A stretch of 64,000 nt of DNA from Squalus acanthias. Its lineage: Eukaryota. The notes beneath the pieces are model-generated. The model was not told the origin of the DNA and made no database searches. It saw nothing but the letters and a program-made list of their open reading frames with translations. Shown here in pieces: positions 1 through 64,000 of the stretch (position 1 is the stretch's first letter; each line of letters starts with the position of its first letter). The position numbers and the translations under genes are program-made. The stretch spans positions 28,768,001 through 28,832,000 of the forward strand of contig CM059438.1 in assembly GCA_030390025.1 (NCBI GenBank). Direction: 5' to 3'.

Positions 1-150
1 CCTCTCTTGCTGGCTTCCCACAGGTACAGGGAGCTATCGATTGCATGTGCTGGCTCGTAGGAGAAAAGGGATACCCTGTCAAATTTGGATCACGCATCTG
101 AGAGGAAACCCACCAATGAGGTGCAGAGCACTATACAAATTAGGTCCCAC
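1..150 (+). pseudogene. Degenerate Harbinger transposase remnant
   Basis: Translates to LAGFPQVQGAIDC and LVGEKGYP, matching the AGFPMVQGAIDC and LLGDKGY motifs of the intact transposase at 7624-8784. Confidence 0.6.
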
Positions 151-309
151 ACCAAACCTTGCAACTTCAGTGTAGCTCTGCCAACAGTGTACACCCTCCC
201 CATATAAGATGGGTACATTGGCAGTCCTGGGACTCAGACAACTTAAGTAAGCTACTTAAAGGGAGATTGCAGTTTGAGTTGATGGAAAAAAAATTCTTTT
301 TAGTTTTCA

Positions 310-665
310 ATAAGGCTTAAGTCAGGAGTGTGATAAAATACTCACCACTCATCTGGAACAGTGCAGCTGCAACAACACTCAAAAAGCTCGACACCATCCA
401 GGATGAGCAGTCCGTTTCATCTGCGGCCTACCACTAAACTCAGCATCCACCACCACCAACACCGGCATTCTATGGCTGCACTGCATACTATCTACAGGAT
501 GCAATATAACTACTCACCAAGCCTACTTCGACAGCACCTCCTCGCCCCATGACTTCTACCATCAAGAAGAACAGGAGCAGCAAGATCTTGAGAACACCAT
601 CAGCTCCAAATTCCCCTCCCATTCACGCACCATCCTGACTTGGGCGTATATCATTGTTCCTTCAT
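310..665 (+). mobile_element. Old 3' fragment of the LINE family seen at 24882-28527
   Basis: Colinear similarity to ~27985-28345 (aagctcgacaccatccagga ... ttcgacagcacctcc). Confidence 0.75.
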
Positions 666-803
666 TAATTTTATTAAGTTGCATATTACCAGTAGTTGTA
701 CTTTTTGCACTGTTGTGCTTCATTAAGTTAGATGAGCTCTCCATAGCAAATGTTTTCCTTAAAGGCATTGGCTGCATTTGCCCACAATGAATCCTCCTGA
801 GTA

Positions 804-1255
804 AGAAACATAGAAACTAGGAGCAGGAGTAGGCCATTCGGCCCGTCGAGCCTGCTCCACCATTCAATACGATCATGGCTGATCATCCAAATCCAGTACC
901 CTGTCCCTGCTTTCTCACACAGAATCCCCATCGAGCCTGCACCGACACATATCGCACCCTATCACTGTAACCCCACGTATTTAATTCCCCCTAACATATC
1001 CCTTCCTATCCTATCCCCGTAACCCCACATATTTAATCCCCCCCCCTAACACTAAGGGTCAATTTATCATAGCCAAATCAACCTAACCCGCACATTTTTG
1101 GACGGTGGGAGGAAACCGGAGCACCCGGAGGAAACCCACGCAGACACGGGGAGAATGTGCAAACTCCACACAGACAGTCACCCGAGGCCAGATTCGAACC
1201 CGGGTCCCTGGCGCTGTGAGGCACCAGCGCTAACCACTATGCCACCGTGTTGCCC
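804..1255 (-). mobile_element. tRNA-derived V-SINE (HE1-like) with CR1-type 3' tail
   Basis: Minus strand has a tRNA-like head (A box ggcatagtggtt, B box ggttcgaatc), the V-domain gtttcctccgggtgctccggtttcctcccac, and the tail ggcctactcctgctcct shared with local CR1s. Confidence 0.85.
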
Positions 1256-1264
1256 GAGTAGGAG

Positions 1265-1688
1265 ATAGAAACATAGAAACATAGAATCTAGGAGCAGGAG
1301 TAGGCCATTCGGCCCGTCGAGCCTGCTCCGCCATTCAATACGATCATGGCTGATCATCCAAATCCAGTACCCTGTCCCTGCTTTAATCCCCACAGTACAC
1401 ATATCCCACCCTACCCCCGTAACCCCACGTATTTAATTCCCCCTAACATATCCCATCCTATCCCCATAACCCCACATATTTAATCCCCCCTAACACTAAG
1501 GGTCAATTTATCATAGCCAAATCAACCTAACCCACACATTTTTGGACTGTGGGAGGAAACCGGAGCACCCGGAGGAAACCCACGCAGACACGGGGAGAAT
1601 GTGCAAACTCCACACAGAGGTCAGATTCGAACCCGGGTCTCTGGCGCTGTGAGGCACCAGTGCTAACCACTATGCCACCGTGTTGCCC
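1265..1688 (-). mobile_element. Second, tandem V-SINE (HE1-like)
   Basis: Close copy of 804-1255 with a (TTTCTATG)n tail. Confidence 0.85.
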
Positions 1689-2719
1689 TTGGGCAGGCTG
1701 GGATTTTAATCTTGTTTAGCATTTTGCCTCCTTCTGAGCCATTCTTCAGATCCACCCTTCAGATTCGCCCGGTATAGTCACATGTGGCTCATCGGAGCTC
1801 TATTTCTCCCACAGGATGTCAGTTTAAGGTCCCATTGACAAATTGAATTGGCGATAGGGAAAGTACATTGGCTCTTTCTCTACACTAACTATCCTGTATG
1901 TTTATGATATCTGCTAGTCAGAGAAGTGTGGTCTTATTTAGAGCCTTCGGTAGTCATTAGGGCATTTCTCTTCAATGTTAATTCAATATTGTATCACCTC
2001 CTGCAACTCCTCGAAGTGTGGTTTTCTATGCTGCATTTTAGCAGACTGGTCTTTTATCCTGAATGGATGAAATGGAATGTGGTTGTAGAATTCTGTGGGG
2101 GGTTTTTGGCCTGCATGTAGGTTAATTTTTCATCTGCCATACATCTTTTCTATACTACTCTCTGTTTTCCCTTGTTGGAGAACAAATGAACCGATAAGAG
2201 TTTTCTTTGAAGAATTGCTGCTTTCCTTGTTCTGCTAACTGCACTCTATACCTCCACTCCAGTTGCTTTTATTTAACTCATTTTCAGCCCATGTAATTTG
2301 TACAGGGAACTGAGATTTGTATTGGTGGGGAACTGGTCATGAAGTTACTTTCCACATGCAAGTCTTCTCCCTATAAAGGAAATTTAATAGAACATGGAGA
2401 GTATACCGTATATTAGTTGATCTGTTTGACAAGCTTTATTATGGTTCTGAATGTTTTGTGTGATTCTTGTTTGTATCAGAAGTTCCTACTCTTTGAATGT
2501 TTTCAGGCTTAAAATATGAAGTTACATTCCAATTATTAGCTGTCACCTATTTTTTTTCCAATGTAATATGCTTCCTGTGTCTTCAGCATGCTAATTTTAT
2601 ATCTATGGGATACATACGTGTGCAGTGAGGAAAAAAATAAACACTTTTTAAAAAAGTATTTACATGTAAATGAAAAATATCTATGATTAATTGCTGAAAA
2701 TACTGAGAATATAATTTGA

Positions 2720-2825
2720 AATAAAAACAGAAAATGCTGGAAACACTCAGCAAGTCAGGCAACATCTGTGGAGAAAAGCACAGATTTCAGATTTCCAGCA
2801 TCCGCAATATTTTGCTTTTGTTTTA
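2720..2825. repeat. Short inverted-end repeat (probably Penelope-derived); related copies ~55795-55940, ~58205-58300, ~61845-62185
   Basis: aaaacagaaaatgctggaaacactcagc...gatttccagcatccgca motif recurs four times. The family assignment is from recall only. Confidence 0.5.
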
Positions 2826-3152
2826 GAGAATATCATTTTTTTTTGGTTTGTGATGAGTTTTACCGAGTGGACATTTTGAGTCACCTGTAAGCACTCTACT
2901 CGTGAGCAGAAACGATCAAACTAGATAAATTAAAGTTTTTTCTTTTTGCAAATGGTTTTTTGACCAAAACCTATGTTTTGATGGATTAGAAAATATGATA
3001 TTTTTGCCTGTAGATTTGTTATTTCTAAGTTATCAAACTAGTTACAATCTATTTGTGAAAAACTGTAGCATTTTAAATTCCCCGCAAAGCCATTGTGCAT
3101 AATTTGCATACGATATAATTTGTGAGTAAAGTTGCTGAACGAGCTGCATACT

Positions 3153-3576
3153 TGTTAGAGGGGACTCCGATTTCCTCCCTCTCAGTCAAGACAGACAATG
3201 CTAGATAGGTTCACAATGATCTTTATTCAAGCATATGCAGGGGGAGACTCTCACTTGACAGCTTCAAGTGGGACTTCGCCGATCTCTCTCATTTCATTTA
3301 CTTATATACATTTGTTATTGCTTATGCAAGCTATTACAAAATATCACGTGCTAGTTACACTATTTGTTAATGTTAGGTGTCTCTATCCATGAATTGCACT
3401 CCTTAGTTCCCTTGTGATTTAATCATTTGCTCGGTGACTATTCTTTTGCACGTATATAATTAGGTTTTTACTTGTTTTTCACATTTTATCACACCACCCT
3501 TGTTAACCTAACATAACCTCTAAAGTTCTTTATTGTTTGGTCAATCAGTAGTGTTTACTTGTTAATTACCCTTACA
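3153..3576 (-). repeat. 3' LTR (424 bp)
   Basis: Direct repeat of 16168-16591 with about 11 mismatches by eye. The minus strand has TATATAA (~3302-3308) and AATAAA (~3222-3227). Confidence 0.95.
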
Positions 3577-3589
3577 ATTCCCCCCTTTT
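3577..3589 (-). promoter_or_regulatory. Polypurine tract
   Basis: Minus strand AAAAGGGGGGAAT directly abuts the 3' LTR. Confidence 0.9.
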
Positions 3590-3714
3590 GGCCCTTGGCT
3601 AAGCCTATACAGGCCAACATAAGTATATTTGTTAGTAGTTGAGATGTTAGTATCTGATTTCCCTTTCCCGTCGGTGGCCAGCCTTCGGTCGTAGGGTCCT
3701 CCAGTCACTCCCAT

Positions 3715-4970
3715 CTAAATTGGTATCTCAGACCAATTTTCCTCCAGATTCTTTTTCCCTTTATCATTTACCAGTGGTGTGATTTCTTCAACTATACCAC
3801 TAATTAGTCTTTGTCTTTTGCGACGTTTATACTTTAAACAACAATCCAGTAACAAATAACATATCATACACATCTGGATTGCTACTAACACATGGAATAT
3901 TATTCTGATCCATGGATGGACCTGTACATTCATACCCCAGTTCCATAATTTTGTATACCATGGAGTTGCTTTCCAGATTCTTCCTTAACATAGAAACATA
4001 GAATCTAGGAGCAGGTGTAGGCCATTCGGCCCATCGAGCCTGCTCCAGCATTCAATACGATCATGGCTGATCATCCAAATCCAGTACCCTGTCCCTGCTT
4101 TAATCCCCACAGTACACATATCCCACCCTACCCCCGTAACCCCACATATTTAATTCCCCCTAACATATCCCATCCTATCTCCATAACCCCACATATTTAA
4201 TCCCCCCCTAACACTAAGGGTCCAATTTATCATAGCCAAATCAACCTAACCCGCACATTTTTTGGATCATTAATCTTCTTGCTCAACCTTATGTATGCCT
4301 CGTGTCGTATCTCAAGTGCCTGTTGCAGCTCCTTGTCTTCTTCATCTACGTATGGGATGGTTGGTCCTTCTTTAGGTAGAAATTGTTCCAAATTCTCTGA
4401 CCATTTCGTATCATCGAGAGTGACATTGATCTCAATGTCCTTCAACCTCATTGAGATAATCTGATCTCCGATCTGCGTTTTTTCATTTGGGTCAAAACAA
4501 AAGTCTGTCACTGTAATATTACAGGTGGTTGTCCCATATGTGTAACTGTTCTTTTTAGTGCTCACACACCATGTCCGTTTACCAGGTCCCAACGGGACCA
4601 TCCTGGTTATTTCTCCGGATTCCAGTGATATGACCTTTAGCATGCATCCCTCCGTCCGACTTATTCCGCAATAGCCTCTCCGTGACATTGTCCATTCTTT
4701 TGGGCACAAGAGATGTTTGTTCTTCCAGGCACACTATTCGGTTCTCACGCCTTGTTTGGTAAAGTTTTGGTCGACCTGTGGATGAGGTAAGGGTTTGTTA
4801 TCTCTCCCTACGTTTACTGCATAATCTGGTACTTCATGGTATTTTATCCTTGTTTTATTTTTAATTTCTCCTATATTGTGGACTCTCAGTAGTTTACTAG
4901 CCTTATCTATATCTACTTGTGGTTTTGCTAGTACAACTCCAATAATAGCCTCATGTCCTGTGAGACTTTG
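3715..4970 (-). pseudogene. env: env C-terminal part (Cys-rich ectodomain, heptad repeat, TM anchor, basic tail), interrupted by a SINE
   Basis: ORFs 4230-4709 (Cys-rich, ELQQALEIRHEAYIRLSKKI) and 3715-3933 (PWIRIIFHVLVAIQMCMICYLLL followed by KYKRRKR). Confidence 0.8.
3987..4266 (-). mobile_element. 5'-truncated V-SINE inserted in env
   Basis: Nearly identical to 1270-1546. Confidence 0.85.
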
Positions 4971-5329
4971 GGGGAAAAATTAGGTCGCGCCCCATTTGGG
5001 GCGCAAATATCGTCTGGACGCAAATATTAGCGCCTGGCGCTAATTATCGCCACTGACTGGAAACTTCACTTTTACCGCCCCGGGAGGTGAGTGGAGCGCT
5101 AAATCAGGCGCTGCACACCTGTCTTAAGGCACAAAGGCCGAGCAGTGAGGCGCTAACTCAGCGCGCGAGCGCAGCGCAGCTGCTGCCAGTTAGCGAGGGA
5201 ACACAGACACACTGGCGCCGGCCACTTCTTAAAGCGGGGGGGGGGCAACTTGCTCCCCAGCCACACCCTGCTCATTGCAGCCTTGAATCTCAGCCTGGAG
5301 AGACCTGTGAATCCATTTTGCTGCCAAGG

Positions 5330-7311
5330 ATGGAGAGGGTGAGAGAACGAGCTCATCACTTCACCGAGCGGGCCTTGGATGCTCTGGTTGGCGCGGTGGA
5401 GCGCAGAAGATGTATACTCTTCCCTGAGAGTGGCAGGAGGCCTTTGCCACGCGAGTTCAGAAGAGTGTGGAGGGAGGTGGCTCAGAGCGTCTCCTCCAGG
5501 AGCATGGTGCCCAGGACCCATACTCAATGCCGCAAAAAGTTCAACGACCTCACTCGGGTCGTCAGGGTCAGTGGCTTTTTCTCAATACCTCTCCATCCCT
5601 CCATCTCAACCTCACTCGATGGCCAGAGGGTCTTAAAACCCCAATGCACAACACTCATCCAACACCTATGGCCCTGTCATGAAACACACACACACATTCC
5701 ACACTTTGCATACAGTAAGGGCTATTCACCTATGGGAGGCACATCAGGCAAGACCATGGCTGCATACAGTAAGGGCTATTCACCTATGGGAGGCACATCA
5801 GGCAAGACCATGGCTGCATACAGTAAGGGCTATTCACCTATGGGAGGCACATCAGGCAAGACCATGGCTGCATACAGTAAGGGCTATTCACCTATGGGAG
5901 GCACATCAGGCAAGACCATGGCTGCATACAGTAAGGGCTATTCACCTATGGGAGGCACATCAGGCAAGACCATGGCTGTATATTTACTCAGATGCTGTCC
6001 TTTTTCTTACAGGCCAAGCTGGCGCATAATCGGAGACAGCAGCAACGGACAGGTGGAGGGCGGCCTCAGCTGCAACCCCTCAGCGATCTTGAGGAGCGCG
6101 TCCACAGGATTGTGGCAAGCCGGGTGATCGGTCCCATCGCCACTGGAGACGCCGACCCCGTTCTGGACAGCAATGGTAAGGTCATCACCTTTTTGTCCTC
6201 TGTCCTTCCACTTGTCCCTCACAACACCAGCCTTTGACACTTTCAATCCAACTTGCTAACTCGCTGCACTTATTCCTCCCTTACTGCCACCCTGTCCTCA
6301 CGCTAAAGCCACTCTTGTACCTCCCTGCTTTCAGATGGTGATTCACCAGCTGAGGAGACGGGCCCTGAAGCTGCCACTGGGAGTGAAGCTGCAGCCGAGG
6401 AGGAAGAGGAAGCCGGAGCATCAGTGCCACCCTCTCCCGAGGAAGCCCATGCCCACACTGGGAACACGCCTTCCCTGGAGGGGAGCAGGGGGGAAGGGTC
6501 TGATGAGGGTGAAGCTCCAGGACCCAGCGGGCTGCAGCAACGCCATGGGGGTAGGGAAGAACGGGGGCCTTCTCCCCAGAGGGAGAGTATGCCAGACACT
6601 CCTACTGCAATGGACGCAGAGGAGGAGCGGCTGATCGCAGAAATGAACACCCAGGCGGTGGGCATGCACACTGAGCTCATGGGTGCAGTGGGAAGGGTGC
6701 CCGAATGCATTGAGTCACTGGCAAGGAGTGTGGAGCACTTCGCTGTAGCACAGGCGGATGCCACACTAACGCTTAGTGCTGCAATTCAGTCACTGGCTGC
6801 CGTGATCCCATCTCTGACTGCTCTCATGCAGACTCAGATTGAGGCCACGCGAGCACAGACTGCTGCCAACCTCGATGGTTCGTTCACATGTCCCCGGGGC
6901 TGTCACCGCGCCGCAGCAGGCCAGCAATCTGTTCTCCAGCAGATTGCTCCGGATGCTGAAGTGCTGCCCCGTGGGAGTGCCAGTGTGTCGGGCGAGCAGG
7001 GAGTTGCTGTCCTCTCTCACGATGACAGCATTCCTGCTGCCAACACTGTCACTTCTCCACTGCACTTGCCACCGCCTGTAGGACAGACTGCTGCCGCCCA
7101 TGCAGAGTTGGTGCAGTCTGCAGCCGGGCCCTCCAGGCCCAGAACTGGTCGAGGCCGTCCTTCAGGGGCATCTGCAGTGTCAGGGTCTGACGAGCAGCAG
7201 CCTTCCACCAGCCTTGCTGCAGCCACTGAGGTCCCATTACGGAGGAGCAGTAGGGTTAGAAGGGGGGAAGTGCGCAAGGGAAGGAGATCACCCTCGAAGG
7301 GCAAAAAGTAG
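5330..7311 (+). CDS. Harbinger Myb/SANT (trihelix) DNA-binding protein; exons 5330-5566, 6013-6175, 6335-7311 (458 aa)
   Basis: FTERALDALVGAV...WREVA...RTHTQCRKKFNDL motif. GT/AG sites (AGG|GTCAGT, TTACAG|GCC, ATG|GTAAG, TTTCAG|AT) join three exons in frame without stops. Basic C-terminus. Confidence 0.85.
5708..5977 (+). repeat. Minisatellite, 5 x 54 bp, in intron 1 of the Myb gene
   Basis: gcatacagtaagggctattcacctatgggaggcacatcaggcaagaccatggct is repeated five times perfectly. Confidence 0.95.
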
Positions 7312-7623
7312 GAGGTGTGACAAAATGCTGGTCATTTTTTTATTAAAGGTCGAGGTTCATGGTCCAACTTTTGTTTAGTGTTTTGGACATTATCTCCAGG
7401 TTGTGAGAACCAGTTATGTTATTGACTGTATTTTTGTGTTTATTTCTATGAGTTTGTCATGAGGAATTGACACACACAGAGTTTGTAAAATAAATAAGTT
7501 TCTGTATTCAAAATATACATGGTTGGTGGTTGGAATTATTGGTGCCTTGGCCGGCTTAGGGGTTGCGTGCTGGGTTCATTGATGTTGTTAGCAATGGCAG
7601 AAGCCATTTCCACAGCAGGGGCC

Positions 7624-8784
7624 CTAGAAGCGGCTTGCTATTAGCCGTTGACGGACGGCCCTTGCAGTTTCACCATTGTGGGCCGCCCTCCCGCCTTGGT
7701 GCTGCTGATGATCATCCTCCTCGTTCTCTTCCTCCTCCTCTTCCTCCTCCTCTGGTGGTGCTCCAAGGCCTGGTGGCATTGGCTGGGTCCTGAGGATTGA
7801 CATGTTATGCAACATGCAGCACACAACTACGAAGTTGGATACTCGCTCAGGCGAGTACTGCAGGGCTCCTCCAGAATGGTCGAGACAGCGGAACCGTTGC
7901 TTCAGCACGCCGATTGTGCGCTCAATTATGTTCCTGGTAGCTTGATGGCTCTCATTGTACCGCAGCTCAGCAGGGGTGTTGGGCGTACGGAGGGGTGTCA
8001 TCAGCCAGGTGCTCAATGCATACCCCTTGTCCCCGAGAAGCCAACCAACTGGCTGATGCGGTGCCTCGAAAAGTTCTGCCACAGTAGTCTGGCGCAGGAT
8101 AAAAGCATCGTGGCAGCTGCCAGGATAGTGGGCATTGACAGCGAGTATCAGCTGTCTGTGGTCACAGACCAACTGAACATTCAAGGAATGGAACCCCTTT
8201 CTGTTCCGGAATTCCTCGGCATTCTCATGCGGAGCACGCAAAGCCACATGCGTGCAGTCAATGGCGCCCTGCACCATGGGGAAGCCCGCTACCCTCGCAA
8301 AGCCCAGAGCACGGTCACGCTGCTTGTCTGGGGTCATGGGGAAAGAGATGAACTCTCGTCTCCTTTTAAAGAGGGCATTTGTGACCTGCCGGATGCAGCA
8401 ATGCACCGCGAACTGGGAGATATTGGCGAGGTCCCCAGCAGCAGCTTGAAATGAGCCAGTAGCGTAGAAGTTGAGAGCCACTGTGACCTTCACTGCCACC
8501 GACAGAGACGTCCTGGACCTCAGTTGAGGCTGCAGATCTGGCTGCAGCAGGTGGCAGAGCTCAGTGACCACCTCCTTGCTGAATCGCAGCCTTCGCAAAC
8601 ACAGCTCCTCAGACATATGAAGGTAGGAGAGCTGTTCACGATATACCCTGGGAGGGTAAGCTCTCCTGTACATACGCCTGATGGCCCTCCTCCGTCTGGC
8701 CATCATTGCCACTCTCTCTCTGCGTCTCTGTGTCCTCCGATTCAGCTGGAGCAGGACGACGCCCCCAATCAGTGCAGCCCCCAT
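7624..8784 (-). CDS. Harbinger DDE transposase (HARBI1-like), intact 386 aa
   Basis: GAIDCTH, RKGFHSLNVQLVCD, PGSCHDAF, LLGDKGY, RNIIERTIGVLKQRF and CCMLHN motifs, plus an acidic tail. Confidence 0.95.
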   Translation of the reverse strand: MGAALIGGVVLLQLNRRTQRRRERVAMMARRRRAIRRMYRRAYPPRVYREQLSYLHMSEELCLRRLRFSKEVVTELCHLLQPDLQPQLRSRTSLSVAVKVTVALNFYATGSFQAAAGDLANISQFAVHCCIRQVTNALFKRRREFISFPMTPDKQRDRALGFARVAGFPMVQGAIDCTHVALRAPHENAEEFRNRKGFHSLNVQLVCDHRQLILAVNAHYPGSCHDAFILRQTTVAELFEAPHQPVGWLLGDKGYALSTWLMTPLRTPNTPAELRYNESHQATRNIIERTIGVLKQRFRCLDHSGGALQYSPERVSNFVVVCCMLHNMSILRTQPMPPGLGAPPEEEEEEEEENEEDDHQQHQGGRAAHNGETARAVRQRLIASRF

Positions 8785-9724
8785 AGTCTCTTTGCAAGCA
8801 AAGTAATGAAGGACAGCAACTAAAGTACTAGCGAAGTTAGGATCAGTAGGGAAAACTACCTCACAAAGCGTTGAGTCAATGCAGAAGTCTCTCTTTCTCT
8901 CTCTCCGAATCTCTCTCTCTCTCTCAGAACGAGTGGTGCAAAAATGTCCACCACAGAAAAAGACAGGAAGAGGCCCCCTTTAAATAGCGCCCCCCCCCAG
9001 CCCCACAGCGATTGATAGCGTTCCAGTCTTCCGGTCGTTGGATGCGCCAGGCGGTAAGGCAGGGGGCGCCACTCAATTTCCGCTCCGGGGCGCCACAAGG
9101 GCGTTGCACCATGGAATGACGTCACAATCTGCGCGCGCAGGTGGTCGCAGCGGTAAAGTTTAGCGCCGCCGCACAATCTCTAGTTAAGTTCCCGAGCGGC
9201 GCAAACATCGCTGCGCCCGGGCGTTAGCGGCTTTGCGCCCCATTAGCGCCCTCTTAAGGCGCTAACGGGAGGCGCAACCAACTGAATTTTTACCCCGTTG
9301 TATTTTAGGTACCCATGCCGTACAGAGGGTTCTAATTTTACATGTTTTTTTTTTAACATTCAAATTCATTTTCTTCCAGGCACATTGGCAACTGTAACTT
9401 CAAGGCTGAAGCTTATCTTTTGTAAAACAATTAACAAACTTAAAACAGCACACGCTTGTCCATCAGTCAAGACAAGTCTTCAAAGGGTTAAACAGCTTTT
9501 AGCTCTCTGTACAAAAGAGTGGGTGGAGCTAAAACAAACACAACAGACACTTTCTTTCAAAGACAGAAAACTTCCACACTTTTAACACACACTTTTACAC
9601 AAACAGATTCCAGCATTCCTTTTAAGATTCCTTTCACTCAGCAAATCCTGTGTTTTACTTGTTTTGGACAGAAACTGATAGCATCTGTGTCGATAAAACT
9701 TTAATGTTTTCCTTATTCCCTTTC

Positions 9725-9997
9725 TTAAATTACTGGTATTCGGGTACAATTTTGGCACCCGTTTTTGGTACAAATTCGAGTACGTCCACTCAACTCATAA
9801 TATGCGCGAGCCACTAAAATGATGGCCTTTTCTTCCTTTAATTTTGTTTCTTTAGCCCACCATTCTCTTTGTTTGGCCGGTGGGTCATTCGGTTGCCAAT
9901 CATTTTTAACCATTTTGTCAATTAATCTTTTATTTTTGTCCGCTAAATAGCATGTCGGAGACCCCACCGGTCCCCACTCGAGTTTTTCACTTCCCAT
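9725..9997 (-). CDS. 90-aa ORF paralogous to the provirus Gag N-terminus (matrix-like), within an insert in env
   Basis: Aligns without gaps to the N-terminus of ORF 15291-15839 (WG..S.T.YLA.K...I.KM.K..W...D.P..Q..WW.K.TK.KEE.A.I.V). Strong Kozak context aaccATGG. Confidence 0.7.
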   Translation of the reverse strand: MGSEKLEWGPVGSPTCYLADKNKRLIDKMVKNDWQPNDPPAKQREWWAKETKLKEEKAIILVARAYYELSGRTRICTKNGCQNCTRIPVI

Positions 9998-10202
9998 GGT
10001 TAATTGTTGTCAGCGGTACGTCCCTTTACTCTCGCAGAGTGAGACGGTACTTGCAACTGGAGTTGTCAGAGGTACCTCTCTTACTTACTCTCGCAGAGTG
10101 AGACCGTTCTTGCAACAATTTGGTTCTGGCGATTTGTTGTCAGAGGTATGCTTAAACTTTCTGCACTACTTGCAACAATTTTGTTTGGGGTTATTTGTTG
10201 TG

Positions 10203-10840
10203 TAGAATCATATATATTTCTTAGATCTATGGTATTTACAGTGGCTACTCCTGCTGCATACCCTGCTCCTGCCATTTCTATTATCCCTCGTTTGCTCCGC
10301 TTAGAGGGTTTTTGTTCCTTCTTTAGTTCTATCTTTAACATATCATGATTCGGGCCTGCTATCAGGCGCTTTGTCAGGTTTTTGTATAAATTTCTGATAT
10401 TTTCTTGACACATTTCTGGTAGTTGTAATTCAGTTAGGTTGATATACATTTTCACCAATTGGGTTGATGCTCCAAAGTTGACGAGTCGCTCGTCATCTTC
10501 GTAGATCAAACCTCCCTTTACTCCAGGCCTCACACGAGGGCACACTGGGTCAGGGATTTCTGTGGTGGTTGGCATCTCTGTAGTGGTACTGGGAGTTGTG
10601 GGTTCTGGTCTCGGGCCCTTAGTAACCATCCATATTAGGTCTCGTTCTTTATTCTATTTACCCCAGTCGTTATCCCCGGACCTGCTATCCCAGTATTCAT
10701 CTTTTCCTCATTCCTTTGGGTTCTAATACAGTTACTTTTTACGCTATGACTGTTATCCGGACTTGTTCCATCCGAAGCGTTCTCTGTTGGTGTCAGGATC
10801 GTTCCGACCCCAATACATATTAGGCTCAGGAGTAATCTGT
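10203..10840 (-). pseudogene. env: env N-terminal part (signal-like stretch, Thr/Pro-rich segment, furin site, fusion peptide)
   Basis: A candidate acceptor gtgttacag is followed by LLLSLICIGVGTIL, then RSKR|GIIEMAGAGYAAGVATVNT. Confidence 0.75.
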
Positions 10841-12493
10841 AACACTGACGTATTAGTGATTTTTATATTCTTTTAACTGAGACCAGTGTTTCCACCGTCC
10901 TTCTCTCTTTTTCACATCCACACATGCACAGGTGTCACTTGACATAATGACGTCATATGGTCCATCCCACCTCGGGGCGAGACCTGGTTTTTCTGGGATT
11001 ATTTTTACCATTACCTGAGTACCTACCTGTGGTACTTCGGATTTTTGCACTTTATTATCATTTTCCATGTCCCTAATTAGTTGCTGATCTCGTACTTCCT
11101 GTTTCAGTTCGTGCAATCCCACACATAATTATCTGACAAATTCCCTTACTTTATCTTTTACCGGTCCTATATGATCCGTGCCTCCTGTGATGACTCCTTC
11201 AGGGAGTCTCATGGCCCTTCCTGTCATTAACTCAAATGGTGTTAGACCTGTCGTGTGGTTCGGTGTTGCGCGTAATCGCATCAAGATACCAGGTAATACA
11301 TCAGCCCATCCTTTTCCTGACTCATGTATGCTTTTGGCCAATGCTAACTTTAGGGTTCGGTTCATTCTTTCTACCATCCCTGAGCTCTGTGGGTGGTATG
11401 GTATGTGATACTTCTGTTTGATACCCAGTAATTTACAAGTTTCCGTAATCACCTTTCCTGTGAAGTGCGTGCCTTGGTCTGAGTCAATGTGTAGGGGTAC
11501 ACCCCATCTTGGCACGATTTCCTCTGCCTTAATTTTGGCTACTGTAGTGGCTGAGCAATCTCATGTTGCAAATGCCTCTACCCAACGAGTAAATTGATCA
11601 ATTACTACTCGGCAATAGGTTTTCCCCCTACTGTTTGGTAGTGGGCCAGTAAAATCAATCTGTAAATTCTCCCATGGTCCTTTGGTTGATGACTCATTCT
11701 GATTTTTACAGGTCTTCCTGGGTCGTGTTGTGCCCAAATAACACATCTATGGCAATATTTTGCCACATTCTTTCCCATACCCGGCCACCACCAACATCTC
11801 CTCATGTTGTATAACATGTTGTCTCTCCCTTGGTGTTGGCGGCCGTGGTATAGTTCTAACAGCTGCTGTTTATGCATTCGGGAGCAGCTACCCTACCTCC
11901 CGGATTTCTCCAGATTCAGTCATCTCCCTCTTTCGCCCCTGATTTATACCACAAAGCCTTTTCTTACTTTGTGGCTTCTTGATGTAATTTATGCACATTC
12001 ACTTCCTCAGGTCCTATGGCACTTATAGCTACATCTACTTGGTTTACCTCTTCTGGCTTTAAGTCTTGCTCCATTACCTGGTTTGCTGCTTCGTCTGCCC
12101 ACTGGTTCCCCAGCTGTTCTGGGTTGTCTGCTTTACGGTGAGATTTTATTTTGATTACTGCAGCTTGGCTTGGTTTCTTGGCTGCTTCTACCAAGTCCCT
12201 AATCCTATTTTCATGCTGTATGGGTGTTCCCCCTGAAGTTACATATCCTCTTCTACTCCACGCCGTCATATAGTCATGCACTACACCAAAGGCATAACGA
12301 CTGTCTGTAAATATAATTACCCTCTGGTTAGCTGCCATTTCTAAAGCTCTAGTTAATGCTACTAATTCCGCTACTTGAGCTGAGTGTCCTCCATCTAACC
12401 TTCCATGGTCTCTTATTTGTCCTAGTTCATCTACTACTGCCCATCCAGTCCTTGGTGTCCCATCAATATATTTATGGGATCCATCGACATAAA

Positions 12494-13382
12494 GGGGGAA
12501 AAATTCAGTTGGTTGCGTCTCCTGTTAGCGCCTTAAGAGGGCGCTCATGGGGCGCAAAGCATCTAGCGCCCAGGCGCGGCGATGTTTGCGCCGCTCGCGA
12601 AATTAACCAGACATTTTGCGGCAGCGCTAAACACTACAGCCACGATCTCCTGCGCCGGCAGATCGTGACGTCAGTCGAGTGCGCAACGCCCCGGTATCAC
12701 CCCGGAGCAGATATTGAGTGGCGCCCCCTGCCTTACCGCCTGACGCTAGCAACGACAGTTTGAGCGGAGCGAATTGCAGTCATGAAGGGACTGGGGGAGC
12801 GCTATTTAAAGGCAACCGCTTCCTGCCTTTTATTGTTGGTGCCATTTTTGAACCATGCATTCTGAGAGAGAGAGAGACTTCTGGAGAGATTCAACGCTGT
12901 GTGAAGGAGTTTTGGGTACTGAGCAGCACTTTGCAGGTTCATTTTGATTTGCCATTCCTTGTATCGATTTAGAAGAGACTGTGGGGGCTGCACTCTAAGC
13001 TCTTTCCCTGGTACTCTCCATTGTTCTTTCCAGCAGATTTGATGTGCAGGTCTCTCCAGGCCGAGATTCAAGGCTGCAATGAGCAGGATGTGGATTGAAA
13101 GCAAGATCAACCATCCCCTTTAAGAACTGGCCGGTGCCATTGTGTGTGTGTTCCATTGCTGACTGACATCACATGAGCTTTGCCAGCGCTCTGAGGTAGC
13201 GCCTCGCTCCTCGGCCTTTGCGCCTTAAGACAGGTGTGAAGCGCCTGATTTAGCGCTCCAATCACCTCCAGGGGCGATAAAAGTCAAGTTTGCAGTCGGT
13301 GGCGATAATTAGCGCCAGGCGCTAATCTTTGCGCCCGGCCGATAATTGCGCCCCAAATGGGGCGATACTGAATTTCTCCCCC
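12494..13382. mobile_element. Non-autonomous Harbinger MITE related to 4970-9297 (opposite orientation), inserted in RNase H
   Basis: TIR GGGGGA(A/G)AAATTCAGT, AAA TSD, and termini homologous to the autonomous element. Removal restores EVDMTLYVDGS. Confidence 0.92.
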
Positions 13383-13669
13383 AAAGAGTCATATCTACTT
13401 CTGGTATAGGTTGTTCTTTAATCAAGCTACTTGCCTCTTCTCCCTCTTCTGTTGCACAGATATGTTCCTCCCCTTCATGCATCATCATTGCTGCAGGGTT
13501 CCTTCCTGTGTCTCGTATAATTTGTACTGACTTATCTTTTGGGATTAAAATTGCTTCCCATGTTGCCCTTCGGCTATCTGATACGGCTCTCAGCTTTCCT
13601 GTATTTAGTAGCTCTTCTAAAGTATGGGGGGGGGTGTAAAATTATCACACCCATCAGTGTCAGTGGTTC

Positions 13670-14101
13670 TCTCTTTCAAAACTGAGATGAGGAGGAACTA
13701 CTTCACTCAGAGGGTGGTAGGTCCATGGAATATGCTGCCACAAAAAGCTGTAGAAGCTGTAGAAGCTACATCATTAAATAAATTTAAAACAGAAATAGAC
13801 AGTTTCCTAGAAGTAAAGGGCATTAAGGGTTACGGGGAGCGGGCAGGAATTTGGACATGAGTCTAGGTTCGGATCGGTCATGGCCCTGTGGGTAGTGGAG
13901 CGGGCCCAGGGACCGTGTAGCCTGATTCTGCTCCTATTTCGTGTGTGCAATTCTGTTAGATGCAGGAGATGGTTCTGTGATAGATAGTAGATTGGCGGTT
14001 AGGATCAGATCAGCCATGATCTTATTGAATGGCGGAGCAGGCTCGAGGGGCCGATTGGCCTACTCCTGCTCCTATTTCTTATGTTCTTATGTTCTTCTTA
14101 T
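13670..14101 (+). mobile_element. CR1 3' fragment inserted in pol
   Basis: EMRRNYFTQRVV..W motif and CR1 tail, with a GTTC duplication. Removal restores VRVCEPLTLM. Confidence 0.85.
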
Positions 14102-15290
14102 GTTCACAAACCCTGACTGCCCATGTTGCACAATCTATTGCAGCAACACAGTTTGCCATTCCTGCTGCTACAGGATCCCTCTTGGTTGAATAATAGGCTA
14201 TCGGTCTCATGCGATCACCGTGTTCTTGGGTCACTCCAGCTGTAAAATGTCCCCCTTTATTATGATGCGGAGGTGAAATGGTTGACTGTGGTCTGGCAGA
14301 CCCAGTCCTGGGGCAGAGATCAATGCTCGTTTTAATTCCCTAAATGCTTGTTCGTGTTTACTTTCCCAATTAACAGGTTCATCTGATGCCCTCCCCCCTT
14401 TGTTCAACTCGTACAAAGGCTCCGCCTTTTGGGAGAAGTTTTCAAAAAAATTCCGACAGCAATTAAACAATCCCATCACCTTTCTGACCCCTCTAACGGT
14501 GGTGGGTCGGGACATTTCCATAATGGCCTTTTTCCTGTCTTCTGGCATTTTTCTCTTTCCTTCTGTGATTGTATACCCCAAATAGGCTACCTCTTTCTTC
14601 CCTATTTGTGCCTTCTTGGGGTTTACTTTCAGTCCTGCATCTTGCAGCGCCTCAAATACTCTTATCAGTGCCTGCACATGTCCTCCTGGCGTTTCTGAGG
14701 CTATTAGTATGTCATCGACATACTGCAGGAGGGTACTCTTATTTTTGGTTAAATCTACTTTCTCCAAGGCCTCTGCCATTGCCTTGTGAAATATTGCTGG
14801 ACTATTGTGAAAGCCCTGAGGCAATCGTGTCCAGGTATACTGCAGATTCCCCACTGTAAAGGCAAATTTGTCCTGTGACTCTTGTTGCAATGGTATTGAC
14901 CAAAATCTGTTTGATATGTCCAATACTGTAAATATCTTGTGTTTCGGTCCCAAATCATTAAAGATAGTTGCTGGACTCACCACTATCGGCAGCTCCCGTT
15001 TTGCCACTTTATTTTGTGGCTGTATAATCAATCGTTAGCCGATATGTGCCATCTGGCTTTTTGACTGGCCACACTGGCGAGTTGGTTGTGGTGCTAGTTT
15101 GTCGTACCACACCTTGTACTTCTAATTCTTTCACAATTTGTTTCACTGCCCTTTGAGCCTCTATCTTAATCGGATACTGTTTATGGGGTTTGTGTTCAGG
15201 TCCCGGTATATTCAATGGTTCCATTTTTACTAAGCCGCAATCATTTTTATGGGTTGCCCATAATTTAGGGTACTGTTGACATAGTACTCC

Positions 15291-15839
15291 TCAGGCTCCC
15301 TTACCTTTCCAATCGGGATCTATCAACTTTAAAGATCCTATCTGTACCACACTGTCTCCTGGCTCACCATATTTTCGGCGTGTTTCATGTTTGTCTGGCC
15401 AGATTATAGTATTCTCTTTAGGGTTGATTATTCCTCCTAATTCTCTGAGGATATCTATGCCCAAAATGGTTCCATCGGGATTTTTACACACCCATCCTTT
15501 TGGGGTTCCAGTTCTTTCGTCTGTTTCTAGGGAATCTCTAAATCCCTTTAATGGAGCTAACTTCTTCCTGGGCAGCTTAATAGCTGCTATCTTTCCCTTG
15601 AGCTCAGCTCTCTCTTGTGTTTGATTCTGTTTCTGGCATTGATTCACGTAACAAGCCATGACAATGATATTTGCAGTTTCTTCCTTGTCCTTGGTTTGTT
15701 TTAACCACCATGTTTTTTGTCTGTCTGGGTCATCTCTCGAATCCCATCCCTTTTTCTCCATTTTATTAATCATTTTATCTTTCTTTTCTGCTAAATAGCG
15801 AGTTATGGACTCTTCCGAGCCCCAATTCATTTTGGCCAT
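15291..15839 (-). pseudogene. gag: Gag N-terminus fused in frame to the C-terminal part of protease (capsid, nucleocapsid and DTG motif absent)
   Basis: First long ORF after the PBS. It carries the protease-like ILGIDILRELGGII at its C-terminus and shows no MHR, CCHC or D(T/S)G. Confidence 0.7.
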
Positions 15840-16146
15840 TATAAAGATCGCTAGCAGGGATTTTCCAGTCTCCGTCTAGTAAGTTGTCTACTCTGTTTTG
15901 GCTGTTGGTTAGTAACTCTGATTCACTCAGATCCTATCCGCGGTTCGGGTTACAGTTATACAGCTCTACACGACGTACGACACACTCAATCGCACCCTCT
16001 GCCAAGTCTGTCTATTTGTTTTGTTCGGATACCAAGTCTTACCAGAAAAAAATGCCAACAATGATTATGGACACTAATTATGGGTGGTAATATAAATGTA
16101 CTCATCCTTGATTGCCCTTCATTGTTGCCACTCTGGGTGCTTCGGT

Positions 16147-16164
16147 ATCCTGCCGACTACGCCA
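16147..16164 (-). promoter_or_regulatory. Primer-binding site complementary to the tRNA-Ser 3' end
   Basis: Minus strand TGGCGTAGTCGGCAGGAT lies 3 nt from the LTR and is the complement of the vertebrate tRNA-Ser 3' end ATCCTGCCGACTACG-CCA. Confidence 0.9.
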
Positions 16165-16167
16165 ATT

Positions 16168-16591
16168 TGTTAGAGGGGACTCCGATTTCCTTCCTCTCAG
16201 TCAAGACAGATGATGGTAGATAGGTTCACAATGATCTTTATTCAAGCATATGCAGGGGGAGACTCTCACTTGACAGCTTCAAGTGGGACTTCGCCGATCT
16301 CTCTCATTTCATTTACTTATATACATTTGTTATTGCTTATGCAAGCTATTACAAAATATCACGTGCTAGTCACACTATTTGTTAATGTGAGGGGTCTCTA
16401 TCCATGAATTGCACTCCTTAGTTCCCTTGTGATTTAATCATTTGCTCGGTGACTATTCTTTTGCACGTATATAATTAGGTTTTGACTTGTTTTTCACATT
16501 TTATCACACCACCATCGTTAACCTAACATAACCTCTAATGTTCTTTATTGTTTGGTCAATCAGTAGTGTTTACTTGTTAATTACCCTTACA
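16168..16591 (-). repeat. 5' LTR (424 bp)
   Basis: Direct repeat of 3153-3576, followed by the PBS on the minus strand. Confidence 0.95.
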
Positions 16592-16735
16592 ATACTGCAT
16601 TTGATGTTAGGAAGGCACCTACTTGAGGTAGTGTCTCCTGTTCCTTTAGCGCTGCACCAGCTATGACCAATGCAAAGTAAACTTTAAAAATGATCTAGGT
16701 AGTTGGTTCGACCACCCAGTAGCTTTTTAAACTTT

Positions 16736-17285
16736 GGGCCTGGAAATTCCACTTGGGACCTGGGCCCATCTCCGGCATAACTGCTTGAGTATGGGACGGT
16801 GATGGGGGCAGAAGATTGGTTCCGCCGAGGTTCTGTCCCATGGAGAGGAGGCCAAGAAATTTTGGTGGGTGTAAGAGGGAGGATCTTCAGCTAGCCCCCT
16901 CTCCTCATGTCAGGTGGTCATACATAGGTGAGTTTCCAGGCTTCACCAGGAGATTCTGCCCAGTATGCCACCCAATAGATGAATAGAACCCAGGCCTGCC
17001 AAGGGCAGGTGTAAGTTCTAATATGGGCCCTCCAATGGCCTAAAATAATAGAAGAAGCAGTAGCTTCTTTGGTAGCTGAAAGGTTGTGCAACTCTTTTTC
17101 TGTTAGGCTGTTCCTGATATTCCAGGCTTCTGTCAGGGGAATGATGCATGATGCACCCACCCTGGACATACTAATTATCCCATCCTTGTAATTTGGGATG
17201 GGGCAGCATCCCTCGGAGTCAGTAGACATGGACCCTGCTCTACCACACTTCCACTGGCAGAGCTCGGCTATTGGAATTCCGGCCT
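16736..17285. mobile_element. Old Harbinger-type MITE
   Basis: Imperfect TIR gggcctggaaattcc / ggaattccggcc. Confidence 0.4.
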
Positions 17286-18486
17286 CTTCATTTTTAACCT
17301 TTTAAACATTAGTTGAAAACTTGCATTTGCTGTTCTCTAATATTACAGTTTAATTGACATTTGGATGAACTCTGCTTCTCTGGAGTGTGCCGTAACACCA
17401 TGAATTTCATGCTTCTCTAAGCAGTTACTGGTCTAAAACTGGTATCTAGTGTTATAGCACTTGTCACAAACTTCCAGCTTCGGAAAGAATTTAACTTCTG
17501 TGCTACTTTCAGAGAAGACTTGTGAGTGGGACTAAAGCAGTCTGAAATTAAGCTCAATGTAGTGAGGGGGTAGAATAACTGGCTTTTCTTCGTACCTCAG
17601 GGTTATTGACAAGTTAGTGACACAGGCCATACACCATCTTAAGAGTGCATAAACCCAACGTCAAACACAACCACATATCTTAAAAATTGAAGCTTTTATT
17701 GCAGTTTCCTGGCTCACAGTAAAAATTGATTCTTATTCCTTTATGTGTACAATATCTGACAAGTTTGCTGGAAGATTAATGGCAGTAGATGACTGAAACA
17801 AAACTAATTAAAACTTTTATTGACAAGTCTTGATTTTGATGGACACATTGATGAGGATATAAGAGTATTAAAATTCAGATCTTCCTTTGCATACATGTCA
17901 TCTGTGTTTATCTGTGATTCAAACCCCTTTTGACTACTATAAAGCTTCACATTCTTTCCCTCTTTAGCCTTTGAATTTTCATGTATACTGTACAGTTATA
18001 CTTTATGTACTCCCTGATGTTTTAAGAACTTCATTACAACCTGCCAAAACTGAGATAACTGAGGTCCTATTTTTGGAGTGTTAGTAATTTTATTGCTGAT
18101 TTATTGTAATTGTAAAATATTAATCTATATAGTATCTTTTTCTATTTTACAAAGTTCACCCATTAACCTACAGGCTGATGCTTCTTTTGCTTTGTGCTCA
18201 GGGTACATTTATTTCTCAGGTGGTGGAAAAGAAGAGGAGCCTGTGACATTGGGTCTCTGTCTCCTTTATGTATGCATGGTTACCTCTGAAGGTATCTCTG
18301 AAGGTAGATCCCTAGTGTGTAGAGCAGGTACAGGAATTTAAATGAAATGGTAATGAGGAGGGTATGCTGTCATCATGTGGCCCACCTCAATTTCTTGGGT
18401 CTACACTTTGACAGAGGCCCCAACCAAAACTGTGACACTTTGGGCCAATGGGCCAATCCCCCTCAGATTGGAGCATGCAGCAAGCA

Positions 18487-20814
18487 TATAAGAACATAAG
18501 AAATAGGAGCAGGAGTAGGCCATTCAGCCCTTTGAGCCTGCTCCGCCATTCAATGAGATCATGGCTGATCTTCTGCCTCAATTCCATTCACCGGCCTTAT
18601 CGCCATATCCCTTGATGCCCTTACTAATCAGAAATCTATCGACTTCTGTTTTGAATATACCCAATGACTGAGCCTCCACAGCCCTCTGGGGTAGAGAATT
18701 CCAAAGATTCACCACCCTCTGTGTGAAGAAATTTCTTCTCATCTCAGTCCTGAATGGCCTACCCTTTATCCTGAGGCTGTGGCCCCTGGTTCTAGACTCC
18801 CCAGCCAAGGGAAACATTCTCCCAGCATCCACCCTATCAAGCCCTGTAATAATTTTGTATGCTTCAATGAGATCCCCTCTCATTCTTCTGAATTCAAGAG
18901 AATACAGGCCTAGTTTACTCAATCTCTTCTCATATGACAGTCCCGCCATCCCAGGAATCAATCTCGTGAACCTTCGTTGCATTCCCTCTATGGCAAGTAT
19001 ATCCTTCCTTAGGTAAGGAGACCAAAATTGTACACAGTACTCCAGGTGTGGTCTCACCAAGGCCCTATATAATTGGAGTAAGACTTCTTTACTCCTGTAC
19101 TCAAATCCTCTTGTAATGAAGGCCAGCATACCATTTGCCTTCCTAATGGCTTGCTGCACCTGCACATTCACTTTCAATGACTCATGTACAAGGACACCCA
19201 GGACCCTTTGAGCGTCTGCATTCCCCAATCTTTCACCATTTAGGGAAACTCTGCCTTTCTGTTTTTTCTACCAAAGTGGATAACTTCACATTTATCCATA
19301 TTATAAACCATCTGCCATGTTCTCGCCCACTCACTGAGCCTGTCGAGATCCCCTTGAAGCCTCTTCGCATCCTCTTCGCAACTGACACTGTCACCTTGCT
19401 TTGTGTCATCAGCAAATTTGGAAATGTTACATTTATTCCCCTCATCCAAATCATTGATATAGATTGTGAATAGCTGGGGCCCAAGCACCGAACCTTGCGG
19501 TACCCCACTAGTCACAGCCTGCCATCCTGAAAAAGACCCGTTTATCCCTACTCTTTGTTTTCTGTCTGTTAACCAATTCTCAATCCATGCTAGTATATTA
19601 CCCCCAATTCCATGTGCCCTAATTTTGTTCACCAACCTCTTGTGTGGGACCTTATCGAAGGCCTTCTGAAAATCCAAATACATCACATCTACCGGTTCCC
19701 CTTTTGTCTACTCCACTAGTTACATCCTCAAAGAACTCCAATAGGTTTGTCAAACAGGACTTCCCTTTCATAAATCCATGTTGACTCTGCCCAATCTTAC
19801 TATTAGTTTCTAAGTGCCCAGTTATTGCATCCTTTATAATAGATTCCAGCATTTTCCCAACTACTGATGTGAGGCTAACAGGTCTGTAGTTCCCCGTTTT
19901 CTCTCTCCCTCCTTTCTTAAATAGCGGGGTTACATTTGCTATCTCCAATCTGCAGGAACCGTTCCAGAATCTATAGAATTTTGGAAGATGACAACCAATG
20001 CGTCCACTATCCCAATGGCCACCTTTTTCAAAACCCTAGGATGTAGGTCATCCGGGCCTTGAGATTTATCAACTTTTAGTCCCATTAATTTTGCTAGTAC
20101 TGTTTTTTTACTAATAATAATTTCTTTAAGTTCCTCATTCTCACCACACCCTTGGTTATCTCTTATTTCTGGGAGGTTTTTATGTGTCTTCCTCCGTGAA
20201 GACAGAAACAAAGTATTTATTTAATTTCTCCGCCATTTCCTCATTCCCCATTATAAATTCTCCTGTCTCTGACTGTAAAGGACCTACATTTACCTTCGCC
20301 AGTCTTTTCCTTTTCCTTTTTATATTTTTCGCTAGTTTGTGCTCATATTCCATTTTCCCTTTCTTTATCAATTTCTTGGTCCCCCTTTGCTGATTTCTAA
20401 AAAGATCCCAATCCTCAGGCTGACCGCTTTTTCTGGCAACTTTATAAGCTTCCTCCTTTGACTTAATACTAGCTTTAATTTCTTTTGTTAGCCATGGTTG
20501 GATCACTTTTCCTTTTGGGTTTTTATGCCCTCGAGGAATATATGTTTGTTGCAAATTATGCATTATTTCCTTGAATGTTAGCCATTGTATGTCCACCTTC
20601 ATACCTTTTAGTGTAGTCTCCCAATCTACCATGGCCAACTTGTCCCTCATACCCTTGTAGTTTCCTCTGTTTAGATTGAAGACCTTAGTTTCAGATTGGA
20701 CTACATCACTCTCAAACTTAATATAAAATTCAATCATATTATGGTCACTTGTCCCTAAAGGCCCCTTTACCACAAGATTATTGATTAGCCCTTTCTCATT
20801 ACACAGTACCAGAT
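18487..20814 (-). mobile_element. CR1 LINE, 5'-truncated (ORF2 from end of EN through RT to the 3' tail)
   Basis: SDHN, YLDFQKAFDKVPH, GVPQGSVLGP, KFADD and RPHLEYCVQFWSP motifs, several frameshifts, CR1 tail. Confidence 0.95.
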
Positions 20815-21907
20815 AGAGGTACTGAAAAGGTATGTATTTTTTTCAGTTACAGCACTCTGGATGGTTGCGGCTGGAGGGCTTCTGCCTGCTGTGTTTTGAG
20901 AGCAAGCTCTGATGTTACCGCAGCAGTATACTTTCCTCCCCTGCTCTGGGTGCAGGGACATTCCTACATTGGGGAAATGCCAGGCTAAAGCAAGTAGTCT
21001 GAATCTGGAAACGTCCGGGGTCAGATCAGGTCAGGTGGAGCACGTTGCAACGAAAATTGGCCCACGAGAGTGATGCATCTGAGTTTCCTTCGGTCGAATT
21101 CATGACTTGTGAATTTGATAATCTTACCAGACAAAAAGAAAATGGCCCATCATTGTGTACCAACAATGATGGTCATTTCATATTTTTTAAACAGCTAACG
21201 AGCTACTTAATCAGTATTTCTTCTGAATGATCTGTAAATACAGCTATGCATTGAGAAAATAAGAATGCTGAAGCGGTGTTACCTTGGGCCCCAACTTTCT
21301 GACTGTGACCTTACAATCCTTCTTGATGGGCTCAATGAAAAACAGTATGGCCTTCTCAATACCAGATCAAGTTTGCTGTCTGGCTCTGAATATGTGAGCA
21401 GGTCAACACTGCTGCTGAAACCAAAAGGACTTGGAAGCAGGTTAGGAAGAAGCACCACCACTTCAAGATAGCCATTAAGGTAATGCAGAAATGAAACTTA
21501 AGAATGATTATAAGCACAAATTTGAAATTGACAGCTTAAGGAATTCCAAACATAGGCATCAGAAACTGCAGTCTTGAACTGACACATTTATAATTAAGAA
21601 TGATGTCCTGATGAAGGTAAAAGTTTTTGAACTTGCGTTGTGCATGTCATGACAGTACAGGTACTCTAATACAGCATTATGAGAGTCTTGCTGAATGGGC
21701 TCTGCTATGATATCCACTCATCGCTATTACACGAAAAAGGGGCATTCAAAAAGTGGGTGCACAGTGACGCTGGATGGGACCCAAACATAATGAAGCTCCT
21801 GGAAACCTTTTTAAAAAAAGATCATTAACATGGAAATTTTTGAAGGCACTCCACTTGAGGAAGTGGGAGGAAGGCGTGCACCAACTAGTAAGTACAAAAA
21901 TTCATAG

Positions 21908-22047
21908 CGGGTGAATTTCTGCTGAAGAGCCAGGGAAACCTCAGAAAAACTGCACAAATGCTTTTTGCATAATTTTACTGGGTTTCCGTGGCTCTTCCTG
22001 CAAAGTGACGGCTGCTGAATGGGAGAATCCCTGCGGAAATTCATCTG
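21908..22047. mobile_element. Short MITE-like inverted repeat
   Basis: cgggtgaatttctgc / gcggaaattcatctg termini. Confidence 0.4.
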
Positions 22048-22892
22048 TGTACTATCTTCTGATCGGCACAAGAGTAAACAGCATTTCTATGCGTTCATAC
22101 TGAAGACAATAGTTTTGAGGTTCATTACTTTCAAAAGCAATAGTGAATTGGAGATGTGTGCAAATCTACTAATAAATGTATTTCTGCTCTCTTCACAGAT
22201 GTTGGTGCAAGAACCGGTTATCCTTGGTGGGTCGCACAGCAGCACAGTACACAACTGCACCCAACATTAGCACTTCTTGTATATACTCATGCATAAGACT
22301 CGTAATATTGGTCCCAGTTTGGAGTTAAAAATGGAGGGGTGTTCCTACCTCTCTCAGCTTTCCCCCTTAGAAAAGCAATTACTCCAAGGACTGTGGAGCC
22401 AGCAACAACGCCATACCAGTGAATCCCATCAAGTGCTACTGTCAGCTATTTCTCTGTGCAGCTCTTACAATGCTTTGATATTTAAATGTGATTTTTTTCC
22501 TCCCAGTTTCAATCCAGACTCTTGCTGCTGATTCAAAATTGGAGACAGTCAAGCAATGTAGATAAAGGGAGAGGAGATTTAAAATCAGTAAATCAGAAGC
22601 AGGAAACAGGACTGGAGGGTGAATTTCTGTTTAAATTCCACAGTGCTGGTGGGGGGTGGTAGTGGGGTGGAGGGGGGCGTGGTGTCGGGGTGGGAGTGGC
22701 GGGAGTGGAGCTGTTAAGAATGCACTGGTTGAAATGTGAAAGAGAAAAAATCTATTTGTGGAGATTAGTTGACATGAAGATGAGAATTTTGGTGGCTAGC
22801 TTCATCATGTTGATCCTCATCCTGTATGACCGTCATAGATTTTTGGATGACATTTTTGGAGGTTTTTGTTTATGTTTGAGTTTCCTTATATG

Positions 22893-23362
22893 TGAGTGTA
22901 AATGGTTGTTGGAGGCCAATCATCTCAGCCCCAGGATATCACTGCAGGAGTTCCTCAAAATAGTGTCCTAGGCCCAACCATCTTCAGCTGCTTCATCAAT
23001 GACCTTCCCTCCATCATAAGATCAAAAGTGGGGATGTTCGCTGATGATTGCACAGTGTTCAGTTCCATTCTCAACTCCTCAGATAATGAAGCACTCTATA
23101 CCTGCATGCAGCAAGACCTGGACGACATTCAGACTTGGGCTGATAAGTGGCGAGTAACATTCACACCACAGAAGTGCCAGGCAATGACCATCTCTAAAAA
23201 GAGAGAGTCTAGCCACTTCCCCTTGACATTCAACAGGATTACCATCGCCGAATCCCCCACCATCAACATCCTGGGGGTTACCATTAACCAGAAACTTAAT
23301 TGGACCAGCCACATAAATACTGTGGCTACAAGAGCAGGTCAGAGGCTGGGTATTCTGCAGAG
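22893..23362 (+). mobile_element. RT fragment of the LINE family at 24882-28527
   Basis: AGVPQNSVLGP, MFADD; highly similar to ~27480-27945. Confidence 0.9.
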
Positions 23363-23559
23363 AACAAAATTGTGAAGCATGCAGCACATGACTATAATTT
23401 CAGAGACCCTTTTTTGGGGTTTTACAGCAGCATCCCTTTGGACTGATCCAGCCATGGTATTGTTTGAGCAGTCCACAAGTTTGTACTATTTAGCTCTTTG
23501 TTCAGGCATGTGCCTCATTGTATTTGTCTTCAGCTGCTCTTCTGGGACTGTACACTGGT

Positions 23560-23900
23560 GTCATTAGCCAAGGCTAAAAAAGGTACCACTGGTCTCCCCA
23601 GACCCATCTATTTTGTGATGAACAGCTTTGAGATGAGGGTGGGACTGTAGACTGGCATAAAATAAATGAATCATGGCAGCTTCCAGGTCACCTCTATCTA
23701 CCTGCATGTTCAGATGATCACATATAATCGGCATGTTTATAGAATAGAAACCCTTCCTGCTCATAAATGCAGTGGCATTGATGAAAAAAAAAACATGTTG
23801 CAACAGGGGTGACACTGATGAGGCCTTGAACTTTCAGGAATCCTGCCGCTCTGAAAAAGTGAATCACTACACAGCAACTTGAAGTTCATTGCTTAAGATT
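23560..23900 (-). pseudogene. Degenerate Harbinger transposase remnant
   Basis: FMSRKGFYSINMPIICDH resembles FRNRKGFHSLNVQLVCDH. Confidence 0.6.
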
Positions 23901-24881
23901 TTCTTAAATCATTGGCCTTTTTTAATCTTGTGGATTATAGATATCAATTTATATTATGCTAAGTTGTTGATAGAAATTGGTGTCGAGCGGTTAACTTGTA
24001 AAGTCAGTTAATGTGTTGTAGTTTTATTGAAAGGAAGTCTCCAGTAATTATTTTGCTTAGTGTAAGTAAAATCAGAAATGTGTTTTAATCAACATTTATA
24101 ATGCAAACTATCTAATCAGTTATTTGAACTTAAAGCTTTGGGCTTTTAGGTTGGAACCTAATCATAAACCTGGTATTAATATTGCCTGGACCATTTGATT
24201 ATGAAATAATATGAAATGCAATTTCTTGAAGTCTACTTTGAGTATAAGAGGAGAAAAAACGATTTCAAAAATTTCTTAATTATGATCAACATTATACAAT
24301 ATCATGAAAGGAGTATTATTTTACATTGAATGAGAAATTACCACTTTACCTAAACCTTATTCCTGCAAAACGAAAACCATTATTATCTATCAGCTGCAGA
24401 AAATCTATTGAATTATATACATATATATGAGAAAAGGTAATGAGATACATGGTGTGTACAGCTTGGTTTCAAATAATGAAATGTTTGTTATATTAAATAT
24501 TCAAATAGTACCAGAGACAAGAGCGATTAATTTACACTTGTAACCTGCAATTTTACTGAAGCTAATAACAGTTCATCTTACAAAGCAATCACCTCCAGGT
24601 AAGAAAATAAGTGACAGTTTTTCTCTTCATTTTACAACAGAACTACATGGAATTACATAGCCAGTGCAATAGTAAAGCATAAATAACTTTTTTCATTGTC
24701 ATTCTTCATTGAAATGGAAGATATATATAGCTGTGGGTCAATGTGTATGATGAGAAAAGTACAGAAACCAAAATCAAAAATTGATAACCACAGTGGGCAA
24801 GGGTATGAATTATGGATGGTATGTAGTCATTGCAGTAAAAAAATGTACAGTAAGCACTTTATATTCATAATGATTCTTCAA

Positions 24882-27800
24882 GGGAACGATAGCGTAGTGG
24901 TAATGTCACTGGGCGAGTAATCCAGAGGCCTGGACTAATGATCCAGAGACGTGAGTTCAAATCCCACTACGGCAGCTGGGGAATTTAAATTCAGTTAATT
25001 AAATAAATCTGGAATAAAAAAGTTACTATCAGTAATGGTAACCATGAAACTATCGGATTGTTGTAAAAACCTATCTGGCTCACTAATGTCCTTTAAGGAA
25101 GAAAATCTGCCATCCATACCTGGTCTGGCCTATATATGTGGTTGACTCTTAACCGTCCTCTGAAATGGCCCAGCAAGCCACTCAGTTGTAACAAACCGCT
25201 ACGAAACAAAATAATAAGAAAGAAACTGGATGGACCACACGGCATCGACCTTGGCTACGGACACGGCAATGGCACACCCAGCCCAGTCAACCCTGCAAAG
25301 TCCTCCTCACCAACATCTGGGGACTTGTGCCAAAATTGGGAGAGCTGTCCCACAGACTAGTCAAGCACCAGCCTGACATAGTCATACTCACAGGATCATA
25401 CCTTTCAGCAATATCCCAAACTCCTCCATTACCATACCAGGGGTGGTGGCACAGTGGTATACAATCGTGAAGAAGTGGCCCTGGGAGTCCTCAACATTGA
25501 CTCCGGATCCCATGAAGTCTCATGGCTTCAGGTCAAGCATGGGCAAGGAATCCTCCTGCTGATTACCACCTACTGCCCTCCCTCAGCTGATGAATCAGTA
25601 CTCCTCCATGTTGAACACCACTTGGAAGAAGCACTGAGAGTAGCAAGGGCACAGAATGTACTCTGGGTGGGGGACTTCAATGTCCACTACTGACTGAGCT
25701 GGCCGAGTCCTGAAGAACATAACTGCCAGTCTGGGCCTGTGACAGGCGGTGAGAGAACCAACACGAGAGGAAAAACCTACTTGACCTCGTCCTCACCAAT
25801 CTACCTGTCGTAGATGCATCTGCCCATGACAGTATTCGTAGCAGTGACCACCGCACAGTCATTGTGGAGATGATGTCCCGTCTTCACACTGAGGACACCC
25901 TCCATCGTGTTGTGTGGCACTACCACGGTGGCATAGTGGTTAGCACTGGTGCCTCACAGCGCCAGGGACCCGGGTTCGAATCTGACCTCGGGTGACTGTC
26001 TGTGTGGAGTTTGCACATTCTCCCCGTGTCTGCGTGGGTTTCCTCCGGGTGCTCCGGTTTCCTCCCACAGTCCAAAAATGTGCGGGTTAGGTTGATTTGG
26101 CTATGATAAATTGACCCTTAGTGTTAGGGGGGGATTAAATATGTGGGGTTATGGGGATAGGATGGGATATGTTAGGGGGAATTAAATACGTGGGGTTACG
26201 GGGGTAGGGTGGGATATGTGTACTGTGGGGATTAAAGCAGGGACAGGGTACTGGATTTGGATGATCAGCCATGATCGTATTGAATGGTGGAGCAGGCTCG
26301 ACGGGCCGAATGGCCTACTCCTGCTCCTAGATTCTATGTTTCTATGTTTCTATGTTTCTATGTTTACCACCGTGCTAAATGGGATAGATTCAGAACAGAT
26401 CTAGCAGCTCAAAACTGGGCATCCATGAGGCGCTGTGGGCCATTAGCAGCAGCAGAATAGTATTCCACCACAATCTGTAACCTCATGGCCCGGTATATCC
26501 CTCACTCTACCATTACCATCAAGCCAGGGGACCAACCCTGGTTCAATAAGGAGTGTAGAGGAGCAGCACCAGGCATACCTAAAAATGAGGTTCCAACCTG
26601 GGGAAGCTGCAACACAGGACGACGTGCATGCTAAAAAGCGGAAGCAGCATGCTATAGACAGGGCTAAGCGATCCCACAATCAATGGATCAGGTCAAAGCT
26701 CTGCAGTCCTGCCACATCCAGTCGTGAATGGTGGTGGACCATTAAACAACTAATGGGTAGGAGGAGGCTCCATGAATATCCCCATCCTCAATGATGGTGG
26801 AGCCCAGCACGTGAGTGCAAAAGACAAGGCTGAAGCGTTTGCAACCATCTTCAGCCAGAAGTGCCAACTGGATGATCCATATTGGCCTCCTCCTGAGGTC
26901 CCCACCATCACAAAAGCCAGTCTTCAGCCAATTTGATTCACTCCACGTGATATCAGGAAATGGCTGAGCGCACTGGATACAGCAAAGGCTATGGGTCCTG
27001 ACAGCATCCCGGCTATCGTGCTGAAGACTTGTGCTCCAGCCTCTAGCCAAGCTGTTCCAGTACAGCTACAACACTGGCATCTATCCGACAATGTGGAAAA
27101 CTGCCCAGGTATGTCCTGTCCACAAAAAGCAGGACAAATCCAATCCGGCCAATTACCGCCCCATCAGTCAACTCTCAATCATCAGCAAAGTGAAGGAAGG
27201 TGTGATCGACAGTGCTATCAAGGGGCACTTACTCACCAATAACCTGCTCACTGATGCCCAGTTTGGGTTCCGCCAAGACCACACAGCTCCTGACCTCATT
27301 ACAGCCTTGGTCCAAACGTGGACAAAGGAGCTGAATTCCAGAGGTGAGCTGAGTGACTGCACTTGACATCAAGGCAGCATTTGACCGAGTGTGGCATGAA
27401 GGAGCCCTAGTAAAACTGAAGTCAATGGGAATCGGGGGGAAAACTCTCCACTGGCAGGAGTCAAACCTAGCACAAAGGAAGATGGTTGTGGTGATTGAAG
27501 GTCAATCATCACAGCCCCAGGACATCGCTGCAGGAGTTCCTCAGGGCAGTGTCCTAGGCCCAACCATCTTAAGCTGCTTCATCAATGACCTTCCCTTCAA
27601 CATAAGGTCAGAAATGGGGATGTTCGCTAATGACTGCACAGTGTTCAGCGCCATTCACAACTCCTCAGATAATGAAGCAGTCCATGCCCGCATGCAACAA
27701 GACTTGGACGACGTTCAGGCTTGGGCTGATAAGTGGCAGGTAACATTCACGCCACAGAAGTGCCAGGCAATGACTATCTCCAACAAGCGAGAGTCTAACC

Positions 27801-28527
27801 ACCACCCCTTGACATTCAATTGCATTAACATCGCTGAATCCCCTACCATCAACATCCTGGGGTCACCATTGACCAGAAAATTAACTGGACCAGCCACATA
27901 AATACTGTGGCAACAAGAGCAGGTCAGAGGCTAGGTATTCTGCGGCGAGTGTCTCACCTCCTGACTCCCCAAAGCCTTTCTACCATCTACAAGGCACAAG
28001 TATGGAGTGTGATGGAATACTCTCCACTTGCCTGGATGAGTGCAGCTCCAACAACATTCAAGAAGCTCGACACCATCCAGGACAAAGCAGCCCGCTTGAT
28101 TGACACCCCATCTACCACCTTAAACATTCACTCCCTCCACCACCGGCGTGCTGTGGCTGCAGTGTGTACCATCTACAAGATGTACTGCAGCAACTCGCCA
28201 AGGCTTCTTCGGCAGCACCTCCCAAACCCGCGACCTCTTCCACCTAGAAGGAAAAGGGCAGCAGGCGCATGGGAACACCACCACCGCCAAGTTCCCCTCC
28301 AAGTCACAAACAATCCTGACTTAGAAGTATATCGCCGATCTTTCATCGTCGCTTGGTCAAAATCCTGGAACTCCCTCCCTAACAGCACTGTGGGAGTACC
28401 TTCACCACACGGACTGCAGCGGTTCAAGAAGGTGGCTCACCACCACCTTCTCAAGGGCAATTAGGGATGGGCAATAAATGCTGGCCTTGCCAGCGACGCC
28501 CACATCCCATAAATGAATTTAAAAAAA
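24882..28527 (+). mobile_element. Near full-length single-ORF APE-RT LINE with a tRNA/SINE-like 5' head (degenerate; clade not assigned)
   Basis: Head with A box tagcgtagtggt and B box gagttcaaatc. EN motifs LTNIWGL, PDIVILT, GDFN and SDH. RT motifs LDIKAAFDRVWH and GVPQGSVLGP. Tail gcaataaatgctggccttgccagcgacgcccacatccc followed by an A run. Confidence 0.85.
25927..26364 (+). mobile_element. V-SINE inserted in the LINE
   Basis: Reverse complement of 1265-1688, with a TACCAC duplication at 25921 and 26365. Confidence 0.9.
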
Positions 28528-30865
28528 GATTGAGTTCAAAATATATAGTTAAAAGGAAATAATTTCAGGCTCCTATTTCATCACAGTAAATTTGTGTATT
28601 AAATGTAAACAGAATTATCCGTCTGCAACTTGTGCATGAAATATTAACCGTGACAAAGTAAAATTCCCTTTCATATATCTTCACTCTGTTGAATAGCAGT
28701 TGGAGAATTCACCCTAAAGACTACATTTTCCCTTTGTGTTCGGCTTTCACTTTGCTTTTACTTTTCCTAAAGGTTTGTCTTTTTGAGAATTGTAGGATCT
28801 GATGATAGGCTAATAACTTTTAGATTAATGGACTGGCTGAATATTTGCTTGTTCAGGATGGAATTTGTTATTGAGGAGTCTAGTTTTACTGCATAGTGTA
28901 GTTCTTTAAAGACCAAGATTATTGAATCCACATTTGTCAGTTGTTACCTAAGCACTTCTGTCGGATTTCTGATGAAAAATTAATAGTGAAAGCACATAAA
29001 CCCAAACAAACTGTTTTGTTATTATTTCCCTGGAGCCCATTGCCATTATTTAGGACCTGTTGGATCTTACTTTTGTTAAGTAGAGTCATTTTTCACAGTA
29101 ATTATCAATATATCATTGAAGCAATTATGCAACTACTGATTTCATTATTTTGGTTATCTCCTAACTTTATATTTCCTGTTGTGATTTCTTCCTAAAATGA
29201 TTAATATCACGAGTGAAAATGCAACCACTTTTCTAAATTGCATCTTGTGACATTATTGAGTTTTGTTAGGGCATTAGTGATACTTATCACTGCTACTATC
29301 GTCACGCAAAGCAATCTGAATTTCAGTCACAAAATGCCCCCTCATCTACAGCACGATATAGTTCCGATCTCTGCACACAAATCCAAGCCTTTGAAATTCA
29401 ATCATTCTGACTATAAATATTATAATTTTCTGGATTTATATACTCTGGGGAAATTTTCTGATGATCCTACATAGTCATTACTAACAAGTCAGTGGCTGTT
29501 CCTAAGCTGACTCAGATATATGGCTTCAACGTGACGAAGTGGAGCACATTAACTTTACTGTTCTTTTTTAAGTTCATTAATTGCTATGCTTTTGTCTTTC
29601 ATAATATATAAACCTGGAAATTACTGCAAATGATGTTATTATATGATTTCTTACTATGCTTGTATCAAATTGTTCTCTGCTATTTTAGTGGAAACTTCAG
29701 TCTGTTCATTCTAAATGTGTTGATGCCTCTATTTAGATAGCGGAGAGAGGAATTTGATTTGCTCCTTTTAAACATTTGTATGCTAACATCACTCATAGTC
29801 ACTTCCAACCTGTAATCCCATAAAGTCAATCAAATGTTTTTAATTCACCGAAATGCTATGGGGCTAATTTTCCTGCTTCGCTCCTCCCATGCCTGGACAC
29901 TAGTCAGGTGGAGTGCACCTAAAATCCACTCTGTCTGAAATGAGCTGAAATCTCAAATACAGTCCAGTGCACCCCAGGCACAGACCTGCCCATCGGCCCA
30001 GCCTTGAGCCTGGCAAAGCAAAAATACAGCTGCCGCTGCAGACCTCCGAGGGCTGCAGCAGTGGCAATGGCTGCTGACGTTAGGGCACTCTGACTGTTGC
30101 CCTGCTATCTTTGAACAAAATATTCTTAGCTGCCTGCCACTCTCCGATCCTCTGATCAAAGCAGGGCTGGGCATAGGGCCAGACCCACTTCTGTTGGGTG
30201 CCCTTCAAAGTGACTCATCTTCTTTGTTTTGGGATGGAAAATTGGGTGGAAGTCCTCCTTCTGCCTCATTACTATGCCTGTCCTTTGCTTCCCCCAGCTG
30301 CAGGTGCAAGCACTCTGCCCACTCTTAGCGAAACTACAGAAATCCATGCCCTTCTTTTCCCCTGCTTTGCTCCTGAGAATTGAGAGATCCTCAGCTACAC
30401 TGGACACGATAATTATGCTTGATGTCCTCCAAAAGGCCCTTAGGGATATAAGAGAAAATAAGGCTTGATTATAAGCAAGATGAAAGACAATTGACTGTAC
30501 AACATTTACAAGCAAGTTAATCTCTCAGAAACAATTATTTATAGAAAGAATAATAGATTTATTAGATGCTATCTGTCAATAATACTCATAGAATTGCACG
30601 ATCACTATATATTGTAAATGTGAATAGAATTTTAATAACAGGAAAAGACCTGTAGCTCCAATAAGCCTGTTGCTTTCTGATAGAATAATCTCAACTTCTC
30701 ATCATATTTCTCACTCCCCAATTCTCTCTCCAGAAACACATCTTATTGTCTCTTGAACCCATTTATAATGTTTGCAACCATTGTTTTTCTTATTCATTTA
30801 TTCTACAAGTCTATTATCCTCTGGCTGTAAATCTTCCACTTGATTTCCCTTTGTCCTAACTTACT

Positions 30866-31030
30866 GGGGTTAATTTTACCTTTGGGCGACAGTGTTAAAT
30901 GGCCGATATCCAAATGGCCACCTGTTATACACCTCTCCTGATTTTTGTTTCCATTGACTTCATAAAGTATAATGGGCGACCGATCCGATATCGCCCGTTT
31001 CACACCATCGCCTAAAGTAAACTTCTGACT
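30866..31030. mobile_element. Short Harbinger-type MITE (related copy 54264-54446)
   Basis: ggggttaattttacctttgggcga / tcgcctaaagtaaacttc termini and a shared core tttccattgact. Confidence 0.5.
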
Positions 31031-33645
31031 GTATTAAATGTGCATTGTGAAGCTGTATCTAGGATTGTGAAACTATTATGTTAATGTGACAATGACAAAA
31101 CTGCTGGAGCTCTTCTAGACTCTTCCCCTCACCAACACATTTAAAAATCCTGGCTTGATTTTGACTCTGTTACTTCTAAACATTTCCAGTTTGGGAATTT
31201 GGACTGTTGATGAAGTAAGACTTAAATTGATTATTATAATCTGCCTATTGTGCTAATTTTAGAGGAGAGTCCTATCTGTAAGTAAATGCATGTAAAATTG
31301 TTTTTAGGTGTCAAGGAAGTGCATTTAAATTGTTGTGGGATTAAACTTGCCCACTGAAATGAACGCACGTTCCTAAATTAAATTCTGTTGGTGAAATTAT
31401 TCCCTCTAAACTGTGAAGCAGTTGGTTGGAGGGATTAGAACAGTTTAATGTTAATGAGTGCGCCAATGAACTTTCCCTGCTTTTGATAAAATAACAGCTA
31501 GACATACGTGCTGTTTCTTTTCTTGCATATTCCTATGAACTTTAGAAGTAAGGTTAGAGCACTTCATTAAGGTTATACACAGAAGGGTGGTGAGGGATAC
31601 AGCTTGAGTTAGTGAGCAGCAATTCCTGTTGGAGGCAACTTCCAATCCAGGATTCAGAGTGAAAGTGCCAGAAAGAATCCAAATAAAGGGCAGACTTATC
31701 TATTGTGGAGATTAGCCAGAAGCCAATAATCCCCTTGTAGTACCTTCTTGGAATGGTAGAAAGAAACTGCATAACAGTGTTCGGAGATGATTGCTCGGCA
31801 TTTGTTGCTTACTTTGTACATCAAAGAAAGCTTTTGTAATTAATGTAATGCACTTTTAGCTATTGACATTATAAGAACATAAGAATTAGGAGCAGGAGTA
31901 GGCCATTCGGCCCTTCGAGCCTGCTCCACTATTTAATAAGATCATTGCTGATCTTCTACCTCAACTCCACCCTCCCGCCCTATCCCCATATCCCTTGATT
32001 CTTTGAGTACCCAAAAATCTATTGATCTCTGTCTTGAATATACTTAACGACTGAGCATCCACAGCTCTCTGGGGTAGAGAATTCCAAAGATTCACAATCC
32101 TTTGAGTGAAGAAATTTCTCTTCATCTCAGTCCTAAATGGCCAACCTCTGCTTCTGAGACTATGACCCCTAGTTCTAGACTCCCTAGACAGGGGAAACAT
32201 CCTCCCAAAATCTACCCTGTCAAGCCCTTCAAGAATTTTATATGTTTCAATGGGATCACCTCTCATTCTTCTAAACGCTAGAGAATATAGGCCTAGTCTA
32301 CTCAATCTCTCCTAATAGGACAATCCTCCCATCCCAGGAACCAGTCTGGTGAATATTTGTTGCACCCCCTCTAAGGCAAGTATATCCTTCCTTAGGTAAG
32401 GAGAACAAAACTGTACATAGTGCTCCAAGTGTGGTCTCACCAAAGCCCTATATAATTGTAGTAAGACCTCTTTACTCTATACTCCAATCCCTTTGTAATA
32501 AAGGCTAACATACCATTTGCTTTCCTAATTGCTTACTGTACCTGGAATCTGTGATTCGTGTACAAGGACACCCAGGTCCCTCTGAATAAGAACATTTCCC
32601 AGTCTCTCACCATTTAAAAAATATTCTGCTTTTCTACTTTTCCTAAGTCTTTGATATAGATTGTAAATAGCCATGGCCCAAGCACTGATCCTCGCGGTAC
32701 CCCACTAGTTACAGCCTGCCAACCTGAAAATGACCCATTTATTCCTACTCTCTGTTTTCTGTCCATTAAGCAATCCTCAATCCATGCTAATATATTACCT
32801 CCCAAACCCCATGAGCCCTAATTTTGTGTAATAACCTCTTGTATGGCACCTTATCGAAAACTTTTTGAAAATCAAAATACATTGCATCCACTGGTCCCCC
32901 CCTATCTACCCTGCTAGTTACAACCTCAAAAAACTCTTAATAGATTTGTCAAATAAAATTTCCCTTTCATAAATCTGTGTTGACTGCCCAATCAAATTAT
33001 GATTTTCTAAGTGCCCTGTTACCATGTTCCTAATAAGTTTTAGCATTTCCCCTACTACTGAGGTCAGGCTAACTGGTCTATAGTTCCCTGTCTTCTCTCT
33101 CCCTCCTTCCTTGAATGGCAGGGTTATGTTTGCTACCTTCCAATGCATGGGAACCATTCAAGAATCTAGGGAATTCTGGAAGATCAAAACCAATGCATCC
33201 ACTATCTCTGTAGTTACCTCTTTTAAAACCCTGGGATGTAGGCCAACAGGTCATGGGGATTTGTTGACTTTTAGTCCCATTAATCTCTCCAGTACAATTT
33301 CTTTACTAATATTAATTTCTTTAAATTTCTCATTCTCCACTATTTCCGGAATGTTATTTGTGTATTCTACCGTGAAGACAGATACAAAGTATTCGGTTAA
33401 TGTCTCAGCCATTTCCTTATTCCCCATTATAATTTCTCCTGTCTCTGCTTCTAAGGGACCCACGTTTACTTTTGTTAATCTCTTCCTTTTTACATATCTA
33501 TAGAAGCTTTTACAATTCGGTTTTATGTCTCTTGCTAGTTTACTCTCATATTCTCTTTTCTATTTCTTTATCAATTTCTTGGTCATCCTTTGCTTAATTC
33601 TAAAATCATCTCAAATTCAGCCTTAGTACTCTTTTTGGCAACAAT

Positions 33646-34402
33646 GGCCTAGATATTCTGATCCCTACGGGTGGGTACGCGCTGTGTACCCACCCGTAGG
33701 GACATCGGAAATGCCGGTTTCAGGCATGCACAGCGCATGCGCAGAAAACCGGCATTTCCGATCTGTCAAGAATGGTCTTGACAGATCCTCCGGCTGCCCT
33801 GGAGAAGGGCCTCTGCGGGCGGATAGTTCCGCTTTTTGGAGACCCTCTGCCCTCAGAAAACCCTTACAATTCTTACTCCTGGTAAAAGCAGGCGTAAGGC
33901 CTGCTTTTACCAGGATAAGAGTTGAAAAAAAGTTTAAAAAAAAAATCTTTTCACTGATTTATCATTTTAAAATATTTTTTAAAAAGTTAAGTTTATTTTT
34001 AGCCCCGTAAAAAACTTTAATTATTGTTTTCAAAAAATTTAATTTTTGTTTAAAATACTTAATTTATTGTCATTTCAAGTCATTTTAAAAATGTGATTTA
34101 AAAAAAATGTATTTAAAGTTTTACTATGTTTTTTCATTGATCTCCATTCATATAATTGACAGGTCTTCCTGTCAAATGTATGAAGGGAGAGTCCCTTCTG
34201 TGATTGGCTCCCCATGGTCCACGTGATCCCAGGGATGCTGTGAACTACATGCGCCCCTGGGATACTTGGCACTGCGCACTTCAAGGTTGGTGAGGCCCAG
34301 GAGCGGAAGCGTGTGCGTCCCAGGAGCCCTCAGGTAAGGGTGCAGATTTTCCAGATCGCAGGCCTCCACCTGTGGGAGGCCTGCGATCAGAAAATACGGG
34401 CC
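33646..34402. mobile_element. Harbinger-type MITE with internal hairpins (second copy inverted at 63211-63959)
   Basis: GGCC.(A/G).AT.TT termini, AAT/ATT flanks, and long homology to 63211-63959. Confidence 0.85.
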
Positions 34403-35236
34403 ATTATAAGCCTCATCCTTTAATCTAATACTATATTTAACTTCCCTTGTTAGCCACAGTTGGACTACTAATCCCGTGGGGTTTTTATTCGTTAGAGGAA
34501 TGTAAATACATTGCGAATTATGAATTCATTCTTTAAATGTTTGTCATTGCTTATCTACTATCATATCTTTTAGTGTAGTTTCCCAAACTACCTAAGCCAA
34601 CTCGTCCCTCATACCTACGTAGTTTGCTTCGTTCAGAGTTAAGACCCAAGTTTCGGCCTTAACTAAATCACTCTCAAACTCAATATAAAATTCTATCATA
34701 TAATGATCACTCTTCCCCAGAGGCTCCTTGACTACAAGCTTATAATTAACCCCTTTTCATTGCGCAATACTAGATCTAAAATAGCCTGTTCCCTAGTTGG
34801 TTCCTCTACATACTGATCTAGAAAACTAACTTGAATACATTCCATGAACTTGTCCTCCACAGTATTACTGCAAATTTGGTTTGCCCAGTCTATATGAAGA
34901 TTAAAGTCCCCCATGATTACTATATTACCCTAGTTACATGCGCCTGTAATTTCCTGATTTATACACTGTCCGACAATAGAACTACTGTTTGGGGGGCCTA
35001 TAAGCTACTCCCACCAGTATTTTCTGCCCCTTGTTGTTTCTTAGCTCCACCCAAACTGATTCTACATCTTGATTTTCTGAGTTAAGATCCTTTCTCTATA
35101 CTGTCTTTATCCTTCCTTTATTATCAGGGCTAACCCCCCCACCCCACCCAACCTCTCCTTTACAATTTTACCTATGTCCTCTAAAATCAAGTATCTTGGA
35201 ATTTTTAGTCCCCAACCTTGGTCACTCTGCAACCAC

Positions 35237-36082
35237 GGGGGTGATTTTGCCAATGGGGGCGCGTTGGAGGTGGGACTGCTGCTTGTCAGTTTTTAGTCCT
35301 GCCTCCATCGACGTCTGGCCAACCCACGCTATTTTCCCTTGATTGACCTGGTTAAGCCCGCCCAGCGGGCTTAGCAGGCCAATTAAGGGAAAGCCAGTGA
35401 CAGAGAACGTCAACGTATGACATTTCATCTGTCAAAGATTTTTGATAGATGAATTGTCATCATTTGACAGCTTTGAGAAGCTGTCAAACACTGACATTCT
35501 CTGTTGTTTGGTGAGTTATTGTACTCAAGGCTCACCAAACCTATTTCCTGAGCAGAAAGCAGATGGCTGTTGTATCGGAGAATGCAGCAGCCATTCTGTC
35601 ATCTCTGCCGTGGAGATGCCGGCGCCTCCCAATCCCCAACGATTGAAGCCTGCAGGAAGAAACAAAGGTAAAGAAACTTTTCCTAACACTTTTCACTCAC
35701 CTCACATACTTACCTCTCCACACTTGCACCCATCACTCACCTCCACTGCGCACTTTTGGACCCCTCCGACCCCCACAGACCCACTGCTCGCCTCGCTGAC
35801 CCTGGCGGGATTTCCCGACGTCGGGAAGCCCGCGCCTCTGATAGAAAAATGGGGATAATCCTCTTAACTGCCTGTTAACTACCTGTTAACAGGCAGTTAA
35901 GTGGCTGTAATCCCCTTCCCACCTCCAGGAGACGGGAACCGGCGCGGTTCAGGTACCCGCCTCCTGGGAAGATGGCACGGAGGCGGGTTGGGGGCGGGAT
36001 GGGTACCCTCCCCCAGATTCTGCCATTTTCCCAGCAGTCCCGCCTCCAAACCCGCCTCCCCAGGGCTGGCAAGATCGCCCCC
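35237..36082. mobile_element. Harbinger-type MITE
   Basis: TIR gggggtgattttgcca / tggcaagatcgccccc with CAC/CAT flanks. It interrupts CR1. Confidence 0.8.
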
Positions 36083-37756
36083 CATGTCTCCGTAACGGCT
36101 ATTAGATCAAAACCATTTATTTCTATCTGTGCTATTAATTTATCTATTTTGTTGCAACTGCTTCACACATACAGATATAATGCCTTTACCTTTAACTTTT
36201 TTTCTATTTTTCCCTGATGTCACCTTATTCTCTAATGCCCTATTATCTTTGTTAAGCTCTCTGTCCCTTCCTGACCCACTCTGCTTCTTTTTACCCAAAT
36301 CGCTACTCTGCTCTACAGCCTTGACATTCCTCTTATTGCTTTTGAATTTACTCGTTCCTGAATCCTCTCACCCCACCCCTCCCTTCATTAGTTTAAAGCC
36401 CTATCTACCGCCCTAGTTATTTGATTCACTAGGACACTGGTCTCGGCCCGGTTTACATGAAGCACGTCCCAGTGGAACAGCTCCCTCTCTCCCCAGTACT
36501 AGTGCCAGTGCTCCATGAAGCGAAACCCCCTACCTCCCACACCACTCTTTCAGCCACGCATTTGTTTGTCCCTATGCCAATTTGCGCGTGGCTTAGGTAA
36601 CTTTCCAGAGATTATTACCTGTGAGGTGCTGCATTTTAATTTCGACCCTAGCTCCTCAAACTCTCTCAGCAGAACCCCATTCCTAGTTCTACCTATGTCA
36701 TTGGTTCCTACATGGACCACGACAACTGAATCCTCCCCCGCTACCCCTCCCACTTCTCCAGCCGCGAGGAGATGTCCTTAACCCTAGCACCAGGCAGGCA
36801 ATACAATGTTCGGAACTCCCGGTCGCAGTTGTAGAGAACAGTATCACTGACTATACTGAACCCTACCACTTCCACATTCCTTTTCACTCCTACTTGAATG
36901 GCCTCCTGTACCACGGTGCTGTGGTCAGTTTTCTCATTCGCCCTGCAGACTTTGCCCTCATCCACGCAGGCAGCAAGAACCTCATACCTGTTGGATAAGG
37001 GCAAAGGCCGAGGCTCCTCCAGCACTGCACCTGGGGACCCCTTAACTGCCTGAGTCGCAGTCACACCCTCCTGTCTCTGACCATTAACCAATCCTGTACC
37101 ACTACCTAACCTCAGGGGTGTGACTGCCTCCTGGATCAAACTGTCTGCGTAACTTTCTCCCCTCTGTGATGCCCAGCAATGTCTGCACCTCGGACTGCAG
37201 CTCAACAACTCTGAGCTGAAGTTACTCGAGTTGCAGAAACTTACTGCAGATGTGGTTGTCCGGGACTCCCACGTGCTGCAGTTTAGGCACACCACCTGCA
37301 CTGCCATCCCTATATAACCTTGCTTTATTTATTTATTTATTTAATTAATTAAAATTAAATTAACATTAGGGGCTCCTTTTTAAACTCAATTGCTGCTCTT
37401 GTACTCTGCTCTGCTCCTTATTTATTTGTTTATTAGCTCATCTATTTTATTATTTACTTAACTCTTATTTATTGTTTTTATATGTTGGATTTTAATTGAA
37501 TGAAAATTCGGAACCTTTTAATGTTAGTATCCTCTATTTAGTTAATTTTAATTTTTGCCCCTAGATCTGATTAGTTAATTAAACACTAAACTTAATTATA
37601 TAATACATTATACACTTGATTTAGTTATAAAATAAATTAATTACTTAGCTGTAGTTCCTCGGGCTTCACCACTCCTCTGATGTCACTTTCCTGATTTAGA
37701 ATATTTCTTTAGATTCTTCCATTATATATACGTGATTATAGTGAAACATCTCATTT

Positions 37757-38074
37757 GGCCCAGATTTTCCTGGGGACTTGCACCATCATCGTGGCACATC
37801 TTCATCGTTGAGTCTCTTGGATCAGTGCTATACTTCAGCTTTGAAGAAAATCTGGTTTAAAGCCTTTACATTGCTACCCTGTTTAATGTATTCGTCGAAT
37901 TGCTTGAAAAAAATGGTCGCACCCCTTCTGATTCGTCACGATGCTCGCTGCGGCGTAATCTAATTAGAAATTCAGGAAAATATGGAGGAAGTTATCAACA
38001 ATGACATCGATGCGATAGACGGCTAAATTTGCGGTGCATATCGCTGATCTCGCCTTTGCAGGAAAATCTGGGCC
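37757..38074. mobile_element. Harbinger-type MITE
   Basis: Perfect 16-bp TIR GGCCCAGATTTTCCTG. Confidence 0.75.
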
Positions 38075-38094
38075 AATCAGTTGAACTAAAGTAT

Positions 38095-38545
38095 CAACAA
38101 TAACTTGCATTAATATACGTCTTTAATGTAGTAAAACATCACAAGGCGCTTCAAAGGAGCATTATGAATAAAAATTTGACACCGAGTCACATATGGTGAT
38201 ATTAGGGCAGATATTCAAAGAGGTAGGTTTTAAGGAGCGTCTTAAAGGAGGAAAGAGGGGTAGAGAGGTGGAGAGGTTTAGGCAGGGAATTCCAGAGCTT
38301 GGGGCCTTGGCAGCTGAAGGCACGGCCACCAATGGTGGAGTGATTATAATCGGGGATGCGCAAGAGGCTAGAATTGGAGGACCGCAGATACCTCAGAGGG
38401 TTGTAGGGCTGGAGGAGTTTACAGAGATAGAAAGGGGGGTGAGACCATGGAGGGATTTGAAAACAAGGATGAGTATTTTAAAATTAAAGCGTTGCTCAAC
38501 CGAGAGTCAATGTAGGTCAGCAAGCACAGGGGTGATGGGTGAACA
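38095..38545 (-). mobile_element. L2-type LINE 3' fragment
   Basis: Tail caacaataacttgcattaatatac...aaggcgcttca. The minus strand reads as an L2-like ORF end (WNSLP). Family assignment from recall. Confidence 0.65.
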
Positions 38546-38676
38546 TAATATCAACATAATATTATTCTATGCTCAAAACTATTAAGGACGCGACTGCTGC
38601 CAGCAAATCGGAAGCAGTTTGCGCATGTGCGCTGCCGGTTTGCCCCGGGAGCGGGTTTGTTAAAAAAAAAATTTAA

Positions 38677-38850
38677 AGCTGGGAAGGGAGCGAGCTGGTG
38701 AAAAAGCCGGGAAGGGAGCGGGCTGGTGAAAAAGCCGGGAAGGGAGTGAGCTGGTGACAAAGCCGGGAAGGGAGCGGGTTGGTGAAAAAGCTGGGAAGCC
38801 GGGAAAGGAGCGAGCTGGTGAAAAAGCCGGGAAGCCGGGAAGGGAGCAAG
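38677..38850 (+). repeat. Minisatellite of ~28-bp unit (gctggtgaaaaagccgggaagggagcga), about 5-6 copies
   Basis: Tandem degenerate units are directly visible. Confidence 0.85.
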
Positions 38851-39422
38851 CTTGTTAGCGTGATCGTTTTTAAAAAAGCAGAAACATCATGCTTCCGGTT
38901 GTTGGAGTGTGCAGTACACTTCTGCGCAGATTCCGGTTCGTTGGCAGCAGTCACTTCAAACTAGTAAATATATCTTATATTCAGAATATTATTATCTAAT
39001 TTATTTTTGAAGTATGAACAACCCTAAGAGAGTGCAGATCTATCACTTTTCAAACTTGTATTTTTTTATCCAATCTAACAAACTATTAGTGGAGGATATT
39101 TAATGGTTCAGTACGGAATATATATTTGTCTTGTGAGTTACAAAGTCTGAGCTATTCCTGATTAATAAAGTCATGAGTAAGTTGGTCGGATAGACATGGC
39201 ATTGACTTTCTGCTTTTAGCATGAATTGAAAAGTAACAACAAACAAGTTAATTAAAATGTTACTGAATTTTAATAGAAACATTATAAGTGCATGGGACAT
39301 TTCAGTATTCCAGAAGTCCTGTGAACTTTCTTTCATCTATCATTTGAAGCATTTTGGAAAGTGCTAATCAGGTTACAGGTCACAAAATTTGTTACCGCCA
39401 CACTTGTGTTTTTTAAACACAT

Positions 39423-41207
39423 GGGCCGCAATTTTGCCAGCGCTCAGAGGGCGGGATCGGAGGCGGGTCAGCTGTTAAATTCAAAATGATTGACAGTGGG
39501 TTGGGAACCCTCCGTGAACCCGTCTCCATGTAAGTTTCCAAAAGTGTCGGGTCTGCGATTTCAGAACTGACCCAACACCAAGCGGCGGGGGAGGCATTTA
39601 AGATTCGTAACTGCTTGTTACGTGCTTGTTTACTACTATTTTGCCAGCTTTTTTTTATTTTCCCACATTTTTAACGGGGTTCCCGTCGTTCGGAGATCAC
39701 GTCAGGTAAGTAGGTTGCGTTCTCTATGTCTCCCCATTACTGTGAATAGGTGACAGCTGCAAAGGTGGTATGAAAGCTCCCATTTCACAGCTGGTCACTT
39801 TCCAATGTCAGAAGCTTGAGCCTTCAGGACTTGGAAGACACTTTTGAGCTGTGTGCAGTTTGGAAGTGTTTGGAGTAAACTCTCTATCCACTGTCACCTC
39901 CTTGGAGCAAGCTCTCACCATTGACAGATCGCTTCTGTCATCTCAACTTCAGCTGCCATCTATTCCAGCAACATCCAGCCCTTGAAAAAATCTCACCTTG
40001 GTCCTCTGAATCCCTCCATGATCAGCCCCAACATCAACATCACCAGGCACACCAACATCACCAACAACAACACCAACCTTCTTTGCAATCATCTGATGCT
40101 GCACAGGACCCAGAGCATCAGCACCCGACAACATTGCTGCCCGGGAGGCCAGTGATGGCATCACCATGGCCAGATTTACTTCACTTGACACTGTACACCC
40201 TGGCTGCCACATGATGCGCCAGGCTAACACCACCCCACACCAGCACCATAAAGCATTCCTACAATGACCAAGCCATTCTTTTCACACTCATCACCATTGC
40301 GGGGGGTACTGTTACATCTCACCATTCACTACAACTCACTAAGACACTTCCAAAGGTGAGCAAAGATCTGTACAATAAGGCAAAGTGTTGAAAATAAAGA
40401 TTTCAATGTTTGACAACACATTAACAGAAAATTTACATGAACATTGCATAAGACATCCAATGCCTACCCTTGTGTGTTGTTAGTTGCTATGATTGGACTA
40501 GGAGAGGGTGACTGTGAGGGGTGGCTAGTGAGATGGGGAAGTGATAATGTAGATAGAGAGGGATGGGTGGAGGTGCAAGGTAAGTTGGTGTGAGTAAAGA
40601 TGTGCAGGAATAGGGTAGGGAAGGCAGAATGATGGGGATGTGATGAGTGGCACAGCAGGATGAGGTTGAGTGTGGCTTTGCAGTAACGTTTCGTGATCTA
40701 CTGAGATCCTTGAAAGGTTTGCGCCACGGCAGCCTGGTCCTCCTGATAACATCCCTGCTTGTTCCCTCCTGTGCAATGTGCAACCAGGCTGCATTGGTCT
40801 CCTGGGGAGGTCTCTTCCGCCTATGGGAAGGGAAGAGAACCTCCCTGCATGCTGTGACTCCCTCCATAAGCATATGAAGGGAGTCATGCGTGAGCCTGGG
40901 TGCAGCCGTGCACCTTTGTGCAGTGCTTGTCAGTGTTTGCAGCACCTCAATGCTGCAGAACACTGACAGCACAACTGTCAAAATGAATGTGGCCGTGGTC
41001 CCTTTAGGGAAACCGGCTGATGACTCGTCATCAAATTACATCATCAGACCCGCTTCCTTTTAATTGGCCGGGAACCCCGCAGGGCGGGCTTAACAAGCCC
41101 TATTAATGGAAATCCTTTTGCCAGAGCGGCTGCAGCCGGGAGCGGGACCAGAACCTGCCAACCACCTCTCCCGCCGTGAACCTGCGTCTGCTGGGAAAAT
41201 CCAGCCC
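39423..41207. mobile_element. Internally deleted Harbinger element with a Myb/SANT remnant (minus strand ~40680-40915)
   Basis: TIR gggccgcaattttgccagc / gctgggaaaatccagccc; APRLTHDSLHMLMEGV...AWLHIA...WRKPFKDL. Confidence 0.8.
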
Positions 41208-43310
41208 ATGATGTGCCACAAAATATTGCAATCTCTGCTGCCCTTTCTAGATCAGTGCTTGGAGTTTCTTCCAGGAACCTTAGCTCCTGACCCTGTTGAA
41301 CTATCTGGGAGGTTCAATCATTTTCAATTGGCTGACCGATGCCCGAGCCACATTGGGCGCATATTGGGTGTTCATCAGAAGAGAAGGTATGGGTAATACA
41401 ATGGTGGCAAGCCACTCGATCTTCAGCATAGCAGGCATTTTTTAAGTGCCAATCATCCCCCTTTATGTTTTCTTTGGAGGTCTAGCACAGGTCCCAGGCT
41501 TAGACCCCCAGATGTAAACCTCATTGTGCCTGGCATAACAAGTGGTGCAGTTCACAGCCTGGGGATTCTCTAATGTCACGGACCATGTTTGAGGTGGACA
41601 TAAGTTGCAGAAACTTTGAACCTGATGCTAGGACCTGAAGTATCTGGGTCACAGCACAATTTAGGGCCCTCTGCTGCACTGTCAGCAGACTTGTACTGGG
41701 AGGGCATTGCTAGATATGTGGATTTTCAACCTATATATGTTAGACAGGGAACTTTCCATTTCATTGTGGATGAATCAACATCAACACCATCCCTGAATTA
41801 TCAGAAAGAAGGAAAGATCTTGGCATTAGTTGATCTTCCTTGAAACAACACAACTCCATTTCCAAACATGCTTTTGCAGATTAATTCAGTGAACTGGATA
41901 TTGATACTGATGTTCCAACCAATAAGCCAATGGAAATCGCCAAGGAGGAGGTTCCCCTCCTGAAAACTTTGCAAGAAAAATATGCCAAACCTGATCACTT
42001 TATTACATAATAAAACAATTGCAATTGGTGTCACTGCTAGCAGTATGGTATTATGATTTGTCTTTAGTATGCCTACAAGAGTAGTCATAGAGCCTCAGAA
42101 CCTGCACCCAAGGACCTTTAACACCTTCCTTTGTGTGTTCGAGTGATAAGTATGGACATTCATATCTGCTTATATGGATCATAGATCATTGCTACCAAAT
42201 GGGCTTTTTCAAGCTAACTGCCATGGACTTGGACAGGAATTGTTGGTGGCGTTTAACTCAAAATCCTTGCGAGAATGAGAAAAGGAGCGCAGATTGGAAG
42301 TACTCTTTCTGACTCCAATTGCCAGCTGTGATTTTTCCCAAAGAAACTCAGACATGAAAATTAGTTTATCAGCCTTCTCAAAGAACCAATAAGCAATAAT
42401 AAAGTTATCTGGAGCCGAGTGGGAAGAATGCCATCCCCAATGATAAATCTGCCCCTCCAGGATGAACCAAAGGCTGCTTAATCATCAACAGTACCCAAAA
42501 CTACACAAACTTGCAGCTAAGATACTGTGTTTATCACAGAGGGTTGATTTGGTTCCAAGCTTCCATCAACAGGCATGTCATGTTGGAACCACCTCAACTC
42601 CAAATAGAACTTGCTTACCTTCCTCCCTTTTAGAAAGATAGTCACCAGTTTATCGTTAGACAACTGGCAATTATGGGTTTAAGCCCTCAATACTTGAACA
42701 GCGCATACCAGGAGTACCAGAAATTGTTACCATCTTCCTAAACATAGCATTAACACACCATACCACATTGAATTGTGGTTCCACCAGTTGCAGGCAGGGA
42801 GCTTGAGCAGCAGTTGCTTGCTTCTCTCCAACCCAGTCATGGTAGGTACTGAGCCCTGGATATATGAGCATGTGCTCGCACACCTGGCATCCAGGCAACT
42901 TCTTGAAGCAGATATCATCCCAAGTCCTAAGATTTACTCAGCAGCTATATTACTCACATCTGCCTTCAGCAAGGTGAAAGGACTTACAGCGAGCAGCTTG
43001 TGTCTTGCTATTTACCATGATGCTCTAGGTATTCAGTCCAGGGTGTGGGCTAGGCTTGCTTATGACCAACTGCTTAATTCAAGTACTCATGGAGGGTCTT
43101 TGGCAAAGAAGGTTGTCCACCATGAAGCTAACTCCTTCTTCAGGGTACAGAGTGACAAGTTTGTGCAGCCTGGAGCACTCCCTCCTTCTGTGCAATCATT
43201 TCCCCTTTTTACTATATTTTAACATTTTAATAAGAATTCAAATTAGGATGAGGAAAGAAACTGTGTCTGTGTCACCCTCTCTGCCCCCCTTTCTCTGTTT
43301 CTCACCCTAT

Positions 43311-44045
43311 GGGGGAAAAACTTGGTCGCGCCTCCTTTGGGGTGCTAACTTCGCCGTGGCGCTACTTTTAGCGCCCTGAAAAAGTTAATGCCCTCGCACC
43401 GTAAATTGAGTGGTAGCGCCCCAAGCAGGAGACGGGGCGCTACTGGAAGCACTCCCCCTCCTTCCTGAGGTGCTACCATTCAATATTGCAGCACTACGTG
43501 CAATAGTGCCATGCATGCCGGCACGTAGTGCCGTGGTATTACAGGCCTCCCTCCCCTGATTAAAGGGGAGGGGCCAAGCGCTGCACGCACCGGGACCCTG
43601 CTAGACCACTGGGGAGCAGGGTGCCGGGAAAACAGCCCGGCACTCAAGTGACAGGCTGACCGATCGCAGCCGGCACCCCACATGAAGAAGCGGGAGGGGG
43701 CAGGTGCTGGCAGGCGGCCCAAAATAAATGGCCGCCTGGCACCTGCCCTTTAATTTGCGCCGACGCGGCCGCAAAAACGCCACCCTGACCCTGTTGGACA
43801 TATCATCCGGCGGTAGGTCAGGGTGCGTGACCAAAGTTTGTGGCCGGGGCGCGAGTGGGGCGCTGCGCATGGCGATGACGACATCGCAGAGGCGCAGCGC
43901 CGCTGGGCGCTACCGGCTATTGCCTCCCGCTGAATTTTGCGGGAGGTGTTAGCGGCGCCGTGCCCAGGCACTAGGGGCTTTGCACCCCGTTAGCGCCTCT
44001 GCCCGGGTGCTAACGGGAGGCGCAAAGCAACCCAATTTTTCCCCC
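43311..44045. mobile_element. Harbinger MITE related to the autonomous element
   Basis: TIR GGGGGAAAAA(C/-)TTGG, TAT TSD, tagcgcc subterminal repeats; the right end resembles 9230-9297. Confidence 0.88.
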
Positions 44046-44678
44046 TATGTCTCACGGGTGTTGGTAATTAGAATGTTTACATATTCTGTTAGCAAAATGC
44101 AGGTGATAATCAAATAATACTTAGAGGCCTTTTCTGTTTGCTTTGAAAATTCAGTTCATTTGTTTTGTTTTTAAAAGCACACTCCAATTACAGGAAAGAT
44201 ACTCTAAGGCCAAAAATCAGGCTTCTGAGGTGTGCAGGCCAAGATCTTGGCCTGCACACCCTGTTGAGCCCCACTTGCAACCCTCCATGGACTTGGAGGC
44301 CAGTATCTTTCAGATTGCTTGGCACTCAGGAGGCGAGAGCTGATGGAGTTCCAATGGGGAAAGACATCCCATGGCCTGCCTTCTTCTAATGTCATGGGCC
44401 TTTTATAGGACAAATAAAACTTCCACCTGTCCCAAACCCCAGCGGGAATTCCTCTTGGTGTGCCTTTGGAGCTGAAATCTGCTGTTATAGTTCCCACCTG
44501 ATTTTCTGACCCCACCAAGCCTCTTCTGACCCCTTTACCCCTGTTTTGTACCTCAGGCCTCAAAGAAATTTCTAATAATAAATTCCTCGGCTTAGTGAGA
44601 AATAAAAATGTTGGTCGAAAGATTTTTGAAAAAGTGCTTGGAAGAATTTCATCAGAGACAGATCAGCAAGAAGACATT

Positions 44679-45423
44679 GGCCCAGAAATTGATCTCGCTC
44701 TGTTCCCGCGGGGGTAAGGAGCAGGCGCGATCTCTCACTCCGCGTTGGCTTTTTCAGATCCAGCTCGCACGAACTTGATGTTCCAGACATCAGCTGGGCA
44801 GTGCTTGCGTATCCCACCGGCGTAGTGAATTCGTGCGAGCTGTGGGATCACGTGACTCAGTTAGAGCCAATGGCAGCACACCATCTTCCATTCATAAGTT
44901 TCACATACGTGCTGTGAAAGCTATGAATCTTACACCCCCCCAAAATAACAGCTAAACCTCAATTAAATTAAAAAAAAAAAACATCACATTAATAAAATAA
45001 GTATAGTTAAATAAATTAACCATTTTAAATAAAAAATTAAATTTTTGAAAATTTTTTTAAATCTTTTAAAAAGTTATAAAAATAAACTTACCTGTCTTTA
45101 AAGTCTCTAAAAAAGATATACCTGTTAAAAAAAATTCAAAAAAATACTTAATTCACTACTTACCTTGTTAAAAGTGGGTCTTACTCCTCCTTTTTCCATT
45201 TCTAAAATCTTCTGTCCTTACCTGCGCGTCCAAAGCACTAAGTGCACAGCGTGCGCGCAGCCTGTAGTGCGCATGCGATGCACCGAGGAACCGCCCCCTT
45301 TTCCAAAGACCAAGTGCCGGTTTTCAGCGCATGCGCAGGGCATGCAGAAAACCGGCAATTGGAGAGAGAATACGCGAGAGTACGCAGTGCGTACTCTCGT
45401 GCAGCGGGATTAATTTTTGGCCC
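44679..45423. mobile_element. Harbinger-type MITE
   Basis: ggcccagaaatt / aatttttggccc termini, ATT TSD, and the ccggtttt..gcgcatgcgc..aaaaccgg hairpin shared with the 33646 family. Confidence 0.8.
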
Positions 45424-46789
45424 ATTGTAAGACAGATCCACATTTTTTATATACATACTGAATTCACTGCGGTCTCTGGTGAAATCAGAGAGATATAGAA
45501 TGAATAAACACTAGGCTTGGGAGCTGCTTGAGTAAATGAGGAAACAAAGAAAGAAGGACACAAAGAGAAGAGCCTGTGGGGAGCTGTCACAAAGAGCGCA
45601 CTGGAGTCAGGCAGACTTGTAGTGCAAGAAAAAACTACACACTGCTTTCAGCCAAAGGATGGGAATACTTCAGAAGTCTGGGAGATTCGTAGCTAGTCAT
45701 TGCGCAGAATTGTGTTGTCCTGTTTGTGGCTTTCCTGTTGTTGATTAATTTACTGATTCAATTTGGAGCCTGTAATTGACAAGTATGACATGTTGGTATT
45801 CCCATATTGGATGCCTGCCCCCATATTATCAGGCATGGGGAAAGCCTAAGGCCTTCAAAGTGCTGAATAGGTTCAACATAGCCTGATGCAGCTGGACAAT
45901 GCATAGAGCTCTGAGAACCTGCACAGAAACTGTGTGCAATTAGGGATAGGACAAAAATTGAATTTAGTGGGTCTGCCTTTAATGTGACTGGATCCTATTA
46001 GCAATGCTCCAATTGCACTGTGTCCATTTGGAGCAGGAGCTAAAGAGGAGGCCATATTAAAAATATATAATGGTAGATTTTCCTGCCAACAGTGCCATTG
46101 AGGTGCCCTGGGCCTGAAAGGAACCAGCTGGCTATGTTCCCCCCTCCCCACTGGACAATTTGTTGCATTTTTTGATGTAAGCCTACATTCAGCTACAGTG
46201 AAGCCTGGGTAATTCCTGCTGCATTACAAGTTGCAGCTAACAAAGTTGGGAAGATGGGAATCTCTTTGACTGTTCCCATGATACTACATGAATTGGATGG
46301 GGGACCAATTCTCGAGGGCACAATATATTAAGGTCTGCTGACACTTCAGGGTATGTTGCCTGCTATCAATACACAAAGATTTGAGATTACAGGTGCCACT
46401 TTTACCTGGGTATGTAAAAAGTGACCTGTCTTTGGCACCTCTGCTTTGCTGCAGAGGCAGTGACCAAGTGACCAAGCTATGCCCTGATGTATGCTGATTT
46501 ACAGACAACTTCAAGAGCTGAGACCGTACGTTATTGAGCTTCTGTGGAACAGGGGCAGAAATGTTGTCCTCTCCCGCATAGGTGGTAATCTGGCAAAGCA
46601 AATCACCCATAGGATGACAATCAGGCGGCTTCCATAATGGACAGATGATAAACTTCACCAAATTTTCACCCAAGTTGGTGTCGATGAAAATTTACCCCAT
46701 GATCACTTCAGGACACTGAAGGGAACATCTGTCAGGTAACCAGTCCACAGCTCATTCCTGCAACAAGAAAGTTACTTGCCACCAGAGAT

Positions 46790-46960
46790 ACCAGGAGAAG
46801 CACATCTATCACTTTTCCAGTGGATACCAACTGGAGAAGGCACAGTACTTTCGCTTATCTGGCAGGCTTCCCAGGGGACCAGGGCATTATAGATGGAACC
46901 CATGTGACTATCGGGGCACCACAAATTAACCTCAATGCGTACATCAACAGGAAAAGTGGG
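46790..46960 (+). pseudogene. Degenerate Harbinger transposase remnant
   Basis: ITFP...LAGFPGDQGIIDGTHVTIGAP...YINRK. Confidence 0.7.
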
Positions 46961-49663
46961 GCTTATATGACAGAATGGTGATGGGCTACAATAGAGGAAG
47001 ACTTAAATGAGTAATTTCAATTGCAGACAAAAGGAGATTGACACCCTCATGCTATAATTACCATCCAATGGTAGACATCATAAAATTGAATTCTGTAGTA
47101 GATGTTTGATTTATCATTCACATGCAGATTTAGCTGCAATAACACACATGTGAATTGAGATGTGAATGCAATACACAATCTACATATGTTGGTATGCTAG
47201 CTTTGGCCCTGTTGGGCAGTTACAATTGTTCTTGTTGAATGGGCAGGATACAAACTACAAAAAAAGAACAGTAATAGTGATAGCAAGAGACTGTTAAGAT
47301 ATACACATCTGGTATTGCCGTTTTAAGCCAGGAAGTCTCAGGTTATTGACTGTAATACTACAGTAAATTGCACAAAAGAAGTATTTCTAATTATTTAAGA
47401 ATAAAATGGATTATAAATGTCAAAAAAAGTGGTTATACAATTTACAAAATTGCTTGAATTTACATAATCAATTTTACCAGTACTATTGTATATTTGATAT
47501 CATGCAATATTATCATTTAAGCTACATTTTAATGAAGTTAAACAGTTTTGAGCTTTAGGGTGTTATACTGCAGCAATCTTTTTTATATGTGAAATTAGGC
47601 TCAAATTATTAAAGTTTTATTGGCATTCAACTCAGCTGAAATACTTGCTTGCTGAACAAGGATCCTGAACAGATCTGCTGGCTGGAGTTCCCAGTTTTAT
47701 ACAATTTGCAGTAGACTGAAATCCATATATAAATATATATAAAAATGCCAATATATTTAATTATAGCCAACAGTACAGAATTGTACAAAAGACCAATTGC
47801 TTAAGGTTTGATTTGATCTTATGTAATCCCATCCAAATTGGAACCAAAACTGTCCTTAAAGAGCTGACAAACTTATGAAGCTTACACAGAGTCACAAAAT
47901 TCTTGAATGTTCAAGGCACCTAAAATGGCCAAAAGTGAGACTGTTCCCCATCTCAACTCTACACTGTGCAGGACAGGGCAGCTGTCCTAGATCTAGCCTC
48001 TAATGTCCATTGATGTTCTTACCCACAAATGATCATTTCAGTGGATTTCTAAATATGGCTTTCTCTGAGATATCTTCAAATTGCAGTTGCCACAACCGAC
48101 TTCTTGAAACTATTGTTATTGTTATAATTACATTAAAATATATTTGCCATCCAAAATGGACAAAGGCATTCCGGAGGAGGTAGCCCTAGCTGTTTTTCTA
48201 GGCAGAAGTAAATGGAGGAGAACATTAGGAGGACTGTAAACTCTGAGGACTCCTCAGTGACTGCTGAAATGGGCATCAGAGGACGACTGGTTAATAAAAG
48301 TGTCCGATTAATGTATTTGTTACCATTGCCATAACTCCTTCTCCTCAAAGTTGAAATAAAGGAAAAATTCTTCAATCCAGTACCGATCATGGAACATCAC
48401 AGCAACTGAGGGCTGCCTCCAGCTGGTATCAGCTATCTGCCAGTTTCACACTGTTAAAGTAAAGAAAGGGGTTTTAAGGTTCTGCATACATGTAATTACT
48501 GTCAGGGGACATAGTCCTATCCTGGCAGTCCCTGAGGTCAGCAGCATCAGCAGCGGAAGGCCGGGAAATCGGATGGATTGCTAGACCCTGCCTCCCCATC
48601 ATCATTTACATATGGCAGGGCAGTGAAGGGGCACTTGCGGCTTTTCCTGCTAGGGTGTAGGAGGGGGAGTAAAATTTAGGTCGGGCAGGGATGTGGTGTT
48701 AGGCCTCCATCTAATTTTTCCATATTTTCTGTGCTCTACCATCCAATTTGGTCTAGATGTCTTGCATAAAGATCAAGATACAATCTGGCATTTCAATAAT
48801 CATGAGTGGAATGGTTCTATCAGCAGGCAAAGGAGGCAGGCCAGTCATTACTCCTGTGAACATCGGATTCAGCTGATCGTCTGTAAACAATAACCTTGAT
48901 GACCGCCCCCTAGTGCCACCCAAGTTTGGGGTGGCAGTCAGATGGGAAACGGGGCAGAGATCATCATGTCAGATTGCCAACCACTCTTCTGCTGTCACTT
49001 CTGGCAGCTGCATGTAAATGAGGTGGTGATAACGCAGTAACGTCATATGCCCAATTCCCATTATTACAACCTCCTTTACACAGAGCGTTAATCTGTGGTA
49101 TAAAACATATATAACAGCAGTGTAAAATACTCTGAAGACAGGAGCACCTTTAAAGGGACAAACTTGTACATCTCCTGGTGCTGCAAAAGCCTACTTTGCC
49201 ATCGGTCTTTGCCATTTGTTGAAGGGGTGCCATTTTAAGACACGACATAATTCCCCTCTATCATTGCTTTTTGAAACAAACCTGTAATAAACCAGCCAGG
49301 TGCCTGTGTGTGCCTAGTGCATCGTGCAATGTGTGCCAGGAGTGGCCACAATTTATTTCAGTGAGTTGACAGTGCTTTATAGTGCTTGGTCAGCTCATCG
49401 TGCTGCATGAGTGTACGACACCCAAACAGCAGCACTCCCACAGCCACTGCGCCAGGGACAAATAATCAGCACCATATTTTGTACTTTAGCATATTACAAG
49501 TAAGATGCATGTAACTGCTGCTTTAATGGACTGAAGAAATAGAACAATGGGAAAATAAGTGATATTATTTGTAGCTGTTAAGGTATATTTATTTGACAAC
49601 TGAAGTGATTCTTATCATTTATTGTGTGTTTACTATGAAAGCATGATTTGTCACAAACATAAT

Positions 49664-52600
49664 AAGAACATAAGAACTTAAGAAATAGGAGCAGGAGTAG
49701 GCCATTTGGCCCCTCGAGCCTGCTCTACCATTCAATAAGATCATGGCTGATCTTCTACCTCAACTCCACTTTCCTGCACTATCCCCATATCCCTTGATTC
49801 CCTTAATATCCAAAAATCTATCGATCTCTATCTTGAATATACTCAACGACTGAGCCTCCACAGCCCTCTGGGGTAGAGAATTCCAAAGATTCACCACCCT
49901 CTGAGTGAAGATGTTTCTCCTCATCTCAGTCCTAAATGGCCGACCCCTTATTCTGAGATTGTGACCCCTGATTCTAGACTCCCCAGCCAGGGGAAACATT
50001 CTCCCTGCATCTCTTCTTCTTAGGCAGTCCCTCGGAACCGAAGATGACTTGCTTCCACATTAAAAATGAGTTCTCAGGTGACTGATGAGTCCAATGCGGG
50101 ACCTACAGTCTCTGTCACAGGTGGGGCAGACGGTGGTTGAAGGGGCGGGTGGGTGGGGTGCTTGGGTTGACGTGCGCTCCTTCTGCTGTTTGTGCTTGGC
50201 TTCCGCTTGCTCCCGGCGAAGAGACTCAAGGTATTCGGCGCCTTCCCGGATGCTTCTCCTCCACTTTGTACGGTCTTGGGCCAGGGATTCCCAGGTGTCG
50301 GTGGGGATGTTGCACTTTTTCAAGGAGGCTTAGAGGGTGTCCTTGAAGCGTTTCCTCTGCCCACCTGGGGCTCTCTTGCCGTGTTGGAGCTCCGAGTAGA
50401 GCGCTTGTTTTGGGAGTTTCGTATCGGGCATGCGGACGATGTGACCCGTCCATCGGAGCTGATCGAGCGTGGTCAAAGCTTCGATGCTGGGGATGTTGGC
50501 CTGAGCGAGAACACTAACGTTGGTGCGCCTATCCTGCCAATGGATTTGCAGGATCTTGCGGAGGCAACATTGGTGGTACTTCTCCAGTGCTTTGAGGTGC
50601 CTGCTGTACATGGTCCATGTCTCTGAGGCATACAGGAGGGCGGGTATTACTACTGCTCTGTAGACCATGAGCTTGGTGCCGGGTTTGAGGTCCTGGTCTT
50701 CAAACACTCTCTTCCTCAGGCGACCGAAGGCTGCACTGGCACACTGAAGGCGGTGTTGGACTTCGTCATCGACGTCTGCCCTTGTTGACAGTAGGCTCCC
50801 GAGGTATGGAAAGTGGTCCACGTTGTCCAAGACCTTGTCATGGATTTTGATAATGGGGGGGCAGTACTGTGTGGCGGGGGCAGGTTGTTAGAGGACCTTT
50901 GTCTTACGGATGTTTAGTGTAAGGCCCATGCTCTCGTACGCTTCGGTGAAGGTGTTAACGATGGTTTGGAGTTCAACCTCCGAGTGTGCGCAGACGCAAG
51001 CGTCGTCTGCATACTGTAATTTGAAAACAGAGGAAGGGACGACCTTGGATCTGGACTGGAGGCGATGGAGGTTGAACAGTTTCCCGTTTGTTCTGTAAAT
51101 TAGCTCCACTCCAGCGGGGAGCTTACTGAAGGTGAGATGGAGCATTGCAGCCAGGAAGATCGAGAAGAGCGTTGGTGCGATGACACAGCCTTGCTTGACC
51201 CCGGTCCTCATGACTCTTCGGCTCACCCTAGCCCGGAACCAGTGTGCTACGGTCATCAGTGCGTACGCCCCAACACTGGAAGCCACAGACGAGACCAAAG
51301 AGGAATTCTACTCCAGCCTCAAACAATCCCTGTCCCAAGTCCCAACGGGCGACAAGCTGATCCTCCTTGGCGACTTTTAATGCCAGAGTTGGAAAGGACA
51401 CAGACCTCTGGGGAGGTGTGATCGGCAGAGAGGGGGTAGGGAAAGCCAACTCCAACGGTACCCTCCTCCTGACGAAATGCTTAGAACATGGCCTTGTCAT
51501 AACCAACACCTTGTTCCGGCAGAGAGACAAGTACAAAGCTTCATGGCAGCACCCTCGCTCCAAGCAAGGCATCTGCTGGACTATGACATCGTCCGAGCGA
51601 GGGACCGCAAGGACGTCTGCATCACCCACTCCATGACAGGAGCTGACGACTGCTGGACAGACCACCGCCTAATCCGCTCTGTCATCTCCATCAATGTAGC
51701 CCAAAAACAGTGGCGGCAACAGAAACAATGCCGCAGGAAAATCAACGCTGGAGCACTGAAAGACCCCTGCTAAGAAAGCCCTATTCAGCCTGCGCCTCAC
51801 AACCAACCTGACGACTCCCAGTGATGCAGAGACACAGAGTGTCCACAGCGCCTGGTCTGCACTCAAGGCCTCCATAACCAGCACCTGTGAAGAGACGCTC
51901 GGTCACTCGACCAGGAAACACCAAGACTGGTTCGACGAGAATGACTAGGAGATCCAGGAGCTAATAAGCCGCAAACGCAAGGCAGTCCAACAAAAAACTC
52001 GTGACCTAAAGTACAGGTGGCGGGTGGAGAAAGCGCAGGAGATCCAGCAGCTAGCCGACAACCACGACGTGCGTGGATTCTTTAGCGCAGTCAAGACCGC
52101 CTACGGCCCAAGCACCCAAGGTCCTACCCCACTGTGGGTCAAGAACGCAGAGGTACTCATCAAGGACAGGGAGGCAGTCAGTGCCCGCTGGGAGGAGCAC
52201 TTTGAAGATCTCCTTAACCGAGACTCTGTCTTCGACGCGAGTGTCCTCAACTCCATCCCGCAGCATGCTACCCGCCACCATCTCAGCACAACCCAGCTCG
52301 GCATGAGGTTGAAAAGGCCATCCGACAACTGAAGAACAACAAGGCCTCAGGAGCAGATGGAATCCCTGTCGAGGCACTAAAACATGGCGGAGAAGCACTA
52401 CTGGCGCGAATTCATTAACTCATTTCTCTTATCTGGATGGAGGAGAGCATGCCAGGGGATCTCAGAGACGCCGTAATTGTGACCATCTTCAAGAAAGGTG
52501 ACAAGTCCGATTGCGGTAATTACAGAGGAGTTTCTCTGCTGTCTGCCACAGGGAAAGTCATCGCAAGAATCCTCCTCAATCGCCTTCTCCCAGTGGCTGA

Positions 52601-53125
52601 AGAGCTCCTCCCAGAGTCGCAATGCGGATTCCGCCCACTAAGGGGCACAATGGACATGATCTTCACCGCGCGCCAATTACAAGAGAAATGCAGGGAACAG
52701 CGCCAACCGCTGTACATGGCCTTCTTTGACCTCACAAAGGCTTTTGACACTGTCAACCGTGAGGGATTATGGAGTGTCCTCCTCAAATTCGGCTGCCCTC
52801 CAAAGATTGTCACCATCCTCCGCCTGCTACCCTAACAAGCTCTGTAAGAATTTTACATGTTTCAATGAGATTACCTCTCATTCTTCTAAACTCTTGAGAA
52901 TATAGGCCTAGGGTACTCAATCTCTCCTCACAGGACAATCCCCCCATCCCAGAAATCAGTCTGGTAAACTTTTGTTGCACTCCCTCTATGACAAGTATAT
53001 CCTTCCTTAGGTAAGGAGACCAAAACTGTACACAATACTCCAGGTGTGGTCACACCAGGGCCCTATATAATTGCAGTAAGACATCTTTACTATTATACTC
53101 AAATCCTCTTGTAATAAAGGCCAAA
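49664..53125 (-). mobile_element. CR1 3' fragment split by an RTE insertion (pieces 49664-50012 and 52829-53125)
   Basis: Both pieces are colinear with 18490-19125 and rejoin at gcatct|accct. Confidence 0.9.
50013..52828. mobile_element. RTE-clade LINE with 5' inversion (3' part on minus 50013-51207; inverted 5' part on plus 51208-52828)
   Basis: Plus strand: ISAYAPT, LGDFNARVG, TDH, NYRGVSLL, FDLTKAFDTV. Minus strand: GVKQGCV, QYADD, FPYLGS, C2H2 CPTC..HLRTH and a (GAA)n tail. Confidence 0.92.
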
Positions 53126-54263
53126 AGTTAATTTTTTAAAAAGTACTTACCTGAATGTGCTCCTTCCAACGCCACTTTAAAACCGCGAGCCACTGCCAGC
53201 CACCGCTCTCTCCTCTCCCAATCGCTGCCTCCACCCACCCTCCCGATCAGTGTCTTGAACCCGTTAACATGTCCGGGTGTCCCCCACACCCCCCATACAA
53301 TCACAGCCCCTTCCCCTTTAATGACCAACCTGAGAGCTTATGCTGACGATGAAGCGGCCCGAAATTCAAAGACTCTTCGCTGGCGAGCTGCCTATGCACG
53401 CCGGACTCGTTTAAATGAGGCGCAATATTGGATGCACCTCGTGTCTACTTGTCTGGGATTGATTCTCGCCAGCGCAAACAAATTTCTAGATGAATGTCTT
53501 CACAGCTAATGGTAACTGTATTTTCATATGATCTTGCTGTGTTGGACATGAATGTATAAATATGCTGTATCGTGAGTAAGGAAATCATGTGCTTGGATGG
53601 AGCCTTTGTCTGCATTTCAAAATTAGTTACTTTTTAATTGTTTTAACAGTTGTAACTGGAAAGTTAATTGTGCTCGAAGGTAGGAAGGAACAAATAATTT
53701 TCTGAATCTGCATTGATTTATTTTTAAAAAATCCAAATTGCAGTACCATGTTACAGCTCATGTATAGTGCAACAGTGTGTTCAGAGCGTGTGATTGCACA
53801 TTTTGTTTTGATTCTTCCATTGTAAAAACTAGTAGGTGGGAAAACATTAATGCAGAACTGAGAATTGTCCCTGTGTGCATGCTTCCTATTCTTAAGATAC
53901 TGCGGCTCATTTATTAACATGAGGCATTGAGCTGCTATGTAGAAACATTGCTATATCACAGAAAACAAATACAGTTCAATAGGCCTCTTATGCTTACTTG
54001 TGCATAGTATAACAGTGTGCTTCCGAGCGATCATAATGGTGATATAAGTTTTGTGATGCTCTTGTCAAAGATTAACTGTCACAGGAAGACGAAGGGCTCT
54101 CTCTATGGCTCAGCGATTTTAACCAGTAAGTAGTTCTGCCATACAAAATCAAATGTGCCTGCCTATTCCAGGTAGCAATAGGGCACTACTGTTTGCATCA
54201 GTGACCCTGGGATTGGGAGAAGTAAGATGTTATGATCGGCTAAATATACTGTGGAAAGTCCAT

Positions 54264-54446
54264 GGGGTTGAAATTAGTCTTGAGCGGTGGAGCAAAATGG
54301 ACAATAGCCAATCGGCAGCTTGTTTTACACTCTGCGCGATTTTCTATTCATGGAGTCAATGGAAAAGAAAATTGGGCTGAGTATAAAATGGGCTGCCGAT
54401 TCACTAACGCTCTATTTGCGCTGCCGCCCAATACAAATTTTACCCC
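54264..54446. mobile_element. Short Harbinger-type MITE
   Basis: ggggttgaaatt / aattttacccc termini. Confidence 0.55.
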
Positions 54447-55311
54447 AACGTGTGCTTAGACATCAGGTGAGGATGGAATGGGCTTTCCTGTGATGGCTCA
54501 TATGGTCAAGTAGTTTGGCAGTATTCACTGGGTGGAATTTGAACCTAGATCTTAGAGTTGAATGACAAGTGTCTAATCCAGCATGCCATCCAGTCCCCTA
54601 AGATTGTGAATGTTAGGAGAGATCTGTGAGCTCTCACATAACATTAACATATAACTGGCTGGTAATCTTTGACTCTGGACAGCAGAGATCCTTTGACCCT
54701 AGGCATAATGCAGTGCGCAGCCAACACTAAAACTCCCGCCTTCCGCGTGGATCTCATAATTTGTACTGGACTGAGACCAGTACTTGTAATAGAGAGATGC
54801 CCTTACAGTCAGATCCTTTTGAGCATTACCTCAATACTGGCTTAGCCTCATTGATAGCAATTTTATATTGGTCTCAGTAATCAGCCCCTGTTTTAGGTTT
54901 CCTTTTTGCAAACAACATTACCTTTATGTGTATATGCATATTTAAATAACATCTGTTGCTGCTCTTGCTTAATTGGACCTGACCCCTTTGAAACAAAAGA
55001 CTTAGATTAGAATATGTTACTCTTTATTGAATACTGTGGCATCTACCAGTGTAACGATTAAAATTTTAGTCAATCAAAATTGGAATTAGTTTTACAATTC
55101 CCTCTGTTGATATTTCACACGAGTGAAAATAAACTAGCCATTATTACCACAGGCAGTGACACCATTTATAACATCAAAGAAGCAATTCTGCAGAAATCAG
55201 ATTATCGCAATACAAGAGTCTCACTAACGCAGGGCTTCTTTTACAAACAATATCTATCAAATGTTGACATTTAAAAATATAAGTTATGTTACTTTTTAGT
55301 TAAGACATTCT

Positions 55312-57140
55312 GGGCTAGAAATTCATCTGTTGAGCACTACTCTGTAGCGCCATGAAATGGCGATAAAACGACGGCCGCCACTTTTTCGCCAGCTGGTGGC
55401 GGTTCCTGCGGCGGCCGCCATATTGCTCTCCCCCTTTGCGCTGCCGGTAACTGGCAACACCCTGGAAAATAAAGGCGGCGTGATGATGTCAATCGGCATG
55501 TAACGCCGACTGAACGTTATCAACGCGAACTTTGACCATGGCGCTGAATTCAATGCTGGGTCCTAAACACACCAGGTTAACCTGGTGTGCAAGCAGGCTG
55601 ACAGTGGCGATGTCTGCAGCTCTTAAAGGGACACACACATCATTCAGGTAAGTTTGAATTTAAGGGATTGGACTGTTTCTGTTTTGATTGTATTGAAGTG
55701 GTGGCTTGCTGCAATAGATGTGAAAAGTTTTTTAAGTGTGCAGGGAGTGCTGCTGGACTCTTGCAAGGGCTCGGATGGTAAATGAAGGCTTTTGAGAAGA
55801 CAGAACATGCTGCAAATACTCAGCAGGTCACGCAACATCCGTGAAGAGAAAAACAGAGTTCGCATCTCAGGTCGAGCTGCTGCCTTACCAACTGAATATT
55901 TCCAGCATTTTATGCTGTCATTTCACATTTACAGCATCCGCTTGCAGAGGGAAGAGGAAGACACGGAAGAGGAGGAAGCCGAAGAGGAGGAATCAGACAG
56001 AAGCCAGACAGCCCCTTTGTGGCCGGGATATCCGGGATGGATCCATCTGCCTGCGGTCCCACTGGCTGGGCAGGCTGCGTCTTCCTGTTGACCCACTGGC
56101 TGGGCAGGCTACATTTCTTGGGTGTGTGAAATGAGGAAGGCACAAGGGTGGAGTTGTGCTGATGGGAAAGCAAGAGGTGCATGCCAGAAGGAGGATAATG
56201 TATGAGGATACCCGCATTTTGTATCTTTTCAGCCCTGCCGCTGGCCAAGGACTCAACCATGCCCCTGCCATCAATGGCCTGCACCGTCTCCTCCAAGGGG
56301 GTGAGGTGAGGCTAGGAATGGGAGATGTGCCTCGTGATTGGTACAGATTGTTGATAGGTGAGTGATTGGGGGTTGTGCATTGGGCAGTGTGTGAGGCTAG
56401 TGGTGCAGCTGGTAGGAGACGGCTTTTGAAGATGCATTCCCTGACCTTGACCAGTGGTCTGAGGTCATGAAGCTTCTTTGGGCACTGGAGCCAGGTGGTG
56501 AGGGCGACACTGCTGACAGTGACGGCCTTAGTGATGTACTCCTGCATTGTTCTTTCTGGAGGACCTCCTAGCCCCTGTGGGTAGAGGGCCAGTCTTGCAG
56601 TGTTGACCCCCTGCACAAAGCTGGAGTGTTGTGTGTGAGACCCTCGGTGCCCCTTCCCTGGCTTGCTGAGCCGTTTGTGTTAGTGCTGAGACAGTTTTCC
56701 CATTTGTTGAGGTTAGGAAGGTAATTCAGCTTTAACAGCTGAATATTCACATTTGGAACTTCTTTTAAATATTAAATATTTCTTAAAAGACAGAAAGGGC
56801 TGAAAAATGTATTGATTCACTGCATTTTATTTTCTATTGCTTCAGTGTGCATGGCCCCTTTAATTCTTAGACCTCTTCATTGCCCACAATTCCTTGCGAG
56901 CTCCACAGCTTCGCTTGCAGAGGCTGTGGGAAGCTGCAACGCCGGCCCTGGACAGAAACTTTGTCCCAGATCCCTCCAGCCACACCACCAGAATGGCATT
57001 GCACAGAATGGTGAGCGCTGCGCCACCTATCTCCGTGCCCCCCAGACCAATTTCACTTGGTTAGCGTTGCGGCCATTTCCAGCGGCCATTAACTGCCATT
57101 GTTACCGGCAACTTTGCTGGCGAACACGAATTTTTCCCCC
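55312..57140. mobile_element. Internally deleted Harbinger element with Myb remnant (minus) and acidic transposase tail (plus)
   Basis: gggctagaaattc / gaatttttccccc termini, TCT TSD, TWLQCPKKLHDL and EEEDTEEEEAEEEE. Confidence 0.75.
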
Positions 57141-59136
57141 TCTGTTAAATAAAAAGGTATTAAACTGGTATTACTGCATTACATGGTGTCTTTTGTTCTG
57201 AAAATTACCTTTTATCATAGGAATTAGTAATGTACTACTAGTATAAAATCCTCTGTGTATATACATGTTCTTAATGTGTCATTAAATGAAGTTTTTTTCT
57301 GGCATTGTTCAGAAATGCATTTGTCCTTAATTTTTTTTTATTAAAATTTTTCACATCAAGGGTTGTGGAATTATATAAATTCAGACGAAAAAGTTTTACA
57401 ACATTGTTAGTAAATATTTTTAATAAATGACTGATGCCTGATGCTAGAAGTTTGTTGTCGAGTACATATGCTTTGGGTTCAAACTTTGCTGTATAGCATC
57501 TACCTGTCTTGTGCCCAGCACCACAAGTAGAATTAACAAGTATAGTAGAGGAGCCAAATACAGTGTCTGCAAAGGAGAAAAATGACAGGTGGGAAGGGCT
57601 TGGGTGTGAATGATTGCAGGCGACTCAGGTTGTTTCACAAATAATTCAGGCTCGCTAAGCTGAGAGGGACTCCAGGTGGGTCAGGTCAGTGGAGGAAGCA
57701 TGGGTTGTGCATCAAGTCTTGACAGTGAAGGCACCGCAGGGAATAGGTTGATGAAACTTCAGCAGAGGCAGTTGAGACAGGGGGCTTGTTTTAATTGACA
57801 TGGACAGGTAGCTAATCTGGAGAAATCAAGACATCAACAGAAAAGAACAAAAGCAACCTCTTCACTCCACTGTCTCGACTGAAGTTCTAAACACCCCTAT
57901 CCTGCAGTTCCTTATGCTCTCTTCACTGATCCAACCTGCCTGAATTCCTTACCAGCCCATCAAACTGATTCCCAGGCTCATGCCATAGGAGTAGGCCTCT
58001 ACAAAATATATTTCCAACACTATACATACATCTCTCTGAGTACGAATAAGCACTTTATTCTAAATTGTTAGTGAAAAATCAAGATGGTATATCGAACTAT
58101 GTTCACAAATTTATTTGAGAAATTTGATGGGTTAATTTCTGCCGCTAGTCAGTTTGGGATCAGTAGTTTTGAATAAAGAGTTGAACTTATTGATTTCTCT
58201 GAAACAAAACAAAATTACTGTACATGATGGAAATCTAAAATAAAAATAGAAAATGCTGGAAACACTCAGCAGATCAGGCAGCATCTGGTGAGAGAGAAAC
58301 ATTAGCGGCAAAGCGGCGGCGCTCGCCGCTGACCTCGAAGAAAGCTGCCCACAAAAATCAAGCGATCTCTGGCGTCAATTTCAGGTCTCCCGACCTTAGT
58401 TTGAATCTGGCGCCAAATCAAGTAAATCACCAGCATCCAGCAACAGTGATGTCATCAAGCAGGCTTAGCAGCCAATCACATTGAAGAATTCTCACAGACA
58501 GCAAACCAGGAAGTAAAATGCACAGATTATAAATTACTTTTAATAAATTTGACAGAGAGAGAAATAAAGATTGGGACTTACACATAGGATTAAGGCAGAA
58601 AATATCATAAACAAACTTTAAAAAAAACATATTAAAAACTTGTAATTCTTAATCATATTAATGGAAAAATTTGACATTTCACTAATATAAAATTAGCTTT
58701 TCAGGGCCAGAACGGTTGTTCAGCAGTCAGTACGCCATTAAAAACACAGTCACACCTCTTTCAACCAGGCTTAACGTTTTAGGTTTTTTTTTAACAGCGA
58801 TATTCCATCTTAAAAGGGGAAATTTTGATCAGTTCAAGTAATGTGAATTGATTGCCGGCTCTGGGGAGTTCCACAGCGCAACCTGTGGTGGAGCAGGGAA
58901 CGACTGACTGCAGCTTCAAGATTTCCGCGTTTATCTGCACGTGTGCTAAACTTGAAGTTGCTGTCAGTTTCAGAGGGGTAATGATGGCGAACGCTGACAG
59001 TTTTGTCATCATTACCATCTCAAAATCTGGGCCATTAATTTCTCTGCTGCTGTTTGCTCATTCCTCATTAGTATGTAGCAAGAAAACCAACCTGTTTTTG
59101 ATTTGTTCACATTAAGTCAATCAGATATTTGATTAG

Positions 59137-60892
59137 TAGGGTTACCAACCCTCCTGGGTTGGGGAATGGATCACCTGGTGCACTGCTGCTAGCAGGCCTG
59201 GAGAACTTTTCTCTTTAAATTTCCTGCTGCTGCAACAACCCCTCCCTCTGGGACAACCACGCCTGCCGCCGCAGAGAAGGCTTGATGATGCCACCACCCC
59301 CCCCCCCCCACCCCTCCTGCAGAACGCCAGCACCCGCTTTGGGGTGGCCGGAAAAATGCCCAGCTTCTCGCCCGGATTCTCAAGGGGGGCGGGGTGGTAG
59401 AGAGGGGAGCGGGAGGTGAGAGAGATGTGAAGCTGGGATGAACAGGGACTAGGGGTAGAGGACTGGGGCTCTGGAAAATAGTGGGTGACCAGGAACAGTT
59501 GGGGTGGGGGGCTTGGGGGAGAGGGAGACAGGGGTTGGAAGGTGGAGTTTGGGGAAGGGAGGGAGACTGGCAAATGAGGCTTCGGGGAAGAGAGGGAGAC
59601 GGCGGAATGGGGGTCAGGGTTGGTCACAGGCAGGTAGGAAAGTGGGCACTAGGGAATGGGGGCTTGGGTGGGATGAGAAAGCGAGACCGGGGAATGAGGT
59701 GGTCGTAAAGGCCCAGCAGTTCCTGCAGAGCTGGGAGCGGCAGCAGCAACATGGTGAGTGGGAGGGGCACCGAGAGAGGTGCAGCCAGTAAAGGGGTGAG
59801 TGAAACCTGGGGGCTTTACTGTGGGTAAATAGTAAAAGATCGTTTCCATTGGTGGGTGAATGGGAACAAGAGGACAGAGACCGAGGATTCTCACTGGAAG
59901 TACCAAGGGGAAAGGGAGAAGAAAAGGTTTTGAACTGAGGGCTATTAGACTGTGGGATGCTTCACTATAACTGGCTATTAAGGCAGAGACTAGAACATAA
60001 TTTCAAAGGGAATAGGATAAGTATTTGAAAGGAGGAATATAAAAGAATCTGGGGGAATGGGGTTACAGGACCGGCACAGGCACCGGGGGCCAAATGGCCT
60101 CCTCCTGTGCTGTAATTTCTATAATACTATGAAAAATCTCTTTTATTGAGTCCAAGTCCAGGGAGTGGTTTAAAAATGTTGATGCTGAGCTGAGTTTAGG
60201 GCCTGTGAGAAGTGCCCCAAACACACTGCCCTTTGTGAGATCTCTTGGTTTAGTTCAGGTCGCTCTGTCCTGGCCAGTTTTGACGTGTGAAGTCAAAATG
60301 CAGAACGGCTCTGACTGAGGCACTCAGTTCAAAGTTGTCACCTTCACACAGAACCACAGAGTCCAAGGAGATAGGAATAGAAATGGGGTCTGTTAAAAAT
60401 GGCATTGACTGGAGAGCCTAACCGCACTTTGCACAGTGCAGGGGGATTCTGGCAGTAGTTACAGGGTGAATATCGGTGGGTCATAGGATTACTACTTGTT
60501 ACAAGTAGGGTATCGGGGTGGTGCAGATAAGCTATCAGTGAGTTATTCTATTACTGTTGGTTATAAGGCGAACCTGAGTGTTACCAGTATTACTATTAGT
60601 TATCGATGCAATTTCAGTGAGTTAGTATTAGTTACTAGTGGAATCAAAGTTCCTCCCACCTCTAGTTACCCCCTGCATATCACTTTCCCACCTTCGATTT
60701 CCCCCTCTTCCCCAGCCTCAGTTTCCCTTCTTTGCCTGCTTGGCTCTCTGAACTTCTCACATAACAGCTTTTGGCGTGAAACTGCAAGCAAACTACAGGG
60801 GACCCAGCCTTTATAAGGTAAATGCAATAACATTTGCAGCTATCACGTGATCAGACCTCCAGGAATACCTCCAACCAGAGTTGGCAACCCTA
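59137..60892. mobile_element. Non-autonomous hAT element (contains an old CR1 tail ~59930-60125)
   Basis: TIR TAGGGTT(A/G)CCAAC with a perfect 8-bp TSD TTGATTAG (59129-59136 and 60893-60900). Confidence 0.9.
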
Positions 60893-62854
60893 TTGATTAG
60901 TAAATTAACAGTTAAGTGCTTGTTTCAGGCATTCACTAATTTTTGCCCTGTGATTTTTCAGATGTTTGGCCTCTGAGGCCACATTCAGGTGTAATGCCTT
61001 TCAAAGGCATGATGGGATAGCCGTGTGCTCGATGCAAGACTTAATGATGCAGATAGATTCAACCAGCTGGGTACTATGATTATTTGTAAAACCTGACTCA
61101 GTACAAAAACTTCACAGTGCCAAAATATTCTGTGAAAAAAAACAGCTTATTAAGCTGTATTTCTGCTGGCACATAAAAAGTATATTACTTGTGTGGTGTC
61201 GAACAATAGTCCATGTCAGCTGTAAATCTAGTCATAATGCCCCTTGATGAAATGAGCATTAACAGTTCTATATGTTGTGAAATGTACCAAGGACTATGAA
61301 TATTTTTCAGCAATGTAAAGTAAAATAATTTTACACTTGATTTAAATTCCTGATAAACGGCATAGAAAATAGTAGCAATTTAAGCTATATTTTGTAAGTA
61401 ATATCATGTATCAGTAATTTGAGCACACAGACTGATTGACTTCTATAAAAGCTCAGTGTTTCCATTGGCAAAAAACTATTGTTAGACTCTAACTAGGGGC
61501 ACATATATCGCAAGCAGATAGATGTCATTTTACATGGTGGTCATTAGAAATGATCTAAATGTTTTCAAATAAAATATTTCAAGCATTACTTGGAAAGTAA
61601 AAACAAACAGAAAATGTGAAATTAAAAAATGAATCCTGCAAGTTGGAAATCTTTAGAATATTTTCTGAGTAGCCTGGGGGATGCCTATTAAATCCTTATA
61701 TCAAAACTGTTATTGTCTCTGTTTGGTTTATTTCTTTTACCTATTGTGTAAAAAATATTTTCAATTATGTTTGTTGTAATTCTTGCATACCAATCTTTTA
61801 ACATCTGGTGATTTGTGGTGAGGCAACATTCAGTAAAATCTAAAATAACAACAGAAAACGCTGGAAAAACTCAGCAGGCCAGGCAGCATCCGTGGAGAGA
61901 GAAAGAGAGTTAACGTTTCAGGTCGATGACCTTTCATCAGAACTGGGAAGAGCCGGAAATCAAATAGATTTAAGGCCAGGGTAAAGCTGGGAAAAGGGGG
62001 AGGGGATAAAGGAACAAAGGGGGAGATGAAGAGACATTAAGAGACATTAAGAGATATGCAAGGCTAGAGGTGGTGTTAATGTGACAGATTAAGGCTGAAT
62101 GAAGTGTGAAATCCACTGGCAGAATGAAGGACAGCTGCCAGCTTCTAGGAGGATTTCGGATTTCCAGCATCCGCAGTATTTTGCTATCATTCAGTAAAAT
62201 CTATCTAATTTGCCTTCACCAAGTTACAAATGAAAATAAGTTTTGAGGACTTGCAGAATTAAGAGTCAACAGATCTTTTCAATTTTGATTTTTGCTATGT
62301 TATCAGGCAGAAGACTTTTGATCCATTCTACCTTTCACGTTAGGTGAATGCTATATCATGCATTTAATACAGTTTGTAGCTTTAATATTTGATAATATTG
62401 ACAGCATAAAGTACATTTTTTTTCAAATGGGCACTCTAATATCACTCACCACAGATTTGATTCTGAGGCAAAGTGAAGGCACACACGCAACTGCTGTAAC
62501 ACGTTTCTGTATTCAATATTGCATCATTTACACTATAGGATATATGATGGCTAGTTGTAAAATACATCCCAAAATTACAATTAAAAAGTATGATTCCTCA
62601 AGAACATATTGAATTTGCTTAGAAATTTAAATTACTTTGCACAGAAGATTGTTATTCATTATTTTCCATGTTCATTATTAGATTTCCAGGATATAAAGGA
62701 AATAATTATTGATCCTTTATTGTCCACAGAAAATGTACATCTTTCAGAAAGAAGAAGCCTATATCTGCATACTGTGCAGAAGGCTTTCTAAAATACTAGA
62801 ATGAGAAAATAATTGATAAAACTGCTATGAAAATATCTATGCTGAGGGTTTGGA

Positions 62855-63048
62855 ATAGTAATCCAGAGGCCTGAAGTAATAATCTGGAGCCGTGAGTTCA
62901 AATCCCACCATGGCAGTTGTAATTCTGAATTCAGTCAATGAAATAAATCTGGAATAAAAAATTGGTTTCAGTAATGGTGACCATGAAAGCTATCGTATTG
63001 TCATAAAAACCCAACTACTTCACTAATGTACTTTACCCGTCTGGTCTG
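62855..63048 (+). mobile_element. Isolated tRNA/SINE head fragment homologous to 24915-25130
   Basis: agtaatccagaggcctg...gagttcaaatcccac...aaataaatctggaataaaaa...cactaatgt. Confidence 0.8.
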
Positions 63049-63210
63049 TATAGAGGAACTATGACATTAAATTATCAAGGAACATAAAACAAAAGAGTTA
63101 ATTATTTTACAGGCACATAAATAAAAAAGGAAGGTCAGGATGGGAATAGGACTACAAATGGCTGGACAGGATGATACCACAGGCAGCGATAGAGAGATGG
63201 CAGAAATATT

Positions 63211-63959
63211 GGGCCGTATTTTCCAATCGGAGGCTTCCCGCGTGTGGAAGCCTCCGATCTGGAAAAAAATCTATGCACTTACCTGAGGGTTCCCGAGGTG
63301 CATATAGTTCCGATGCTTGGCCTCTCAAACTCCAAGTGTGCAGGGCCTACGTATCCCAGAGGCGCAAGTGGTTCGCAAGCGTCCCTGGGATCACGTGGGC
63401 CACGGGGAGCCAATCAAAGAAGGGAATCTCCCTTCATACACTTGACCTGCCAAATATATGAATGGAGATCACCCCAAAAACATAGTAAAACATTAAATAA
63501 ATTTTAAAAAATGCATCACATTTTTAAAATGACTTGAAATTACAATAAATTAAATATTTTAAACAAAAATTTAATTTTTTTAAAAAATAATTAAAGTTTT
63601 TTACGGGGCTAAAAATAAACGTACCTTTGTTAAAGTATTTTTAAATGATAAATCAGTGAAATTTTTTTTTAAACTTTTTTCAACTCTTATCCTGGTAAAA
63701 GCAGGCCTTACGCCTGCTTTTACCAGGCGTAAGAATTGTAAGGGTTTTCTGCGGGTGGAGGGTCTCCAAAAAGTGGAACTATCCGCCCGCAGAGGCCCTT
63801 CGCCAGGGCAGCCGGAGGATCTGTCAAGAGCTTTCTTAACAGATCGGAAATGCCAGTTTTCAGCGCATGCGCTGTGCATGCCTGAAACCGGCATTTTCGA
63901 TGTCCCTACGGGTGGGTACACAGCGCGTACACACCTGTAGGGAACGGAATATCTGGGCC
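63211..63959. mobile_element. Harbinger-type MITE, inverted copy of 33646-34402
   Basis: ATT TSD and long reverse-complement homology. Confidence 0.88.
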
Positions 63960-64000
63960 ATTAAATAATTACTTTTTCTTCATTATTTACCAGGGTGACA

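Follow-up and report, generated by a model that had tools for sequence, protein, structure and literature searches.

LINEs are textbook Pol II units and SINEs are Pol III units, and the locus described here raises the question of whether a protein-coding LINE can carry, and use, the promoter of a SINE. The window, a 64,000-nt stretch of the Squalus acanthias genome, holds one decayed copy of a high-copy shark element that encodes its own copying enzyme. The original prediction held that this copy is a LINE with a tRNA-derived head and no TTTT on its sense strand, and that it may be transcribed by Pol III. For an element that encodes protein, Pol III use would be out of the ordinary; Pol III is reportedly able to use the human L1 promoter, according to an old report.

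The window copy occupies positions 24882..28527 (+), from a GGG start at 24882 to the end of an A7 tail at 28527. Its 5′ end is a tRNA-like head (24882..24968, +), in which the A box, TAGCGTAGTGG (24890-24900, +), and the B box, GAGTTCAAATCC (24953-24964, +), lie where they had been predicted. The Rfam tRNA model matches the head weakly (24889-24968; E 0.079), its 20.8 bits falling short of the gathering score of 29, and ARAGORN calls no tRNA in it. The head is followed by a SINE-type body (24969..25188, +) that is common to the short SINEs of this genome and then by a single reading frame, located from the ORF list and Pfam. The first part of this frame (25192..25926, +) specifies a basic N-terminal extension and the APE endonuclease (EN) and in the window copy is interrupted by frameshifts and short deletions, while the remainder (26365..28464, +), also frameshifted here, specifies the RT domain and the C terminus up to a TAG codon. 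APE and RT pieces both match Pfam and ORF1 is absent from the window copy, in agreement with the predicted APE-RT frame. The two parts are separated by an unrelated nested tRNA-SINE (25927..26364, +), which ends in (CTATGTTT)n, is flanked by a TACCAC target site duplication (TSD; 25921-25926 and 26365-26370) and which we take to be of the V-SINE/HE1 type. Because this SINE is a separate insertion, missing from other copies of the LINE, the mobile unit is ~3.3 kb long and not ~3.6 kb as first read. A second copy, inserted in another Zenon LINE (L022/L039), shares 99.8% identity with the nested SINE, which thus belongs to a very young SINE subfamily, active now or recently. The element closes with a 3′ UTR (28465..28527, +), again common to the short SINEs, containing AATAAA (28473-28478), TTT (28518-28520) and then the A7 tail. 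The window also holds an older head/body fragment at 62856..63035 (+; 76% identical), which is the free head noted earlier near 62855, as well as an RT fragment (22913..23357, +; 91%) and an older 3′ ORF fragment (312..665, +; 77%) of the same Zenon family. A GC-rich region with a tandem repeat of ~53 nt lies at 5635-7302.

The element inserts as a whole, from head and body through the single APE-RT frame to the A-tail. When the head-ORF junction was used as a DNA query, 4,700 first-look candidates came up, the 40 scored ones lying at 92-94% if the window's own match is set aside, and an exact gapped pattern reaching from the body end to the ORF side matched the genome 1,592 times, compared with 0 for the reversed control. 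Among 40 copies selected through their EN protein, 10 reach the head start (first 12 nt) and the other 30 break off somewhere in the first 340 nt; these 40 have no other common 5′ end, and their upstream flanks share nothing. The A box is matched in 21 and the B box in 15 of the 23 copies that reach the 5′ end. Moreover, for 4 of 13 full-length copies both flanks adjoin in empty copies of another (host) repeat. The TSDs looked for around the whole unit gave no significant signal: those of full-length copies are short and do not exceed a flank-swap null (p 0.24), and the candidate 4-bp TSD of the window copy, GATT (24872..24875, repeated at 28528-28531), is not above chance. Although these short TSDs would suit chance nesting of a SINE before a truncated LINE at this locus, that explanation is rejected, with a vanishingly small residual probability, by the number of exact junction matches, the staggered truncations inside the head, the empty-site flanks and the identical junction in the consensuses of five species. 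The head is thus an integral, recurrent and old part of the LINE, and that the fusion is real and old we regard as practically certain. The family is common (about 19 of 400 kb sampled, about 5%) and the mean divergence of 42 copies from the column majority is 3.3%; no whole frame was present among 145 scored matches.

Two features of the copies deserve mention in their own right. In full-length copies (window 24876-24881; L040, L041, L043, L072), 2-9 extra bases separate the apparent TSD from the GGG; the window copy has six, between the candidate GATT and the head. These bases often end in TA(C/A) or AA; they may have been brought along from source loci as short Pol III leaders, or added without a template. 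In addition, among 100 of the 1,592 junction matches, linker length varies by 3, 6 or 9 nt in ~24 and by other lengths in ~13, which fits either a kept frame or simple AAT slippage.

Sequence comparison identifies the unit as a 3.3-kb elasmobranch Zenon LINE of the CR1 group. Zenon LINEs that lack ORF1 and carry a poly-A tail have been described in elasmobranchs, the poly-A tail being unique to Zenon among CR1-group elements (PMC13343379). The window family has this tail and a single APE+RT ORF without ORF1, which in a column yardstick of 3,314 columns stays open for 973 codons after a TAA, with the head directly upstream. The absence of ORF1 is therefore borne out, but it is normal for Zenon and not the special trait it had seemed. 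By eye, the first 400 nt of SquAca_Zenon-1 (PMC13343379) are the same as our element almost letter for letter. The elasmobranch Zenon set in that supplement (SquAca_Zenon-1/2/3, CarCar, ScyCan, RhiTyp and HypSab_Zenon-1) likewise shows a length of 3,314 nt, no ORF1 and poly-A, and in the available part no sequence difference from the element was found. Within their first 400 nt, the consensuses of five species (SquAca, CarCar, ScyCan, RhiTyp and HypSab) all open with the A box, the B box, the body and the same linker. HypSab is a ray, and its Zenon consensus starts with the same head; the fusion is older than the shark-ray split. In contrast, the hagfish and coelacanth Zenon consensuses, as far as the same supplement gives them, have a different start and not this head. 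Among the pieces listed, contigs of three organisms (X1, X4 and X13) also bridge body and EN. A quick RT tree, containing no named Zenon references, placed the element beside invertebrate-type proteins and apart from the CR1 of this genome (support 99). Pieces of the ORF also recur, at 71-86% identity, in NCBI/UniRef shark gene models (P0003, P0009, P0023, P0024 and P0167), probably as repeat sequence absorbed into annotations. The words "tRNA" and "polymerase III" do not occur in the available text of PMC13343379, nor "tRNA" in the first 400 characters of its supplement cells, and our literature search, whose scope stopped short of subscription journals and Repbase reports, found no tRNA-headed or Pol III-driven coding LINE. 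Hence, the sequence is already published as Zenon, while its head and what the head implies were not found in the literature searched.

As predicted, there is no in-frame ATG between KVLLTNIWGL and the TAA stop at 25189-25191, and this lack is family-wide, with the first in-frame ATG of the column yardstick at column 1188, past the EN domain; initiation must therefore be non-canonical. The earlier account needs a correction here: 8 codons before the stop, at 25165, there is an in-frame ATG (25165..25191, +; MAQQATQL and a stop in the window copy). Simple read-through from this ATG is unlikely in this genome, where 32/46 copies have two in-frame stops after it (ATG-GCC-TAG plus TAA); the consensuses of the four other species have the TAG only. 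The short overlapping ORF predicted at 25136..25360 (+) is present, in the +1 frame, and a second ATG in that frame stands at the linker end in 41/46 copies (AAG in the window copy) and in the available consensuses of all five species. No canonical -1 slippery site leading out of the overlapping ORF was seen by eye, and one copy analyzed at the junction gave no stable RNA structure (z 0.17). Upstream of EN, the interspecies changes at L073 919, 928 and 958 are all (3/3) synonymous in the overlapping frame, and the published consensuses give, by eye, a mixed frame signal there. Just inside EN, 4/4 interspecies changes are synonymous, indicating that EN was translated. The segment ahead of EN is Arg-rich, a trait also found in some relatives of invertebrate type that have an initial Met. 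Non-canonical initiation in LINEs is an open question (PMC3894237), and here the route may be non-AUG initiation, reinitiation or a frame switch. The first in-frame ATG beyond EN and the paired stops after the only nearby ATG would also suit a dual arrangement, whereby Pol III makes the template RNA and the protein is supplied in trans by a few source loci, through separate transcripts that are Pol II-driven or spliced. However, an ORF carried in trans would decay, whereas the synonymous changes place the EN frame under selection in the headed lineage, and we consider this arrangement improbable.

The absence of TTTT from the + strand of 24882-28527 proved correct (20 A4 runs are present), and the T4-free stretch around the element is the longest on the + strand of the window (4,038 nt; the next is 1,367). 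Zero TTTT in the window copy has P=0.001 in mononucleotide and P=0.032 in dinucleotide shuffles. In the column yardstick there are 0 TTTT, 0 TVTTT, 0 TTTVT and 1 TTVTT, compared with ~4 expected arithmetically per such motif at 20% T, while its ORF contains 12 A4, 11 C4 and 8 G4 runs. No internal TTTT is common to >3 of 42 copies, and body matches contain 29 T4 in 212 kb (~0.14/kb), including 2 in 11 kb for copies of <88% identity, versus 3.2-5.7/kb for CR1/L2 of the same genome. The observed/expected ratio of TTT is 0.28-0.38 in the element family; in the controls it is 1.27 and 1.82 for CR1 (whose control cluster contains one 588-nt RTE piece), 0.76 for L2 and 1.15 for the window RTE (T 21%), and in 48 metagenomic relatives (those long enough, out of 80 fetched) its mean is 1.14 and its minimum 0.45. 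The control fragments in the window are CR1 at 18602-20818, 31964-33598 and 34481-34926 (-) and L2 at 38214-38530 (-). The RTE LINE does contain sense-strand TTTT, as stated originally, with 6 TTTT 4-mers in 50300-52829. This decayed RTE element (about 50000-52829, +) is 94-96% identical to copies in L047, L157, L093 and L117, and a CR1 piece cuts its 3′ end.

The depletion extends into the choice of codons and residues. T at four-fold sites is 0.23 in the element and 0.24 in CR1, so it is runs that are avoided and not T itself. With CR1 codon usage the same protein would be expected to contain 4.9 T4 (P0 0.005) and with L2 codon usage 3.3 (P0 0.015). A synonymous shuffle of the element's own codons, the control on which the original prediction was to be judged, gives only 1.5-1.9 expected T4, because a low Phe content (1.9%) and a preference for TTC absorb the signal, and zero is then not significant (P 0.10-0.17). 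The ORF has the lowest T content (19.4%) when set against the 48 relatives, and Phe is lower in only 1/136 relatives, though T-poverty and Phe-poverty could have another cause. Two of the 48 relatives, with no detected head, are also T4-free over ~1.4 kb. No A+B box pattern was found upstream of relatives in the 48 metagenome loci, and ARAGORN gave no hit in 39; it also misses the window head. Within the lineage, 0/150 shared variants make a T4 (0.8 expected, too few for power), and 0/6 listed changes to T create a run of >2. The sense strand thus has no internal T4/TVTTT, the significance of which depends on the null chosen, and T-run avoidance goes beyond base composition and control LINEs. 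It is family-wide and built into codon and residue choice. It matches what Pol III passage would require, and is no proof of Pol III.

The head could be fixed in the LINE and Pol II still make the coding RNA, either with head and body as a Pol II promoter or by host read-through, with the tRNA-like fold or the body setting the 5′ end; the T-run poverty would then be a C/A-rich strand bias. The own-codon shuffle agrees with this, as do the wide variation of strand composition among LINE clades (10.1101/788562), the TTT ratio of L2 in the same genome, which is also below one at 0.76, and the general view of LINEs as Pol II units (PMC10886601, PMC5786205). An AATAAA 45 nt ahead of the A-tail is likewise as in Pol II units. 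However, four-fold T is not low, yet the depletion of TT, TTT and T4 exceeds that in every control, and the A and B boxes are at consensus in the available sequence of five species. Two AATAAA within 140 nt of the element start and the lack of any shared sequence upstream of the copies also speak against Pol II. Transcription by Pol II keeps appreciable weight as the lesser possibility, and for the coding RNA of the LINE we lean modestly toward Pol III, which the sequence evidence makes likely by a small degree.

The 3′ end carries little weight in this choice. Behind AATAAA the tail reads GAA-T(n)-A(n), with n of 1-5 or more. Hand counts gave T1 18, T2 10, T3 4, T4 4, T5 3, T0 1 and other 8 at 48 loci and T1 28, T2 3, T3 4, T5 2, T0 2 and other 13 at a second set of 52 loci; other species have mostly a single T before the A-tail. 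T length falls as A-tail length rises (rho -0.43) and is not correlated with divergence (rho -0.17, n=41), and T-runs arise within A-tails too. Such ladders can be produced by termination of Pol III and also by T elongation after insertion (PMC8466645). The T-ladder is thus ambiguous as a Pol III footprint, as post-insertion growth explains it too.

Like a SINE, the unit has a tRNA-derived head with A and B boxes, but it is neither short nor non-coding, being 3.3 kb long with an APE-RT ORF. SINE-derived pieces are also carried by the ends of Bov-B elements. A body-to-tail pattern has 622 matches in the genome, and in a hand count of the first 100 of these, three SINE junctions recur ~20, 21 and 8 times, two of which keep the last ORF codons; some short SINEs retain part of the LINE linker. 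Sharing of head and tail through several junctions fits the prediction that the short SINEs are internal-deletion derivatives of the LINE, and would point to repeated deletion. From the description in PMC5499810, we infer that the body (24969..25188) holds the Deu domain of SacSINE1. Chimaera and coelacanth have SacSINE1-like SINEs as well (PMC5499810), so the process may have started with an older SINE head being captured. Among bivalves, too, Deu-SINEs carry tails of the CR1-Zenon type (PMC11481361).

Under the Pol III reading, TFIIIC would bind the A and B boxes and Pol III would start at GGG, ~9 nt before the A box, and could cross 3.3 kb because T4/TVTTT signals have been purged, the RNA reaching the AATAAA-T(n)-A tail and ending there or further on. 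Translation of this uncapped RNA would follow the short upstream ORFs and use a non-AUG start or reinitiation; the protein would then reverse-transcribe the RNA that encodes it by target priming, often stopping short of the 5′ end. Repeated loss of the coding middle would yield ready-made SINEs that keep promoter and tail. The full scenario, a headed coding LINE that Pol III has transcribed from a time before sharks and rays split, with an ORF of 2.9 kb avoiding terminators down to its Phe content, translation free of cap and in-frame AUG, and parentage of Deu-type SINEs by simple internal deletion, is one we hold tentatively, and with somewhat less assurance than Pol III transcription by itself.

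Several known systems share parts of this design. The SacSINE1/LmeSINE1 Deu-SINEs of sharks, chimaera and coelacanth combine a tRNA head, a Deu body and a LINE tail (PMC5499810; PMC3747384), and the short elements of this genome, for which the name SacSINE1 is inferred, carry the same head, body and tail as the LINE. Deu-SINEs are non-coding, unlike the headed LINE, and in the available parts of these sources their tails are credited to L2-2_CM (78.6%, CmiSINEs) or a CR1-4_DR-like LINE and not to a LINE bearing the head and body. Lepidopteran Zenon has a single ORF and has several times given rise to a deletion derivative, Persaeus, that keeps the 5′ and 3′ ends (PMC6740152); Persaeus, as presented there, differs from the headed element in lacking both homology to tRNA and a Pol III promoter. 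The T+ SINEs B2, Dip and Ves have A and B boxes, AATAAA, a variable T-run and an A-tail as here (PMC8466645), but are short and non-coding, and in our element a single T prevails in other species and older subfamilies. Small-RNA heads are also joined to retroelement parts in SINEs on bipartite RTE/Vingi LINEs (PMC5786205) and in TRIMp3 (PMC10886601); as far as these sources go, such heads sit on non-autonomous elements only, whereas here the head is on a coding element.

If the Pol III reading is true, a high-copy coding LINE with a conserved Pol III head would break the polymerase split between LINEs and SINEs. The family would then supply a natural 3.3-kb Pol III mRNA whose cap- and AUG-independent translation is open to dissection. 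It would also offer a one-step origin of SINEs, by deletion of the ORF, which bears on the source of conserved bodies such as Deu.
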